Below, piece by piece: positions 1 to 64,000 of a stretch of 64,000 bases of DNA (positions are counted from its first letter, which is position 1; each line of letters opens with the position of its first letter). The translations under genes and the position numbers were made by a program. The stretch is from an uncultured Gemmatimonadales bacterium (lineage in GTDB: Bacteria; Gemmatimonadota; Gemmatimonadetes; Gemmatimonadales; Gemmatimonadaceae): assembly GCA_963793305.1 (NCBI GenBank), contig CAWBZV010000002.1, positions 1-64,000 on the forward strand, in the 5' to 3' direction. Below the pieces are notes generated by a model that saw only the letters and a program-made list of their open reading frames with translations, made no database searches and had not been told where the DNA came from.

Positions 1-69
1 CTTACGCGTCTGGTACCGGCCCGGCGCGCGACGCGCGTCGACCCGCTCACCTGCATTCGAGCGGAGTAG
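1..69 (+). CDS. C-terminal end of an ABC transporter permease (FtsX/MacB-like), partial
   Basis: Frame 1 reads LTRLVPARRATRVDPLTCIRAE*, the typical PARRA..VDP..alR.E permease C-terminus. Confidence 0.75.
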   Translation, partial: LTRLVPARRATRVDPLTCIRAE

Positions 70-90
70 CCGTGGCATTATAATGTAGCC

Positions 91-1453
91 ATGCTAAAGC
101 CAAACCCATACGCGGCGCTGTTGTCGCAGGCGTCGTGTCTTGCGCAATCATATCTCAATGGGATCCGCGAGCGCTTTGCCGGTGTCAGCGACGCGGCCCC
201 GGATCGGCATGCGCCGCCTGGGCGGAGAGCTGACGGAGGTGGGCGAGGATCCGCACGAGGTCCTGCGTCTCCTCCACGAAGCGGGATCCCCGGCGACCAC
301 GGCAAGTATGGGCGGGCGCTACTTCGGCGGTGTCGTCGGAGGGTCTCTGCCCGTCGCCGTCGCCGCACACTGGCTCGCGGGCGCGTGGGATCAGAATGCC
401 TGTCTCTTCGAGATCTCGCCGGTCTCGGCGTACCTCGAGGACATCGTGCTCCCGTGGATCGCGAAGCTCTTCGGGCTGCCCCCGAGTTGCGGCGGAGCGC
501 TCACCACCGGGACGCAATGGCCAACGTCACCGCCTGGCCGCGGCGCGACACGTGCTGTTGGCCGGTTGCGGCTGGGATGTCGAGCAGGATGGGCTCTTCG
601 GGGCCCCACCGATCTCGGTCGTGGTTGGAGAGGAAGTCCACGCGACCATGTACAAGGCACTGGCGTTGCTCGGCTTCGGGCGGGGTCGCGTGATCACGGT
701 TCCTGCGGACAGCCAAGGCCGCATGCAACCGTCGGCCATTCCCACCCTGCGCGGTCCGGCGATCATCTGCGCGCAGGCCGGAAACGTGTACGCCCGGTGC
801 GTGCGAACATCTGTCGCGCCGATATCTGCAATGTGGCGAGAAAAACGGCGCGTGGGTGCACGTTGACGGCGCGTTCGGGCTGTGGGCCGCCGTATCGCCC
901 CGACATCGGCATCTGGTCGAAGGATTGGATCGCGCGCACTCATGGGCGACCGACGCGCACAAGTGGCTCAACACTCCCCACGACTGCGGGATCGCGTTCG
1001 TGATCGCGCCGCTCTCGCTCGCGCAATGGCGATTTCAGGGACCTACTATCCTGATACCGCCGAGCGCGATCCCATGCGATGGGGGCCAGAGTCGTCGCGG
1101 CGTGCCCGGGGCGTCGAGCTCTGGGCAGCGCTGCGCACCCTGGGTACCGCGGGACTCGCGGAGCAGATCGATCGGACGTGTCGTCATGCGACTCGCTTCG
1201 CGCAAGGACTCCGCGCGGCCGGATACGCGGTCTTGAACGACGTGCAGCTCAACCAGGTCCTGGTGTCCTTCGGATCGGATGCGGTCGCCGACCAGGTCAT
1301 CGCAAAGGTTCAATCGCTCGGTGTGTGCTGGTGCGGAGGAACGGTCTGGAAAGGACGAAAGGCCATGGCGTTGCAGCGCCTCGTCCTGGGCAACCACGAA
1401 GGGATGTGGATCGCAGTTTGACATCAATCATATCGGCCGCCCCCATTTCATGA
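91..1453 (+). CDS. Group II PLP-dependent (aromatic amino acid-type) decarboxylase, several frameshifts
   Basis: Pieces in different frames: GRYFGGVVGG/WDQNA, EEVHATMYKALALLG, HVDGAFGLW, DAHKWLNTP (PLP lysine), SRRARGVELW; stop overlaps the next ATG. Confidence 0.85.
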
Positions 1454-2318
1454 TCATCCCACTCGCCCTGGCCTTCGCCGCTCTCGCGGCCGTGTAGCCC
1501 GACACCGAGCCCGCCGTCTTCACCACGCCGCTCGAGCCGTTCAAGATCTCGGGCAATCTCTACTACGTCGGATCGCGGGACCTCGCCGCCTATCTGGTCG
1601 TCACCCCCGACGGCAATATCCTGATCAACGCCAATCTCGTGTCGTCCCCCGCACAGATTGGCCAGAGCATCGAGCAGCTCGGCTTTCGCTGGGCCGATAC
1701 GAAGATCCTCCTCAACAGCCAGGCCCACTACGATCACACCGCGGGCGCGGCCGAGGTGCTCAGCGAGACCCATGCCCGATACATGGTCATGGACGGCGAT
1801 GTCGAGGTTATCACGACCGGCGGCGCGACCGACTTCAATGCCAGGCTCCCCGCACTTTCCACCCGCGCACGTGGATCGCACCCTGCACGATAACGACGCG
1901 GTGACGCTCGGCGGAACGACACTCATCGCCCACAAGACCGCCGGACATACCCGCGGTTGCACCACGTGGACTATGCAGACGCATGACGGAGGCCGCACGC
2001 TCAACGTCGTGATCGTCGGCGGCTGGTCATCGAATCCCGGCGTAGCGCTCGTCCCCAGCCATGGCAAACCCGCGGCCTATCCAGGCATCACGACGGACTT
2101 CGATCGAGCCTTCGCGACCCTCAAGGCGTTGCGCTGCGACATCTTCCTCGGCGCGCACGGCGTGTACTTCGACCTGCTCGCCAAGCACGATCGCATGGCC
2201 ACCGTCGGACCGTCCGTCTGGGATAGATGCAATCAGGTACGCCAAGGCCGTGGCCGATCACGAAGCCGACTATCGGCAAGAGCTCGCGCGTCAGCAAAAC
2301 CCAACGCTCGGTAACTAG
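1450..2318 (+). CDS. Subclass B3 metallo-beta-lactamase (Q-variant motif), interrupted by an in-frame TAG at 1495-1497 and two frameshifts
   Basis: Signal peptide MIIPLALAFAALAAV; EPFKISGNLYYVG; LLNSQAHYDHTAG; TAGHTRGCTTW; DIFLGAHG. Confidence 0.85.
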
Positions 2319-3258
2319 CAGCGCGCCCGCCACAGGCGCACTGCTTCCTGGCCGAGAATGTCCGGAAATTCCTCCGGCCAAAAGAGCTTGGCCCCCGCCA
2401 CACGGTGCACGCCGCGCGAGCGCGGAAAAGTTCTATCGAGGTAGTCCGCGTCCGCCGGAGAGAAAATGGTATCGGCCATGCCCCACACGATCCTGAGTGG
2501 CACATCGCTGCGTGGCAACCCGGCCAACGGATTGGGCGTCAAGCCGAGAGCGTATGCGTGCAGGAGTGCTTTCCGGCTGGGCGAGCTCACGAGTGGCCAC
2601 AGGTCGGCGTCGATTGCCTCGTCTGTCGGGTGCGAGGAGTCGGCGTAGCACTGGCCGCCGAGGCCCTGCGCCGAGCGGGCGAGCTGCTTGTCGGCGAGCC
2701 ATGGCACGAGCCAACGATCCGCGAAGGTGCCCTCGCGGGCCATTGTGCGATGACGGGAAGCACTGCGGCAGGCGGGCTGTCGGGCTCCACATCGCAATTG
2801 GTGAGGAGCAGCGTGCGGACCCGATCCGGATACCGGGTCACGAAGAGTTGCGCAGGCGATGGCGCCGCCGCTGTCGTTCGCCACGAGGTCGACGCGCCGA
2901 ATGGACAGGGCATCGAGGAACGCGGCCAGCATCGAGACCTGAGCCGGTGGCGTGACGCTCTGGCCCGGGGCGACGACCGTGTAGCCCAGGCCCATGAAGT
3001 CGGGCGCCACGCATCGACGGTAGGCCGAGAGCCGGTCGAGCGCGCCCCGCCACTGGAAGCCGTTGAGTGGGAAGCCGTGCAAGAAGAGCGCAACGTCACC
3101 GGCTCCGCGCTCGACGTAGGCAATGCGTCCGAACGAGGTCTCAGCGAAACGTCGCGATGCGTGGAAGGTCGCGGCGGTCATGGGTCGCGGGAGGCGTGAC
3201 AGGCAGGCCGTCACCACCGTCGTCGCCGCGGTCTCTCCAGAAATGTTCGTCGATTCAT
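2315..3258 (-). CDS. Alpha/beta-fold hydrolase (haloalkane dehalogenase/epoxide hydrolase-like) with Tat-like N-terminus, frameshifted
   Basis: MNRRTFLE start at 3258; LFLHGFPLNG, APDFMGLG, ANDSGG nucleophile elbow. Confidence 0.8.
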
Positions 3259-3427
3259 GAGTGAGGTCGGTGGCGAGTGCCGGAGGGGGAGCCGTGCCAT
3301 AGTAGATCGCCCGCGTAATCGCCCGGATGACGGCGAGGATGGCAATGACCGAGTACCAGCAGGGCCGCCCGAATGATCACGCGTTGCATGTCCTTGATAC
3401 GTTTGCCGGGCGAGAGCAGATACGTCT

Positions 3428-4309
3428 TCAGCGCACGACGTTGAGCGCGACGACCGGCGTCACGGTGCGAGTAATGTTGCGCCGATCTCGATCGCGCGCG
3501 CGCCGACGATGATGCCGACGCCCGCGTTCCAGTTGTACTCGATCGCCGGCGTAAAGCCGACGGCGGCGCTGGATCCCGTATGCCTAACGCTGCCGCCGCC
3601 GACCACGCGCGTATCGCCGTTCCATCCGTAGTTCGCGTCGAGCGCCAGCACCCAGTTGCGCGTCAGGCTGTATTCGCCGGAGAGATCGATGAACGTGGAT
3701 GCGCCAGGAACGGCGTCCCCGCGGAATCCCGTACTCGTGCCGTACACGCTCGCGTCGGCGATCGGCACGCGAGTCGACCATACCGTCTGCTGGACGTCCA
3801 TCCGCGCGCGTACTATTCGGCCGTTCGGCATCCAGAAGTACGTTTGCGAGTAGAGCGCCAGCGTCGTCGTGTATGCGCCAGCGCCGAACCCGTCGCTCGT
3901 GCGGTCACCGAGCCGGTCGTATTTTCCGGTCGGAAACGTCTCCTGGATGCGAACCAACGTCGTCGGCACCCAGCTTCCCGACGTGAAATTGCGTGAGCCG
4001 ATACTGGGCCTGTGCGGTGAGGTCCTCGAACCCGATGCTGGAGCTGTAGGCGACGATCGGAATCACGCCGACCGATACCCGGTCGATCAGACCGTAAATG
4101 AGATATGTGCGCGAGGTGAACGTCTGCGAGTGAGCGGCGATAACGTCGTAGACGTAGGGTTCGAACAGCATGTGCCCCGCCGGGAGCGTCGCCGCGCCGG
4201 CGGCTTGTAAGAAACCTGTCCACCAGGCATCGCCGAGCGACTCCTGGCCGGCGCATGGCGACGCGGCCAGGACGCCAAGTGCGAGCGCGGATGCGCACAG
4301 GCGCCGCAT
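3428..4309 (-). CDS. Secreted protein, probable outer-membrane beta-barrel ('transporter'-type), frameshifted
   Basis: Signal peptide; WWTG..AATLPAGHMLFEPY; FPTGKYDRL; alternating beta-strand pattern; split over ORFs 3905-4720 and 3460-3969. Confidence 0.6.
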
Positions 4310-5027
4310 CACGCCGTCGCGGCGCGCGCCCGCGGCTTGCAGCGCCTGGATCGCGAGTATGTACGGTCGCGGCCCGTGGCTCACCCGGGCGGACACCGAT
4401 GGCGGCGAGCTCACGCAGGGTCGGAGTCCGATCGCCGACCATGATGTTGACGGGTAGCGGGGAAGCCTCCACGAGCTGGCGGATGCGCGCTTTGTCCTTG
4501 AGCCGGGCACCGAGGATGCCATCCGCGCCCGCGGCCGCGTATGCGCGCGCACGCGCGATCGCGGCCCCAATCTGGTCCTCGCCCGGCTGCAGGAATACGT
4601 CGGTACGCGCGTCAATGAAAAACGCAGCATCGGCAGACTCTCGTGCCTCGCCGATGCGCGCATTGCTCCGCGATCTCCCGGAGGCTTCCGTCCGCGGGGC
4701 GGCTGTCCTCCAGATTGCACCCGACCGCTCCCGCCTGGATCGCCAGCGCGATCGTCTCGCCAACGTCCGCGTATCCGCTCTCGAGGTCGACGGTGACCGG
4801 CAGCTCAGTCGCGCAGACGATCCGGCGCAGATTGTGTCGACCGCCAACTCCACCGGAATGCGCTCGCCATCCACGAACCCGTGGGCGGCGGCGACCGACC
4901 AACTACTCGTGGCGATCGCTTTCGCGCCACTCATGGCCACGGCTTTGGCGCTGCCGGCGTCCCAGACATTGAACAGCACGAGCGGTGCGCCGCTCGTGTG
5001 CAGCGCGCGGAACGCTTCCGCCGTCAT
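4309..5027 (-). CDS. Isocitrate lyase/phosphoenolpyruvate mutase family protein, frameshifted
   Basis: FRALH..PLVLFNVWDAGSA, ATSS, VDLESGY, GCNLED, FIDARTDVF, YAAAGADG. Confidence 0.85.
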
Positions 5028-5167
5028 CGCTTCGCCGACCGGTGTGCTTCCTTCAACTTCACGGCGCACGCGTCGCAGCAGACCTCGACGGACTGACCGC
5101 CAATGGTGACCTGGACCGTGCGCGCATCGAGCGTGCAATCGCACGCGGCACATGTTCTCTCTGGCAT
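5024..5167 (-). CDS. Small Cys-rich (CxxC...CCxxC) metal-binding protein, 47 aa, absent from the ORF track
   Basis: Manual translation MPERTCAACDCTLDARTVQVTIGGQSVEVCCDACAVKLKEAHRSAKR*; stop overlaps the downstream ATG. Confidence 0.7.
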   Translation of the reverse strand: MPERTCAACDCTLDARTVQVTIGGQSVEVCCDACAVKLKEAHRSAKR

Positions 5168-5212
5168 GGCCAGAGTATGCCGCGCCGGAGAAGTCAGCGG
5201 CTATCGAATTAT

Positions 5213-6043
5213 TTAGCGATCGAGCGCCGTGCGCCGAAACCGTGCCGGCGATCTCCCATACATCTCGCGGAACGCCGCGGAGAAATGACTGTGGCTCGAG
5301 AAGCCGAGCTCGAGGCCGAGCGCGGTGAGGTCATCGTACCGCTCAATGAGATCGAGCGCCCTGGCGAGTCGGAGCCGCAACTGGTAGGGTAAGTGGCACC
5401 CCTTCCACTTGCTGGAACACCTGGGTCAGATAGACGGGTGACCCTCCACCGACCTCCGACGCAATCTCAGCCAACGTCCACCGCCGCCCGGCTCGCTGGC
5501 CAGCACGAGCTTCGCCCGGTCCACGAGTCGCTGGCGATGGACGCTGGACCCCGGCGCGCGGGTCGTCCGCGGGCCAACGGCTCGCCGCATGAGCGTGAGC
5601 GCGAGACTCTCGGCCTCCAACGGCTCCGCAACGCCCTGCCGAAGGCTGTGCCGCAGCAACATGATCAACGCCTGTGCCCGCGGATCGATCCGCAACCGGT
5701 GTGGCCGGAACGCAAGCGCAGCGCCGCCGGCCAGAAAGCCGCGCGGAACCAGCTCGCGCAGCGTGGGCTCATCAATGATCAGCGTCAGGCTCGCATCGCC
5801 GCCCTGCACCGGGTGGCTGACGCGATATCCCTCGCCGGCATTGAAAAACAACACCTGATTGGCGTCGGCCACCGCCTGATCACCACCGAGGTGGCGGACG
5901 TACACGCCCCGATACGGGAACACCAACTGCGTCGCCGTCGCACACTCTTCCGGCGACACATCCCGGTGACTCCCGCGGCAGTACACATCGCGGATCGTCA
6001 CCGTGGGCGTGGCCAGCAGGGTTTGGACGGCGAACTCCGACAT
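5213..6043 (-). CDS. AraC family transcriptional regulator, frameshifted
   Basis: N-terminal cupin-like part in ORF 5426-6238; C-terminal HTH LGFSSHSHFSAAFREMYGRSP in another frame. Confidence 0.85.
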
Positions 6044-6137
6044 GCCTGAAATATGGCGGACAGACGGCCAGGAGACACCGGCGAGACGCGGGGCACTTAG
6101 GAATGAGCCTGCCGATAACCCCCGACCGAGGTGTCCC

Positions 6138-6674
6138 ATGCTCGACCATCGATACGTTGCCGCATTTGTTGCGTTGGCGCTTGCCCCACTCGCCGTTCGC
6201 GCGCAGAAGGATGTCGCGTCGTGCAAACCGTTGCTCAATGCGGCCGCGAAGCAGGCCAGTACGCCGTTTCACGGCTATATCACGAACTCGGCCGTCGTGC
6301 CGGGCGGCAAGCCCCGGCAAGACGGGATGATCTCGGTCGGTGGCCAGCACTATTTCCAGATCCAAGGCCAGTGGATGCGAAGCAAGCTCGATGCGACCGC
6401 TCTGGCGAAACAGGGCGAGGAGAACATGCGCACGGCGACCGTGGTCTCATGCCGCCGCGTCCGCGATGAGTCGGTTGGAGGCGTCAGCGCGGTCGTGTAT
6501 AGCACGCACATGGTGAACGAAGGCATCACGTCGGACGGAATGACGTGGATCGCGCAAGGCACCGGGCTCACGCTTCGTAGCGAATCGGACATAGACACCG
6601 GCGACGGAGAGAAGAATCACATCGCCTCGCGCTACGAGTACACGAATGTCCACGCGCCCGCGGTCGCGGAGTAG
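6138..6674 (+). CDS. Secreted hypothetical protein
   Basis: GAGG RBS, signal peptide, two Cys, beta-rich sequence. Confidence 0.65.
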   Translation: MLDHRYVAAFVALALAPLAVRAQKDVASCKPLLNAAAKQASTPFHGYITNSAVVPGGKPRQDGMISVGGQHYFQIQGQWMRSKLDATALAKQGEENMRTATVVSCRRVRDESVGGVSAVVYSTHMVNEGITSDGMTWIAQGTGLTLRSESDIDTGDGEKNHIASRYEYTNVHAPAVAE

Positions 6675-6683
6675 TAGGGCGGC

Positions 6684-8714
6684 CTACCGTGGTATCACCG
6701 GAAGCACCACGTGCGACGGATGCGCGGCGTCGTGCACCAGCTGCTGGTGCGCCACCACGAACGTGCTGTCACGCTCGTTGTTCCCACCGGTCCCCAAGTT
6801 GCGATCGTACTTCGGGAACAGCGCCGACGAGACGCTGACCCTGAGCCTGTGGCCAGGCTCGAAGACGCGCGAGGTGAACCACAGATCGATATCATACCGC
6901 TCGACGCTCCCCGGGGTGACCAGCACTTCCTTGTCGTACCCCCTTCGGAATCGTGCGCGGACCAGGCCGTCCTGCACTCGCTCGGCGTGTCCATCGGGAA
7001 ACACGTCGAGGAGCATCACGTTCCAGTCGGCGTCCTTGGCGTCGGTCGCCGCCCAGATCGTCGCCGACATCGGGCCCGTCACCTCAATGGGCTTCGTGAC
7101 AGGCTGTGACGTGAAGACCAGCTCGTCGTGCCGCGAGGCGTTGAGCGCCGCGTAATCCTCGTTGAGCAATGTCTCCAGCTCTCGCGAGTCGATGAGAAAG
7201 GGCGTTGGATTCGCGGGGTCGTAGGTGAACGTATCGACCGCGATCCCGCTCGGCGGCAGGGTATCGAGGACGCCGCCGGACGCCATGTACCACTTGGTTG
7301 GCACCGCGCGGGCGAGCGGCCACGCGGTTTCCTTTCGCCACGTGTTGTCACCGAACACGAACACGTCCACCGGTGGCTCCCGATCGACACCGTTGTCCTT
7401 CCCGAGGAGATAGTGATCGAACCAGCGGAGCTGCAGGCGCCGCGCGTCGACCCGTGACTGTGGCCCGAAATCGCCGGCCACATAGTCGACGCCTTTGTGT
7501 GCTCCCGGGCCCATGACCACCCGAATGAACGGATGCCTCGGCACCTTGTCGAGCGCGTCCGTGTAGTCAACCGGCCCGCGGGAGTCATCGTACCACCCGG
7601 AGATCTGGAGCACCGGTGCGCGCACGCGCGCGATGTTCGTCGTCACGGCATGCTCGATCCAGTACGCGTCGAGCGTCGGGTGCGCGAGCCATCGGTCCCA
7701 GATCGCCACGTCGCCGCAGCCGAGCTGCTGCGGCAAGTCGCTGAGCGGGAGGTGCATGAGCGCCGGGCCAATGTCCAGGTCGTTGATATCCTGCAACGTG
7801 CGCGCGCGCATGAGGCACACCCATGCCACGTTGATCGGCGAGAACACCATGTCCTCGTACGGCACGATCCGCCAGGGGTCACCGGTGGCCGCCAATGGCG
7901 CGATCGCCGCCGAATGCGGCGGGGCGCTGACCGCGGCGTACCACGCGAGCCGGCCTTCGTCCGAGTGCCCGATCAGTCCGACTCGTCCGTTGGCGCCCGG
8001 CAGCTTCGCGGCCCATTCGACGGCGTCATACCCGTCGCGCACGTCCGTGTCGTAGTCGCCAAAGTTGGTTCCGTCCGAGACATCCCGGCCGCGTACGTGC
8101 TGCGCGACGAAGATGTATCCGCGCGACGCCCAGTAGCGGCCGGCGCGGTGGAGAATGCGGGTGTACGGCGTACGCTGCAGCACGACGCCGAACGGCCCCG
8201 AGCCCACGGGACGCGCGATGTAGTTGGCGAGCCGCGCGCCATCCCGGGTCTTCATGAACACCAAGGTGTCTTCGCTGACGGCGTACTGGGAATCGGAGAC
8301 AGCGCCGGGCCACAGTGCGTAGAATTGCTCCATGACGAACGGTGTGGTCCGCCGCACGAGACGAATCCGCCGGCCAACCGGTTTGCCGCCAGTCAGCATC
8401 ACGCCGGTCAGCGTGTCTCCGTGCCAGGCAGCGTCGATCGATTGATCGCCGCCGCTCAAGACGATCGAGTCGGCTCGTGTGGCGACCCGAGTGACCGCGA
8501 CGATCGTGTCACCGGTGCGACGGCGGATCGATCCCGAATCGCTCGTATCGAAGTGGGCGAACCCCATCCGTCGCCACCCCTCGAAGCCCGGGTGCGCGGT
8601 CGAGCCGTCCGCCAGGTACGCGTCCCAGTCGCCCGCGAGACTCGGGTTCCCGACACGCGGCGCGCAGGCCGCGGCGAGAGTGCCGAGGACGAGGATAGAG
8701 TATTTTGGTGCCAT
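6684..8714 (-). CDS. CocE/NonD family hydrolase (peptidase S15-like), lipoprotein
   Basis: Lipobox LAAAC; RDGARLA, RTPY, GHSDEG nucleophile, GWYDD, C-terminal PepX-like domain. Confidence 0.9.
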   Translation of the reverse strand: MAPKYSILVLGTLAAACAPRVGNPSLAGDWDAYLADGSTAHPGFEGWRRMGFAHFDTSDSGSIRRRTGDTIVAVTRVATRADSIVLSGGDQSIDAAWHGDTLTGVMLTGGKPVGRRIRLVRRTTPFVMEQFYALWPGAVSDSQYAVSEDTLVFMKTRDGARLANYIARPVGSGPFGVVLQRTPYTRILHRAGRYWASRGYIFVAQHVRGRDVSDGTNFGDYDTDVRDGYDAVEWAAKLPGANGRVGLIGHSDEGRLAWYAAVSAPPHSAAIAPLAATGDPWRIVPYEDMVFSPINVAWVCLMRARTLQDINDLDIGPALMHLPLSDLPQQLGCGDVAIWDRWLAHPTLDAYWIEHAVTTNIARVRAPVLQISGWYDDSRGPVDYTDALDKVPRHPFIRVVMGPGAHKGVDYVAGDFGPQSRVDARRLQLRWFDHYLLGKDNGVDREPPVDVFVFGDNTWRKETAWPLARAVPTKWYMASGGVLDTLPPSGIAVDTFTYDPANPTPFLIDSRELETLLNEDYAALNASRHDELVFTSQPVTKPIEVTGPMSATIWAATDAKDADWNVMLLDVFPDGHAERVQDGLVRARFRRGYDKEVLVTPGSVERYDIDLWFTSRVFEPGHRLRVSVSSALFPKYDRNLGTGGNNERDSTFVVAHQQLVHDAAHPSHVVLPVIPR

Positions 8715-9409
8715 GCGCATAGGCGACATGAATTGGATGCAGGTAGAAGAATACCTGCGACACGACGACCGCGCCGTGCTGCCGCTCGGAAGCACCGAGC
8801 AGCACAGCTATCTGCGGCTCACGGTCGATTGTCTCCTCCCCGAGCGCGTGGCCGTGGACGCCGCCGAGCCACTCGGGATCCCCGTGTTTCCCGTCGTGCC
8901 GTACGGCGTGACGCCCTACTTCCGCGAATTCCCGGGCACCATCTCGCTCCGCATCGAAACGCATCTGCGCGTCATCCGCGACATTCTCAATGGTCTGGCG
9001 CACAGCGGCTTTCGCCGTATCCTCATCGTCAACGGTCACGGCGGGAACAGTGCCGCGCAACCGTTCGCGCAAGAATGGGCTGCCGATCACCCGCAGTGTC
9101 GGGTGGTCTTCCATAACTGGTGGAACGCGCCGCTCACCTGGGCCAAGGTACAGGCGATCGATCCGATCGCGTCACACGGGTCGTGGATGGAGAATTTTCC
9201 GTGGACGCGCCTTCCAGGGATCCAGAATGCCCGCGACGCAGCGGCCAATGGTCGATCTCGCGCGAGTGCGTGTCCTCGACCCGAAAGCGTTGCGAGAGTA
9301 TATCGGTGACGGCAATTACGGTGGCCTGCATCAACGGTCGGACGACGACATGGCCGCGCTGTGGCGGGTCGCGGTGGAAGAAACACGCGCGCTGCTCGAA
9401 GGCCTGTAA
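8713..9409 (+). CDS. Creatininase family amidohydrolase, one frameshift near 9230
   Basis: LPLGSTEQH, VNGHGGN, HGSWME motifs. Confidence 0.9.
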
Positions 9410-10413
9410 TGACGCGATGTCTCGTCTGGGGCGCGGGCGCAATCGGTGGGACCGTGGGGGCGCACCTCGCGCGCGCCGGCCACGACGTGACGCTCGTGGA
9501 CACGGCGGACGAGCATGTGGCCGCGGTCAATCGCGTCGGACTTGCCATCGAAGGACCCATCGCCACGTTCACCGTGCGATTGCGGGCATTCACACCAGCC
9601 ACTGTGGCGGGCGAGTGGGATACGATCGTGCTCGCGACCAAGGCGCACCACACTGAGGCCGCCACGCAGGCGCTGCTTCCGCATTTGGCGCCTGGAGGCT
9701 GCGTCATCTCGGCTCAGAATGGGCTCAACGAGCTCGCGATCGCGAGTATCGTCGGCCCCGCACGAACAGTCGGAGCCTTCGTGAATTTCGGGGCGGACTA
9801 CATGCAGCCCGGGGTCATTCACTACGGCGGCCGTGGGGCCGTGGTCCTCGGCGAGATCGATGGCGCCATCACGCCGCGCGCCAACGCGATCCGTGATGCG
9901 TGGCTCGATTTCGACACCCAGGCGATCGTCTCGCGGAATATCTGGGGCTACTTATGGGGCAAGGAGGCGTACGGCGCCATGCTCTTCGCCACAGCACTCA
10001 CCAACGAATCGATCGCCAATGCCCTGGCGATGCGGCAATATCGTGGGTTGTATGTCGCGCTCGCACGGGAGATTCTCGCGGTGGCCGACGCACGCGGCGT
10101 CACGCCCGAAGCGTTCAATGGGTTTGACCCGGCTGCGTACGGACCGCGCGCCACAGGCGAGGCCGCGTCGCGTTCGCTCGACGCCCTCGTCGCGCACAAC
10201 CGCCGCTCCGCCAAATCCCACAGCGGCATCTGGCGCGATCTCGCCGTGCGCAAACGGCGCACGGAAGTGGACGCGCAACTCGGTATCGTCGTGTCACTCG
10301 GCCGCGAGGCAGGCGTCGCGACGCCGCTCACCGCCCGCCTCGTCGAGCTGATACACGACATCGAAAACGGCGTCCGCCCTATGTCGCTCGAAACATTGGA
10401 TGCGCTCACATGA
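9409..10413 (+). CDS. Ketopantoate reductase (PanE/ApbA) family oxidoreductase
   Basis: GAGAIGG, LATKA, SAQNGL, SGIWRDL..R.TEVD. Confidence 0.88.
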   Translation: MTRCLVWGAGAIGGTVGAHLARAGHDVTLVDTADEHVAAVNRVGLAIEGPIATFTVRLRAFTPATVAGEWDTIVLATKAHHTEAATQALLPHLAPGGCVISAQNGLNELAIASIVGPARTVGAFVNFGADYMQPGVIHYGGRGAVVLGEIDGAITPRANAIRDAWLDFDTQAIVSRNIWGYLWGKEAYGAMLFATALTNESIANALAMRQYRGLYVALAREILAVADARGVTPEAFNGFDPAAYGPRATGEAASRSLDALVAHNRRSAKSHSGIWRDLAVRKRRTEVDAQLGIVVSLGREAGVATPLTARLVELIHDIENGVRPMSLETLDALT

Positions 10414-11129
10414 TGAAGACCGTCGTCGTCACCGGAGCCGCCCACGGCTTCGGCCGTGCCATCAGCCTGGCGTTCGCCGAGCGCGGCGCGAGCGTGTGGG
10501 CGTGTGACGTGATCGAGGACGAGTTGCGCGAAACTGGCAAGGTATACACCACGCGCGTCGTGGACGTGCGCGACCGTCGAGCTGTCGACGCGTTCGTGGC
10601 GGAGGCCGGTCACGTCGACGTTCTGGTCAACAACGCCGGCGGCGTCTTGAACCAGGTCGGCCGTCCGCTCGAAGAAGTGACGCCGGAGCAGTGGCAGAGC
10701 ATCTTCAACGTCAACGTGACCGGCGCGTTCTATTGCGCGCAGGCCGTTGCTCCGGGCATGAAGGCCGCACGCGGCGGGCGTATCATCAATATTTCAAGCG
10801 GCGCCGGCCTAGGCATAAGCCTCACCGGCATCCAGGCGTACGCCTCCGCGAAAGCTGCGCAGATTGGCCTGACACGACAACTCGCGCACGAGCTGGGCCC
10901 GTGGGGCATCACGGTGAATTGCATCGCGCCGGGATTCGTGCGCTCGAACGCCGCCACCGAGCGCCAGTGGGAATCGTATGGCGCAGCGGGGCAGCGCGCA
11001 CTCATCGACGGCATCGCGCTCAAGCGCCTGGGTATGAGCGAGGACATCGCAAACGGCGTTCTGTTCTTCGCGTCCGAGGAGGCCAACTGGATCACGGGCC
11101 AGGTGCTCGCCATCGACGGCGGAAAGTGA
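10410..11129 (+). CDS. SDR family oxidoreductase
   Basis: TGAAHGFG, NNAG, YASAK, NCIAPG. Confidence 0.92.
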   Translation: MMKTVVVTGAAHGFGRAISLAFAERGASVWACDVIEDELRETGKVYTTRVVDVRDRRAVDAFVAEAGHVDVLVNNAGGVLNQVGRPLEEVTPEQWQSIFNVNVTGAFYCAQAVAPGMKAARGGRIINISSGAGLGISLTGIQAYASAKAAQIGLTRQLAHELGPWGITVNCIAPGFVRSNAATERQWESYGAAGQRALIDGIALKRLGMSEDIANGVLFFASEEANWITGQVLAIDGGK

Positions 11130-12518
11130 CCACGACCGAACGGGTGCTCGCCTACCTCCAGGCGAACCATGATCGCATCCTCGGCGAGCTGATCGAGTTC
11201 GCCGCCATCCCGAGCGTGAGCACCGATCCGGTGCACGCCGCTGATGTGAGAGCGGCGGCGCTGTGGGTCGCCGACGCCCTTGCGTCTGCCGGACCGTTCG
11301 CGGTGCGCACGATTCCGACGGCCGGCAACCCCGTCGTTTACGCCGAGTGGCTCGGCGCGCCTGGCAAGCTGACGGTGCTCGTGTACGGACACTATGACGT
11401 TCCAGCCGGCCGACCCGTTGGAGCAATGGCAGAGTCCACCGTGGACGCCGGTGGTGCGCAACGGGCGACTCTACGCGCGCGGCGTATCCGACGACAAGGC
11501 GCCGATGCTGATCCCGATCAGGGTTGCCGAGGCGTTCTTCGCGGTGACCGGTGGCCTGCCGATCAATGTCAAATGCCTGTTCGAGGGCGAAGAAGAGATC
11601 GGGAGCCCCAGTCTCGACGCATTCATTCGGGAGAATAAAGAATTACTGGCCGCCAACGTCGTGCTGTCGGCGGACGGCGCGATGTGGCGCATCGATGAGC
11701 CGTCGCTCACGGTGGCCAGTCGAGGACTCGTGGGACTCGAGATCACCCTGACGGGCGCGTCCAAGGATCTGCACTCTGGCCGCCACGGGGGTGGCGTCGC
11801 CAACCCGTTGCATGCGATGGCGCGGCTGATCGCTTCGCTACATGACGCGGCCGGCCGGGTCGCCGTTGCCGGCTTCTATGATAGGGTGCACGAGCTCACG
11901 TCCATGGATCGCGCCGCGATCGCGGCCCTGCCATTCGACGAAGGCGCGTACCTCGCGCAGGTCGGTGCGCCATCGCCGTTCGGCGAGCCCGGATACACGA
12001 CACTGGAGCGCCAGTGGACGCGGCCGACGATCGAGATCAACGGAATGTGGGGAGGGTATGCGGGGCCGGGGCAGAAGACGGTGATCCCGAGCCAGGCCCA
12101 CGCCAAGATCACCTGCCGTTTGGTACCGGACCAGGATCCGGATGACGTGATAGCGCTCGTCACGCGCCACCTCGAAGCCCACGTTCCGCCCGGGACTTGG
12201 ATTTCGATCGTTCCCGGCGAGGGAGGCTCGCGCCCGGCCCACATTCGAGCCGACCATTTCGCGTTGCAGGCGGCGGACGCGGCGCTGCGCGCGGTCTACG
12301 GCGTGCGGCCGTTGATCGTCCGCATGGGCGGCACCGTTCCGATCGCCGAGCTGTTCGCGTGTCACATGGGGCTGGAGACCGTCTTCTTCTCCTTCTCCAC
12401 GGCTGACGAAGACTTTCACGCGCCGAACGAGTTCTTTCGCATACACCGACTGCACGAGGGGCTCGAAGCGTGGGCGCGATACTGGGAGATGCTGGGGTCG
12501 CCAGCGGCAGAGCGGTAA
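11126..12518 (+). CDS. M20 family dipeptidase/amidohydrolase, one frameshift near 11400
   Basis: IPSVS, YGHYDV(QP), ARGVSDDK, EGEEEIGS, DLHSG, HAPNE. Confidence 0.9.
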
Positions 12519-12527
12519 GCAGCCGTC

Positions 12528-12565
12528 CATGTCAGAAACGTGCCGCCTCATGTCACGAATGTGCC
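12528..12565 (+). promoter_or_regulatory. Imperfect 17-bp direct repeat with 21-bp period; candidate transcription-factor site
   Basis: catgtcagaaacgtgcc (12528) and catgtcacgaatgtgcc (12549), upstream of the CDS at 12599. Confidence 0.45.
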
Positions 12566-12598
12566 CTGTCGTGACCCACCCTTCCTTCCGAACTTTGC

Positions 12599-13498
12599 AT
12601 GATGACCGCCCGCCTCATCATCGCGCTCTCCGCCGCTCTCTGGGTTGGTGCGCCACGCGCGCTGGCCGCGCAACTCGCGGTGGCAACGCACGGCGTCAAT
12701 CTCCGACCGAACCACTCGAGCCACGATGCGCCGCTGCGTGCGATCGATGAAGGTGACACGCTCGCCCTCGTCGCGCCCGACACGACGAACGGGTACCTCC
12801 ACGTTCGCGTCAGAGCCGATGGCACCGAGGGCTGGGTCTACAATCACTACGTCGAGATTGTCGGTGCGTCGAACCCCGCCGTCTCAGGTCCCCCGACGCC
12901 TGCGGGCGCGACCGCCACGGTGACGACCGCTCCGGCGAACTACCACGGGTGTCCGGCTGTCGGCCGGAACAATTCCGGGAACACGCCGGCCGAATCGGTA
13001 CAAGCGCTCAATCGGTTGAAGAATCGCTATGTCGCGCCAACCGCGTCCGACATCGATCCGGCGATCACTTTGGAGGCGCTCCTGGCTCCCGGCAATGACG
13101 AAGGGCGCTTCGACCCGAGTAAGGGCGCGGAGCTCGTAGGGGTGGTGACGGACGTCATCGTCGGTGGCAAAGAGACGACCAACTGCGAAGCGACCGATCC
13201 CACGTACCGTGACACCCACATTCGGATCGCGCGTACGGCTGACGCGCCGGAAACCCAGCGCGTCGTGATCGAAGTGACGCCACGGTGGCGTCAGGCAATG
13301 GCCGGCGCGGGCGTCGATTGGAGTACCGACGCGCTGAAGCAGACGCTCGTGGGGAAGACGGTGCGCGTGAGCGGGTGGATGCTGTTCGACGCGGAGCACG
13401 TGGGTGAATCCGAGAATACCAAACCCGATAATCCGAAGAACTGGCGTGCGACCGCTTGGGAAATCCATCCCATCACCGTGCTCGAGGTACAGCCGTAG
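12599..13498 (+). CDS. Secreted protein with an N-terminal bacterial SH3-like domain and an uncharacterised C-terminal domain
   Basis: Signal peptide; VNLRP..GD...GYLHV...EGWVY SH3b pattern; Pro/Thr linker; DTHI, EVTP, FDAEH, WEIHP motifs. Confidence 0.7.
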   Translation: MMTARLIIALSAALWVGAPRALAAQLAVATHGVNLRPNHSSHDAPLRAIDEGDTLALVAPDTTNGYLHVRVRADGTEGWVYNHYVEIVGASNPAVSGPPTPAGATATVTTAPANYHGCPAVGRNNSGNTPAESVQALNRLKNRYVAPTASDIDPAITLEALLAPGNDEGRFDPSKGAELVGVVTDVIVGGKETTNCEATDPTYRDTHIRIARTADAPETQRVVIEVTPRWRQAMAGAGVDWSTDALKQTLVGKTVRVSGWMLFDAEHVGESENTKPDNPKNWRATAWEIHPITVLEVQP

Positions 13499-13511
13499 CC
13501 GCGCTGGGCCA

Positions 13512-14759
13512 TTACAGCGCCTCGATGTACGCGACCTCGCCGTGCAGCGTCATGTCGAGCCCCTCGGTCTCCCCAGCCTGGCCAACGGTGACGGGTGTGA
13601 TGCGGTCGATCAGCCAGAGCATGCCGTACGTGAAGACGAACGCCCAGACCGACGAGATGAGCACGGCGCCCAGTTCCACGAGGAAGAAATGGCTGTTGCC
13701 GTGGCGCAGCCCGTCCGAACCGGCGGGGTTGAACGCCAAGCTGGCGAACAGGCCGCAGCTCACGATGCCGAGGAAGCCGCCGACACCATGCACGCCCCAC
13801 ACATCGAGCGCATCATCCCATTGGAGGCGGTTCTTGAGCGCCACGGCGTAGAAGCAGACGATCCCGGCGAGGATGCCGATGATGACGGCGGCCTTGGGCG
13901 ACACATACCCAGCGGCTGGCGTGATCGTCGCCAGTCCGGCGACCGACCCGGTGAGTAATCCCAAGAACTTGGGCTTCTTGGTGGTCATCCAGTCCACCGC
14001 CAACCAGGTCATCGCCGCGAAGCTCGCGGCGAGATCGGTGTTAATGAAGGCGACGGCGGTCACGGAGTCGACACGGAACTCGCTGCCGGCGTTGAACCCG
14101 TACCAACCGAACCAGAGAAGGCCGGTGCCGAGCGCGACCAGCGGAATCGAGTGCGGCCCACGATCCACGACCTTCCGGCGTCCGACGTAGAGCACGGATG
14201 CGAGCGCGGCGATGCCCGCGATATTGTGCACGACGATGCCGCCCGCGAAATCGAGCACCCCCCACTTGGCCATGATCCCGCCGCCCCAGATCATGTGCAC
14301 GAATGGGAAATAGACGAGGATCAGCCACGCCGTGAGGAAGAGCAGGTACGCCGGGAAGCGCACGCGGTTGGCGAACGCACCAGTGATCAGTGCCGGCGTG
14401 ATGATGGCGAACATCATCTGATAACCGAAGAACACGAACAACGGAATCGTGTCGTTTGCCGGCGACGGGGTGGTCAGCGAGATGCCGTTCAGGAACGCCC
14501 AGTGGAAGTTGCCAATGAGCCCGAAGTAGTCGGTGCCGCTTTTGAGATCGCCGCTGAAGCACATCGAGAAGCCGAATGCCCACCATAGCACGGTCGTCCA
14601 ACCCATCGACGTGAAGCTCTGCATCATGATCGCCAGGACGTTCTTCCGGCCGACGAGCCCCCCGTAGAAGAAGGCCAGACCGGGCGTCATGAGCATGACG
14701 AGGCTCGAGCAGAGGAGCATGAAGCCGGTGTTCCCCGTATCGAGCGTCAGGTGCGGCAT
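13512..14759 (-). CDS. amtB: Ammonium transporter
   Basis: LMTPGLAFFYGG, DFAGGIVVH, WFGWYGFNAGS, DDALDVWGVHG; both pore His residues present. Confidence 0.97.
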   Translation of the reverse strand: MPHLTLDTGNTGFMLLCSSLVMLMTPGLAFFYGGLVGRKNVLAIMMQSFTSMGWTTVLWWAFGFSMCFSGDLKSGTDYFGLIGNFHWAFLNGISLTTPSPANDTIPLFVFFGYQMMFAIITPALITGAFANRVRFPAYLLFLTAWLILVYFPFVHMIWGGGIMAKWGVLDFAGGIVVHNIAGIAALASVLYVGRRKVVDRGPHSIPLVALGTGLLWFGWYGFNAGSEFRVDSVTAVAFINTDLAASFAAMTWLAVDWMTTKKPKFLGLLTGSVAGLATITPAAGYVSPKAAVIIGILAGIVCFYAVALKNRLQWDDALDVWGVHGVGGFLGIVSCGLFASLAFNPAGSDGLRHGNSHFFLVELGAVLISSVWAFVFTYGMLWLIDRITPVTVGQAGETEGLDMTLHGEVAYIEAL

Positions 14760-14878
14760 GTGAGTGTCTCCTCAAAGAGGCGGACAAGCGTCTGCTTGGG
14801 CGCGCTCATCTTATCCCGCGGTCATGGTCCTGGCAAGAACGTGATGGCGACCGAACATGGGCCGGCGTATCTTGGGCC

Positions 14879-16366
14879 ATGACGCAACGCGCGTTTCTGC
14901 TCACTCTCGTCTTGGTTGCCAGCGCGGCCGAACGATCCGTCGCCCAAGTGTCCGCCGCTCGTCTCGATTCGGTCGTCCGGCGCGTCGTCGCCCGCGAGCG
15001 CGTCGTCGGCGCATCGGTGCTGGTCGCGCGAAACGGCACCGTGATCCTGCATCGAGGATACGGACTGGCCGATCTCGGCCTCGCCGTGCCAGCGCACGAT
15101 GAGACCGTTTACCATATCGTCGGGCCAATGCTCCCGTTTACCGGGATCGCCGTGCTCCAGCAAGTCGAGCAGGGTCGGCTATCGCTCGACGATGACATCT
15201 CGAAGTACGTACCGGAATTCCCAATGCAGGGGCACCACGTCACGATCCGTCAATTGCTCAACCACACGTCGGGCATTGTCGATTATCACTACTTGGGTGA
15301 CCCGATCGAGGCGACCAGCCGCCTGCCCAAGGCGCTGGACGAGGTAGTGGCCCTCTACGCCGGCAAGAAATGGGTGAACGAGCCGGGCGTGAAATGGGAT
15401 TGGTCGATCTCGGGATTTTCGCTCTTGGTGACGATTGTCGAACGCGTGACCGGCCAGTCGTTCGCGGACTACGTGCGGGAAAAGATCCTCATACCAGCCG
15501 GCGTCCGATCGACGACCTACTGCGACGACGAGACCATCGTGCGCGGCCTGGCGCACCCGTATCGGAAACACGGGCTTTTTTACGCGCCGGCGAACGAGAC
15601 CGACATGGCATACAACGCGGACCTCCGCTTCTGCAGCACGGTCGGCGATCTCTACACGCTATGGTCCGCGATCCGCGATAAGGGGCTCATCCGACCGGAG
15701 TCGTTCGCCCAGATGACCACGGCGGAAGGCGCTGCGGCGCACATGTCGCCGGACGACCCGCGGGCCCAGTATGGGTTCGCCGTGATGCTCAATCACGAGG
15801 ACGATCACCGGCGCATCGGCCAGCACGGTTCGCTCCTCGGCTACAGCGGGAGTCTGTACGACTTTCCGGACGACCATCTGACGATCGTCGTCCTGACGAA
15901 CACCGAGGACCAGAACGCGTATGCGATCACGCGCGCGGTGGCTCGTGCCGCGCTCGGTCTTCCCGCGCTCGCGCCGTCGAGCGTGTCTCCGGTCGTGCCG
16001 CCCGTGCAAGATCTTCCGGTCGACAGCGCGGAGCGCCGGCGGCTCTCGGGGACGTTCGTTCTCCAGCTCGACCGACTGACCCCTGGACTGCACGACTCAT
16101 TTGCCCAGTATCGCCGGACCTATCGCGTGTTCGACGAGAATGGCCGGTTGATGATCGAGCCGCTCGGCGAATCGCCGCGGCGGCTCCTCAAGCAGGCCGA
16201 TGGCCGCTTCGCGACGCGATCGGCGCCGAGTGACCGCATTTCGTTCACGGTGTCCGATGATCGCGTGACCGGCATGCGCATGGACTCCCGTTCGTACGGC
16301 GTCCCGCTCTCCGGCGACCGCGTGGGCGATGGCGATCCCCACACGTTTCACAACCAACTCCACTAA
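14879..16366 (+). CDS. Secreted beta-lactamase-fold 'serine hydrolase' homolog lacking the SxxK and YxN motifs
   Basis: GYGLAD, LSLDDDISKY, TIRQLLNHTSG scaffold; the catalytic positions read IVGPML and WSI. Confidence 0.8.
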   Translation: MTQRAFLLTLVLVASAAERSVAQVSAARLDSVVRRVVARERVVGASVLVARNGTVILHRGYGLADLGLAVPAHDETVYHIVGPMLPFTGIAVLQQVEQGRLSLDDDISKYVPEFPMQGHHVTIRQLLNHTSGIVDYHYLGDPIEATSRLPKALDEVVALYAGKKWVNEPGVKWDWSISGFSLLVTIVERVTGQSFADYVREKILIPAGVRSTTYCDDETIVRGLAHPYRKHGLFYAPANETDMAYNADLRFCSTVGDLYTLWSAIRDKGLIRPESFAQMTTAEGAAAHMSPDDPRAQYGFAVMLNHEDDHRRIGQHGSLLGYSGSLYDFPDDHLTIVVLTNTEDQNAYAITRAVARAALGLPALAPSSVSPVVPPVQDLPVDSAERRRLSGTFVLQLDRLTPGLHDSFAQYRRTYRVFDENGRLMIEPLGESPRRLLKQADGRFATRSAPSDRISFTVSDDRVTGMRMDSRSYGVPLSGDRVGDGDPHTFHNQLH

Positions 16367-16680
16367 GGCCCCGGCAGCAAAGTTGCTTCAAGCGCCAGGA
16401 GCACTGTGTCGCGCAGTGCGTGGTATTCGCTCTCGGCACCGCCGCCGTCCGGTGTCCCGAGCCGGACGGTCAGGAGGAACGGCCCCGGCTCTTCATAGCG
16501 ATACACACGGACAAAGACGTTCGCTGCTTGCCCCCACACGCGAATCTTGTCCCACTCGGAATCGCCAGTCTGCCATTTCAATGCTGGCAGCGCTTTCCGG
16601 AGTTTCCGGCAGATGTCGTCTTCGTCTTCCAGGCGAATCGAAATCCGACATTCAAACTCGCGTTCTCTTATCTCAGCCAT
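16363..16680 (-). CDS. Hypothetical protein
   Basis: Plausible composition; coupled to the upstream ORF. Confidence 0.55.
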   Translation of the reverse strand: MAEIREREFECRISIRLEDEDDICRKLRKALPALKWQTGDSEWDKIRVWGQAANVFVRVYRYEEPGPFLLTVRLGTPDGGGAESEYHALRDTVLLALEATLLPGP

Positions 16681-17171
16681 TCGAAAAATGCCGTATGGGC
16701 CGGACGAATTTCGCCAGCGACGACTCCGTTGTTCCCGATCCAAAAGCGATAGGACTCTCGTGCCCCCTCGTTCGGCGCGTCGGCGAATTCTGCGAACACT
16801 TTCTTGGATTCATCGAAGAGGTGAACCTCGTCCGGACGGAGTGGTCGCACACTCTGCGTGCCGGCGATTCGTGGGTTTTGGGCCAGTCGCTCGAATTTCA
16901 CATTGCCATCATGGGGTGTGAAGACGAAGCGAGCCCAGGGGACCGTCGTCAATTCACCGTCCGTCAGCGTCCTGTGCGTTCTGCCAGCGGCGAAGGCATA
17001 GTAGAACAACTGACCGTTTCGAGGAAACGGCCACGCCGCGGGAAAGCCGGGTGTCAGTCGACAGTCCCACAGAACAAAGGCCTCTGGGCCGGGGACGCTG
17101 GCGGGTTCCAGCTGGCGCTTTGTGGAGGGCCATTCTGCTTTCAGTAGTTCGTCGATCCTCGTCGCGCGCAT
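16668..17171 (-). CDS. Hypothetical protein
   Basis: GGAGAGGA RBS; aromatic-rich globular sequence. Confidence 0.6.
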   Translation of the reverse strand: MRATRIDELLKAEWPSTKRQLEPASVPGPEAFVLWDCRLTPGFPAAWPFPRNGQLFYYAFAAGRTHRTLTDGELTTVPWARFVFTPHDGNVKFERLAQNPRIAGTQSVRPLRPDEVHLFDESKKVFAEFADAPNEGARESYRFWIGNNGVVAGEIRPAHTAFFEWLR

Positions 17172-18589
17172 GCTTGTCCTCTCCTGGCGAGTTCGTTCGC
17201 CATGTTTTCAAACACGTCACCCCACTCTCCCGGTCGCGTCTGGCGAAAAAGCCGCATCGTCGGATACCAAGGACTGTCCTCGCGGTGCCGCATCCAGCGC
17301 CACTCGGACGAGAATGGCAGCGCGACCCACACCGGCAGCCCGAGGCCACCGGCCAGATGCGCCACCGCGGTGTCCACGGTGATGATCAGGTCGAGGTTCA
17401 TCATCACCGACGCAGTGTCCATGAAGTCGCCCAGAGCGGCGGGATAGACGCTTCCTCCCTCGTAGCCTTTTTGTAAGCTGACAAGGCGAACGCCGGGAAT
17501 GCGACTCAGTGACAGGAAACGGTCGAGCGGTATCGATCGCTGGTGATCGTTGGGGTGGCGAGGGTTGCCCCGCCACGCGATGCCGATGTTGAAGCCAGGT
17601 ACCGCTCTCAGCTCCCGCCGGCGAGCCGCCACGAGCTCCCGATCCGCGAAGAGGTACGGAACGTCCGCGGGGACATTCGTCGGGGAGGTTCCGAAGACCC
17701 GGGGGAGGCTCATGAGTCCGGCGTGAACGCGGACCGGCGGCAACGCCTCGCCATCGGTGACGACCTGCTCGACGCCAGGGCTGGTGGCCAGGAGGCGGGA
17801 CAGCTCGGGCGGGCTGGAGACGATCACGCGACCGCCGATGTCTCTCACCAGCGAGGCATACCGAATGAACTGCAGCGCATCGCCGAATCCTTGCTCGGCG
17901 TGGAGCACAATCGGCTCTCCGTCGAGCCGTGCGCCGTCCCATTCGGGCGCGGGAATCGGGCGGAACCCCGGGACCTGCCACCGCCATTCGTACTCGCGCC
18001 ACCCGCGGGCGAAGTCGCCTTCGAGCAGCCAGATCTGCGCTCGATTGCAGTGGGCCTGCGCAAAGTCCGGCTGGTGTTCGATCGCTCGATCGAAGCAGTG
18101 CCGGCACTCATCGATCCTGGCCTGCCGCTCGAGGACAATGCCCAGATTGTTGTGCGCCTCGGCGAAGACCGGATTGAGACGCAGCGCCGTTTGGTGGCTG
18201 GCCACCGCGTCTTCGTAGTTGCCCTGCTCGACAGCGATCAACCCCAGATTCGTATGCGCTTCTGGCCAATCGGGATTCGAGCGCAAGGCCCGGCGATAAC
18301 TGGATTCCGCATCATCCCAGCAGCCAAGTTCCCGCAGGGCGTTTCCGAGGTTGTAGTTGGCATCGGCCAAATCCGGATTGATGGCGAGCGCCTGGCGGTA
18401 GCGATCCACCGCGTCGGTAAGCTCGCCTTGCTCGGCCCACGCCATGCCGAGGTTGCTCTGGCATTCGGCGAAATCGGGCCGAAGTCGGAGGCACTGCTCG
18501 TAGCAGAGAACGGCTTCGGCGAAACGTCCCTGCATCATCAGGGCGTTGCCCCACGCGAAAGAGTGGTCCGGGTCGCTGCCGTCTTCCAC
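17141..18589 (-). CDS. TPR-repeat protein with a C-terminal glycosyltransferase family 9-like domain
   Basis: About six TPRs; GWREYEWRW, EQGFGDALQF, DLIITVDTAVAHLAG, SPWYPTMRLFRQ. Confidence 0.9.
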   Translation of the reverse strand: MEDGSDPDHSFAWGNALMMQGRFAEAVLCYEQCLRLRPDFAECQSNLGMAWAEQGELTDAVDRYRQALAINPDLADANYNLGNALRELGCWDDAESSYRRALRSNPDWPEAHTNLGLIAVEQGNYEDAVASHQTALRLNPVFAEAHNNLGIVLERQARIDECRHCFDRAIEHQPDFAQAHCNRAQIWLLEGDFARGWREYEWRWQVPGFRPIPAPEWDGARLDGEPIVLHAEQGFGDALQFIRYASLVRDIGGRVIVSSPPELSRLLATSPGVEQVVTDGEALPPVRVHAGLMSLPRVFGTSPTNVPADVPYLFADRELVAARRRELRAVPGFNIGIAWRGNPRHPNDHQRSIPLDRFLSLSRIPGVRLVSLQKGYEGGSVYPAALGDFMDTASVMMNLDLIITVDTAVAHLAGGLGLPVWVALPFSSEWRWMRHREDSPWYPTMRLFRQTRPGEWGDVFENMANELARRGQACARRGSTNY

Positions 18590-18590
18590 G

Positions 18591-19049
18591 CTAGGCGACG
18601 ATGTCGAGGAACCCGCCGCCAGCCGTCGCGATCGCCTGCATCAGATCTTTCGAACCATGCATGATGAACCCGGGTGATTTCCCGGCGAGCACGTTCGGCG
18701 CAGGCATGCGGGTGATGGTGATGGTGACGGCATTGCCCGGGCGGAAGGCCGAGAGCGAGTTGAGCGCCGGCGACTTCAGGAAATCGATCGTCACTTCGGC
18801 CAGCGCATTGCGTGCGGGTGAAGCCGAAAAATCGATCGTGACCGCGGCGGGTCGCACGACGGTCAGCACGGCGCACAGTCCCAGACGCGCATCGGTATGC
18901 GAAGGCGCAATGAGATATCGCCCAGCATGTGTCCCATGGGCACCTCCGGTCGGCAGCAGCACGGAGCTGTTTACAACCTTACCGCCCACCGTACCTGTGA
19001 GTCTGCCGGTACGAACATGGTATGTCAGATTGGCGTTGCCAGTCCCCAT
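18591..19049 (-). CDS. Hypothetical protein, degenerate Tlde1/DUF2778-like, with an internal VTIDF repeat
   Basis: GGAGG RBS; LTYHVRTGRL, AGRYLIAP and GFIMHG resemble DUF2778; no SxGC follows. Confidence 0.45.
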   Translation of the reverse strand: MGTGNANLTYHVRTGRLTGTVGGKVVNSSVLLPTGGAHGTHAGRYLIAPSHTDARLGLCAVLTVVRPAAVTIDFSASPARNALAEVTIDFLKSPALNSLSAFRPGNAVTITITRMPAPNVLAGKSPGFIMHGSKDLMQAIATAGGGFLDIVA

Positions 19050-19112
19050 AGAGCCTCCTGATAATGTAAGATCTGCCTCCGGCCTCACCTCGCCGATGGT
19101 GAGCCGGCACAC

Positions 19113-19775
19113 TTAGTGTACGAGCCATGGGCCGAACTCCCGGGACTCGGCAGTTTGATTGACGGTCGTCTTGATGCGCAGCACCTTCGCTGCGGAGATC
19201 GTCAACGTCACCGTAATGTCCAGCGTCGTACCCGTAACCGCGGGGATGGGAACGCGGACCTCGGCGATAGCCGCCGAACCCGTGGCGTCCTGTTGCGACA
19301 GCGTGATGGCGACCTCGCCGGCGGCGTTCGCGGCAGTCCTCGAGGTCTGGGAGCGAGTATGGGGAAGCTGTTGTCCGGCCGGGACTACCGGGGTGAGTAC
19401 GCCACCGGCCGCAGTGATTCCGATGGCTTTGAGAAGGGTGCTGCTGGACGCGGGCGCCAAAGACTCGGCGACCGATTCGGAGGATCGCTCCCACGCGTCG
19501 TGTTCGAGACGCAATCGGTCGGCCAATTGAAAGGCCTTTCGGTTCAATGCCTGGAATCGCTGATCATCGCCCAGGTCACTCTCGAGGATATTGAGCGAAC
19601 CCCTGCCGGCGTACAGCCGTAACAAATGCATCAGGCCATTGGGGTCTCTCCGCTCGATCGCGATCCGGCAATCATCGAGCACGTTCGCGAAGTCGTCCGT
19701 GTGGTGCGCTCGGAACAGGCTGGCCATTTCTTGCAGCACCAGGACCAACTCGGCCACGTCCGGGTCAAGAGGCAT
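19113..19775 (-). CDS. Chimeric protein: DUF6966-like N-terminus plus Hsp70 substrate-binding-domain-like C-terminus
   Basis: AGGAG RBS; LLRLYAGRGSLN; AIGITAAGGVLTPVVPAGQQLPHTRSQT resembles DnaK SLGIET.GGV.T.LI..NTT.P. Confidence 0.55.
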   Translation of the reverse strand: MPLDPDVAELVLVLQEMASLFRAHHTDDFANVLDDCRIAIERRDPNGLMHLLRLYAGRGSLNILESDLGDDQRFQALNRKAFQLADRLRLEHDAWERSSESVAESLAPASSSTLLKAIGITAAGGVLTPVVPAGQQLPHTRSQTSRTAANAAGEVAITLSQQDATGSAAIAEVRVPIPAVTGTTLDITVTLTISAAKVLRIKTTVNQTAESREFGPWLVH

Positions 19776-19788
19776 CGTGGCTCCTAAT

Positions 19789-20577
19789 ATGGCTAATCGC
19801 CGCGCGATAGCGCGATCCGTGCTCTTTTTCATGCTCCTGCCGGTGACGCTGGTCGCCATCGTCGGATCGCTCGCGCTCGCGATGATGGGATCGATCTCCG
19901 CACTCTGGGCCGTGTTGTTGGTGGCCGCGTTTTTTGGCGCGCTCACCTGGCTGATCACGATGAGAGTGCGCGGGAAGGTCACGCCAGACGCCCACGCTGA
20001 TCACTGGATCCACTGGCACTATCCGCCGGAGCAATGGAAGCAGTGGACCGAGCTGCAGTACGAGCGCATGAAAGCGTCGCCGGCCTACACGTTGGAGAGG
20101 ATAAAATGGCCAGGACTTCCCGCGGCCTTCGGTTTCATCGTCGTTGCCGCCGCGGGGGTCGTTGTGCTCAACGGCCCATGGCGTGAACGGGCGATCTTCG
20201 CGGTCTTTGTCCTTGTCGGAATATTCGTGAGTTTGGTCGCGGCCATCATATTGGGGCGGACGTTGCCAGCCACGAGACGGGCCCATCGCCTGGAGGTGAC
20301 GCCCGAAGCCATCGTCGGTCCCGACGGCGTGCTGTCCGACGGCGTGTACACGCCCTGGGCTGCGTCGACCATCTGGCTATCCGCCGCGTTTATGAACGAG
20401 AGCCCCCCGCGCAATCTCGTCTTCCGCTTCACCACAAAATTGGAGCAGATCGACCGGTGCGTGCTGATTCCCGCCGCTCCGGCCGTCGCGAGCGACATCG
20501 CGCGAGTGCAGCACGAACTCAGTCTCGCGTGCCCGAACGCCCGTATCGAGCTGTGCGACCCCTATCCAATGCAATAA
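19789..20577 (+). CDS. Hypothetical membrane protein (4 TM)
   Basis: Two hydrophobic hairpins; HWHYPPEQW motif. Confidence 0.65.
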   Translation: MANRRAIARSVLFFMLLPVTLVAIVGSLALAMMGSISALWAVLLVAAFFGALTWLITMRVRGKVTPDAHADHWIHWHYPPEQWKQWTELQYERMKASPAYTLERIKWPGLPAAFGFIVVAAAGVVVLNGPWRERAIFAVFVLVGIFVSLVAAIILGRTLPATRRAHRLEVTPEAIVGPDGVLSDGVYTPWAASTIWLSAAFMNESPPRNLVFRFTTKLEQIDRCVLIPAAPAVASDIARVQHELSLACPNARIELCDPYPMQ

Positions 20578-20579
20578 CG

Positions 20580-21149
20580 ATGTCGACGAAGCTCGAGATC
20601 CATCAGTTGAAGGCGGAAGCCAGCTTCGTCGCGGACGATCCGTGGAATGCGAATCGGCGGGACACGTTTGCGCTCGACTACTACGTCTACATCACTCCGG
20701 GCACCATCGTGCGGCCGAATTCCAAGCCTGCAGGGGCCTACCGGCACGGGATCCGGGCCAAGCTGAATGGCGTCGCGCGCGACCTGCCCGATTCGTTGTA
20801 CTTCGCCTGGCGCGCCCGGCGTATCAACGCGGAATCGCTGCCGCGGTTGCTGCACGAGCTCCAGCCTACGTTGAAGAAGGGCACCAGGGGTGACTACGGG
20901 ATAGGGCTGAGCAACAAGACATTTACCGCGGTTGTGTGGATCATGGCGCTCTGGATGGCCGCCGCCGACGCGGTGTGGGTCGATGAAGTCAGGGGCTACG
21001 CCATGCCGCTGCTGCTCGCGATTCCGTTCGCGGCTTTGTTCCCCGTGATCATAGGGTGGATGTTTTATCGCGCGGTCTATCAGGTGTGGCAACGGAGGAT
21101 GGCACAGACAAAATGGATTCTGGCCCGGACTATTTCCGGCGGAGTATAA
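20580..21149 (+). CDS. Hypothetical membrane protein, paralog A of the DPWN family
   Basis: Clear homology to 21153-21731 and 26475-27029. Confidence 0.75.
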   Translation: MSTKLEIHQLKAEASFVADDPWNANRRDTFALDYYVYITPGTIVRPNSKPAGAYRHGIRAKLNGVARDLPDSLYFAWRARRINAESLPRLLHELQPTLKKGTRGDYGIGLSNKTFTAVVWIMALWMAAADAVWVDEVRGYAMPLLLAIPFAALFPVIIGWMFYRAVYQVWQRRMAQTKWILARTISGGV

Positions 21150-21152
21150 AGA

Positions 21153-21731
21153 ATGCCGATAATTGGTTTTCCCGAAATCCACCAGCTCAAGGTGGAAGCC
21201 AGCTTCGTCGCGGACGATCCGTGGAATGCGAATCGCCAGGACGCGTTTTCGCTCGAGTCCTACGCGTACACGCTCGAGGGCATCACGGTGCGACCGAATA
21301 CCAGACCGCCGGGCATCTACAGGCACGGCATCCGCTCCAAGCTGGGTGGCGTACCGCAAGACCTGCCCGACTCGTTGTACTTCGCGTGGCGCGCCGGGCG
21401 TATCAAAGCGGAAGCGCTTCCGCGGTTGCTGCACGAGTTACAGCCTACGCTGACAGACGGTAAATGGGGTGACTACGGTGTCGACATCAGTGACAGGGCG
21501 TTCACCATAGTCTTCTGGGTTGCGGCCGTGTGGGCGGCACTCGCCTTCGTGGGGTGGATCGGGTTTTGGGCCCTGGAATACTCGCGCTCCGTCGCATCGC
21601 TACCGTTCGCGATTGTGTTCGGGGCGATTTTCCCGCTCCTCGGCGGCGGCGTTTTTTATCGCGGCATCTACCAGGTGTGGCAACGGAGAATGGCACAAAC
21701 AAAATGGATTCTAGCCAGAGCGGGAGCGTGA
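21153..21731 (+). CDS. Hypothetical membrane protein, paralog B of the DPWN family
   Basis: Tandem duplicate of paralog A; shares a 42-bp identical block. Confidence 0.75.
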   Translation: MPIIGFPEIHQLKVEASFVADDPWNANRQDAFSLESYAYTLEGITVRPNTRPPGIYRHGIRSKLGGVPQDLPDSLYFAWRAGRIKAEALPRLLHELQPTLTDGKWGDYGVDISDRAFTIVFWVAAVWAALAFVGWIGFWALEYSRSVASLPFAIVFGAIFPLLGGGVFYRGIYQVWQRRMAQTKWILARAGA

Positions 21732-21736
21732 TCGCC

Positions 21737-22705
21737 ATGCGACGCCTGACGTGTGTGTTCGCCTGCCTGCTGCTCGCCGCGTGCCGGGGTATGCGCGAGC
21801 AGCTGGACGACGTGATGCAGGTCGTAAGCGCGATCCAATCGCAGTTCAATATTCCGGTCACCGTCAACGTCTCGGGCGGCAACCTGGCCATAGCGCTGTC
21901 GGGCGAGGCGGCGGCGAAATTGTCGGCGGCCGACCGGACCACGCTCGCGCACACCGTGGCCCAATTTGCCTATGCGCACTACGGTCACCGCGACGCACTC
22001 TCGCGCGTGGCGGTGACATTCGTATCTCGTGCTGGCACGGAGCCGGGCGGGTCGTGGCCGACATCGCAGCTCGCCGCCCAATCGCTGCCGGATCCGCTGG
22101 CGTCGCTCGCTTCACTGGCGTTCGAGGATACGTTGGTTGTGACGACGATGGACAGCGGCAGCGCGGGGACGATGGAGCGGTCGCTTCGCCCGATCACGAC
22201 GGGCCAAGGGCGCCCGTTATGGGAGTTGGTGGTCACGTATCGGCGGCAGCCGAACACCGTCGCTAGCGTCGACTCGCTACACCTCGATCCGGCAACGTCC
22301 TACCCGGTCAGCGAGCGACGTCACAACCGGCGGGGACTGACCCACCTCACGTACGATGGCGCGCACGTGTACGGCGTCGCTGACTCGGGCGCGACAATGC
22401 GTGCCGTCGACACGACGTTCGACACCGCGCCATTTGCGGCCGCGCAGTTGGATGTGGTCATGAGGGCGCTGCCGCTCGCGCCGGGATTCTCGACCACGGT
22501 GCCGGTGTACTACCCTCTCCATGGGGGCCTCATTGCCCGGACCACCGTGCGCGTGGTCGACACCGATTCCGCGGCCTGGACGATCGAGGCATCCAACGGT
22601 CCGGGCACCGCGCAACGATTCCGCGTCGCGCGGCCGTCTCGCCTGTTGATCGACATCCGCGACGTGTCGGACTCATTGCACGGGACGTCGTACGTGCGTC
22701 GCTGA
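21737..22705 (+). CDS. Hypothetical lipoprotein with a DUF3108-like C-terminal beta domain
   Basis: Lipobox LLAAC; RALPLAPGF..TVPVY motif. Confidence 0.65.
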   Translation: MRRLTCVFACLLLAACRGMREQLDDVMQVVSAIQSQFNIPVTVNVSGGNLAIALSGEAAAKLSAADRTTLAHTVAQFAYAHYGHRDALSRVAVTFVSRAGTEPGGSWPTSQLAAQSLPDPLASLASLAFEDTLVVTTMDSGSAGTMERSLRPITTGQGRPLWELVVTYRRQPNTVASVDSLHLDPATSYPVSERRHNRRGLTHLTYDGAHVYGVADSGATMRAVDTTFDTAPFAAAQLDVVMRALPLAPGFSTTVPVYYPLHGGLIARTTVRVVDTDSAAWTIEASNGPGTAQRFRVARPSRLLIDIRDVSDSLHGTSYVRR

Positions 22706-22713
22706 TCTACCAC
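22689..22713 (+). repeat. 25-bp exact direct repeat, left copy
   Basis: cgtacgtgcgtcgctgatctaccac, identical at 24184-24208. Confidence 0.9.
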
Positions 22714-22730
22714 AAATGGTGAGGCGCTGG

Positions 22731-22739
22731 TGATATAAT
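22731..22739 (+). promoter_or_regulatory. Extended -10 promoter element
   Basis: TGaTATAAT about 60 bp upstream of the CDS at 22800. Confidence 0.6.
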
Positions 22740-22799
22740 CTCGCCAGACGATCGCGGCCGCGCAACGTCGCTTGCCCATCGTTCTCTCGAGGCGACCCC

Positions 22800-23798
22800 A
22801 TGCGTCGAATGCGGATCCTGTTCGTGATCATCGGTGGCGTTCTCCTGGTCAACGTCATCAGGACGCAACCGGGTTGGCGCTCGTTCGTCGCCGCACACAC
22901 CGAGTCCAATGATCCCGCACCGGCGCGGGCGACGAGCGATACGCTCGTACCGCCGCTCTATCCCCTGGTCATCAAAGCCATCAACTCGTTGGACGGTTAT
23001 GTCCAAACGAGCTACGACGACTACGTCGGCGGGTTCAATGTCAAAACCGGTAATCCCACCTCGAACCGGCCGAGCGTGATCTCCGTGGCTCGCACCGAGT
23101 GGCCGCAATTGACGGCCATCGACTCGGCGGTCCGCGCCTCGCACAGCGGCAGCGCGCTGGATACCCTGGCGAGACAGTATTCGGCGAGCGGAGATTCGGT
23201 CATCAGACTGACGAAAGACGCGCACTTCTATTACGACCAACAATTGTACAAAGACGACAACGACGCCAAAGGTCACGCCATGCACGCGCCGCTCCTCGCG
23301 GCCTACCATACCTTCTTCGTCCGTAGTGAAGCGCTGCACGACGAGGTCGCGCGGATCCGCGTTCGCATGCACGCGGGCCGCCTGGCGGCGTTCAAGTCCC
23401 ATGGATCGATGCTGGCCTACGGGTTACTCCTCAATCTCGGGCAAAGTCGCGCCGCGCTCCAGTTCATTGAGCACGATGCCAAGGCCCGCGACGTGCGGCA
23501 CGTGAACCTCGACACGCTCGGCCAGTTCGTCGCCCAACTGGATAGTAGCCTGCAATCCGTGAAGGCCCTGGCCGCGGATTCCGGGCGCGCCGCGCGAGAG
23601 GTGTCGAACCCCTACATGCTGTCCAGGCACATCGAGCTCATGGAGAGCTTCGTCAAGGCGAACCGCTACCTCTATCACTCGCTGCGGGACAATACGCCGC
23701 TCAACCAGTACCAATTTGAGCTGGGGACGAGGACCGAGTGGGATCTCCACGAGATGTTCAACACGCTCGTCAACAATTACAACTCACTGACCGGCTGA
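22800..23798 (+). CDS. DUF3829 (YiiG-like) domain protein with an N-terminal membrane anchor
   Basis: YYDQQLYKDDNDAKGHAMH and terminal FNTLVNNYN motifs. Confidence 0.7.
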   Translation: MRRMRILFVIIGGVLLVNVIRTQPGWRSFVAAHTESNDPAPARATSDTLVPPLYPLVIKAINSLDGYVQTSYDDYVGGFNVKTGNPTSNRPSVISVARTEWPQLTAIDSAVRASHSGSALDTLARQYSASGDSVIRLTKDAHFYYDQQLYKDDNDAKGHAMHAPLLAAYHTFFVRSEALHDEVARIRVRMHAGRLAAFKSHGSMLAYGLLLNLGQSRAALQFIEHDAKARDVRHVNLDTLGQFVAQLDSSLQSVKALAADSGRAAREVSNPYMLSRHIELMESFVKANRYLYHSLRDNTPLNQYQFELGTRTEWDLHEMFNTLVNNYNSLTG

Positions 23799-23813
23799 CC
23801 GAGGACATCGATC

Positions 23814-24200
23814 ATGGCTGTCAATATCGGCAAGGTTGCACTGCACGAATCTGCTGCGACCGGCAAGGGGCAACACCGAGGTGCGGGCGCGGGAACGATC
23901 GTGGTCATCCGTCCGGTCGACAGCATCAGCCCGCAACTTCGAGCGGCGCTGCACGGCAACCAATTGCTGCCGGCGGTCCAAGCGCAGCTCGTGCCCGCGG
24001 TCCAGCACGAGCTTCTGCCGGCCGTGCAGTCTCGCCTGTTGCCAGCGGTTCAGTCTCCGGCAGGACCGGGCGACACGGTTGTCCTGCGGAACGTGCGGAT
24101 CGTGAGCATCGCGCCGGCGCCGGCGTGGGCCGGCGGATCCCCAACGGAACAGGTCACGTTCGAATATGGCGCGCTGACCGTCACGTACGTGCGTCGCTGA
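23814..24200 (+). CDS. Orphan Hcp (T6SS/phage tube)-like protein with four LLPAVQ repeats
   Basis: IRPVDSISPQL, VLRNVRIVSI and PTEQVTFEYGALTVTY match Hcp motifs. Confidence 0.6.
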   Translation: MAVNIGKVALHESAATGKGQHRGAGAGTIVVIRPVDSISPQLRAALHGNQLLPAVQAQLVPAVQHELLPAVQSRLLPAVQSPAGPGDTVVLRNVRIVSIAPAPAWAGGSPTEQVTFEYGALTVTYVRR

Positions 24201-24208
24201 TCTACCAC
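24184..24208 (+). repeat. 25-bp exact direct repeat, right copy
   Basis: Identical to 22689-22713; spans the stops of two convergent genes. Confidence 0.9.
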
Positions 24209-24750
24209 CACGACGGCTCGAGAGCCGGCGCCGCACCGAAGGTGACCTGCTGTAGCATCGGGTTGTTCAAGCCGGGAAACGTGTAGTTGGGCTCGTTCGA
24301 GGGTGTACAACCTTGTGACGACGGAATATTCGCCGACATGATCCCCTCGTTCGGCGGCAAGGTGAGATCGTCCGAGATGAGCGTCATCCCGCCGGGTGAT
24401 CCGCTGACCGCTCCGGCACGCGGGTTGTCTGGCGGCCCCCCATTGTTGAGGTATGCGGAGATGTAGTACCACGACTGACTCGCGATCGAGGCGTCCAGGA
24501 ACAGATAGACAAAGGGCAGGATCGTAATCGCGACCGGCGCCCACAGCTCGATCGCCACCAGGGCCTTGGTCACCGGCATGCCGGTAAACTGGTACGTTGG
24601 CCGCCCGCGTTCGACGAAATACGCCAGCACATCGGCATAGTCGCCGCCGAGCGGCAGAAACGGTCCGACCAACGGCGGTGGGACGGGCTTGAGGCCATGC
24701 ACCTTCACGGGGCCGTTGGGGTTGATCAGCTTATTCGGAGGGAGCGCCAT
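24202..24750 (-). CDS. Hypothetical protein
   Basis: Open frame with GC3-biased codons; no recognised family. Confidence 0.55.
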   Translation of the reverse strand: MALPPNKLINPNGPVKVHGLKPVPPPLVGPFLPLGGDYADVLAYFVERGRPTYQFTGMPVTKALVAIELWAPVAITILPFVYLFLDASIASQSWYYISAYLNNGGPPDNPRAGAVSGSPGGMTLISDDLTLPPNEGIMSANIPSSQGCTPSNEPNYTFPGLNNPMLQQVTFGAAPALEPSWW

Positions 24751-24832
24751 GGCGTAGGTCCAGGAGTGAGTGTGGGTACAAGCATACGCCGGCACCTCAC
24801 TACTGGTGAGTCACGCCTCCCATGTTAGCCGG

Positions 24833-25138
24833 ATGAGCGACTATCAAGAGCAGTGGAGACAGTACCGGCGACGCAGGATGGAATTTTTTCTGGTCTTTGC
24901 CGGCTACGTGCCGTTCTGCCTCGCCGTTGCCACGGTGTCGATCGGGATGTTCCAAACATTCATCCCGGCATTCGTCGCCGCGGTATTGTGGATGGGCCTA
25001 TTTGTATATGTCGGATGTCGCGTCACGCTCTGGCGATGTCCGCGCTGCGGGGAATGCTTTTCAGGATCGTGGTGGTACAATACCGGCTTCCTGGCGCGGC
25101 AGTGCGTTCACTGCGGATTACAAAAGTATGGAAATTGA
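24833..25138 (+). CDS. Small membrane protein with a C-terminal zinc ribbon
   Basis: Two TM segments, then CPRC...CVHC. Confidence 0.7.
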   Translation: MSDYQEQWRQYRRRRMEFFLVFAGYVPFCLAVATVSIGMFQTFIPAFVAAVLWMGLFVYVGCRVTLWRCPRCGECFSGSWWYNTGFLARQCVHCGLQKYGN

Positions 25139-25829
25139 CCAACAGGACGGAACCGTTCGCCTCGCCAACGGCCTGGCGATCACCGCGAGCCTCACCCAAG
25201 ATGCATTTCGGGCAGACCCCGCCTCTCGGACCGTCACGAGACTGGATCGCGGAGCCCCGCCGTGGATCACCTACCGTTTGCCCGGGGGCACGATTGATGG
25301 CCGAGCGATATCAGTCGGCCTGTGCTTCCAGGCTCAGGTGATCATGTCGGTCGACATCAATGTCAATTTGTATGGGCCTGGCGCGAAGACCTGGGACTCG
25401 TATTCGGACAAGATCGAAGCCGCAGCCAAGGATTTTCACGACCGCCTGCTCCAGCATTTATTCTCGAAGCACGAGCCGAGCGACACGTTTCACGTCGCCC
25501 AACTGTCCGACGACGTGGCCTTACTCGCGCACTCGACCGACTGGCCCTTCTCGTGGGGAGCGGTCAGTTCCTATCACGATCCGAGAAGCCTCGGCACGAT
25601 GATAACGGTGTCCTATCGCAATCAACCCGCTGTCGAGCACCCAGTCGAATTGAGCGCGGTTGTCGGAGCGGCGGCCGCCGATGAGCGCTTCGCGTCCGGA
25701 TTCGAAGCCGCGAAACTCGAGCTCGCGCGCGGGAACACGACCGGTGCGATTCGGCTGGTGCGAGAGACGAGCGGCATGGGTCTCCAACAGGCGAAGGAAC
25801 TGGTGGCCTCGTGGGAGAAGCCGCTCTGA
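25128..25829 (+). CDS. Hypothetical (immunity-like) protein with a C-terminal ribosomal L7/L12-like domain
   Basis: FSWGAVSSYHDPRS motif; AIRLVRETSGMGLQQAKELV resembles the L7/L12 CTD. Confidence 0.6.
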   Translation: MEIDQQDGTVRLANGLAITASLTQDAFRADPASRTVTRLDRGAPPWITYRLPGGTIDGRAISVGLCFQAQVIMSVDINVNLYGPGAKTWDSYSDKIEAAAKDFHDRLLQHLFSKHEPSDTFHVAQLSDDVALLAHSTDWPFSWGAVSSYHDPRSLGTMITVSYRNQPAVEHPVELSAVVGAAAADERFASGFEAAKLELARGNTTGAIRLVRETSGMGLQQAKELVASWEKPL

Positions 25830-25836
25830 GGACAGG

Positions 25837-26467
25837 TTACCGATGCTTGAGCCGGATACCCATCGCCAGATACGATCCGACCAGCGACAGGACTACGAGC
25901 AGCGAAAACCAGACGTGGCGGTTCCACCACGTGTGGAACCCGGGATAGCGTGCCTTGAGCGCAGCGCGCGCGCCACCCGCCATGATGGAAATTCCCGCCG
26001 GCCAGAGCAACGGTCCCTGCGTGGAATCAGACCCGTAGGGCGCCAGAACCCAGTGGCGCAAAAACACGTATCCCACAGCGGTCCACAGGAGCCCCACGAT
26101 CAGCGCAAACTTGGCTCCTCCGTACGGATCTTTCGCTTCCGAGCTCGCTAACTCGACGGGCTCGTTGCGGTCCTGACCCAGGTGAACCGCTTCCTCGAGA
26201 ATGGTCATGAGCGGCCGGCCGTTGGCGATGAAGTAGTTGCGCACATTGCGGGCGGCGTGATGCACCGGAAGCAGGCTATCGTCGCGGCGGCGGAGGTAGG
26301 ACAGGCTCCAGACGACGCGATCCGGAGTCAGCGCGGCCAGTCGGGCGTCGATCTCTTGGAGCTCGCGCTGCGCGGCGGGAGCTTCGGAAGCGTTAATCGC
26401 GACCGTCGACCATTTCGGATGGTCCGAGGTCGTATGTCTGGCCGCCGACGCGGAGCACGCTGGTCAT
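25837..26467 (-). pseudogene. Imm70-like immunity protein remnant fused to two TM segments; deletion/frameshift near 26410
   Basis: MTSVLRVGGQTYDLG then, in another frame, RELQEIDARLAALTPDRVVWSL..RNVRNYFIANGRPLMTILEEA. Confidence 0.5.
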
Positions 26468-26474
26468 CGTCGCC

Positions 26475-27029
26475 TCAGATCCGAGCCAGAATCCATTTCG
26501 TCTGGCGAGCCCTCCGCCACTTTTTCCGGTAGAACTTGAAGTAGAGAGTGACCCAGCCGAATCCGGCGAGCCCTATCGCGACTGGCGCCGCTAACGAAAG
26601 CGGAAACCCGTCCGGCGTGTACAGGTACGCGAGGATCGGTACCACGGACACGAAGCCGAACCCGATCCAGGCAATGACGCGCATGACCGCATTTTGCTTG
26701 ATCTCGTCGAGCACCAAGTGATCGCCATTTTCCAACGTCGGTTCCATCTCACGCAGGAGTCGCGGCAGCGCTTCCGAGGGCACGTGCTTGTCGCGCCACA
26801 GGGCGGAGAGACTTTCAGGCAGCAAGCGCTCGACTCCGTCGAGATTGGAACGAATACCGCGCACGTAATCGACTCGCGGTTTGAAATCCGCCCGAATCGT
26901 CGATCCGCTGATTGCCACCGTATAGTCTTCGACCGTAAACGGTGCGGGGCGGTTCTGGTTCCAGGGGTCAGGCGCCGTGAACGCCGCTTCCGTCTTGACG
27001 TGATACCGCTGAAGGTAAAAAAGGGCCAC
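26475..27029 (-). CDS. Hypothetical membrane protein, paralog C of the DPWN family
   Basis: K.EA.F.A.DPWN.NR, GIRS.L.GV, EALPRLL.E..PTL, QTKWILAR shared with A and B. Confidence 0.75.
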   Translation of the reverse strand: MALFYLQRYHVKTEAAFTAPDPWNQNRPAPFTVEDYTVAISGSTIRADFKPRVDYVRGIRSNLDGVERLLPESLSALWRDKHVPSEALPRLLREMEPTLENGDHLVLDEIKQNAVMRVIAWIGFGFVSVVPILAYLYTPDGFPLSLAAPVAIGLAGFGWVTLYFKFYRKKWRRARQTKWILARI

Positions 27030-29991
27030 CGCTACCTCGGCGTTCGCGATGGTTGTCGCGTCGCCCTCGGTCGCGGTACCACCGCGCGGGCGTTACCCCA
27101 GCGCCAGCCGGTTGACCGAACACCTGCGCCGGGGTGCCGATGGGGCTCGTATTGTTCGGGATACCAAGCTGCTGGTTGGCATCCTGTCCGGTGCAGTACG
27201 CGATCGACGTCGACGACACGACAAAGCACGTAAACGCGCCCCCGTTACTCGCCGTCGCGATCGACCCGACAGTGGCGCCGGGTGTCCCTTGAGGAGACGT
27301 TGGCCCGGCGCCACTGCCACCCACCGTCCCGTCGCCGATCTGGCCAAAGGCATTGTTGCCCCAGCAGTACGCGCCCGAGGTACCGAACCCGCAGACGGTC
27401 GTCGATCCGACGCTGATCGCGGTCAGCGTGAGCGACGGGATCTGATTGGGGATGCTGTCTGGGATTGTCGATCCAGAACCGAGACCCAATTGGCCGTCAA
27501 TGTTGTCGCCCCAGCACCAGACGCCGCCATTCACGTCGATCGCGCAGGTGGTCCATTGACCGGCGCTGATGGCCTTCGCGTTCACCGGCGCGAGCGCACC
27601 CAGGGTGACGCTCTGTGCGAATCCCGTCCCCGTCGTGCTGGTGTGTCCGTCGCCGAGCTCTCCGTATGTGTTATCGCCCCAGCAGAGGATCGATCCGTTC
27701 GTCGTGCTGGTGAGGGCGCACGTATGGTTGTAGCCGGCGCTGACGTAGGCGTAGCTGTTGCCATTGATGGCCGGAGTCGTATGCGCCGTGGCGTCGACCG
27801 TGCCGATGCCGAGCTGGCCGGAAGTGTTGTCACCCCAGCAGGCGATGTAGTTCTGTGGCCCGGTGCTTTCGATGCCGCACGTGTGCATCCAACCGGCGGA
27901 GATCTGCGAGAACGTTGTCGTGGTAATCGCCGTGGGTGACGTGACGGGGCTCGTCGTCGAGCCGATCCCGAGCTGCCCGCGGTCGTTCTTACCCCAGCAG
28001 TAGGCCTTGCCACCGGTGATCAGCGCGCAGACATGGTACTGCCCCGCGACCACGTCGAGCACCGACTGCCCGGTGGTCGTCGGAACAGGTACGTACGTGG
28101 GCAGATACGATCCGGAGCCCGTCGTCCCGATCCCGATCTCGCCGTAGCTGTTGTCGCCCCAGCAGAAGACCGTCCCGCCCGTCGTCAGTCCGCAGGCAAA
28201 AGCCGCCCCGGTGGCGATCTTGGTGAACGTCACCGCGGACGTGAGGTTGATGGTCAGCGTCTGCGGACTGTTGCTGGCATTGGTCGCCGACACCGACGTG
28301 GTCGCGGAGAAGGTGCCGAGGGGTAGGGCCGTTGTGTTCGGCTGGGCAGTGAGCGTTGTTCCGCTGAGGCCAAGCGTCAGCCAGTTGGACGCGCCCGAGC
28401 CATAGACCACGGCGCCATTGGCGATGGTGCCAAGGGAACCGCTGCCCGTGTTGATCACGGTCGTCGTCTGTGCGGCGGCGGGGGTGGTGCCGTTCCCGTA
28501 CTGGTTGAACGCGATCGGATTGGCGCTGAAGCCCATCAATGGGCCGCCACTCAAGTCGAGCTGCACCGCAATGGTCTGCGGTGACACGCCAGCGACCGAG
28601 GAGGACACGGTGAGTTGCGCCGAGTAGGTCCCACCCGCGAGCGCGCCCGGCGTGACGGTGACCGAGAGTGTCGCCGGCGCGGTCGTCGTGTTGAGCGAGG
28701 TCGACACCCAGCCTGTCGCGCCGGCGCCGTATTGTGTGCTCACCGATAGTCCGCTGAGCGTGCCGGTGCCGGCGTTGGTGATGGCGACAGTTTTTGTCTT
28801 CGGACCGGCGCCCTGCGTTGCGGTGTCGACGACGGCGGTCGGCGACACCGAAATGATGGCGCCGGAGCTGATCGTGTATGTCACGTTCAGCGATGCCGAC
28901 GCCCCACCAGCGCCCGTGACGACCACGGTGGCCGAATACTGGCCATCGGCTAGCGAGGTCGTCGTCGGCACGATATCGAGTGTTGCCGGCGTGGTGACGC
29001 CGGCCGTCTGCGCCGTCACTGATCGCCGCGCCGCGCGGGCGCCGAGCTGGAGGCCCGGGGGCAATGGGTGGACGCGTGAGCCGAACGCCGAGTCGCTGAC
29101 ATTGGCGGCAAGCCAGCCGGTTGTTTGGCCGACGTACGTGATCGCGGCGGTCAGTCCCGATACCGGCGTGGTGTCGGTCGAGGTGACGGAGATGAAGGCG
29201 TTGGCCGGCAGGATGCCGGCGTTCGGCGCCGAGAATGTGACGATTTCCGAGCCCAGGAAGAGGCCACTGGCGGCCGTGACCGTGATGACGGACGTTCCGA
29301 GCTGCCCTCCGGCCGATGCCGTGACCTGCGTCGTGCCGACTTTGACACCGGTCACATTGCCGATGGAATCGACGCGCGCGATCGTCGAGTCGGCGCTCGC
29401 CCACACGACGGTGTGTCCAGGCAGCACAGTGCCGTTCACATCCCTCACAGTATCGGTCAGTTGGACCTGCGACCCAACGCTTACCGTGGCAGTGGCCGGC
29501 GCGACGACGACCGATCCGATAGCGGACACGGTGATCGTCGGCGTGACGTTGATCACCTGTCCAGGAACCGCGATGACGGCCGGCAGCGTCACGCTGTCGA
29601 CGACTGTTCCGTTCTGCACCAGCGCCACGCTGATGATCAGCGCGCAGTCGTCCCCGCCGCTGACACGGCGCGGATCGTCGAGGCAGCGCGTCAGATCGAT
29701 CGTCAACGGCAGGCTCGTCGTGCCACTGGCCGTGGAGAGCGTTTTGTCGACGAGGACGACCTGCGTTGGTCCTTGATCGAGATAGAAGATCGAGATGTGG
29801 AGTTGCGATGCGGTCGTCGTGACGACCTGCGCGTTGATCGCCAGCCGCACGTCGTTGGCGTTGCCGTCGGTCGGCGAGCGTCCCTTGAGGCACGCGAACA
29901 GCAATGCCAATGCAGCCAACGCGGCCGGTGCGCGCCACTGACGCCAAGTGCGTATCGCTGCCTTCGCCCAATTCAGAGTCCGGTGTTTCAC
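26968..29991 (-). CDS. Large surface lipoprotein with an Ig-like (Big_2) domain, BACON-like domains and an RCC1-like propeller
   Basis: Lipobox LLFAC; Big_2 pattern; about seven CWGDN.YG.LG.G repeats; the true stop may be near 27032 if the tail is frameshifted. Confidence 0.85.
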   Translation of the reverse strand: MKHRTLNWAKAAIRTWRQWRAPAALAALALLFACLKGRSPTDGNANDVRLAINAQVVTTTASQLHISIFYLDQGPTQVVLVDKTLSTASGTTSLPLTIDLTRCLDDPRRVSGGDDCALIISVALVQNGTVVDSVTLPAVIAVPGQVINVTPTITVSAIGSVVVAPATATVSVGSQVQLTDTVRDVNGTVLPGHTVVWASADSTIARVDSIGNVTGVKVGTTQVTASAGGQLGTSVITVTAASGLFLGSEIVTFSAPNAGILPANAFISVTSTDTTPVSGLTAAITYVGQTTGWLAANVSDSAFGSRVHPLPPGLQLGARAARRSVTAQTAGVTTPATLDIVPTTTSLADGQYSATVVVTGAGGASASLNVTYTISSGAIISVSPTAVVDTATQGAGPKTKTVAITNAGTGTLSGLSVSTQYGAGATGWVSTSLNTTTAPATLSVTVTPGALAGGTYSAQLTVSSSVAGVSPQTIAVQLDLSGGPLMGFSANPIAFNQYGNGTTPAAAQTTTVINTGSGSLGTIANGAVVYGSGASNWLTLGLSGTTLTAQPNTTALPLGTFSATTSVSATNASNSPQTLTINLTSAVTFTKIATGAAFACGLTTGGTVFCWGDNSYGEIGIGTTGSGSYLPTYVPVPTTTGQSVLDVVAGQYHVCALITGGKAYCWGKNDRGQLGIGSTTSPVTSPTAITTTTFSQISAGWMHTCGIESTGPQNYIACWGDNTSGQLGIGTVDATAHTTPAINGNSYAYVSAGYNHTCALTSTTNGSILCWGDNTYGELGDGHTSTTGTGFAQSVTLGALAPVNAKAISAGQWTTCAIDVNGGVWCWGDNIDGQLGLGSGSTIPDSIPNQIPSLTLTAISVGSTTVCGFGTSGAYCWGNNAFGQIGDGTVGGSGAGPTSPQGTPGATVGSIATASNGGAFTCFVVSSTSIAYCTGQDANQQLGIPNNTSPIGTPAQVFGQPAGAGVTPARWYRDRGRRDNHRERRGSGGPFLPSAVSRQDGSGVHGA

Positions 29992-30101
29992 ACCCCCTCC
30001 CCGAAGGCAGCGGTGCGGCAATGTATGGTACGACCGTTGGCCGGTCCAGCCAAAGAGTATGGCGAAGGGGGCTCACCAGGCATATCGTCTTGAATCTCGC
30101 G

Positions 30102-30230
30102 ATGATACGCCCACGTCCTCTGAAATTCCCACGTTGGCCGTGGGTCGCGCCCCTCCTGCGCGACGCGCAGTTCTGGATACCGGTCATCGTGCTCGTGGCG
30201 GGCGTGCTCGTGCTGGAATGGGTTCGCTGA
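30102..30230 (+). CDS. Small single-TM protein
   Basis: LRDAQFWIPVIVLVAGVLVLEWVR; overlaps the start of the transporter gene. Confidence 0.5.
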   Translation: MIRPRPLKFPRWPWVAPLLRDAQFWIPVIVLVAGVLVLEWVR

Positions 30231-31466
30231 GCGCGGGCGAGACCGCACGCCGGCATCGACTGCAAATCGTCGGCGTCCTCTCGGGGCTCACGGCTGGCGC
30301 GTGGCTCGGTGCCGCGGAGGCGCCGACCAAATTGGTCATCGCGGGATTGAGCCCGATCCTGGTCTCCTTCTGCATGGTCATCGGCGTGTTCCTGGCGCGC
30401 TGGAGCGCGCCGGCGCTCGTGCGCGGTCTCGGCGCCGTCGGCGACGATGCGCGGCGCGCTCCGCACCTCATCGTCTGGGGCGTGCTCGCCGGGTGCCTGT
30501 GGGCCGTGGCGAACACGTTGACGGTGTACGCGATCCGCGATGTCGGGTTGAGCATCGCGTTCCCCCTCTGGAACACGAACGGCGTCATTGGGATGCTCTG
30601 GGGTGTGCTCTTCTTTGGCGAGCTCCGAAGCGCACGGCGCGCGCGCCAAATCACCGTCGTTGCCGGCGTGCTCGTCCTCTTCGTCGCCGCGCTCCTCATT
30701 GCTGAAGCATCCGCCGCCCAAGCGCCGCGCCGCGATGTCGCGCATGGCATCGCCGCGGCCCTCGCGGCGGGCGTCCTGTGGGGCACGATGTACATCCCGT
30801 ACCGCAAGGCGTACCTCACCGGCATGAACCCGCTGTCGTTTCTCACATTCTTCACGATCGGCGAAGTCGTCACCATGTCCGTGCTCGCGCTGGGCGAGAG
30901 TGGGGGCGTCGTGCCGCTCTGGCACGCGCTCACCGCGGCACGATCCGCGCTCTTCTGGCTTTTGCTCGGCGGATTCGTGTGGGTCCTGGGCGACCTCGCG
31001 CAGCAATATGCGGTGAAATACATCGGGATCAGTCGCGGCATTCCCCTGTCGAACACGAATCAGCTGTGGGGATTGTTGTGGGGCGTCCTCGTATTCGGCG
31101 AATTGCGCGGGACGTTCCGTCACCGTGCGCCTCATGGTCATTGGAGGATCAGTGCTCATGCTGCTCGCCGCGGGCGCGATCGCGTCCGCGTCCGCGGACG
31201 AGCGCGAGCACGACCGGTGGGACGCCGCCGCCGCGCGCGAGACCGCCCGGTATGGCGTCGGCGCCGAGCTCACCGCGGGTCGCCAACGACGCACCTGGGT
31301 AGACTGGGCGATCGTCGCGTTGGCCACGGGCACGTTCATCGCGTTCGCGTCGTTCGCGCGGGTCCCGCGACTTGCCATCCATGTCGAGTGGCTCGTCGTA
31401 CTCGTCGCAGTCTCTCTCTCGCTGCTGGTGGTCTGGGCCTCGACGCTTGGGCGAGCCACGCGGTGA
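30218..31466 (+). CDS. GRP family (DMT superfamily) sugar transporter, one frameshift near 31120
   Basis: Duplicated GLSIAFPLWNTN / GISRGIPLSNTNQLWG..WG.L.FGEL halves. Confidence 0.85.
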
Positions 31467-31488
31467 GGCCCGACTATTAGGTTCCGCC

Positions 31489-32019
31489 ATGGCCACTCCG
31501 AGCAACAGACCGGGAACACCTGTCAGTGTGTCACGTCCGCTGGGAGCCTTTTGGATCACCAACGGGGCGGCCTGGCAGTCGTTGGCGCTCACGACCTTGG
31601 ACTTACCATGCGGATTTACCGACCTCGCATCCGCAAAGGCGTACTACACTGCTGTCACGGCTGGGCGGGGATTTACCGGTCTCGATGCGATGTCGTGGAT
31701 ATCGAAAGCCGACGCGGTCCTCGCGATAGGGCTGTCGCTTAAACCCACGACCCCAATAAAGACCAACACAGAGTTCGTGCTCTACTGCAACGTCAACTCC
31801 GTGTCGAAGGCCGCGCACTGCTTCTCGCAACTCGGCCAGCCGTACACACACGTCCAACCGATCGTGTCGGTCGCCTCGTGTAAGGCAAACGGGGTGTCGT
31901 ATGTCGCTATGGCGCCGTGGGGGACCTCGTCAGGCGCCCCGGGCGCGCCCGTCTTGAACAACTGCTGCATGATCGTTGGTTGGACCAAAGCGCCGCACGG
32001 CACGTTGACTCCGACCTGA
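31489..32019 (+). CDS. Hypothetical protein, Cys-containing
   Basis: Open frame; TAGGTT box 5 nt before the ATG. Confidence 0.55.
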   Translation: MATPSNRPGTPVSVSRPLGAFWITNGAAWQSLALTTLDLPCGFTDLASAKAYYTAVTAGRGFTGLDAMSWISKADAVLAIGLSLKPTTPIKTNTEFVLYCNVNSVSKAAHCFSQLGQPYTHVQPIVSVASCKANGVSYVAMAPWGTSSGAPGAPVLNNCCMIVGWTKAPHGTLTPT

Positions 32020-32571
32020 CCTGGATGAGCCGCCGGGGTGCGCCGGCTCGGCCACCGTCTCCAGCAATCCGGTCGCCGTGTCGTACACCATCCCCGAAAC
32101 CGTGATGCGCGGCGAAATCTGGGGCGCGGTGAGAATCGTTCGCACATCAGAGCGAACCGTCTCGGCCGGCACAGTCGCCGGGAGACGCGCGAGCACGTCT
32201 TCGTCATAGCCTGAGCGCTGCGCGAAGCCATGACGGAGCGCTGGATCCTCGAGCAGTCGGCTCCCGCAGTCCGTATGGTGGATGACGACGGCTTCGAAGT
32301 AGGGCCCCTCCGGCGCCTTGGTCTCCACGAGGTAGCCAATGTACGAGAGGTCCTGGATCACGGCGTCCGTGGCGCGGCCGCCCACCGTCCGGGCGACGAT
32401 GGCGTCGGCGAACCGCAGCCCAAGAAACTCCGCGGGGTCGGTCCGCGGATCGATGCACGTGATGATGTACAGTCCCTTGAAGGGGAGGAACGGCAGGCGC
32501 GGAGTGTTCCGCCATGTCCCAGTCGCGGCGAACGCCTTATTGCGCTCCAGCAACGGCGTGATGTTCGACAT
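31930..32571 (-). CDS. Beta-class carbonic anhydrase-like protein
   Basis: TCIDPR and HHTDCG zinc ligands; YDTATGLL. Confidence 0.88.
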   Translation of the reverse strand: MSNITPLLERNKAFAATGTWRNTPRLPFLPFKGLYIITCIDPRTDPAEFLGLRFADAIVARTVGGRATDAVIQDLSYIGYLVETKAPEGPYFEAVVIHHTDCGSRLLEDPALRHGFAQRSGYDEDVLARLPATVPAETVRSDVRTILTAPQISPRITVSGMVYDTATGLLETVAEPAHPGGSSRSGRSQRAVRRFGPTNDHAAVVQDGRARGA

Positions 32572-32642
32572 GCCGTACGTTAGACTGGCGCGCTCGCATC
32601 ACGGAGCGCTTTTCCAGACAACGAGCCCACGATTTCTGCCAA

Positions 32643-33623
32643 CTAGCGGATCCCGCGCCGGCCGAACAATTCGCGGTACTGTCCCGGCGTGGTTCGCAGC
32701 CGTCGCGCGAATACGCGACGCAGCACCTCTGCACTGGTGAACCTGCTGGCGGCGGCGACTTCGGAGAGGCTCCGCGACGTTGACTCCAGCTGACGGCGCG
32801 CCGCCTCGAGGCGCAGATCTTCGATGTGTCTCGCCGGCGTCTTGCCGACCTCCTGTCGGAACAGCCGGGCGAAATTGCGTGGACTCATCGCGGCTCGGCG
32901 CGCGAGCTGGGCGATCGTGAGGTTGCGCCGAAGATTGTCCGGGAGCCAGGCCAACAGCTCGCCGAGCGGGCGGCTCTCGGCGGTTTGCGCCGCGAGCGTG
33001 GCGCTGAACTGCGACTGCCCACCAGGGCGCCGCAAGAAGACCACCATCATCCGCGCGACCTGGAGCGCGACCGCGCGGCCCAGATCGTCCTCGACCAAGG
33101 CCAGGCTCAGATCGATGCCAGCGGTTACTCCCGCTGACGTGTAGCAGTTGCCGTCACGGACGTAGATGGGATTGGGGTCGACCGTGACGCGAGGGTAATC
33201 GCGGGCGAGTTGGCCACACCAGTTCCAATGCGTCGTCGCGCGCCTCCCGTCCAACAACCCAGCGTCTGCCAGCGCCAGCGCACCGGTACAGACCGAGCCA
33301 AAGCGTCGCGCGCCGCGGCTCGCGAGTCTCAGCCAATCAAGAAATCCTCGCTCATACCGCATCTCGCTCGCGCCGGTGCCGCCCGCGATGAGCAGGGTAT
33401 CGATCGGGCCGCTGTACTCCCGGTACGTTTGATCCGCGTGGACTGGCGAGATGATCTCGCTCGCGACTATGCGATCCTGACCACCCGAGATGATCGAGAC
33501 CTGATATGCCGGCTCGCCGCCGTGCTGACGGTTGGCATCGCCGAATACTTCCGCCGGACCGAACACATCTAATATTCGTACTGGAGGAACCGCCACGAGT
33601 ACGATGTGACGTTGTCTGCCCAT
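32643..33623 (-). CDS. GlxA/FtrA family regulator (DJ-1/PfpI + AraC)
   Basis: SVCTGA, ATTHW, TSAGVTAGIDL, RRPGGQSQFS, C-terminal HTH. Confidence 0.93.
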   Translation of the reverse strand: MGRQRHIVLVAVPPVRILDVFGPAEVFGDANRQHGGEPAYQVSIISGGQDRIVASEIISPVHADQTYREYSGPIDTLLIAGGTGASEMRYERGFLDWLRLASRGARRFGSVCTGALALADAGLLDGRRATTHWNWCGQLARDYPRVTVDPNPIYVRDGNCYTSAGVTAGIDLSLALVEDDLGRAVALQVARMMVVFLRRPGGQSQFSATLAAQTAESRPLGELLAWLPDNLRRNLTIAQLARRAAMSPRNFARLFRQEVGKTPARHIEDLRLEAARRQLESTSRSLSEVAAASRFTSAEVLRRVFARRLRTTPGQYRELFGRRGIR

Positions 33624-33638
33624 CGCTCAACCTATCAC

Positions 33639-34448
33639 ATGACTGAAGCCGTTCGCGACCATTACCAGGCTGGGATCCAGCTCGCCAAGCTCACCCACGC
33701 CATTGATGCGATTGAGCCGCCGCTGACGGCGGAGAAACTGGCGGCGTTCGATCAGTTCCATGTGGGCGGTCTGGCGGCGACAGCGGAACTGGCGAAGCGC
33801 GCGCGCATCGCGGGCGACATGCATGTGCTCGATGCCGGATCCGGCCTCGGCGGTCCGTCGCGCTTTCTCGCCGAGACCATCGGCTGTCGCGTTACTGGAG
33901 TAGATCTGACTCCAGCCTATGTGGCTGTGGCCACCCTGCTAGCGGACCGCGCCGGCCTCAGCGACAAGGTGAGTTACCGCGTCGGCAACATCGTCGAGTT
34001 GCCATTTGAAGACGGTAGCTTCGATGTCGTCTGGAGCCAGCATGTGGTCATGAACATCCCGGACAGGGTTCCGCTCTATCGCGAGCTTCGGCGCGTCTTG
34101 AAAACGGGTGGGACATTCGCCTTTTACGATCCGTACCTGCCCGACACGGGTGACCTACCAGTGTATCCCGTGCCCTGGGCCGAGACGCCCGCATCGAGCA
34201 CACTGCTGACCAAGCAGATGACCGTCACCGCATTGGAGGATACGGGCTTTCGCATGCTGGCCTTCGATGACATCACGCCGGCAGGCGTGGAGTGGATTGC
34301 GCGGCAGCAAGAGCAGATGAGACAGGTCAACGCGCTCACACTCGGAACGGTCATGGGTGAGCGCATGCGCGAGATGGCGGCGAATCTTGGCCGTAACCTG
34401 GCGGAGGGACGCGTGCGACTCGTCATGGGCACGTGCCAAGCGGTATGA
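33639..34448 (+). CDS. Class I SAM-dependent methyltransferase
   Basis: DQFHVGG, VLDAGSGLGG, LPFEDGSFDVV. Confidence 0.9.
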   Translation: MTEAVRDHYQAGIQLAKLTHAIDAIEPPLTAEKLAAFDQFHVGGLAATAELAKRARIAGDMHVLDAGSGLGGPSRFLAETIGCRVTGVDLTPAYVAVATLLADRAGLSDKVSYRVGNIVELPFEDGSFDVVWSQHVVMNIPDRVPLYRELRRVLKTGGTFAFYDPYLPDTGDLPVYPVPWAETPASSTLLTKQMTVTALEDTGFRMLAFDDITPAGVEWIARQQEQMRQVNALTLGTVMGERMREMAANLGRNLAEGRVRLVMGTCQAV

Positions 34449-34471
34449 AGCGTTCGCTCCTGGATGGCGCT

Positions 34472-34825
34472 CTATTGCACGACGATGACGCCGGTCATGC
34501 CATCGTGAATGGCGCAATGATACGCGTACGTTCCCGGCACGGTGAGCACCCGGCTCGAGTCCCCGCTTGTGAAGCCGGTGTCGCCGCCCCCGATGTTCGC
34601 CACGGCGGTTGGCGTGGCGTCCCAGACCACGTTGTGCGGGACAGAATGCCACGCGAACTGCACGGTGTCGCCCGCCGCAACGGTATCCGGCGTCGGCTCG
34701 AACACGAGCGAGGGGTCGGCGTCGATGACCACGGAGTGGACACCGGCGCCCGGCGCCGTGCTGCTCCCACACGCCGCGGCGGCGACGGTGCTCGCGATGA
34801 TCGTCAGGCAAAGCAGCGGTCGCAT
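34472..34825 (-). CDS. Cupredoxin (plastocyanin/azurin-like) lipoprotein
   Basis: Lipobox AAAC; PHNV and YHCAIHDGM type-1 copper ligands. Confidence 0.88.
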   Translation of the reverse strand: MRPLLCLTIIASTVAAAACGSSTAPGAGVHSVVIDADPSLVFEPTPDTVAAGDTVQFAWHSVPHNVVWDATPTAVANIGGGDTGFTSGDSSRVLTVPGTYAYHCAIHDGMTGVIVVQ

Positions 34826-34875
34826 GACTTGCATGAGTTAATATGCTACACCGGGGGAATATTGCCAGATCTGCT

Positions 34876-35772
34876 ATGGTGACGAGCGAACAACAGCTGC
34901 TCGAGCTGTTCGAGTCCTGCGGATTCGATTTCACGGCGATAGTCCGCGATATCGCGACACGGTTTCCCCAAGAGTTCGATTGGGGCGTGCCGTCGTCGGT
35001 CGTGCTGCCCTTTCAATTGACGCAGCCTTTCGCCGGGTTCGGGCCCATCTGGAAGGTGCCCGTGAGTCGAGAGGTCGACTTCGACCTGCCGCCCGCGACG
35101 TACTTCCACGAGTTCCATCCGACCGACGACATGAAAACGAATTTCGATCGGGCGGTGGGCCAGTTGACGCCGGTCCTTGGTGCGGGTCAGGTGACGTCGG
35201 CCAGCAATGCGTTCGAGCGCACCTGGCGGATCGGACTCTTCACGATTCGCGTGATCGCATGGCCCAAAGAAAAGAATGCAATGTATAGCAACGCGTACGA
35301 GGGACACAACCCGTACCTGTGGATCGACGCCAAGATCTACGTGCGGCCGGACTTTCCGTTCGCTCATCCGACCGAGGATGCCGCCCAGCCTCTGCACGAG
35401 CTGTTCACCTCGGCACCCGGGCGCACACTGGTTTGCGCATCCCCCGTATACACCCGGAGAAATCGCGTTTCAGGGGCTCCAGACACCGTCGTGGTAGGAA
35501 CACGCGACGACGCCTTGATCATCCGTGCCGAGGATCGAAGCGTACGCATCCCCCTCGGAGAGATACAACAGGTGGTCCTCACGCGGCTCACGCCAGCACA
35601 ATTCTCCGGATCGTCGTCGCTTTCGCTGAAGGCCCTGTTCCTGGGCCGACATCAAGTGAGCGTGGCGATCGCCAACGGTGACAAGACGGATTCGCTCGAT
35701 CGCGTCGCTCCGATCCTCGCGGCCGCCGTCGCGAAGCCCTTAACCGTTCAGGAGTACCCGGACGTCAAATAG
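34876..35772 (+). CDS. Hypothetical protein
   Basis: Long ORF with coding-like composition. Confidence 0.6.
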   Translation: MVTSEQQLLELFESCGFDFTAIVRDIATRFPQEFDWGVPSSVVLPFQLTQPFAGFGPIWKVPVSREVDFDLPPATYFHEFHPTDDMKTNFDRAVGQLTPVLGAGQVTSASNAFERTWRIGLFTIRVIAWPKEKNAMYSNAYEGHNPYLWIDAKIYVRPDFPFAHPTEDAAQPLHELFTSAPGRTLVCASPVYTRRNRVSGAPDTVVVGTRDDALIIRAEDRSVRIPLGEIQQVVLTRLTPAQFSGSSSLSLKALFLGRHQVSVAIANGDKTDSLDRVAPILAAAVAKPLTVQEYPDVK

Positions 35773-35872
35773 GTAGGGACGGTGTGTCCCCGTCGAGTTT
35801 CACTCCAGCGTGTGACGCGTCTCCTTCGTGACTGCCGTTTTATTCTGACTTTCACGCGGAGCAGCATCCGTC

Positions 35873-36601
35873 ATGACCCACTCGCGTTGGACATTAGCAA
35901 CCGCGCTACTTCTCCTCGCCGCGTGCAGCAGCAGCACGAGCCCAAAGGGGCAATCACCGGCGCAGGTCGCGGCGTATTATGACGCGCTCGCCGGCACACA
36001 CTTCGCCGCCGGTACCGGCGCCGACAGCCTCGACGCAGAGTTCATTAGCGTGCTGAACGGCCCGATCGCCTATGGGCAGCTGCCGACCAAGATCAGCGTG
36101 AGCGCCAGCGGCGTCGCCCAGACCTGGTACGCAAACGCGGCGATCTTCGTCGACTCCGCGCAATCGGATTCGGAGATCTTCATCTCAATGTGGGCGGACA
36201 CGGTCGTGTCATCGTTCATGCTCGCCGAAGCGATCAACAACACCTTGCCGGGACTGGAGGCGGGGGTCTTCTATCTCGCCACGGGCCCTGGCAGCAGCGC
36301 CGACTCCTCGACCGTCACCGTCGCTCCGGCCGTCAAGTCCTCGTCGTGCGCGACGAACATTTCGATCACGCACGTCTACTCGTTCGCTCCGACCTACGAT
36401 CCAGCCAACACCACCTGCACGCCGGCCAGCGCCACCATCGCCGGTCACTTGCACTTCCAGGCCGCGGCCGGGATCGCGACGCAGTATCAGGATATCGACC
36501 TGACCTCGACGGCGATCAGCGCGGTGCGCCTGCAGGCGACGCACGGCGCCACATTCTCCCGCGTGCGCGCGCTGCCGCACGGTACGATTCGCCTCAACTA
36601 A
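35873..36601 (+). CDS. Hypothetical lipoprotein
   Basis: Lipobox LLAAC. Confidence 0.7.
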   Translation: MTHSRWTLATALLLLAACSSSTSPKGQSPAQVAAYYDALAGTHFAAGTGADSLDAEFISVLNGPIAYGQLPTKISVSASGVAQTWYANAAIFVDSAQSDSEIFISMWADTVVSSFMLAEAINNTLPGLEAGVFYLATGPGSSADSSTVTVAPAVKSSSCATNISITHVYSFAPTYDPANTTCTPASATIAGHLHFQAAAGIATQYQDIDLTSTAISAVRLQATHGATFSRVRALPHGTIRLN

Positions 36602-36619
36602 ACAGACGCCCGTAATTTG

Positions 36620-36660
36620 CGCGAATGTCCTCTCGCCACGGCGGCGGGGGGACATTCGCG
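36620..36660. terminator. Long stem-loop, possible terminator or RNA-stability hairpin
   Basis: cgcgaatgtcc pairs with ggacattcgcg and extends inward; no U-tract. Confidence 0.5.
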
Positions 36661-36684
36661 TACCAAGCCAGTACACTTCGATGC

Positions 36685-37794
36685 ATGGCGATCGACATCG
36701 AAGACCTGGAGACGCCGGTGCCGGTGGTCGACATGGACCGGCTCGAGCGCAACCTCGCGCGGACCGCGGCGTATGCGAAGCAGCATGAGCTGGTGCTCAG
36801 ACCGCATGTCAAGACGCACAAATCGCCGTTCATCGCCGAGCAGCAGATCCGGTCGGGCGCGCGAGGGCTGACGTGCGCGACGCCGCGCGAGATCGAGGTG
36901 ATGAGCGCGGCGAGTGACGACCTGTTGCTGGCGTATCCCGCGCTCGGCCGGTCGAAGCTCGATCGGCTCATGACCGTCGCGCGGCACGCGCGCCTGACCG
37001 TGGCGCTCGATTCGGTCGAGGCGGTCCAGCAGCTCGGCGAGGCGGCAACGGCGGCTGGGCGTGATGTCGCCGTGTATGTCGAGCTCGATCTCGGCATGCA
37101 TCGCGTTGGTGTACAGAGCGCGGCCGACGCGATCGGCGTCATTCGGGCGATCGGTCGGCATCCCTCGCTCCGCTACGGCGGCATCACGTTCTACGCCGGG
37201 CATATCCGCGATCGGGTGAGCGATCAGCACACAAAACTCGACCGGCTGAATCGGGATGTCGATGCCGCGGTCGGCGAGCTCACGAAGGCCGGGTTGACGC
37301 CACCCGTGGTGAGTGGCGGATCCACACCGACCATCTGGCAGACGCACGAGATCGCGCATCTCACCGAAATGCGGCCCGGCACGTACGTCTACAATGATCG
37401 CGGTACGTCGGAGATCGGCGCGTGCACCGAGGACGATTGCGCGTTGACCGTCCTCGCCACGGTCGTCAGCACGGCCGTGCCCGGGCAGGCCGTCGTCGAC
37501 GCGGGTTGCAAGGCGCTCGGGCGCGAGCCCGTGCGCGGCGTGCCTGGCGAAGGATTCGCGAGTGTGCTCGGCAAGCCCCAGGTACTCGTCGTGAGCATGT
37601 CAGAGGAGCACGGCGTCCTCGACCTCGCGAACACATCGTGGCGTCCGCGCGTCGGGGAGCGCGTGCGCATCGTGCCGAACCACGTCTGTATCGTCGTGCA
37701 TCTCCACGAGGCGATCGTCGGCCTCCGCGGCGACGTCGTCGAAACGCACTGGCCGGTCGCGGCGCGAGGTCGGAGCGCGGCGCCCGTCGCGTGA
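36685..37794 (+). CDS. DSD1/D-threonine aldolase family PLP enzyme (alanine racemase fold)
   Basis: RPHVKTHK (PLP lysine), HRVGV, SGGSTPT, EMRPGTYVYND, SEEHG, PNHVC. Confidence 0.9.
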   Translation: MAIDIEDLETPVPVVDMDRLERNLARTAAYAKQHELVLRPHVKTHKSPFIAEQQIRSGARGLTCATPREIEVMSAASDDLLLAYPALGRSKLDRLMTVARHARLTVALDSVEAVQQLGEAATAAGRDVAVYVELDLGMHRVGVQSAADAIGVIRAIGRHPSLRYGGITFYAGHIRDRVSDQHTKLDRLNRDVDAAVGELTKAGLTPPVVSGGSTPTIWQTHEIAHLTEMRPGTYVYNDRGTSEIGACTEDDCALTVLATVVSTAVPGQAVVDAGCKALGREPVRGVPGEGFASVLGKPQVLVVSMSEEHGVLDLANTSWRPRVGERVRIVPNHVCIVVHLHEAIVGLRGDVVETHWPVAARGRSAAPVA

Positions 37795-38672
37795 TCGGCG
37801 TCGACTGGGGAACAAGTCATGTGCGGGCGTATCGCCTGACCGACGATGCCACCGGCACGATCGTCGCTCAGCGGGACTCCGGTGATGGCGTCCTCACGGT
37901 CGAACCCGGACGCTTCCCCCAGGTCCTGGGCGACCTCGTGAGGTCGTGGATCGCCGACGGAGAACGGCGCATCCTCCTCTCTGGCACCGTCGGCAGTCGC
38001 AACGGATGGCGGGAGACGCGACCGGTCCAGTGTCCCGTGCGGCTGGCGGATCTCGCCCGGGCAGTGGAACCCGTCCCGTTTGACGAGGCGTGCGTCCGGA
38101 TCGTGCCCGGCGTCGCCGGCGTGGATGCCGCTGGGGTGCCGGAGGTGATGCGAGGCGAAGAGGTCGAGATCGTCGGTGCCCGTATCGATGCCGGGTGCGT
38201 CTGCCTGCCAGGGTCGCATAGCAAGTGGGTCCGCGTCCAGGACGGGGCCATTATCTCATATTCGACCTATCTCACCGGTGAAGCGTACGCCGCGCTCCGC
38301 GCGCATACACTCCTGGCGAAGCTCATGGGGCCCGAACCACCCGTCGCGGGTCCCGCGTTCGACGCCGGCGTGAGCCGGTCAGCTGAGGACGGAGGGGTGC
38401 TGCATCACCTGTTCGGCGTGCGCACGCTCGGGCTGGCTGGACGCATCACACCAGCGGAGTCCCAGTCGTATCTCTCCGGGTTGCTGATCGGTCACGAGAT
38501 ACGGAGTGCACTCGCGCCGAGCGCTGCGGTGACCGTAGTCGGCGCTCCGGCGCTCGTCGCGCTCTACGTGCGCGCGATCGACGCGTGCGGTGGACGCGCG
38601 ACGCCGGGACCCGAGCAGGCCGCGGCACGTGGGTTGGCGATGATCGGGTCACAGGTCGCATGGACGGACTGA
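37791..38672 (+). CDS. dgoK: 2-dehydro-3-deoxygalactonokinase
   Basis: IGVDWGTS, GSRNGW.E, EVMRGEE, LPGSHSKW, YLSGLLIGHE. Confidence 0.92.
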   Translation: MIGVDWGTSHVRAYRLTDDATGTIVAQRDSGDGVLTVEPGRFPQVLGDLVRSWIADGERRILLSGTVGSRNGWRETRPVQCPVRLADLARAVEPVPFDEACVRIVPGVAGVDAAGVPEVMRGEEVEIVGARIDAGCVCLPGSHSKWVRVQDGAIISYSTYLTGEAYAALRAHTLLAKLMGPEPPVAGPAFDAGVSRSAEDGGVLHHLFGVRTLGLAGRITPAESQSYLSGLLIGHEIRSALAPSAAVTVVGAPALVALYVRAIDACGGRATPGPEQAAARGLAMIGSQVAWTD

Positions 38673-39283
38673 CCTCCTGGCTGGAGCGGTGTCCGCTCGT
38701 CGCGATTCTGCGCGGAGTCACGCCCGATGAGGTCGAGGCGATAGGGGATGCGCTGGTCGGCGCCGGCATTGCGATCATCGAGGTGCCGCTCAACTCTCCG
38801 CGGCCCATCGAGAGCATCGAGCGCCTCGCACGCCGCTTCGCGGAACGCGTGCTGGTCGGCGCCGGGACGGTCATGCGGACCAATGATGTGGCAGACGTCG
38901 CGAGCGCCGGCGGTCGGCTCATCGTGACGCCGCACGCCGCGACGGACGTCGTTCGGGCGGCGAAGACGGCCGGATTGCTCGCGATGCCGGGGTTCTTTAC
39001 GGTGACGGAAGCGTTTGCCCTGATCAACGCGGGGGCAGATGCCCTCAAGCTATTTCCGGCCGAGGCGACGAGTCCCGCCGCGCTTGGCGCCATGCGGGCC
39101 GTGTTGCCGAAAGGGACGCTCGTGCTGCCGATGGGCGGCATCGACGCCGCAGCTTTTTCGCCGTGGGTCAGAGCCGGCGCAAATGGGTTCGGGATCGGGT
39201 CGGCCATCTACAAGCCGGGCGACAGCGCCGCAACGGTCGCCGAGAAAGCCAAGAAACTCATTGCGGCAATGCGAACGCTATGA
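38660..39283 (+). CDS. dgoA: 2-dehydro-3-deoxy-6-phosphogalactonate aldolase
   Basis: PLVAILRG, IEVPLNSP, VGAGTV, LKLFPAE; adjacent to dgoK. Confidence 0.92.
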   Translation: MDGLTSWLERCPLVAILRGVTPDEVEAIGDALVGAGIAIIEVPLNSPRPIESIERLARRFAERVLVGAGTVMRTNDVADVASAGGRLIVTPHAATDVVRAAKTAGLLAMPGFFTVTEAFALINAGADALKLFPAEATSPAALGAMRAVLPKGTLVLPMGGIDAAAFSPWVRAGANGFGIGSAIYKPGDSAATVAEKAKKLIAAMRTL

Positions 39284-41522
39284 TCGTCCCGCCCGCGGCG
39301 GCCGCAATGTACTGGCGGCCGTTCACGGCGTAGGTCATTGGGGAGGCATGCCAGACGGCGTTCGTGTGAAAATGCCAGAGCGGGGCGCCCGTGGATGCGG
39401 ACACCGCGGCCAGCGCGCCGGCATCGTCGCCGTAGAACACGACCCCGCCCGCGGTGCTCAGCACACCGCCCCAGCTGTCACCGGTCCCGATTTGCGGGAT
39501 TTCCCACGCCATCTCGCCCGTCTCCGGGTTGATCGCGCGCAGCACCTTCTGGCGATGCTCGCCCGGCACACGATTCGCGCCGCCGCCATAGAATGACTGC
39601 CCCGGCGTCCACCATGCCGATGACTTGGAAAAAATGCTGCACGCCTCGAGTGCCATCACATAGTAGAGATGCGTCGACGGGTTGAACGACGTCGACATCC
39701 AGTTCGTCGCACCCTCGAGCGACGGACACGCTTTGGTGCCGAGTGGCGACGGGTCCGAGCCGGCCAGCAGTATCGGGCGGCCGTCGGCGCCGATGCCGCT
39801 CGCCCAGGTGAGCTTATGCACGAATGGGTGGCTCAACAGCAGGTGGCCCGTGGTACGGTCGAGCACATAGAAAAAGCCATTGCGATTCGCTTGCAGCAGC
39901 AACTTGCGCGAGCCGTCGTCGACCAGCATCGGCGTTTGCACCGCATCCCAGTCGTGCAGGTTGTGTGGCGTGTACTGGTAATACCACACGAGTCGCCCGG
40001 TCTTGACGTCGAGCGCGAGCACGGAGCTCGAGTACAGGTTGTCGCCCTGGCGCTCGTCGCCGTTGTAATCGGGACACGGATTCCCCGTCGGCCAGTAGAC
40101 GATGCCGGCCGTCGCATCGTACGTCCCCGTCAGCCATGCCGCCCCGCACCCGTGCGCGAGGGCCCGCCCGCGCCACGTCGCGGCCGCGGGGTCGCCAGGC
40201 GACGGCACCGTCGAGAATCGCCAAACCTGGCGCCCGGTGCGCGTATCGTATGCCGCGATGAACCCCCGGTCGCCTTCGTCGCCGCCCGATGTGCCCGACA
40301 GCACGAGGTCGTTCACGACGAGTGGCGCCCCCGTCGCGCCGTAGTGCTTATGGTAGTCGGCCATCTCGACATCCCAGAGGAGCGCGCCGTTGCCGCGCGC
40401 GAGCGCGATGAGATGCGCATGGTCGGTCGTCATGAACACGCGATCGCCGAGTACCGCGACGCCGCGGTTGATCGCACCGGCCGCGTCGCCGATGACGCCG
40501 CTGGTCAACGCCCGAGCATAGTGCCAGACCGGACGTCCCGTGCGGGCATCGAGCGCATACGCTTCGTTCGCCGTCGTCACGAACATCGTGCCATCGACGA
40601 CGATCGGCGTGCCCTCCAGATGCCGGGCACTGGGGATCGGAAAGAGCCAGGCGGGCGCCAAGCCATGCACGGTCGCCGTATCGATCTCGTGGAGCGGGCT
40701 GTAACGGTTGCCGCTCATGTGGCCGTTGTAGGTCGGCCAGTCTTCCGTTGCCGTGTCCGGAGCGACCGGCGACTCGTCGGCTGATCTGATCGTCTCCGGA
40801 CCACGCGTTCTCGTGAGGCGACTCAGAAACGCCAGCAGGTCGCGCACCGTGTCTCGGCCCGCCGTGACCGGCGGCATGAGCGACGTTGACTCTGGTCGCT
40901 CGGCCGCGATCTCATCGCGCGAGAAGTAATGGAGCTGGCCGTTCAAGTCTTCGAGCTGCAGATCGTAGTTGCTCTCGTTCCGCGCCAATCCACGCAGCGA
41001 CCCTCCGTCCCGTAGCGTGACGGAGACGACCCGGTAGCCCTCGCGCGGCGGCGAGCCCGGATGCAGCAGCGACTGCTCCAGGCGCGAGACACGGCGGCGG
41101 TCGCCGATACCCGTGAGATCCGGGCCGAGCACACCGCCCTGGCCACGAATCATGTGACAGGTCGCGCAACCGCCAGCGCCGAAATAGTACGCCGAGCCGG
41201 TGGCGACATTGCCTGTCGGTGGCTTGGCGGAAGCTGGTGAACGCAACCCTGTGATATACGCGACGACCGCATCGAGGTCGCGCGCGGGGAGCGTCGCAAA
41301 CGAGGGCATGCCTGCCTCAGGTACACCATGCCGGATAAATGTCGGCAGCGGTTGCGTGAACAACGTGTCGTCGACGCCGTCGGTGATGTTCGGTCCGAGC
41401 TCGCCGCCCGCGCCGTTCGCGCCGTGGCAGCCGGCGCAGTGGGCGGCAAAGACCAATTCACCATGCTTGACGTCCTGCGCGAGCGCCGTCGTGGCGACGA
41501 GCGCGAGCAACAATATCCTCAT
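39258..41522 (-). CDS. Secreted PQQ-type beta-propeller dehydrogenase with two N-terminal c-type heme domains
   Basis: Signal peptide; CAGCH and CATCH; WPTYNG..GNRYSPL, GDNLYS, HDWDA, SPMTY..NGRQY. Confidence 0.9.
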   Translation of the reverse strand: MRILLLALVATTALAQDVKHGELVFAAHCAGCHGANGAGGELGPNITDGVDDTLFTQPLPTFIRHGVPEAGMPSFATLPARDLDAVVAYITGLRSPASAKPPTGNVATGSAYYFGAGGCATCHMIRGQGGVLGPDLTGIGDRRRVSRLEQSLLHPGSPPREGYRVVSVTLRDGGSLRGLARNESNYDLQLEDLNGQLHYFSRDEIAAERPESTSLMPPVTAGRDTVRDLLAFLSRLTRTRGPETIRSADESPVAPDTATEDWPTYNGHMSGNRYSPLHEIDTATVHGLAPAWLFPIPSARHLEGTPIVVDGTMFVTTANEAYALDARTGRPVWHYARALTSGVIGDAAGAINRGVAVLGDRVFMTTDHAHLIALARGNGALLWDVEMADYHKHYGATGAPLVVNDLVLSGTSGGDEGDRGFIAAYDTRTGRQVWRFSTVPSPGDPAAATWRGRALAHGCGAAWLTGTYDATAGIVYWPTGNPCPDYNGDERQGDNLYSSSVLALDVKTGRLVWYYQYTPHNLHDWDAVQTPMLVDDGSRKLLLQANRNGFFYVLDRTTGHLLLSHPFVHKLTWASGIGADGRPILLAGSDPSPLGTKACPSLEGATNWMSTSFNPSTHLYYVMALEACSIFSKSSAWWTPGQSFYGGGANRVPGEHRQKVLRAINPETGEMAWEIPQIGTGDSWGGVLSTAGGVVFYGDDAGALAAVSASTGAPLWHFHTNAVWHASPMTYAVNGRQYIAAAAGGTIIAFALPQ

Positions 41523-44338
41523 GGCGTGAACACGAGCGTACCAAAATGCTCGGGCACGTGATTCGGGTCGCGATAGACCGTGCACGTCGGATTCCAGCAG
41601 AGGAAATGGCGCTGCGGGTCCGCGCCCTGGCCATCGATCCGATAGAGATTCATCCGCCACCGCGTGCCGGCGGCCACCGGCTGATCGCTGATCGCGCGAA
41701 GCGGGATGCGGGCCGCGGCATACCACACTCTCGCTCGACGGTCGATCCTCGCTTTCGTCTGCCAGCCCGACCGCCAGCGGTAGTCCTCCGCCGGGTGATC
41801 GAGATCGATCGCCAGGTCGATCCAGTCGCCCGTCGGCGCGATCTCGAATTCACGATAGTGGCGGATGTTCTTCCAGTCGTCGCCGAGGAAGATCTCGACC
41901 ACATCGCGATCCCACAAATGGGGGCGAGGGCGGTCGTTCGTTGTCGGCAACCAGAGGTTGAGGGACTCGTACGGGGCCTTGAAGAGCAAATACAACGAGC
42001 TATCGGTCCAGAATCCGCGAATCTCTGTGGCAATCTGCGGGTATCGGATGACTCGTGCGCAGTCGCGGTCCATGCGCGTCGTCGCGACGGTGGACCAATC
42101 TTTGGGATCGTCGGACAATGCCGGCGCCGAGGCCACGTGGGGGATAGAAAGCGTTTCGGTCGAGTCGGTCGCGGCGCACGCCCCGGAGGCGATAGTCCGG
42201 TACGGCACGAAACCATGCGTCCCCGTGCGCAACCGATAGACCGATGTCGTGGCGGTGATGTAGAGCGTCCCGTAATCCGGGTCACCCCACGTGAGATTCG
42301 CGGGCTGCTCCGGCATGACGATCGTGCCCAAGTGATGGCCTTGGCTGTCCCAGACCCAGATGCCATGGGGCCCGGTGACGAACATGTTGCCGTTCGCATC
42401 GAGGCGCATGCCGTCCGGTACGCCGTCACTCGGCTCTCCGGGCTCCTTGCCGAACACCCGCCCATTGGCCAGCGTCGCATTCGGCATGAAGTCGTACTCA
42501 CGAATGTTCCGTTGGCCGGTATCGCTGTCGTCCACGTAGAACGTTCTGCCGTCCGGTGAGAACGCGAGTCCGTTCGGCTGCGTCAGGTCCTTGGTCAGCA
42601 GCGTCACGTTGCCGAGCGTGTCGAGCCGATAGACACCTTGGAAAGGAATCTCCTGAGCCTGACCCTTCGGTAGGTCGAGCGTGGGATCGGTGAAGTAGAG
42701 CGCACCGTCCGGCCCGACCACCATGTCGTTCGGGCTGTTGAAGCGCTTCCCATCGTAGTGGTCGGCAAGAATGGTGTACCGACCGTCCGGCGTGACGGCG
42801 ATGATCGCGCGCAGGACGCTCGCGCCGTCGATGAGCCGATGCGCGCCATCGTACGTGTTGCCATCGGGATCGCCCAAGTGGATGATCCCTTTTTTCTTGC
42901 CGTCCATCGTCACGCGATAGATCGAGTCCTGGATCTCGTCGCTCACGTAGAGGACGTTCGACGTGTCCCAGACCGGACCCTCGGTGAACCCGAATCCCGT
43001 GGCCACGGTCGAGAGCTTGGCGTCGTGCGGAACGAGTTGCCAGAAGCGGGGATCGTTGGCCTCGAGCGCGAAATGCGGCTTTGCCCCGCACCCGGTCGCG
43101 GCCGCCGCGAGGCCGATCGCCGACGCGATGCGAATCGTGCGGTCCGGCCGAATGAACAGCCAGGCCAGCGCGCCGATGACGCAGAGGGCGCCGGCGACGC
43201 CGAACGACGCTGACCAGCCGAAGCGATCGGCGATCCACGGGGTGAGCGATGCGGTTACGACGCCGCCCAGCTGTGCACCCATGTTCATGACGCCGGAGAC
43301 CGCCCCGGCCGACGGTCCCGCGATGTCGGCGCTCACCGACCAGAACGCACTCTGAGCGAGATAGAGGGCGCCAACGCCGCTGGCGAGGACGAGACTGGCG
43401 AGGCCGGCGTTCGTGAGGTGCGTCCCGGCGCCGATGCACACCGCCGCGATCGCAATGCCCCCGGCGGCGACGCCGCACCGCCCGATCTTTCGGCCATAGG
43501 ACCGCACCAGCGCATCGCTCACGAAACCCCCCGCGAACGATCCCGCCGCCATGGCCAGACCCGGGAGCGCCGCGAACACGGCGCTCGATTTGAAGTCGAT
43601 CCCGCGGACCGTATAGAGGTAGTGAAAGAACCAGGTGAAGAAGATGTACGCCGCGTAGCCATAGCAGAAATAGCTCAGGGTGAGAAGGGCGACATTGCGA
43701 TCCGTGGCGATCGACAACCAGGGGATGTGCGGCTCGGCCCGCGTCGGTGCGGGAACGTCCGATGGCGTGTCGCGCGCCAGCAGGAACCAGATGGCGCCCG
43801 CCACGAGACCCAACACTGCACACACGTAGAACGGGGCGCGCCATCCGTGTCGCACGACAATGGCCCTGACGAGGAGCGGCGCCGCCGCCGTCCCGAGGCC
43901 GACGCCCATGAAGATGATGCCGTTCGCCAGCCCGCGTTCTGCCGGCGGGATCCAGGCGGCGACAATGCGGTTCGCCGCGGGGTACATGACCGCTTCGCCA
44001 GTACCGAGCAGGAACCGGATCGAGAGCAGCGCGGGGAACGCGAAGGCCCCAACGGGAACGGATGCCGTCAGGGCAGTGAACACCGCCCACCACATGACGG
44101 CCAGCGTCAGCGTGCGCCGGGCGCCCCAGCGGTCCGCGAGACGACCGACCGGCGCTTGCAGCAGCATGTAGCCCAGGACGAACGCGCCGTACACCAATCC
44201 CAGCGCCTGGTTGTCGAGACCGTACACGCGCTCCAGCCACGTGCCGGCAATCGAGATGTTCACCCGATCGAGGTACGCGACGGTGCTCAGCACGAATAGC
44301 CATCCCACCATGACCCATCGCGCGGAAGTCGGTCGCAT
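41519..44338 (-). CDS. Fusion of an ACS-type MFS transporter, an SMP-30/gluconolactonase and a CBM9-like domain
   Basis: YLDRVNISIA, GRLADRWG (MFS); FTEGPVW, NSPND, QPNGLAFSPD, PDGM (lactonase); LWDRDVVEIF, WRMNLYR (CBM9-like); one uninterrupted 939-aa frame. Confidence 0.85.
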   Translation of the reverse strand: MRPTSARWVMVGWLFVLSTVAYLDRVNISIAGTWLERVYGLDNQALGLVYGAFVLGYMLLQAPVGRLADRWGARRTLTLAVMWWAVFTALTASVPVGAFAFPALLSIRFLLGTGEAVMYPAANRIVAAWIPPAERGLANGIIFMGVGLGTAAAPLLVRAIVVRHGWRAPFYVCAVLGLVAGAIWFLLARDTPSDVPAPTRAEPHIPWLSIATDRNVALLTLSYFCYGYAAYIFFTWFFHYLYTVRGIDFKSSAVFAALPGLAMAAGSFAGGFVSDALVRSYGRKIGRCGVAAGGIAIAAVCIGAGTHLTNAGLASLVLASGVGALYLAQSAFWSVSADIAGPSAGAVSGVMNMGAQLGGVVTASLTPWIADRFGWSASFGVAGALCVIGALAWLFIRPDRTIRIASAIGLAAAATGCGAKPHFALEANDPRFWQLVPHDAKLSTVATGFGFTEGPVWDTSNVLYVSDEIQDSIYRVTMDGKKKGIIHLGDPDGNTYDGAHRLIDGASVLRAIIAVTPDGRYTILADHYDGKRFNSPNDMVVGPDGALYFTDPTLDLPKGQAQEIPFQGVYRLDTLGNVTLLTKDLTQPNGLAFSPDGRTFYVDDSDTGQRNIREYDFMPNATLANGRVFGKEPGEPSDGVPDGMRLDANGNMFVTGPHGIWVWDSQGHHLGTIVMPEQPANLTWGDPDYGTLYITATTSVYRLRTGTHGFVPYRTIASGACAATDSTETLSIPHVASAPALSDDPKDWSTVATTRMDRDCARVIRYPQIATEIRGFWTDSSLYLLFKAPYESLNLWLPTTNDRPRPHLWDRDVVEIFLGDDWKNIRHYREFEIAPTGDWIDLAIDLDHPAEDYRWRSGWQTKARIDRRARVWYAAARIPLRAISDQPVAAGTRWRMNLYRIDGQGADPQRHFLCWNPTCTVYRDPNHVPEHFGTLVFTP

Positions 44339-44389
44339 GATGTGTTACTATGAACCGTTCACGGGGCTCACCGCTAGACGGAGGGACAA

Positions 44390-45631
44390 ATGACCACCCG
44401 ACGCGGCTTCATCGAGAACGGCGTCGCGCTCGCCGCCGCGCTCGGCCTCAAGCTTCCCGGCGAGAAATCGCCGGCCGCGATCGACTACTACGACAAACTC
44501 GGTGTCCCGAAGATCATTAACGCGGCGGGCACTTACACGTACCTGACCGCATCGCTCATGCCGCCCGAGGTGCAGGCGGCGATCACGGTCGCGTCGAGCC
44601 ACAACGTACGTTTGCGCGAGCTCCAGAGCGCGGCCGGTGCGTACCTCGCGCAGCGACTCAAGTGCGAGGCGGCGCTCGTGTCATCGGGCGCGGCCGCCGC
44701 GCTGTCACTGGGCGTCGCCGGGTGCATGACGCGCAATGCGCCGGATGGTGCGCGAGATGTCCCCGCGAGAGTGGCGAGCCTGCCCCACGAGATCATTATC
44801 CAATCGGCGCACCGGTTCGTCCACGAGCACGCGCTCGAGATGGACGGGGCGACTCTGGTCGAGGTGACGACGCTCGACGACTACGAGCGAGCGTTCTCCG
44901 ATCGGACCGCACTCGCGTTCTACTTCAACGCGGCCGAGGGCGGGCAGATCTCGCGCGAGGATTGGGTGCGCGTGGCGCGAGCACACGGCGTGCCGACGTT
45001 CAACGATGCGGCCGCCGACGTGCCGCCGATCGCGAACCTGTGGAACCTGACGGGCATGGGGTTCGACCTCGTCGCGTTCTCGGGAGGCAAAGGCATGCGC
45101 GGGCCGCAAAACGCGGGACTGCTCCTCGGACGCAAGGATCTCATCGCTGCCGCCACCCTGAACAACAATCCCAACGATCGATCCGTCGGGCGCGGGATGA
45201 AGGTTGCGAAAGAGCAGATCATTGGCATGGTCGCGGCGGTCGACTGGCTCCTCGCGCAAACCGACGAAGGGATCGAGGGCGAGGCACGCAGCCGGTGCGA
45301 GCGGATTGCGGCCGCGCTCAAGGGCGTGCCCACGCTCACTACTGAGATCATCGTCCCGCCGGTGGCGAATCACGTCCCGCATCTTATGATCCGGTACGAT
45401 CAGACACGGGTGGGGATCACGCCGCTGGCGGTCGCCGACGCGCTCGCCAAGGGCACGCCAGCGATCGAGCTCAATCCTGGGACCGGCCACGCGTCCGGGG
45501 CCGCCGGTCTCCACTCCGACGAGCACACGATCGTCGTCGGCCCATGGATGATGCGGGCTGGCGACGACGTGATCGTCGGCCGCAAACTCCGGGAAGTCCT
45601 CGACAACGCACTCCATACGGAGCACACGTGA
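44390..45631 (+). CDS. SelA-like/DgaE family PLP-dependent enzyme with a twin-arginine signal
   Basis: MTTRRGF; IINAAGTYT, DAAA, FSGGKG.RGPQ, GRGMKV.KE. Confidence 0.85.
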   Translation: MTTRRGFIENGVALAAALGLKLPGEKSPAAIDYYDKLGVPKIINAAGTYTYLTASLMPPEVQAAITVASSHNVRLRELQSAAGAYLAQRLKCEAALVSSGAAAALSLGVAGCMTRNAPDGARDVPARVASLPHEIIIQSAHRFVHEHALEMDGATLVEVTTLDDYERAFSDRTALAFYFNAAEGGQISREDWVRVARAHGVPTFNDAAADVPPIANLWNLTGMGFDLVAFSGGKGMRGPQNAGLLLGRKDLIAAATLNNNPNDRSVGRGMKVAKEQIIGMVAAVDWLLAQTDEGIEGEARSRCERIAAALKGVPTLTTEIIVPPVANHVPHLMIRYDQTRVGITPLAVADALAKGTPAIELNPGTGHASGAAGLHSDEHTIVVGPWMMRAGDDVIVGRKLREVLDNALHTEHT

Positions 45632-45633
45632 TT

Positions 45634-46428
45634 ATGGAACGCAGAGAATTCGTCGCCCAAACCGCACTCGGCTCGTTAGGCATCGCCGCCACGAAACTCG
45701 AACCGGCGGCGACGATGCTCGGTAGCCACGGCTCCGCGGCGACGCGGAAAATTCTGATCGCCGGCGGCATATACAACGACGTGTGGATCAAGTACATGGC
45801 GACGCTCACCGGCAAGCCGCGTCCCCGGATCTGCTACCTGCCGACTGCTTCGGCGGACCACCCGGAGGGGATCATCCGCTTCTATGCGGATTGCTCGCAG
45901 CTCAACGTCGTGCCCTTCGTGCAGACGAGCTTCATTAGCAGCTACGACCAGAAGCAGACGTTCGCCGAAGTCTTGCTATCGATGGACGCCATTGTCTGCT
46001 CTGGCGGCAACACGCTCAACCAGCAGGTGATCTGGAAGGCGCAAGGCATCGACCAGGTGCTGCGTGATGCCTGGGACCGCGGCATTGTGCTCGGCGGCGC
46101 GAGCGCGGGGTCCCTCTGCTGGTTCGAGGAAGGCACGACGGACTCGCGCCCCAAGGAGTTGTCGATCGTGCTCGCCCTCGGCTTGCTCAAGGGGAGTCAC
46201 TGTCCGCACTACGACGCCGAAGGCCCGCGCCGGCCGCTGTACATGAAGCTCATCGGCTCCGGCCAGATGAAGCCCGGGTACGCGTGCTACAACCAGGCCG
46301 GGATCTACTTCGAGGACAACGAGGTCAAACGCGTCGTCGCTTCCCACGCTGACGCGAAGGTGTTCTACGTCAGCGTGGTCAACGGACAAGTCGCGGAGAA
46401 GGAGCTACCGGCCGAGTTAATCAGTTGA
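45634..46428 (+). CDS. Peptidase E (S51) family protein with a twin-arginine signal
   Basis: MERREF; YLPTAS, GGNT, GASAG nucleophile, CPHYD. Confidence 0.88.
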   Translation: MERREFVAQTALGSLGIAATKLEPAATMLGSHGSAATRKILIAGGIYNDVWIKYMATLTGKPRPRICYLPTASADHPEGIIRFYADCSQLNVVPFVQTSFISSYDQKQTFAEVLLSMDAIVCSGGNTLNQQVIWKAQGIDQVLRDAWDRGIVLGGASAGSLCWFEEGTTDSRPKELSIVLALGLLKGSHCPHYDAEGPRRPLYMKLIGSGQMKPGYACYNQAGIYFEDNEVKRVVASHADAKVFYVSVVNGQVAEKELPAELIS

Positions 46429-47422
46429 TTGGAACGTTGTTGAACTGAGCGACCGGCACGCCGTTCTCGTGGATCTGCAACCGCACCAGCTGCGTGGCAT
46501 GGTTGTCCTGGTCCATGAACTGCCACTGGCCGGCCATCGCGATGTTCGGCACGAGTTGGCACGCACCCCAGCCGACGCAGTTGGCGAGGCTCCGCATATC
46601 GGCATTGACCCGGTTGCCGGACTGGTCGATGTAGTAGGCGCCGCCCGCGCCGTTCAACATGATGTCACCGCCGCGCTGGTTGGTCACCGTGATGTTGCAG
46701 ATGATGTGCGGTGCCTGGCGCTGGCAGCCGGTCAGCTGATACTGGATTTGATAGTACACGACCGTGTTTGATGTCGTTGCCGCCGGTGCGCCAGCCGCCG
46801 CCGGCTGCGCCACTGGCTGCCCAGGTTGCGCGACGCCAGGCGCGGTGCCGGCTGCCGGCTGTCCTTGCGCGTTCTGCGTCGGCACCGCGGAGGTCAGCGT
46901 GAAGATGACCGCCGAGTTCGAAGGGACGTAGATGCGCGTGCCCGACACCGCCGTCGCCGGGCGCGGCGGAGCCTTGGGCTGATTCTTTTGCTTGTTGAAC
47001 AGGTTGCCCACGGCGTTCCCCAGCGCGTCACCCGCGCCGTTCGCCGCGGTGCCGACTTTGTTCAACACGGGCATGCCGCCCGAGACGGGGGTCGCCTGGC
47101 CGTTGACGGTGAGTGACACGAGCGCCAACGAGTACGTGGCGGGATAGCCCGTGTTGGCGACGACTTTCACCACTGCCGGCGAACCGCCGGGGATATTCGT
47201 GCTCGAGCCGACCAACGCTTGCGAGACCTGCGCGTTGTACGTTGCGCCGAGGTTCAGCGTGGTCACCGAGTCGAGCATCTGAATGGTGACCTTGGTGCCG
47301 TTGGTGAGACCGGTGGCGCCGAGCAGCGAGCCGCCGATCGAGCCGTTGGATTGCTGGGCGGTCTGGGCGACGGCGGTGGCGGAGAGCAAGAGGGAAGCAA
47401 CAGCGAACGACGTGCGACGCAT
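46421..47422 (-). CDS. Secreted two-domain hypothetical protein
   Basis: Signal peptide; two beta-rich domains joined by a Q/P/A linker; four Cys in the C-terminal domain. Confidence 0.65.
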   Translation of the reverse strand: MRRTSFAVASLLLSATAVAQTAQQSNGSIGGSLLGATGLTNGTKVTIQMLDSVTTLNLGATYNAQVSQALVGSSTNIPGGSPAVVKVVANTGYPATYSLALVSLTVNGQATPVSGGMPVLNKVGTAANGAGDALGNAVGNLFNKQKNQPKAPPRPATAVSGTRIYVPSNSAVIFTLTSAVPTQNAQGQPAAGTAPGVAQPGQPVAQPAAAGAPAATTSNTVVYYQIQYQLTGCQRQAPHIICNITVTNQRGGDIMLNGAGGAYYIDQSGNRVNADMRSLANCVGWGACQLVPNIAMAGQWQFMDQDNHATQLVRLQIHENGVPVAQFNNVPIN

Positions 47423-47565
47423 GGCAAAGTACTCCCTGAGTACAGGACGAGAGCGGAGACGCTCACACGAATCTTTGTTTGGGGAGAATACTGGTCAACG
47501 GTGCTCACCAGCTCGCGATTCGGAGCGCGCGCGACCTGTCGCAGCTCTGTAACAGGCGTCAGTCG

Positions 47566-47766
47566 TTATGACTTGTTCTTCGCCTTGGGTCGGAGGCTCA
47601 GCGCGTATCGGTAGCTGCGTTCGAAGTACGGCGTGAGCGATTTCGTTTTCGCGAGAAGCGTGTCCGGAACGGCAACATATTCCGGATTGGGCGGCCACTT
47701 GGGATCCAGGCCGGCTGCGGCCACCAGGCGCTCGTAGAGCCGCAGCTTGTCCGGCGGGACCGTCAC
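47566..47766 (-). pseudogene. Short, internally deleted TfoX-like hypothetical protein
   Basis: PPDKLRLYERLVA joined almost directly to EYVAVPDTLLAKT..YF..SY.Y..SL.PK. Confidence 0.4.
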
Positions 47767-47769
47767 GCG

Positions 47770-47884
47770 ACCGGGGCCACGGGCTCGAGAACAGTACCGA
47801 GAGGAGCTCGACGTTGGTGAACGCCGCAAATACGCGCTCTGGTGGCGCTGGATAGTCGCGATGGAGTGAAACGCACTCAGACAT
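47770..47884 (-). pseudogene. Truncated SRPBCC/AHSA1 gene (N-terminus only)
   Basis: GGAGG RBS; HRDYPAPPERVFAAFT, then similarity is lost; directly follows ArsR. Confidence 0.6.
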
Positions 47885-48200
47885 CGTTGCCTCCCCCTCC
47901 TCCTAGCAGAGTACCCAAGCGATCCAGATTGCCTTCCCAACCCCGTCGAACGATCGACACCCATTCGGCCATCTCATCGAGCGAGCTGCGCACGAGCGCC
48001 ACCTCGTGTACCCGGCCCTTGAGCGTCCGCCGGACCAAACCGGCATCCTCGAGGATCCCGACATGCCGATTGAGCGCCTGGCGGGTGAAGCCGAAATGCC
48101 GGCCGATCTCCGGCGTCGTCATCGATCCCCGGGCCAAGCGCGCGACCATCTCGCGACGCGGCTCGTTGGCCAACGCGTCGAACACGGCTCCCAATTGCAT
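47877..48200 (-). CDS. ArsR/SmtB family transcriptional regulator
   Basis: FDALANEPRREM, HVGILEDAGLV. Confidence 0.9.
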   Translation of the reverse strand: MQLGAVFDALANEPRREMVARLARGSMTTPEIGRHFGFTRQALNRHVGILEDAGLVRRTLKGRVHEVALVRSSLDEMAEWVSIVRRGWEGNLDRLGTLLGGGGGNDV

Positions 48201-48211
48201 GTGGGGCGAAT

Positions 48212-49066
48212 CTACGTAGTTCTTATCGAAACGTCAACCAATTTGTTGACGATTCTGCTCGCCAGCGCGAAATACTCGGCGTCGCGCTCCACGCCCACGC
48301 ATTGTGCTCCGACCGCTTCGGCCGCGGCGAGCGTTGATCCCGATCCCATGAAGGGATCGGCGATGACCCCGCGGCCAAGGGGCAGGACCGCATACGCGAG
48401 TTGTCGCAGGAGCGACTGCGGCTTGAGGCTCGGGTGATCGGCGATGGCGCGCTCGCGCTTTGGCGTGCGCTCGCTCAGGATCACGTCGAGGAACGGTCGG
48501 CCATCGCTGAGCCGCCGGAGACCCCCGGTCTCGTACGCCCGCAGGCAGTCCGACACTTTCATCCCCGGCGGAAGCGGCGAGCGAAAAATTCCCCAGGGCT
48601 CGTACGATCCACGGGGCATTGAGCACACATTGGGGAATTCCTCGTGCGCGTTCTTCGGCCGATCCCCACCGCGGAGCGTGCGAACCACGCGGATGAGCTC
48701 GCCGCGGAATTCCAGGCCGCCGCCGACGATCGCCGACCAGACGAGTTGCGATAGGAACGCGTTGCCCGCGACGAACACATGACCACCCGGGCGGAGCGCG
48801 CGAACCGCCAGTCGCGACCAGCGAAGAAAGAACTCACGCAGCAGCGAGCGTTCTTTCGCGTTGAGCGCCGTGAAGCGGGGCAGGGGTGATCGCTCGTGGC
48901 CATCGAAGCTCGGCGGAATGCGCCAGATGCCGCCCTTGTTCCCGTTGCGCAGCCGCTCCAACTGATCGCGGTCGAACTCCTTCACGCCGTACGGTGGATC
49001 CGTGATGATCGCGTGCAGACTGTGGGGCGGAATGCGGTGCAACCACTCGAACCCGTCGGCGCGCAC
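48212..49066 (-). CDS. Orphan N6-adenine/N4-cytosine DNA methyltransferase (beta-type motif order); start uncertain
   Basis: TDPPY, HPSLKP, DPFMGSGST; the frame stays open to 49120. Confidence 0.9.
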   Translation of the reverse strand: MRADGFEWLHRIPPHSLHAIITDPPYGVKEFDRDQLERLRNGNKGGIWRIPPSFDGHERSPLPRFTALNAKERSLLREFFLRWSRLAVRALRPGGHVFVAGNAFLSQLVWSAIVGGGLEFRGELIRVVRTLRGGDRPKNAHEEFPNVCSMPRGSYEPWGIFRSPLPPGMKVSDCLRAYETGGLRRLSDGRPFLDVILSERTPKRERAIADHPSLKPQSLLRQLAYAVLPLGRGVIADPFMGSGSTLAAAEAVGAQCVGVERDAEYFALASRIVNKLVDVSIRTT

Positions 49067-49120
49067 GCCGAGCGAGCGGCCGACGGTGAACGTCTCGTAG
49101 TCGAGCGCGAGATCCAGCTG

Positions 49121-52100
49121 CTACCTCGACGCCGTGATCGTGGGCTTCTTTTCCTTCGGTGGCTCCTCCGCGCGCGGCACGATCTCCGTGCGACCCGCGG
49201 CGCGTAGTACGGCATTGAGTTTTGGCAGATCAGTGGCGAGCACGGTCTTGAGCGCGGCGAGCTGCGCGTCGAGCTCGGCCGAGAGTGTCTCGAACACCGC
49301 GTAGGTCGGCGCGGTCGGCCGGCCATTCGCGCTCGAGACCGTGCCAGCGAGCGCCGCGATCTCGTTATTGAGTCTGATGGGAAAATTGAGCGGGTCCTGT
49401 CCGCTCCGGTTCTGGACCTGATACAGCTCTCCTTCGATCGCGTGTATCCGAACCACGAACGGCGCGGCGATGTCCACGAAGCCCGTTGGGGCATCCGTGC
49501 TGTCCATCCGAACTTGATACGCAACGTTGCGGATAGTCTTGACCGCATCGTTCGCCGCGCTCAGCCGATCGCGAATGCGCATGGCCAGCGCGAACTGCGC
49601 CGCGTACCCCGCTGGCGTCGCGGGACTCCGCGGGTCTCCGCGAATGATGAGGGGCTGCGACTGGGTCTCGGAGCCCACGGTCAGCCGCACCGTGTAGCGT
49701 CCCGGTGGTGCGACCGGCCCGTTCACGTTGCCGTTCCACATGATGAGATTGTCGAACGCGCTCGCGTCGGGGTAGCGCATGTTCCAGGCGAACATGTTGA
49801 GGCCCAGCTTGGCCGGAATGCGCGGCGGCGGCGGGACGCGATGCGACTCGCTTTCGTCGTCGGCCTTCGTGGTGTCCGGCACAGCCAGCAGCTTGGCGAT
49901 GCTGTCGGAGGCGACGCCGGCGCGCGTCAAACTATCTCGACGAACCGCTTTCACGCTGTCCGCGTGTTCGGTGCTATCCGCCAGACTCGCACTGTCCAGT
50001 CGCGAGCTCAGCTTGCGCACGAGATGGCCGGCCGAGTCGAGGAACTCCATGGTGACCGCCGATGTCGAATCGGCGAGCGTGTAGTAGATCACCGCCCCGC
50101 TGGGCGGATTCTTCCCGTGAGGGTGTGCCGCGGCGTCTCCGCCGCCGTCGCCAAATCCACCCCATGACACGCGATACGCCGGCGCGGGCTTGAAGAGATG
50201 CATCGCCGTCGCCGTCATCCCGGACGCCAGCTGACGGAGTGGGGACACATCGGTCAGGATCCAGAACGATCGGCCGTGCGTCGCGGCGACGAGGTCGTTG
50301 TCTTTGACGGCCAGGTCGTGAATCGGCACCAGTGGGAGATTGCGGCGGAGCGACTGCCAGTGCGCGCCGTCGTCGAAGCTCACATACACGCTGCGCTCGG
50401 TGCCGGCATACAGGAGTCCGCGTTTTACCGGATCTTCACGGATGACGCGCGTGAACTCGGTCTCCGGTATGCCATTCGTGATCAGTTTCCACGTGCGGCC
50501 GTAGTCCGTCGACTTCAACAGGTACGGGCGCTGGTCATCCATTTGATAGCGATTGCCGGCGACGTACACGGTGCCAGCATCATAGTGCGACGGATCGATG
50601 CTGGAGATTCGCATCCAGTCTCCCCACTCTGTCGGGGAGACTTTGGACCACGTGGTCCCGCCGTTTCGTGTCAGTTGAATGACGCCGTCATCGCTTCCGG
50701 TCCAGATCTCGCCTTTCACGAGGGGAGATTCGGCGATGGAGAAGATGGTCGCATAGTACTCGACCGATGTTTGATCTTTCGTGATCGGACCGCCCGATGC
50801 GCCGAGCGTGGCGGGGTCGTGCCGGGTGAGATCGGGCGAGATCGTCTGCCACGTCTGCCCCTCGTTCGTCGACTTGAACAGGACGTTCGCGCCGGCGTAC
50901 AGCGTGTTCGGATCGTGCGGCGAGATCAGAATCGGGAACGTCCACTGAAACCGATATTTGAGATCACCCGCCGAGTGGCCCATGGGGTTCTCGGGCCAGG
51001 GTGTGATCTCCTTTTGGAGTCCCGTCCGCAGATCCTTGCGCGAGAGGTATGAGTAGCTCCCGGCGTACACAATGTTGGTGCTGTCGGGCCGCACCTGGAT
51101 GTAGCCGCTCTCGCCACCGCCGATCTCTTGCCAATCGCTAATGTCGATCCCCCCGGCCTGCGCCGAAGGACCGCACAGCGTCGAGTTGTCCTGCTGCGCC
51201 CCGCAGACCTTGTACGGAAAGTCCGTCGTCGTCGTGACGTGGTAGAACTGGGCCGTCGCATCGTCCTGCTCGGACCACGACTTGCCACCGTTGAACGACA
51301 CGTTCGCGCTGCCGTCGTTCGCCTCGATCATCCGCTGCGCGTCGGCCGGGGAGATCCACAGGTCGTGGTTGTCGCCGTGCGGCACCGGGATGTTCTTGAA
51401 CGTCTTTCCGCCGTCGGTGCTTCTATAAAAATTCGTATTGAGTGCGTAAACAGTATTCGCGTCCTTCGGGTCGGCGAAAATCTTGGTATAGTACCAGGCC
51501 CGCTGCCGCAGTTTGCGCTCGCTGTTGGTCTTGCTCCACGTCTGTCCGCCGTCGTCCGACCGGTAGACGCCACCGGAGTCGGCCTCGACCAAGGCCCAGA
51601 CGCGGCGCGAGTTTGCCGGCGAAACCGCGAGGCCGATGTTGCCGATGATGCCTTGCGGCAGGCCGGAGTTGCGCGTGATCTCCGTCCACGTGGCGCCGGC
51701 GTCCGTGCTCTTGAAGATGCCGCTCCCGGCGCCGCCGCTCACCAGCTGCCAGGGCTTCCGGCCGGCCTGCCAGAACGCCGCATAGATCGTCCGCGAGTCA
51801 CTCGGGTCGATCACGACCTCGGAGATGCCCGTCGAGTCGTTCCGAAACAGGATCTTGGTCCAGGTCTTTCCGCCGTCCGTCGACTTGAACAACCCGCGGT
51901 CCGGGTTCGGCGCCCACACGTGGCCCAGGGCGCCCACGTAGACGATGTTCGGGTCGCGTGGATCGACGCGCACCCGCGAGATCTGGCGCGTGTCGGCCAG
52001 GCCAACTTTCTCCCACGTTTTGCCGGCGTTCGTGGTCTTGAACACGCCGTCACCGTGCGAGACGTTGCCGCGGATGTCGTACTCGCCGGTGCCGACGTAC

Positions 52101-52393
52101 ACGATGTCCGGGTTGGACTCGCTGACTCCGATCGCGCCGATCGTGCCGCCGAAGTACTTGTCGGTGGCCGGAGACCAGTGGATGCCGCCGTCGGTCGTCT
52201 TGAGCACGCCGCCGCCGGTCGTACCCATCCAGTACTCGTACGGACGGGCCGCCGATCCCGCGACCGCAACGGACCGGCCGCCGCGATAAGGTCCTATTTC
52301 ACGCCAGGTTAGTGCGCGGAACAGTAGGGTGTCGTAGGTCTGTGCGTGAGCGACGCCGGGGAGGATCGCCAGGAGGCAGAGAGTTAAGCGCAT
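49121..52393 (-). CDS. BNR/VPS10-repeat secreted glycosyl hydrolase-like protein
   Basis: Signal peptide; WREIGPYRGGR; many S.DGG.TW Asp-box repeats. Confidence 0.9.
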   Translation of the reverse strand: MRLTLCLLAILPGVAHAQTYDTLLFRALTWREIGPYRGGRSVAVAGSAARPYEYWMGTTGGGVLKTTDGGIHWSPATDKYFGGTIGAIGVSESNPDIVYVGTGEYDIRGNVSHGDGVFKTTNAGKTWEKVGLADTRQISRVRVDPRDPNIVYVGALGHVWAPNPDRGLFKSTDGGKTWTKILFRNDSTGISEVVIDPSDSRTIYAAFWQAGRKPWQLVSGGAGSGIFKSTDAGATWTEITRNSGLPQGIIGNIGLAVSPANSRRVWALVEADSGGVYRSDDGGQTWSKTNSERKLRQRAWYYTKIFADPKDANTVYALNTNFYRSTDGGKTFKNIPVPHGDNHDLWISPADAQRMIEANDGSANVSFNGGKSWSEQDDATAQFYHVTTTTDFPYKVCGAQQDNSTLCGPSAQAGGIDISDWQEIGGGESGYIQVRPDSTNIVYAGSYSYLSRKDLRTGLQKEITPWPENPMGHSAGDLKYRFQWTFPILISPHDPNTLYAGANVLFKSTNEGQTWQTISPDLTRHDPATLGASGGPITKDQTSVEYYATIFSIAESPLVKGEIWTGSDDGVIQLTRNGGTTWSKVSPTEWGDWMRISSIDPSHYDAGTVYVAGNRYQMDDQRPYLLKSTDYGRTWKLITNGIPETEFTRVIREDPVKRGLLYAGTERSVYVSFDDGAHWQSLRRNLPLVPIHDLAVKDNDLVAATHGRSFWILTDVSPLRQLASGMTATAMHLFKPAPAYRVSWGGFGDGGGDAAAHPHGKNPPSGAVIYYTLADSTSAVTMEFLDSAGHLVRKLSSRLDSASLADSTEHADSVKAVRRDSLTRAGVASDSIAKLLAVPDTTKADDESESHRVPPPPRIPAKLGLNMFAWNMRYPDASAFDNLIMWNGNVNGPVAPPGRYTVRLTVGSETQSQPLIIRGDPRSPATPAGYAAQFALAMRIRDRLSAANDAVKTIRNVAYQVRMDSTDAPTGFVDIAAPFVVRIHAIEGELYQVQNRSGQDPLNFPIRLNNEIAALAGTVSSANGRPTAPTYAVFETLSAELDAQLAALKTVLATDLPKLNAVLRAAGRTEIVPRAEEPPKEKKPTITASR

Positions 52394-52424
52394 GGGGGAA
52401 AGACGATGCCCGTCTTCCCCCATG
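52391..52424. promoter_or_regulatory. 14-bp-stem hairpin that includes the start codon of the BNR hydrolase
   Basis: catggggga(a)agacg-atgcc-cgtcttcccccatg. Confidence 0.55.
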
Positions 52425-52446
52425 ATTGCAAGGCCTTGTTAACTCG

Positions 52447-52953
52447 TTAACTCTTGGTAAACGTGGCCGCCCAGTTCGTCACCCACGTCTTGCCGCCGTC
52501 GTCGGAAAACGCCTGCTCGAGCTTGAATGTCGTCGGCGTGACGTTGGAGAAGATGAAACGCGCGTAGACGTTCGCGCCGTTGGCGAGGTCCTGGCCATAG
52601 AACTCGCCGCGGCCGTTGTCGAATCGGCCGAACATTGGCGTACCACTGATCGCGCCGTCCTTCGCGTTCGACCAGTAGATGCTCCACTGCTGCGTCTGCG
52701 GATTGTACAGGCGCAGCGTCAGGCCCTCGATGTGCGTCGTCGCGTTCGAGACCTCGAGCTCACCCGCGTTCGCTCGGCCATCCCAGATTTTGCGGACCGT
52801 GGAGGTCCCGTCGAATTCGCTCCACGACTCGGCGTTCGACAAGCGTTGGCGCACCCGCAAGTGCGCTTTCCACGCGCCGAACTCGAAGTCGAAATCGTGC
52901 TGGTGATCCGGGGCGCCCAGACTCACCATCGCCAGCAAGAGCAGCCATTTCAT
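52447..52953 (-). CDS. Secreted hypothetical protein (DUF1579-like)
   Basis: HDFDFEFGAW, LRLYNP..QWSIYW, EQAFSDDGGKTW..NW. Confidence 0.7.
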   Translation of the reverse strand: MKWLLLLAMVSLGAPDHQHDFDFEFGAWKAHLRVRQRLSNAESWSEFDGTSTVRKIWDGRANAGELEVSNATTHIEGLTLRLYNPQTQQWSIYWSNAKDGAISGTPMFGRFDNGRGEFYGQDLANGANVYARFIFSNVTPTTFKLEQAFSDDGGKTWVTNWAATFTKS

Positions 52954-53003
52954 GCGCGGATGGTAGCGTCCGTGCGGCTCGGCTCAAATCTCCATTTCGC
53001 GCG

Positions 53004-53972
53004 CTAACCCACCGGTGTGCAATACCCACTTTTGCCGGTGACCCACGGCGAGAGATCCACTCGCCAGATGTGCATCAGCCCGTTGTTCCACGCCCGCATG
53101 CGATCGATCGCGATCGGTGACCCGGCGGGTGTGGGCACGATCCGGTTGCTGGCGAAGAAGAGCGTGCGCGTGTCGGGTGAGAGCCGAGCCTCGATCTCGC
53201 TCGAGGGGCTATTCACGTGAGGACCCAACGATGTCGGCTCGCCCCACACGCCATTCTTGCGAAAGACGATGAACAAATCGTTGTCTTTGTCCGCGGTCGG
53301 TGGCCGGTTCGATGAGAAGACCGCGAACGATTCGTCCGGAGCGACCGCGGGATCGACATTGCCCCACTGCTCATCGCTGAACGACACGCGCACGGCCGGG
53401 TCGTACTGACCGTTCGTCCACTGCGACCGATAGATCTGGAATCGTCCAGTCTCCGGCGACGGCTTCATGAAATACAGACTGCCGTCCGCGACCACGCTCG
53501 GCGAAAACACCGACGTGTTCGCGTTGACTGACTCCGGCAACCGTACGGGCTTGCTCCAGCCGCCCCCGCGCCGATCGACGCGCCACAGGTTGCCGCCGCG
53601 ACCTGGCCGCACCGCGCCGCCATAGTTCCCGTCAAGCGCCGCCCCACCATCCGTCGCCGGGCGGTTCGAGGCGAAAATGAGATACGATCCATCCGGCGCC
53701 ATCGCTGCCTCCAGATCGCGCCAGTATCCGGAAAACTCGGCCGGGCTGGGCGAGGACCATTTGCCGTTCGCCACGTGCGACGTGACGATCGCGCTCTCCG
53801 TGCTGTTGCCAACTGTATACCACACAGACCGGCAATCGGGCGCAAACGCTGGCGATAGCTCGTTCGAGCCGCCGGATATGACCCCAGGCGCGAAGATGGC
53901 AGGCGCTTGGGTCGCAGGCTCTTGCCCACGCAGTACGGTCGCAATGCATGCAAGCAGAATGAGACAACGCAT
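53004..53972 (-). CDS. Secreted TolB/PD40-repeat beta-propeller protein
   Basis: FAPGVIS; repeated P..APD...L.F.SNR. Confidence 0.8.
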   Translation of the reverse strand: MRCLILLACIATVLRGQEPATQAPAIFAPGVISGGSNELSPAFAPDCRSVWYTVGNSTESAIVTSHVANGKWSSPSPAEFSGYWRDLEAAMAPDGSYLIFASNRPATDGGAALDGNYGGAVRPGRGGNLWRVDRRGGGWSKPVRLPESVNANTSVFSPSVVADGSLYFMKPSPETGRFQIYRSQWTNGQYDPAVRVSFSDEQWGNVDPAVAPDESFAVFSSNRPPTADKDNDLFIVFRKNGVWGEPTSLGPHVNSPSSEIEARLSPDTRTLFFASNRIVPTPAGSPIAIDRMRAWNNGLMHIWRVDLSPWVTGKSGYCTPVG

Positions 53973-54050
53973 GGTCGAAGCAGTAAGCGGTCGCGAAGCG
54001 CCGCGTACATGTCTATGCAGCGAAAGTCCGCCCGCGAGCAGCCAACGGCA

Positions 54051-55854
54051 CTAAAACCCTGGCGGCCGCTCCGTCGCCACGCCGCTCGCGCGCTCGAGCG
54101 CGAGACCCGCGCGACCAATCGTGCCTTCGTCGAACAATCGCCCGATGAGTGTCACCCCGTGCGGCACCCGCCGCGGCGGCGAAAAGGTCGGCAACGGATG
54201 CGCGGGGTCCGGCGCCCAATCGCTGCGCGCCTGCGAGACATTCACAAACCCCGTTCGCAACGTGAGCGACGGATGCCCCGTGCAGTTGGAGATGACGAGC
54301 ATTTCGTCGCGCAACGATGGCACGAGGAGCAGGTCAACCTGCGAGAACACGCGCGCCATTCTCCTGGGCGACCTTCCGCCGGAACCGATCGGCCTGCACG
54401 AAGTCGACGGCCGAGAGAAACCGCGCCTCACGAAATTGATTCGGCCACGCATCGGGCACTTGGGCTTTGAGCTCGCGAATCTTGCCGTTGAGCGTGATCT
54501 CTTCAAACGAGGCGGCGGCCTCGGCGAAGAGAATCAGATTGAGCGAGTCGTAGGGCCAGTCCGGTAACGCCACCTCCGTCGGGATCATGCCGAGCTTGGT
54601 GCACTGCTCGAGCGCGGCCCGGTCGACGTCCGTGGCTGGTGCCTCATTCATCCACTTTGACACAAATCCCAGGCGCAGGCCGCGCACGGAGCCTTTCGCG
54701 TCGAACTCCAACGCGCTGGGTACCGATGCCAGGTCGCCCGCGTCGGGACCCGATATCGCGTTGAGCACGAGGAACGTGTCCTCCACGCTCCTCGCCATGG
54801 GGCCGAGCTTGTCGAGCGACCAGCAAAGGGTCATGGCACCCGTGCGCGGCACGCGGCCGAACGTGGGTCGGAGCCCGGTGACGCCGCAGCGCATGCTGGG
54901 ACTCACGATGCTGCCGCCCGTCTCGCTGCCGATCGCGAATCCAACGAGCCCCGCGGCGGTCGCGGCCCCGGGGCCGGCGCTCGAGCCCGACGACCCTTCT
55001 TCGAGCAGCCACGGATTCATGGTCTGGCCGCCGAACCAGATGTCGTTGAGCGCCAGCGCGCCCAGGCTCAACTTCGCGACGAGGATCGCGCCCGCATCGC
55101 GCAAACGCCGCACGACGACCGCGTCCGTCGTCGGCACGCGATTGCGAAACGGCTCCGCGCCGTAGGTGGTGGCGACGCCGGCGGTGTCGAGCAGATCTTT
55201 TGCGCCCCATGGAATGCCGTGCAGCGGCCCCCGGTACTTGCCGGCCGCGATCTCGGCGTCCGCCTGCTTCGCCTGCGCGAGGGCCGAGTCTCCCGTGAGG
55301 GTGATCACGCAGTGGAGCTTGGGATCGAACTGCGCGAGACGCGCGAGATAAATCGACGTGAGCCGCTCGGCGGTCAGCTGCCGGCGCTCGATCCACCGCG
55401 ACAGATGGTGCACGGGCGCATACGCGATGTCGGCATCCGTCGACGGCAGCGTTCCCGCATCATTGGCGCTCCGGGCGAAATGATCGGGCGATGGCGAGGC
55501 GGGGGGCGAGAGCACGGGGTTCCAGCGCGTCGCGGGGACGTCCGTGGCCTCGAGCGCGATCGTGCGCGGACCGACGCGTCGCTCAATGAGCGCGGCCATG
55601 GACTGGCGCCAGTTTGCCGCGACCATTGCGCGCTCGTCCTCGCGCATCTCGATCTGCACCAGCTTCTCCGCCTGGGCGAACGTCTCGGGCGTGACCACTG
55701 GGCCGGTCGCCGGCGCCGCGCCGAACGTGGGTGGCGCGCCCGGAGTCGAGGCGGCCGACGATGGCTCGGCGGTTTGCTCGCGGCCACGGCACGCCTCGGC
55801 GGCGGCGAGCACGGCGAGCGGGGCGCGGATGAGGAACTGTCGACGGGAATTCAC
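54051..55854 (-). CDS. Amidase signature family protein with a Tat signal, one frameshift near 54360
   Basis: NSRRQF; GPLHGIPWGAKD, GSSGSSAG, GSETGGSI. Confidence 0.92.
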
Positions 55855-55922
55855 GAGGCTGGGAAAATGGCGTCCGGACCGCGCGGCGCATAGTATAACC
55901 TGTTCCAGAACTGGATACGGTT

Positions 55923-57000
55923 ATGCTCTTGCAACTCATTGTCATCGGCCATTCTGTCGTTGCGCTCAATGGACCCTGGCGGTTTCACGTCGGCGATGAC
56001 CCTCGGTGGGCTGACCCCTCGTTCGACGACGGTCATTGGGAAATGGTCGACCTGACGCCCCCGCCCGGTGCGCGTGATCCCGACGTTGGGCTCCCCGGCT
56101 ACGTTCCCGGTTGGGGCGCCTCCGGTGTTGCGTGGTATCGGCTGCACGTGACTATCAGCGACCCGACCGATGACACACTCGCGTTGAGCGGACCGCCTGA
56201 CGTTGACGAGGGTTACAACCTGTACGTGAACGGCACGCATCTTGGGACTGCTGGCGCGCCGTATAGCATCCAGCCGCGGTATTTCTTACTACCCGCACTG
56301 CAATCCGCGACTATCGCTATTCGCGTGTGGGCCGCGCCTGGGGACGATGGTGGCATTCACATCGCGCCGGCTATCGGTGAGCTCAACGCCGTGCGCCATC
56401 AGTATGCGCTCGAGTGGTCGCGAACGCTCTGGGGCTATATCGTCGACGGAGTCGAGCCGGTGGTATTCGTGGCACTGGCTGCGTTGGCGTTGGGTCTCGG
56501 GCAAGCATGGATGGCCGCCGCGCTTCTGCTGTCGGCGATGCTGCGCCTCAATCAAGTCACGTTCTATTGGGGCCAGTTCGAGACCGCCAGATTCGCCGAG
56601 ACCCTGCGCACGATCCTCGTGCCGCTCATCATCGGGGCGTGGATCATGGCATGGCGCGCGTGGTTTGCTGTCCGGCGACCCTCGATCATTGTTGTTGGCG
56701 TCATGGTCGCGCTCATGTACGCGACGTCGTGGGCCAGGATCCTCGCCGCGCTCGCGATGCTGGCCATTCTCGTCGCCGGCCGGCGACAATGGCTGGCGGT
56801 GATCGCGGCAGTGCTCGTATCCATTGGACTGTTCGCGCCCGAGCTCTCGGCGCTGCATATCACCGGCATCTCGGTTCCCTTTTGGCGTCGGCGTGTCGCG
56901 CACGCAATTCGCGTATGCGGCCTTCGATCTGGCGCTCTGCGCCCTATTCGCATGGACGACTTTCACTTCGTTGCGGGCGACCTCGCGCTCGACTTCGTAA
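55923..57000 (+). CDS. Membrane protein with an N-terminal galactose-binding-like (GH2 N-terminal-like) domain, frameshift near 56875
   Basis: LNGPWRFHVGDD..WA...FDD..W, WYRLH; multiple TM segments; corrected tail FPFGVGVSRTQFAY...* ends at 57000. Confidence 0.6.
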
Positions 57001-57518
57001 ACACCGTCGCCGACCGGCTGTCGCATCCGCGAGACCGGTTGGTCACGGGGGCCGATGTGGATCGGTGGGCTCGCCGCGCCGGACTGCTCGGCTCGCGCTC
57101 CTCATTCCACCTGAGGCCCCGTGAGGTCGCTCGGGTCCGCGTAGTCCGCGAGGAGCTGTATCAGGTCGTTCGCTCTCTCGTCGCGAGCCAGATGCCGCCC
57201 GACGCGGCGCTCGCCCGGCTGAGTCGGATCGCCGGCAATCGCCGATTAGTGTGTCGCGACAGCCAGGTGACGTGGGAGTGGAGCGATTCGCATCGACTGC
57301 TCGGGCCGATCGTGGAACGGGCGGCCGAGTTGTTGGTATCCGTACCGAGGCACAGACTTCGCCAGTGCGAGGACGCCGGCTGCGGCTGGGTGTTCCTCGA
57401 CCGTTCGCGGGCCGGCCGGCGGCGCTGGTGCCGCATGGTCGACTGTGGAAACCGAGCCAAGGCACGCCGTCACTACCAACGTGGGCGGCTAGCTAAGTTA
57501 CCTACGATTGATGAATAG
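56952..57518 (+). CDS. ABATE/CGNR zinc finger protein
   Basis: LALDFVNT; C....C.W.FLD.S....RRWC.M..CGNRAK. Confidence 0.9.
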   Translation: MDDFHFVAGDLALDFVNTVADRLSHPRDRLVTGADVDRWARRAGLLGSRSSFHLRPREVARVRVVREELYQVVRSLVASQMPPDAALARLSRIAGNRRLVCRDSQVTWEWSDSHRLLGPIVERAAELLVSVPRHRLRQCEDAGCGWVFLDRSRAGRRRWCRMVDCGNRAKARRHYQRGRLAKLPTIDE

Positions 57519-59337
57519 AAGCTTGACCGCGGTGGTCGCCTGTGTCCTGTGCGCCGCGCCGCTCTCCGCACAGGACTCGACGGCGGCTGGTCTCCTGACC
57601 GGGCGCGTGCTGTATCGGGAAGGGGCGGCGGGCGTTCCCTACGCGACCGTCACACTCAACCCGGGGAACGCGGGGGGCATCTCGCGGTTCGCCGATAGCA
57701 CGGGCGCGTTCACCTTCGTCCACCTCGTCCCTGGCGCCTATAAGGTACGCGCGCGGCAAATCGGCTTTACGCCGTTCGACACGACGGTCCAGGTCCTGCC
57801 GGCGCCGGCCGTGACCACTATCACCTTGCGCCTGCGCCACGTCGTGCGGCTCGCGCAAGTCACGGTCCGCGCGAAGGCCCCGCGCGAATGCACGAACCCC
57901 GGCGTGCCGGACAGCACCGTCGACCCCGCGCTGGCCCTCGTGTTCTCGCAGATGAACGAGAACATCGTGCGCATGCGCATCCTCATGACCGACTATCCGT
58001 ATCGATACCGGCGCATCGACGACTACGTGGAGCGCGACCCCGGACACGCGGACCGGCGGGTCGAGACCGATACACTCCAAGGCGACAGTTGGGAGGAGGA
58101 GCGCTACGCGGTTGGCGAGGTGCTGACGAGCGGCTCCAAGCACGGTCAGCCGGCTGAGTTCATGCACCTCGTGCAGTTCCAGGACCTCACCGAGCGGGCG
58201 TTCGAGGACAACCATTGCTTCCATCTGGTCGACGAGCAGTCGGGCGTCGTCCGCATCGATTTTCGACCGCGGGCATCGCTCGATGCCGCGGATATCGAGG
58301 GCTCGGTCTACCTCGATCCCGAGAAGATGATCGTCCGCCATGCCACGTTCCATCTCACGCGGCCGCGGCCACCGATCCGCGATTGGACGTACTCGTCGAC
58401 GTTCAACGAAGTCGTGCCGCTCGTGCCGGTCGTCCAGCGCTTCCACTCGGTCGTGATCGCCTATTATCCGGGCGTCCACGTCGAGGATGGGCGCGTCACT
58501 GACTATTCGTTCATCCGCGAGGCGCCGGTCGACCCGACGATCCCCGACACGTTGGCTGGCGCGGGAAAAGCGAAGACGATCGTGGCCCAGATTCAGTTCG
58601 GGAACGATGTCAACCACGCGTGCCCGCTGCCGCCGCCGCAGCCCGTCGTCGAGCCGCTCGTCGGGACGATCCTCGCCGCGCCCGACAGCGCCGCGAACCC
58701 ATCGTGGCGCGCGGCGGCGCGCGCGGTGCTGGCGAGCGTCTTGGCGCATCTGGAGATCCCGTCGACCATAGACCTCGCGACGTTCGGCTATCCGGTGCCG
58801 GCGTCGGCGACTGACGCGGCGGGGCGAGGGGCGCTTCGCATCTCGCCGGGCATCTTTGGCCGATACGCCGTGGACCTCCACCGCGCGGGTGCGACGCAAG
58901 AGGTGAGAGTCACCGCAACGTCGCTCTCCTCGGACGTGGACAGCGCCTTCGTGCAAGCATTGCGTGGCGTGGTCAGCGATCGTTTGCGCGGCGAGACCAT
59001 CTTGCTCTCCGTCTCGACGACACCGCCGGCCGACACGAGCCTGAGCACGTCATTCGCGCACGTGCAAGTGCCGTCGTGGCTCATGACGCGGGCCGCCACG
59101 ATGCCGGGCAGCGGCGCCCTGGCGGCCGCGGGCGACACGGCGGCGTTCGAGTTCATCGTCGACGATCAGGGGCGCGTGGTGCTCTCGACCGTGCATCACG
59201 TCGGGTGGCCTACCGAGATGGATCCGCTGACCGAGGCGGCCCAGGATTCGCTCAGCAACCGGGTGTTCAAGCCGGCGACGGTTGGACGGTGTCCGGTGAG
59301 CCAGGTGACGACGGAAAAATTCGTGTTCCGGCGCTAA
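57511..59337 (+). CDS. Secreted protein with a carboxypeptidase-regulatory-like domain and a TonB C-terminal-like end
   Basis: Signal peptide; DSTGAFTF..LVPG.Y...RQIGF; FIVDDQGRV...FKPA.VG..V.Q. Confidence 0.7.
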   Translation: MNRSLTAVVACVLCAAPLSAQDSTAAGLLTGRVLYREGAAGVPYATVTLNPGNAGGISRFADSTGAFTFVHLVPGAYKVRARQIGFTPFDTTVQVLPAPAVTTITLRLRHVVRLAQVTVRAKAPRECTNPGVPDSTVDPALALVFSQMNENIVRMRILMTDYPYRYRRIDDYVERDPGHADRRVETDTLQGDSWEEERYAVGEVLTSGSKHGQPAEFMHLVQFQDLTERAFEDNHCFHLVDEQSGVVRIDFRPRASLDAADIEGSVYLDPEKMIVRHATFHLTRPRPPIRDWTYSSTFNEVVPLVPVVQRFHSVVIAYYPGVHVEDGRVTDYSFIREAPVDPTIPDTLAGAGKAKTIVAQIQFGNDVNHACPLPPPQPVVEPLVGTILAAPDSAANPSWRAAARAVLASVLAHLEIPSTIDLATFGYPVPASATDAAGRGALRISPGIFGRYAVDLHRAGATQEVRVTATSLSSDVDSAFVQALRGVVSDRLRGETILLSVSTTPPADTSLSTSFAHVQVPSWLMTRAATMPGSGALAAAGDTAAFEFIVDDQGRVVLSTVHHVGWPTEMDPLTEAAQDSLSNRVFKPATVGRCPVSQVTTEKFVFRR

Positions 59338-61292
59338 CGCGGGAACGCTTCGGGAAGCCCCCCGTCGACCGTGATAATATCTCCGGTCGTATACCGAAAC
59401 CGCTCGCTCACCAAGAGCGCCGCGAGATCGGCCACCGTGTCCGCGGGGATCAGCGACACGCCCATCACGTTTCGCCGCCGGTACGTTTCTAACTGCTCCT
59501 CGACCGACACACCGCGCGACGTCGCTCGCTCCTGGACGAACTTCATGAACATGGGCGTCTCGATCTGATCGGCGTTGATGGCGTTCACGCGAATGCCATC
59601 GGCGCCGAGCTCCACGGCGGCCACACGCATGGCCTGTAAGAGCGCCGCCTTGCTGCCTCCGTATGCCACCGCATCCCGCCCTGGGGCCAAAGCGGCCTTT
59701 GAGACCGATCCCACAATCGCGCCGCCAAGTCCCTGTCGCTTCATGACGGCCGCCGCTTTGCCCATGGCCAGCACGGCGCCCATATAGTGGATGTCGAGCT
59801 GGCGTTGCAGGTCCTCGCGCCGGATGTCGGTCACGGCCGCGAAGCGGGGCGCTTGGCCGGCCGTATAGAACAACGAATCCAGCCCACCGAACTCGATGAC
59901 CGTACGGCGCACGAGCTCCGCCAGACTGGCATCGTCGCGCACGTCGACGCGAAGACCGAGCCCGCGCGACGGATGGCGCCCATTGATCTCGGCCGCGACG
60001 GTCTCGGCCGCCGTGCCATCGAGGTCCGCGGCGACGACATGAGCGCCCTCGTGAGCGAAGCGGAGCGCGGCGGCTCGCCCGATGCCGCTGCCAGCGCCGA
60101 TGATGATCGCGACGTGGCGCGCGAGTAAGAGCGCAGTGCGTTCCTTCGCGTCCTGCTCGTCGATCTTCCGGCGCTCCAGTGGCCAATGCTCGAACTCGAA
60201 CACGTTGGCGTCCGAGAGGAACGTGAATCGATCGATCGACTCGGCGTTCACGATCGCTTCGAGCGTCGCGCGATAACACAGATTCGCGGTCACGGCCGCA
60301 CGCTTGTCTCGTCCGGCGGTGATCATGCCAAGGCCCGGCGCAAGCACCACTTTCGCCCAATCGTCGAGCGGGCGCTCGCCGTGCGTCGCGTACTTCGCAT
60401 GATACGCTTCGTACGCTTCGCGTTGCTCGACGAGCTGCTCGCGCATGTCCTGCATGGGATCAATCCACAGTGGCACTCGCCCAGCGCGAAGAATGTGCTC
60501 CGGCGTCGCCATCCCGCGACGAACCACCTCGCGCAAACCCGGCATCGCCAGCGTCGACAGGACGTCCTCGGCTCCGTCGAAATGCAGGATCACGCGAGTC
60601 GTCGACCCCAACACGCCACGCACGACCGGGAGCGCGACCTCGACGGGAGGTGCGGAACGCGCCACCGGAGCGGCCTGCGCGCGGCGTTTGGTGGCGAGAT
60701 AGTCGTCGATGATCTTGATCGCGCGAACGAGCCGGTCATAACACTCGCGCGTGCTCTCGGCCCACACGACGAGACCGTGGTGCGCCAGCGTCATTCCGAT
60801 GGCGCGCTCGGGGATCTGGTCCACCATGCGACTCACGGCTCGCGCCAGCGGGAATCCGGGCCGCACGTACGGCACGTACACGATCTCCCCGTTGAAGAGA
60901 TCATTGACGAGCCGCTCGGCGACCGCGTCAGTCACGTTTGTCAGGCTCATGGTCGCGACGTCATGCGTATGCGCGATCACGCGATGCGGGAGCAGCGAGT
61001 GGAGCGGCGTTTCGACGCTCGGTGATGGTTGATCAGGCTGCAGCATGCAACCCGCCATGAACCGCATCATCTCGGCGTCGTCCATCGACTCCGCCGTGCG
61101 CAACGCGGCCAGCGCGGGCAACGACAGGCGGGTGAATCCCTTGCGGCCGATCGTGCGCAGATCGGTGCCGCTCCCTTTCACCAAGAGCTCGGATCCGATC
61201 TTGATCGATGTATTTCCACCACCGGGCTGAACGAGACGCGTATCTCGGCCCATGAGGTTGGAGAGCTCGACGAGCTGGTCCAATTCATCCAT
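59334..61292 (-). CDS. Bifunctional class II aldolase/short-chain dehydrogenase (rhamnulose-1-phosphate aldolase/SDR type)
   Basis: GGGNTS, KGSG.DL, PSVETPLH, HTH, HHGL, TPEH; GAGSGIG and YGGSK. Confidence 0.88.
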   Translation of the reverse strand: MDELDQLVELSNLMGRDTRLVQPGGGNTSIKIGSELLVKGSGTDLRTIGRKGFTRLSLPALAALRTAESMDDAEMMRFMAGCMLQPDQPSPSVETPLHSLLPHRVIAHTHDVATMSLTNVTDAVAERLVNDLFNGEIVYVPYVRPGFPLARAVSRMVDQIPERAIGMTLAHHGLVVWAESTRECYDRLVRAIKIIDDYLATKRRAQAAPVARSAPPVEVALPVVRGVLGSTTRVILHFDGAEDVLSTLAMPGLREVVRRGMATPEHILRAGRVPLWIDPMQDMREQLVEQREAYEAYHAKYATHGERPLDDWAKVVLAPGLGMITAGRDKRAAVTANLCYRATLEAIVNAESIDRFTFLSDANVFEFEHWPLERRKIDEQDAKERTALLLARHVAIIIGAGSGIGRAAALRFAHEGAHVVAADLDGTAAETVAAEINGRHPSRGLGLRVDVRDDASLAELVRRTVIEFGGLDSLFYTAGQAPRFAAVTDIRREDLQRQLDIHYMGAVLAMGKAAAVMKRQGLGGAIVGSVSKAALAPGRDAVAYGGSKAALLQAMRVAAVELGADGIRVNAINADQIETPMFMKFVQERATSRGVSVEEQLETYRRRNVMGVSLIPADTVADLAALLVSERFRYTTGDIITVDGGLPEAFPR

Positions 61293-61382
61293 GTGGGAAA
61301 TGATACGGGGCCGTGGCAGCCGCGTCACGGCCGCGCAATCGGGACGGGCGAGGATCACGAGTCTCCTCACCCAAGGTGCCGT

Positions 61383-62942
61383 ATGGTCCGACATCACGCC
61401 GCATGGTTGGCTCTCGTGGTCGCCGTCGCCGCCGCCGGTTGCGATCGACCGAGCAATCCTGTCACGCCCCAGGCCGAGCTCACCGCCAATCGAATCGGTC
61501 AGCATGGATCGAATCACATCAAGCACGTGCTGCTCATTAGTGTCGACGGGTTTCACGCGGTCGACCTGCGCCGGTATGTCGCGGCGCACCCGACGTTGAC
61601 GCTGGCCAAACTCAGCCAGCACGGCGTGACATTCTTCGGCGGCACCACATCGAAACCGTCCGACTCGTGGCCGGGCATCCTGGCGATCACGACAGGCGGC
61701 TCGCCGAAAAGCACGGGCATCATCTACGAGGTCTCATACGATCACTCGCTGTCGCCACCGGGAGACGTGGCGTGCGACACGCTCGGCACGGTGGTCGACT
61801 ATAGCGAGTTCATCGACATCAACTCGAACCTGCTCAATGGTGGCGGCGGCATCAATCCGCTCAACCTGCCGCGCGACCCAAAGAACGGTTGCTCGCCGGT
61901 GTATCCGCACCAGCATCTGAAGGTCAACACGATCTTCGAAGTCGCGAAGACCGCGGGATTCCGCACGGCGTGGTCGGACAAGGATCTGAGCTACGAGGTC
62001 CTCAATGGACCGTCGGGTCATGGCATCGACGACGACTTCAATCCCGAGATCGCGGCGCCGCTGCCAAACGGTCAGACCCCGACGACGAACGTCGCCGACT
62101 GCGAGCAGTATGACAGCATCAAGGTGCAGGCGATCCTGAATGAGATCGATGGCCACGATCACGCGGGTGCCGGATCGTTCGGCGCGCCCGGGATCTTCGG
62201 CATGAACTTCCAGACCGTGAGTGTCGGGGAGAAGACCGCGGGCTACCTCGATGCCGCTGGCACGCCGACTCCCGGTCTCGCCGGTGCGCTCGACTGGGTC
62301 GATGGTGCACTTGGCAAGTTCGTCGCCGAGCTCGATAAAGACGGCCTTCTCAACTCGACCTTAATCGTCGTCTCGGCCAAGCACGGCCAGGCGCCAATCA
62401 ACCCCGCTCTGCGCAAGATCGTCGATGATGCGATCATCCCGAACGTGATCAACGCCGCCGAGCCGGGTGTTGTCGCGGCGACGACCGAGGACGATATCGG
62501 TCTCATCTGGCTGAATCGGCATACGCGTGCGGCGGTCGAAGGTGCGGTCGATGCGTTGCAGGCCAATAGTTCGACGATCGGCATCGATGACATCCTGTCC
62601 GGCGATCGGCTCGCTCACCAGTTCAATTCCGTAGCGAGAGACCCGCGCGCGCCCGACATCATCGTCGTGCCGAACCTGGGTGTGATCTACGCGTCGCCGA
62701 CGGCAACGAAGCTCGCCGAGCATGGCGGCTTCAGCCACGACGACACCAACGTGCCGATTCTCCTCTCGTGGAGCGGTGGCACCGGCGAGTCGTTCGACGA
62801 GCCGGTCGAGACCAAGCAGATCGCGCCGACCATCCTCGAAGCGCTCGGCCTCGACGGCGATCGCTTGGAGGCCGTCCGGCTCGAAGGCACGAGGGCGCTG
62901 CCTATCGACTTCGATACTCGCCCGGTGTTCGTCCGACAATAG
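61383..62942 (+). CDS. Alkaline phosphatase superfamily (type I phosphodiesterase-like) lipoprotein
   Basis: Lipobox AAGC; LLISVDGFH, PSDSWPG, SAKHG, AEHGG. Confidence 0.88.
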   Translation: MVRHHAAWLALVVAVAAAGCDRPSNPVTPQAELTANRIGQHGSNHIKHVLLISVDGFHAVDLRRYVAAHPTLTLAKLSQHGVTFFGGTTSKPSDSWPGILAITTGGSPKSTGIIYEVSYDHSLSPPGDVACDTLGTVVDYSEFIDINSNLLNGGGGINPLNLPRDPKNGCSPVYPHQHLKVNTIFEVAKTAGFRTAWSDKDLSYEVLNGPSGHGIDDDFNPEIAAPLPNGQTPTTNVADCEQYDSIKVQAILNEIDGHDHAGAGSFGAPGIFGMNFQTVSVGEKTAGYLDAAGTPTPGLAGALDWVDGALGKFVAELDKDGLLNSTLIVVSAKHGQAPINPALRKIVDDAIIPNVINAAEPGVVAATTEDDIGLIWLNRHTRAAVEGAVDALQANSSTIGIDDILSGDRLAHQFNSVARDPRAPDIIVVPNLGVIYASPTATKLAEHGGFSHDDTNVPILLSWSGGTGESFDEPVETKQIAPTILEALGLDGDRLEAVRLEGTRALPIDFDTRPVFVRQ

Positions 62943-63723
62943 CCTTGAAATCTTTAATGAAGTGGGCTTGGTCGAAGTAGCCGAGCTCGAATGCGAGTTG
63001 CGTCCAGTCGACCGTTTCGCCTTTCGCGAGACGGTCGACTGCTTCGTGGAGTCGGTGGCGATTGATGACCCATTTCGGGCTGACTCCGACATAGCGGGCG
63101 AACAGTCTCTGGAGCGATCGCACGCTGAGGCCAGTCCGTCTGGCAACTATTTCGACCCTCGTGATCGTCCGATCGGCCGCGATCTGTTCGACGATCTGTC
63201 CGATCCGCTCGGCCATCGCGTCACGCTGCGGGTTTTGCCCTCTCAAGAAGTCTTCGGCAACGGCGACCATGGCTCGCTCGCTTCGCTTTGCGAGCACACG
63301 CGGGGCGAGCGTCTCGCCGGTGGGGGCGAATATGTCACCGAGTGGCAGAATACGATTCGTCAGCCGTGAGACGGGAAATTTCACGAACGGGTAGAATCCG
63401 CCTGGGCGGAATTTGATGCCAAAGACTTTACCCTTACCCTCGATCACGCGCGTGAATCTGCCTTTGACAACCCCGTAGACGCCGGACAGGCGGGATTCGA
63501 GCGCGATGTGAACCGAGGGATGCGGCAGCGTCTCCTGCGTCTGGGCCTCGTGGCCCCGCAGGTCCCAGGTAATGATCCAATAGTGCCCGACAAAGGGCGC
63601 CAGGTCTGGAGAGGGGGCGAGGCGGACCAGAGAGCCGAGCTCCGACCGCCGCTCCGGGTAGAGAATTCCGCGCGGTCCAACGTCGTCGCGTTTTTCCAAT
63701 ACGCGCTCGGGTTGCGGCGCCAT
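62902..63723 (-). CDS. AraC family regulator (DUF6597-type N-terminus)
   Basis: FVGHYW, LPHPSV, RSLQRLF..YVG.SPKW, LGYFDQAHF. Confidence 0.9.
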   Translation of the reverse strand: MAPQPERVLEKRDDVGPRGILYPERRSELGSLVRLAPSPDLAPFVGHYWIITWDLRGHEAQTQETLPHPSVHIALESRLSGVYGVVKGRFTRVIEGKGKVFGIKFRPGGFYPFVKFPVSRLTNRILPLGDIFAPTGETLAPRVLAKRSERAMVAVAEDFLRGQNPQRDAMAERIGQIVEQIAADRTITRVEIVARRTGLSVRSLQRLFARYVGVSPKWVINRHRLHEAVDRLAKGETVDWTQLAFELGYFDQAHFIKDFKAIVGRTPGEYRSR

Positions 63724-63734
63724 CATATGCTCAT

Positions 63735-64000
63735 ATGACGATACCACGATTTGTCGAGTCGTCGATCCATATCGACGCGCCGGCGTCCCGGGTCTGGAAG
63801 GTGTTGACCGACGCCGAGTACACGAGGCGCTACATGTTCGGCTGCGAGATCGTCAGCGACTGGTCGATCGGCGGGCGGTTCGACTGGAAGGGTGCGGCGG
63901 ACGGGGTGATCTACGTCAAGGGATTATTGCGGGACGCCGAGCCGAATCGATTGCTGAGCTACACGATGATCGATCCGAGCTCGGACCTCGAGGACGTGCC
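63735..64000 (+). CDS. SRPBCC/AHSA1 domain protein, partial
   Basis: MTIPRFVESSIHIDAPASRVWKVLTD..YMFG...SDW; runs off the window end. Confidence 0.8.
   Translation, partial: MTIPRFVESSIHIDAPASRVWKVLTDAEYTRRYMFGCEIVSDWSIGGRFDWKGAADGVIYVKGLLRDAEPNRLLSYTMIDPSSDLEDV

What the first reader, a model, noticed from the sequence alone, without database searches (positions are those of the whole stretch)
36685..45631. Candidate oxidative amino-sugar (galactosamine/glucosamine-type) pathway in which a PLP ammonia-lyase replaces DgoD
Seen: the operon DSD1-family PLP enzyme-dgoK-dgoA has overlapping stop/start codons and converges on MFS/lactonase/CBM9 plus a heme-quinoprotein. A SelA/DgaE-like PLP enzyme lies divergent, and no galactonate dehydratase is in the window. 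Known: DgoK and DgoA consume 2-keto-3-deoxygalactonate; DSD1-family enzymes eliminate on D-beta-hydroxy amino acids; DgaE deaminates D-glucosaminate-6-phosphate. Inference: hexosamine -> lactone (quinoprotein) -> hexosaminate (lactonase) -> import (MFS) -> 2-keto-3-deoxy acid + NH3 (PLP lyase) -> DgoK/DgoA. This would be a non-phosphorylative route supplying both carbon and nitrogen.
Basis: inference. Interest (0 to 1): 0.7.

Follow-up and report, generated by a model that had tools for sequence, protein, structure and literature searches.

The report
Exported lyase replaces galactonate dehydratase
This bacterial gene block probably breaks down an oxidised amino sugar for carbon and nitrogen, and the step normally done by galactonate dehydratase is most likely done by an exported vitamin-B6 enzyme at the far end of the block, not by the B6 enzyme next to the kinase, which is a common household gene of the whole family.

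Summary
All genes are present as described. The genome has no dgoD and does have pqqC.

The DSD1-type gene occurs in 207 of 301 family genomes, against 16 for dgoK, and two relatives that lack the rest keep it. The divergent SelA/DgaE-like enzyme tracks dgoK-dgoA instead. It is in all 12 dgoK genomes without dgoD and in none of the 4 with dgoD. In 3 of 3 genomes of another family it stands directly before dgoK-dgoA.

It keeps the DgaE fold and PLP lysine, has lost DgaE's three phosphate-binding arginines, and carries a conserved twin-arginine leader.

Best reading (0.6): a hexosaminate is deaminated, unphosphorylated and probably in the periplasm, to a 2-keto-3-deoxyhexonate. The MFS imports it, then DgoK and DgoA act. 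The aldolase leans galacto. No activity is shown.

Precedents are the ong pathway (OngC) and DgaE. This scan earlier noted a similar exported cluster in Bacteroidota (e1-6955168). New variant of a known kind.

The parts
36685..37794 (+). DSD1/D-TA-family fold-type III PLP enzyme of dehydratase type (K43, H333-x-C335). Family-wide household gene; at most an auxiliary lyase here.
37791..38672 (+). DgoK-family 2-keto-3-deoxy-hexonate kinase; the only one found in the genome
38660..39283 (+). DgoA-type aldolase. Beta-1 strand PLVAIL as in E. coli DgoA; Met, not Thr, at the V154/T161 site. The only aldolase of this family found by tblastn in the genome.
39258..41522 (-). Secreted di-heme (2 CxxCH) PQQ-type dehydrogenase. 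Nearest model TIGR04528, 503 of 650 bits. Lacks the vicinal Cys-Cys seen in the aligned alcohol dehydrogenase. Sugar substrate is inferred.
41519..44338 (-). Fusion of an MFS carrier (nearest model D-galactonate transporter TIGR00893, below cut-off), an SMP-30/gluconolactonase domain and a CBM9-like domain
43088..43135 (-). Hydrophobic linker ending in AATGC (aa 402-417). It matches the lipoprotein-type leader of the stand-alone lactonases in relatives and would place the lactonase outside (inferred; my hydropathy scan did not call it a membrane segment).
44390..45631 (+). SelA/DgaE-fold PLP enzyme (K234), the proposed hexosaminate ammonia-lyase. DgaE R301/R332/R346 align with H331/N362/W386; H162/H163 are absent.
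44390..44479 (+). Twin-arginine leader (TRRGFI), absent from DgaE; low-confidence N-terminus in the model
45634..46428 (+). Peptidase S51-family gene with an RRxF leader. A neighbour, not core: G005 and G206 keep it without the lyase.

Best explanation
The block 37791-45631 catabolises a 2-amino-2-deoxy-D-hexonate (hexosaminate), and the SelA/DgaE-like enzyme fills the DgoD slot. (1) Inferred: the secreted heme-PQQ dehydrogenase oxidises a hexosamine, or its N-acetyl form, to the lactone. (2) Inferred: the membrane-tethered lactonase opens it. (3) Inferred, and best supported by genomics: the Tat-exported PLP enzyme eliminates the C3 hydroxyl from the unphosphorylated D-amino acid and releases ammonia, giving a 2-keto-3-deoxyhexonate; in most relatives an exported RidA hydrolyses the enamine/imine, but this lineage has lost it. 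(4) Inferred: the MFS imports the keto-deoxy acid. [quoted passage not shown] The C4 configuration leans galacto (about 55:35 over gluco, the rest both). The DSD1-type gene is a family-wide D-serine/D-threonine-type eliminase beside which the block came to lie. Shown: gene content, co-occurrence, residues, leaders. Not shown: any activity or location.
For: Co-occurrence in 301 family genomes. dgoK is in 16. Four have dgoD over the cut-off, beside dgoK, and no SelA-like match. The other 12 have no dgoD over the cut-off, and all 12 have the SelA-like orthologue at 71% or more and the dehydrogenase orthologue at 70% or more (split in G287). In five of them the genes lie at three separate loci. 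The other 3 of 15 SelA-like genomes: G120 has a PfkB kinase directly behind it (best model KDG/KDGal kinase, below cut-off), G113 a DHDPS-family aldolase-like gene, and in G217 the contig ends. Joint absence: G206 (96% complete) keeps the scaffold RidA, amidohydrolase, RidA, permease but lacks the SelA-like gene and dgoK-dgoA on either side of the amidohydrolase, and lacks the dehydrogenase. Test outside the family: of 301 phylum genomes only 3 from other families have the orthologue, and all 3 (94-99% complete) read MFS, then SelA-like, dgoK, dgoA as one run, with no DSD1 gene in 17 kb and no dgoD over the cut-off. Chemistry: the closest folds are DgaE (TM 0.78) and Cap15 (0.77); all three phosphate-site arginines named in PMC9529869 are replaced, while two DgaE-type comparators keep them, which fits a downstream kinase. 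An S/T-RR-x-F leader is present in 46 of 46 loci at 50% identity or more with an intact 5' end (48 loci, 2 cut; five are repeats of one sequence). TatC is present; partner RidAs and lactonases carry leaders. The genome has galK but no nagA, and its only PF01182 match is pgl.
Against: No substrate was tested. The enzyme is only about 24% identical to DgaE, far below both DgaE cut-offs (146 of 385, 112 of 600 bits), lacks H162/H163, and is as close to the oxygenase Cap15. The 12 genomes come from two genera, so they are not independent. The three outside-family dgoK form their own branch in a quick tree, but one common origin is not rejected (p-AU 0.071). Those three, and G113, G120 and G217, have no orthologue of the dehydrogenase (best 31-40%), so the oxidative front end is not universal. 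In 11 of 31 more distant loci the SelA-like gene has none of the partner genes nearby. G120 has the kinase but no PF01081 aldolase. One acidobacterial locus pairs the orthologue with a gluco-type eda, which weakens the galacto reading. dgoK-dgoA pairs without a nearby dehydratase are common anyway: 71 of 72 distant loci, many of them short. The window has no RidA and no deacetylase in the block. Tat export is read from a motif only.
Confidence: 0.6

Rival explanations
1. One reading: the DSD1-type enzyme is the cytoplasmic hexosaminate ammonia-lyase (OngC-like) that feeds DgoK, either as the main enzyme (about 0.1) or as a promiscuous second route after import (about 0.2 including that).
For: It has the eliminase-type His-Cys metal site and lacks His193. 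OngC, of the same fold type, deaminates D-Ser, D-Thr and glucosaminate (PMC9537276). It is translationally coupled to dgoK in the window and in 4 of 7 informative close metagenome loci. In G003 a different DSD1-type paralogue (45%), grouping with Azospirillum/Agrobacterium proteins, stands directly before dgoK. Relatives at 42-43% lie in ong-like clusters in Rhizobium and Paracoccus.
Against: It is in 207 of 301 family genomes against 16 for dgoK and in 19 of 19 genomes of genus g111. It nests in the family-wide clade (quick tree, support 90). It has no dgoK neighbour in 27 of 29 relatives' loci, is separated from dgoK in G001 and G004, and is kept where the block is missing (G005, G206). G235 (81% complete) has the pathway and no orthologue found.
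Confidence: 0.2
2. The SelA-like enzyme does Cap15-like chemistry (O2-dependent decarboxylation of a beta-hydroxy-D-amino acid to an amide), or acts on another beta-hydroxy-D-amino acid, and DgoK/DgoA take a different keto-deoxy acid.
For: Cap15 scores as well as DgaE by sequence and fold (activity from PMC6411801). The DgaE histidines are absent. Many orthologues stand alone.
Against: The recurring partners are RidA and keto-deoxy-acid kinases or aldolases of several unrelated families (DgoK, PfkB, DgoA, Eda, DHDPS-like, RraA-like). These fit elimination to a 2-keto-3-deoxy acid and not an amide. H163A DgaE remains active (PMC9529869).
Confidence: 0.12
3. Ordinary oxidative galactose (De Ley-Doudoroff) route, with the dehydratase unassembled or non-orthologous; both PLP genes are passengers.
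For: Dehydrogenase, lactonase, galactonate-transporter-like MFS, DgoK and DgoA are the textbook set. The genome is 92% complete. Orphan dgoK-dgoA pairs are common.
Against: dgoD is missing in all 12 + 3 genomes, several of them 94-99% complete. No spare IlvD, UxuA or GarD. galK is present. The SelA-like gene occupies the dgoD slot in three operons.
Confidence: 0.08

Closest known systems
ong pathway of Pseudoalteromonas prydzensis (OngB, OngC, OngD/RidA, KdgK; PMC9537276, outline and passages read)
   Same: Unphosphorylated hexosaminate deaminated by a PLP enzyme to a 2-keto-3-deoxy acid and ammonia, then kinase and aldolase; RidA partner.
   Different: OngC is fold-type III and predicted cytoplasmic, its substrate comes from LPMO-oxidised chitin, and the back end is gluco (KdgK). 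Here the co-occurring lyase has the SelA/DgaE fold and a Tat leader, the front end is a heme-PQQ dehydrogenase with a tethered lactonase, and the back end is DgoK/DgoA.
[quoted passage not shown]
   Same: Same fold (TM 0.78), PLP lysine aligned, same proposed elimination on a D-amino sugar acid.
   Different: No PTS; phosphate-site arginines and H162/H163 replaced; Tat leader; a kinase follows the lyase instead of phosphorylation during uptake.
De Ley-Doudoroff galactonate pathway (DgoT, DgoD, DgoK, DgoA; recalled)
   Same: DgoK and DgoA present; MFS nearest to the galactonate transporter model.
   Different: No DgoD; a PLP enzyme takes its place in the operon in three genomes.
Cap15 monooxygenase-decarboxylase (PDB 8T7J; PMC6411801, passages read)
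   Same: Same fold; acts on a beta-hydroxy alpha-amino acid carrying a sugar.
   Different: Biosynthetic and O2-dependent; the partners here are catabolic keto-deoxy-acid enzymes.
Earlier scan note e1-6955168 (exported RidA, SelA/DgaE-like enzyme, deacetylase, RraA-like aldolase in Bacteroidota; AI note, unchecked)
   Same: Tat-exported SelA-like lyase with exported RidA; I saw such a cluster in L248 and L249.
   Different: There the aldolase step is also proposed to be outside. Here the product is imported and finished by cytoplasmic DgoK/DgoA, which ties the lyase product to a 2-keto-3-deoxyhexonate.

Membership tests
[quoted passage not shown] | Score over NF047797 / TIGR01437 cut-offs | tested here: not met
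   112.3 of 600 and 145.8 of 385.3 bits
DgaE, for 44390-45631 | SelA/DgaE fold and PLP lysine | tested here: met
   7lc0 ranks first, TM 0.78; K234 in FSGGK aligns with YSGAK
DgaE, for 44390-45631 | Conserved His162/His163 | tested here: not met
DgaE, for 44390-45631 | Phosphate-site Arg301/332/346 | tested here: not met
   H331, N362, W386, mapped through an annotated DgaE-family comparator
DgaE, for 44390-45631 | Ammonia-lyase activity | not testable with these tools
   needs an assay
Tat substrate, for 44390-45631 | S/T-RR-x-F leader ahead of the mature domain; TatC in the genome (consensus recalled) | tested here: met
   46 of 46 intact loci; R4, R5, F7 nearly invariant; TatC. Export itself is untested.
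DSD1/D-TA fold-type III family, for 36685-37794 | PF01168 + PF14031, PLP lysine, metal site | tested here: met
D-threonine aldolase / BhcC, for 36685-37794 | His-x-Asp metal ligands and His193 base; BhcC cut-off | tested here: not met
   H333-x-C335, Asp at the His193 site; 214 of 690 bits
OngC clade, for 36685-37794 | Groups with OngC | tested here: inconclusive
   The OngC sequence was not obtained. An 'amino acid deaminase' from an ong-like cluster is only 27% identical and on a long branch.
ong cluster | Deacylase, RidA, KdgK and MurR/RpiR beside the lyase | tested here: not met
   none in the block; no kdgK-like tblastn hit in the genome
De Ley-Doudoroff pathway | DgoK and DgoA | tested here: met
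   PF05035 273 bits; NF006600 over cut-off
De Ley-Doudoroff pathway | Galactonate dehydratase | tested here: not met
   (genome 92% complete)
KDPGal (galacto) aldolase | A11/I12 in beta-1 and Val154, not Thr161 | tested here: inconclusive
   A-I kept; site 154 is Met in the window and Val in most relatives of this clade
TIGR04528 acido-empty-quinoprotein group A | Score over cut-off | tested here: not met
   503.1 of 650; this genome has pqqC

The most novel reading that the evidence does not exclude
A Tat-exported PLP enzyme of the DgaE fold that has lost its phosphate site deaminates D-galactosaminate in the periplasm, fed by a heme-PQQ dehydrogenase and a lactonase fused to the very carrier that imports the product. 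This would be an oxidative galactosamine pathway with its nitrogen released outside the cytoplasm, and a galactosaminate ammonia-lyase for which my one search on that word found no relevant paper.
Probability: 0.3. Interest if true: 0.75.

Novelty: new variant of a known kind. Interest (0 to 1): 0.6.

Why it matters
It gives a directly testable function for a widespread unassigned family of Tat-leader 'selenocysteine synthase-like' proteins in Acidobacteriota, Gemmatimonadota and Bacteroidota. It also explains one way in which dgoK-dgoA can be fed without dgoD. If true, bacteria without nagA could still take carbon and nitrogen from amino sugars, and could release the ammonia in the periplasm. 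It is also a caution: a stop/start overlap joined a household gene to the pathway and pointed to the wrong enzyme.

Tried and rejected
The TGAACnGTTCA palindrome in the 51-bp spacer as an operator: G001 has two mismatches and it is absent from most of the 14 spacers examined; rejected. The promoter and terminator scan was at shuffle level. The Amidohydro_2 gene beside dgoK-dgoA in G003 and g57 as the pathway deacetylase: it is in 90 of 301 genomes, so not diagnostic; left open. Independent origin of the outside-family operons: not established (p-AU 0.071; the group was named after the tree was seen). The careful DSD1 tree did not finish, so the quick tree was used; hits under 280 aa or running over a stop, including G005's orthologue, were left out. 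No RNA holder was listed. The ESM Atlas gave only SelA-family clusters. The protein search gave generic names only. Papers: ten searches turned up no description of this exported lyase or of a galactosaminate lyase; most subscription papers are not searched. PMC9007349: passages and 4 supplements, no hit for glucosaminate. bioRxiv 072470: passages only; its supplements are closed and may hold re-annotated glucosaminate dehydratases (recalled, unchecked). The 2018 Nature version and PMC8359929 are not held. Scan look-ups by place, by sequence and by dgo words gave nothing.
Full report
Observation. Near-identical relatives are titled Gemmatimonadaceae. The genome (92% complete) has no dgoD over the cut-off, one IlvD among ilv/leu genes, no UxuA or GarD family match, and one dgoK. 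It has pqqC, tatC and galK, no nagA, and its only PF01182 match is pgl.

The DSD1-type gene is a household gene. Its residues fit an eliminase. It has H333-x-C335 where D-threonine aldolase has His347/Asp349, and Asp where the aldolase has His193 (criteria from PMC4401734, passages). But an orthologue at E <= 1e-100 is in 207 of 301 family genomes (the tally includes the unpublished G012, G161 and G275), while dgoK is in 16 of the same 301. Of 29 relatives' loci with 1.5-kb flanks only the two closest have dgoK nearby. In those two (G001, G004) a 278-aa opposite-strand gene lies between the two genes. Among close metagenome loci the junction is direct in 4 of 7 and interrupted in 3. In G005 the gene is followed directly by the S51 gene and the whole block is missing. 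Its neighbours elsewhere vary, with RidA beside it in three of eleven loci. Relatives at 42-43% lie in amino-sugar-like clusters in Rhizobium and Paracoccus. An auxiliary role is therefore not excluded.

The SelA/DgaE-like gene tracks dgoK-dgoA. Of the 16 dgoK genomes, 4 have dgoD over the cut-off beside a distant dgoK (35-38% identity) and no SelA-like match. The other 12 lack dgoD, and all carry the SelA-like orthologue (71% or more) and the dehydrogenase orthologue (70% or more, split in one). In five g57 genomes these lie at three separate loci. The remaining 3 of 15 SelA-like genomes have, directly behind the gene, a PfkB kinase whose best model is KDG/KDGal kinase (G120, below cut-off), a DHDPS-family gene (G113), or a contig end (G217). 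G206 (96% complete) keeps the surrounding scaffold and DSD1 but lacks the SelA-like gene, dgoK-dgoA and the dehydrogenase. These 12 genomes belong to two genera, so I tested outside the family. Of 301 phylum genomes, three from another family have the orthologue. All three read MFS, then SelA-like, dgoK, dgoA in one run, with no DSD1 gene in 17 kb and no dgoD over the cut-off. In two of them the DSD1 orthologue is on another contig (G350 was not in that search). Their dgoK forms its own branch, but a shared origin is not rejected (p-AU 0.071). They have no orthologue of the dehydrogenase, so the conserved core is MFS, lyase, kinase and aldolase. In 31 more distant loci (the 33 less two at 97-98%) the partners were RidA 11, dehydrogenase 8, lactonase 7, CBM9-like 7, MFS 5, PRK09237 amidohydrolase/deacetylase 5, PIG-L deacetylase 5, RraA-like 5, PfkB kinase 2, DSD1 0 and dgoK 0; 11 had none of the partners (some queries came from these loci). 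Annotated clusters in Granulicella and Chondrinema show the same set.

What the enzyme looks like. The model (pLDDT 85) matches DgaE (TM 0.78) and Cap15 (0.77) best, and K234 aligns with the PLP lysine motif. It is not a DgaE by score. PMC9529869 (first of three parts read) places the substrate phosphate at Arg301, 332 and 346 and shows that H163A stays active. Mapped through an annotated DgaE-family protein, these arginines fall on H331, N362 and W386, and the His pair is gone, while two DgaE-type comparators keep them all. That predicts an unphosphorylated substrate and makes sense of a kinase downstream. A leader of about 30 residues with S/T-RR-x-F precedes the mature domain in 46 of 46 intact loci at 50% identity or more (five are repeats of one sequence). 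The adjacent RidAs, stand-alone lactonases and deacetylases of relatives also carry leaders. The fusion keeps a lipoprotein-like linker before the lactonase, although my hydropathy scan did not call it a membrane segment. So oxidation, lactone opening and deamination probably all occur outside the inner membrane, and the MFS imports the keto-deoxy acid. I noted this reading before finding that the scan had recorded a similar exported cluster in Bacteroidota (e1-6955168); that note is not independent evidence.

Which sugar. Elimination erases C2 and C3, so only C4 matters. DgoA keeps the galacto-type beta-1 strand and has Met (Val in most relatives), not Thr, at the V154/T161 site (criteria from PMC4915726, passages). 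This leans to galactosaminate. One acidobacterial locus pairs the orthologue with an eda over the cut-off, so the lyase family may accept gluco substrates. I put galacto at about 55%, gluco at 35% and both at 10%. Whether the entry sugar is N-acetylated is open, because no deacetylase lies in the block.

Comparison and verdict. The route works like the ong pathway (PMC9537276, outline and passages) but uses a different lyase fold, compartment and back end. It uses the DgaE fold without the PTS or the phosphate site. A DgaE-like step after glucosamine oxidation was already proposed for haloarchaea, through the 6-phosphate (PMC12343721, passages). A classical glucosaminate dehydratase (EC 4.3.1.9) is recalled and was not checked. 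Ten paper searches found no account of this exported enzyme or of a galactosaminate lyase; subscription papers and bioRxiv supplements were not visible. Verdict: observation confirmed, interpretation partly supported with the lyase reassigned, new variant of a known kind, confidence 0.6, interest 0.6.

Noticed in passing
L124-L195 (distant dgoK loci, 46-56% identity): dgoK, mostly with dgoA, travels as an orphan cassette: 71 of 72 loci show no dgoD, and none shows a DSD1 or SelA-like gene nearby (many loci are short). What feeds these is unexplained.
   Followed up: partly
L251:7467-11056, L252:4480-12441: Alphaproteobacterial D-TA-family genes lie with an M81 peptidase, RidA and MurR/RpiR, plus a sugar kinase or a hexosaminidase: an ong-like cluster with M81 where OngB would be.
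   Followed up: no
   Followed up: partly
L038:10963-11799 (G001), L040:5548-6384 (G004): A 278-aa gene with a lipoprotein-like start and no Pfam match comes and goes between the DSD1 gene and dgoK among close relatives.
   Followed up: partly
G000:C2:556178-559874: Sugar ABC ATPase, permease and a leader-bearing Amidohydro_2 gene; in G131 and G235 their counterparts lie in one cluster with the lyase and dgoK-dgoA.
   Followed up: partly
G000:C19:8933-9980: A second DSD1-family gene of the own genome is in two pieces in different frames.
   Followed up: no
window 39258-41522: The dehydrogenase lacks the vicinal Cys-Cys of the aligned alcohol dehydrogenase and has D-x-D at the catalytic Asp; the link of this motif to lanthanide binding is recalled.
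   Followed up: no
window 45634-46428: The S51 peptidase-family gene also has an RRxF leader and lies near the scaffold in G206.
   Followed up: partly
L259 (G120): The lyase is followed by a KDG-kinase-like gene, but no PF01081 aldolase was found in this 99% complete genome.
   Followed up: partly
window 48212-49066 and 26968-29904: An ORF with a DPPY motif typical of DNA amino-methyltransferases, and a long surface-protein-like ORF with RCC1-like repeats; both labels are recalled from the translation and were not scanned.
   Followed up: no
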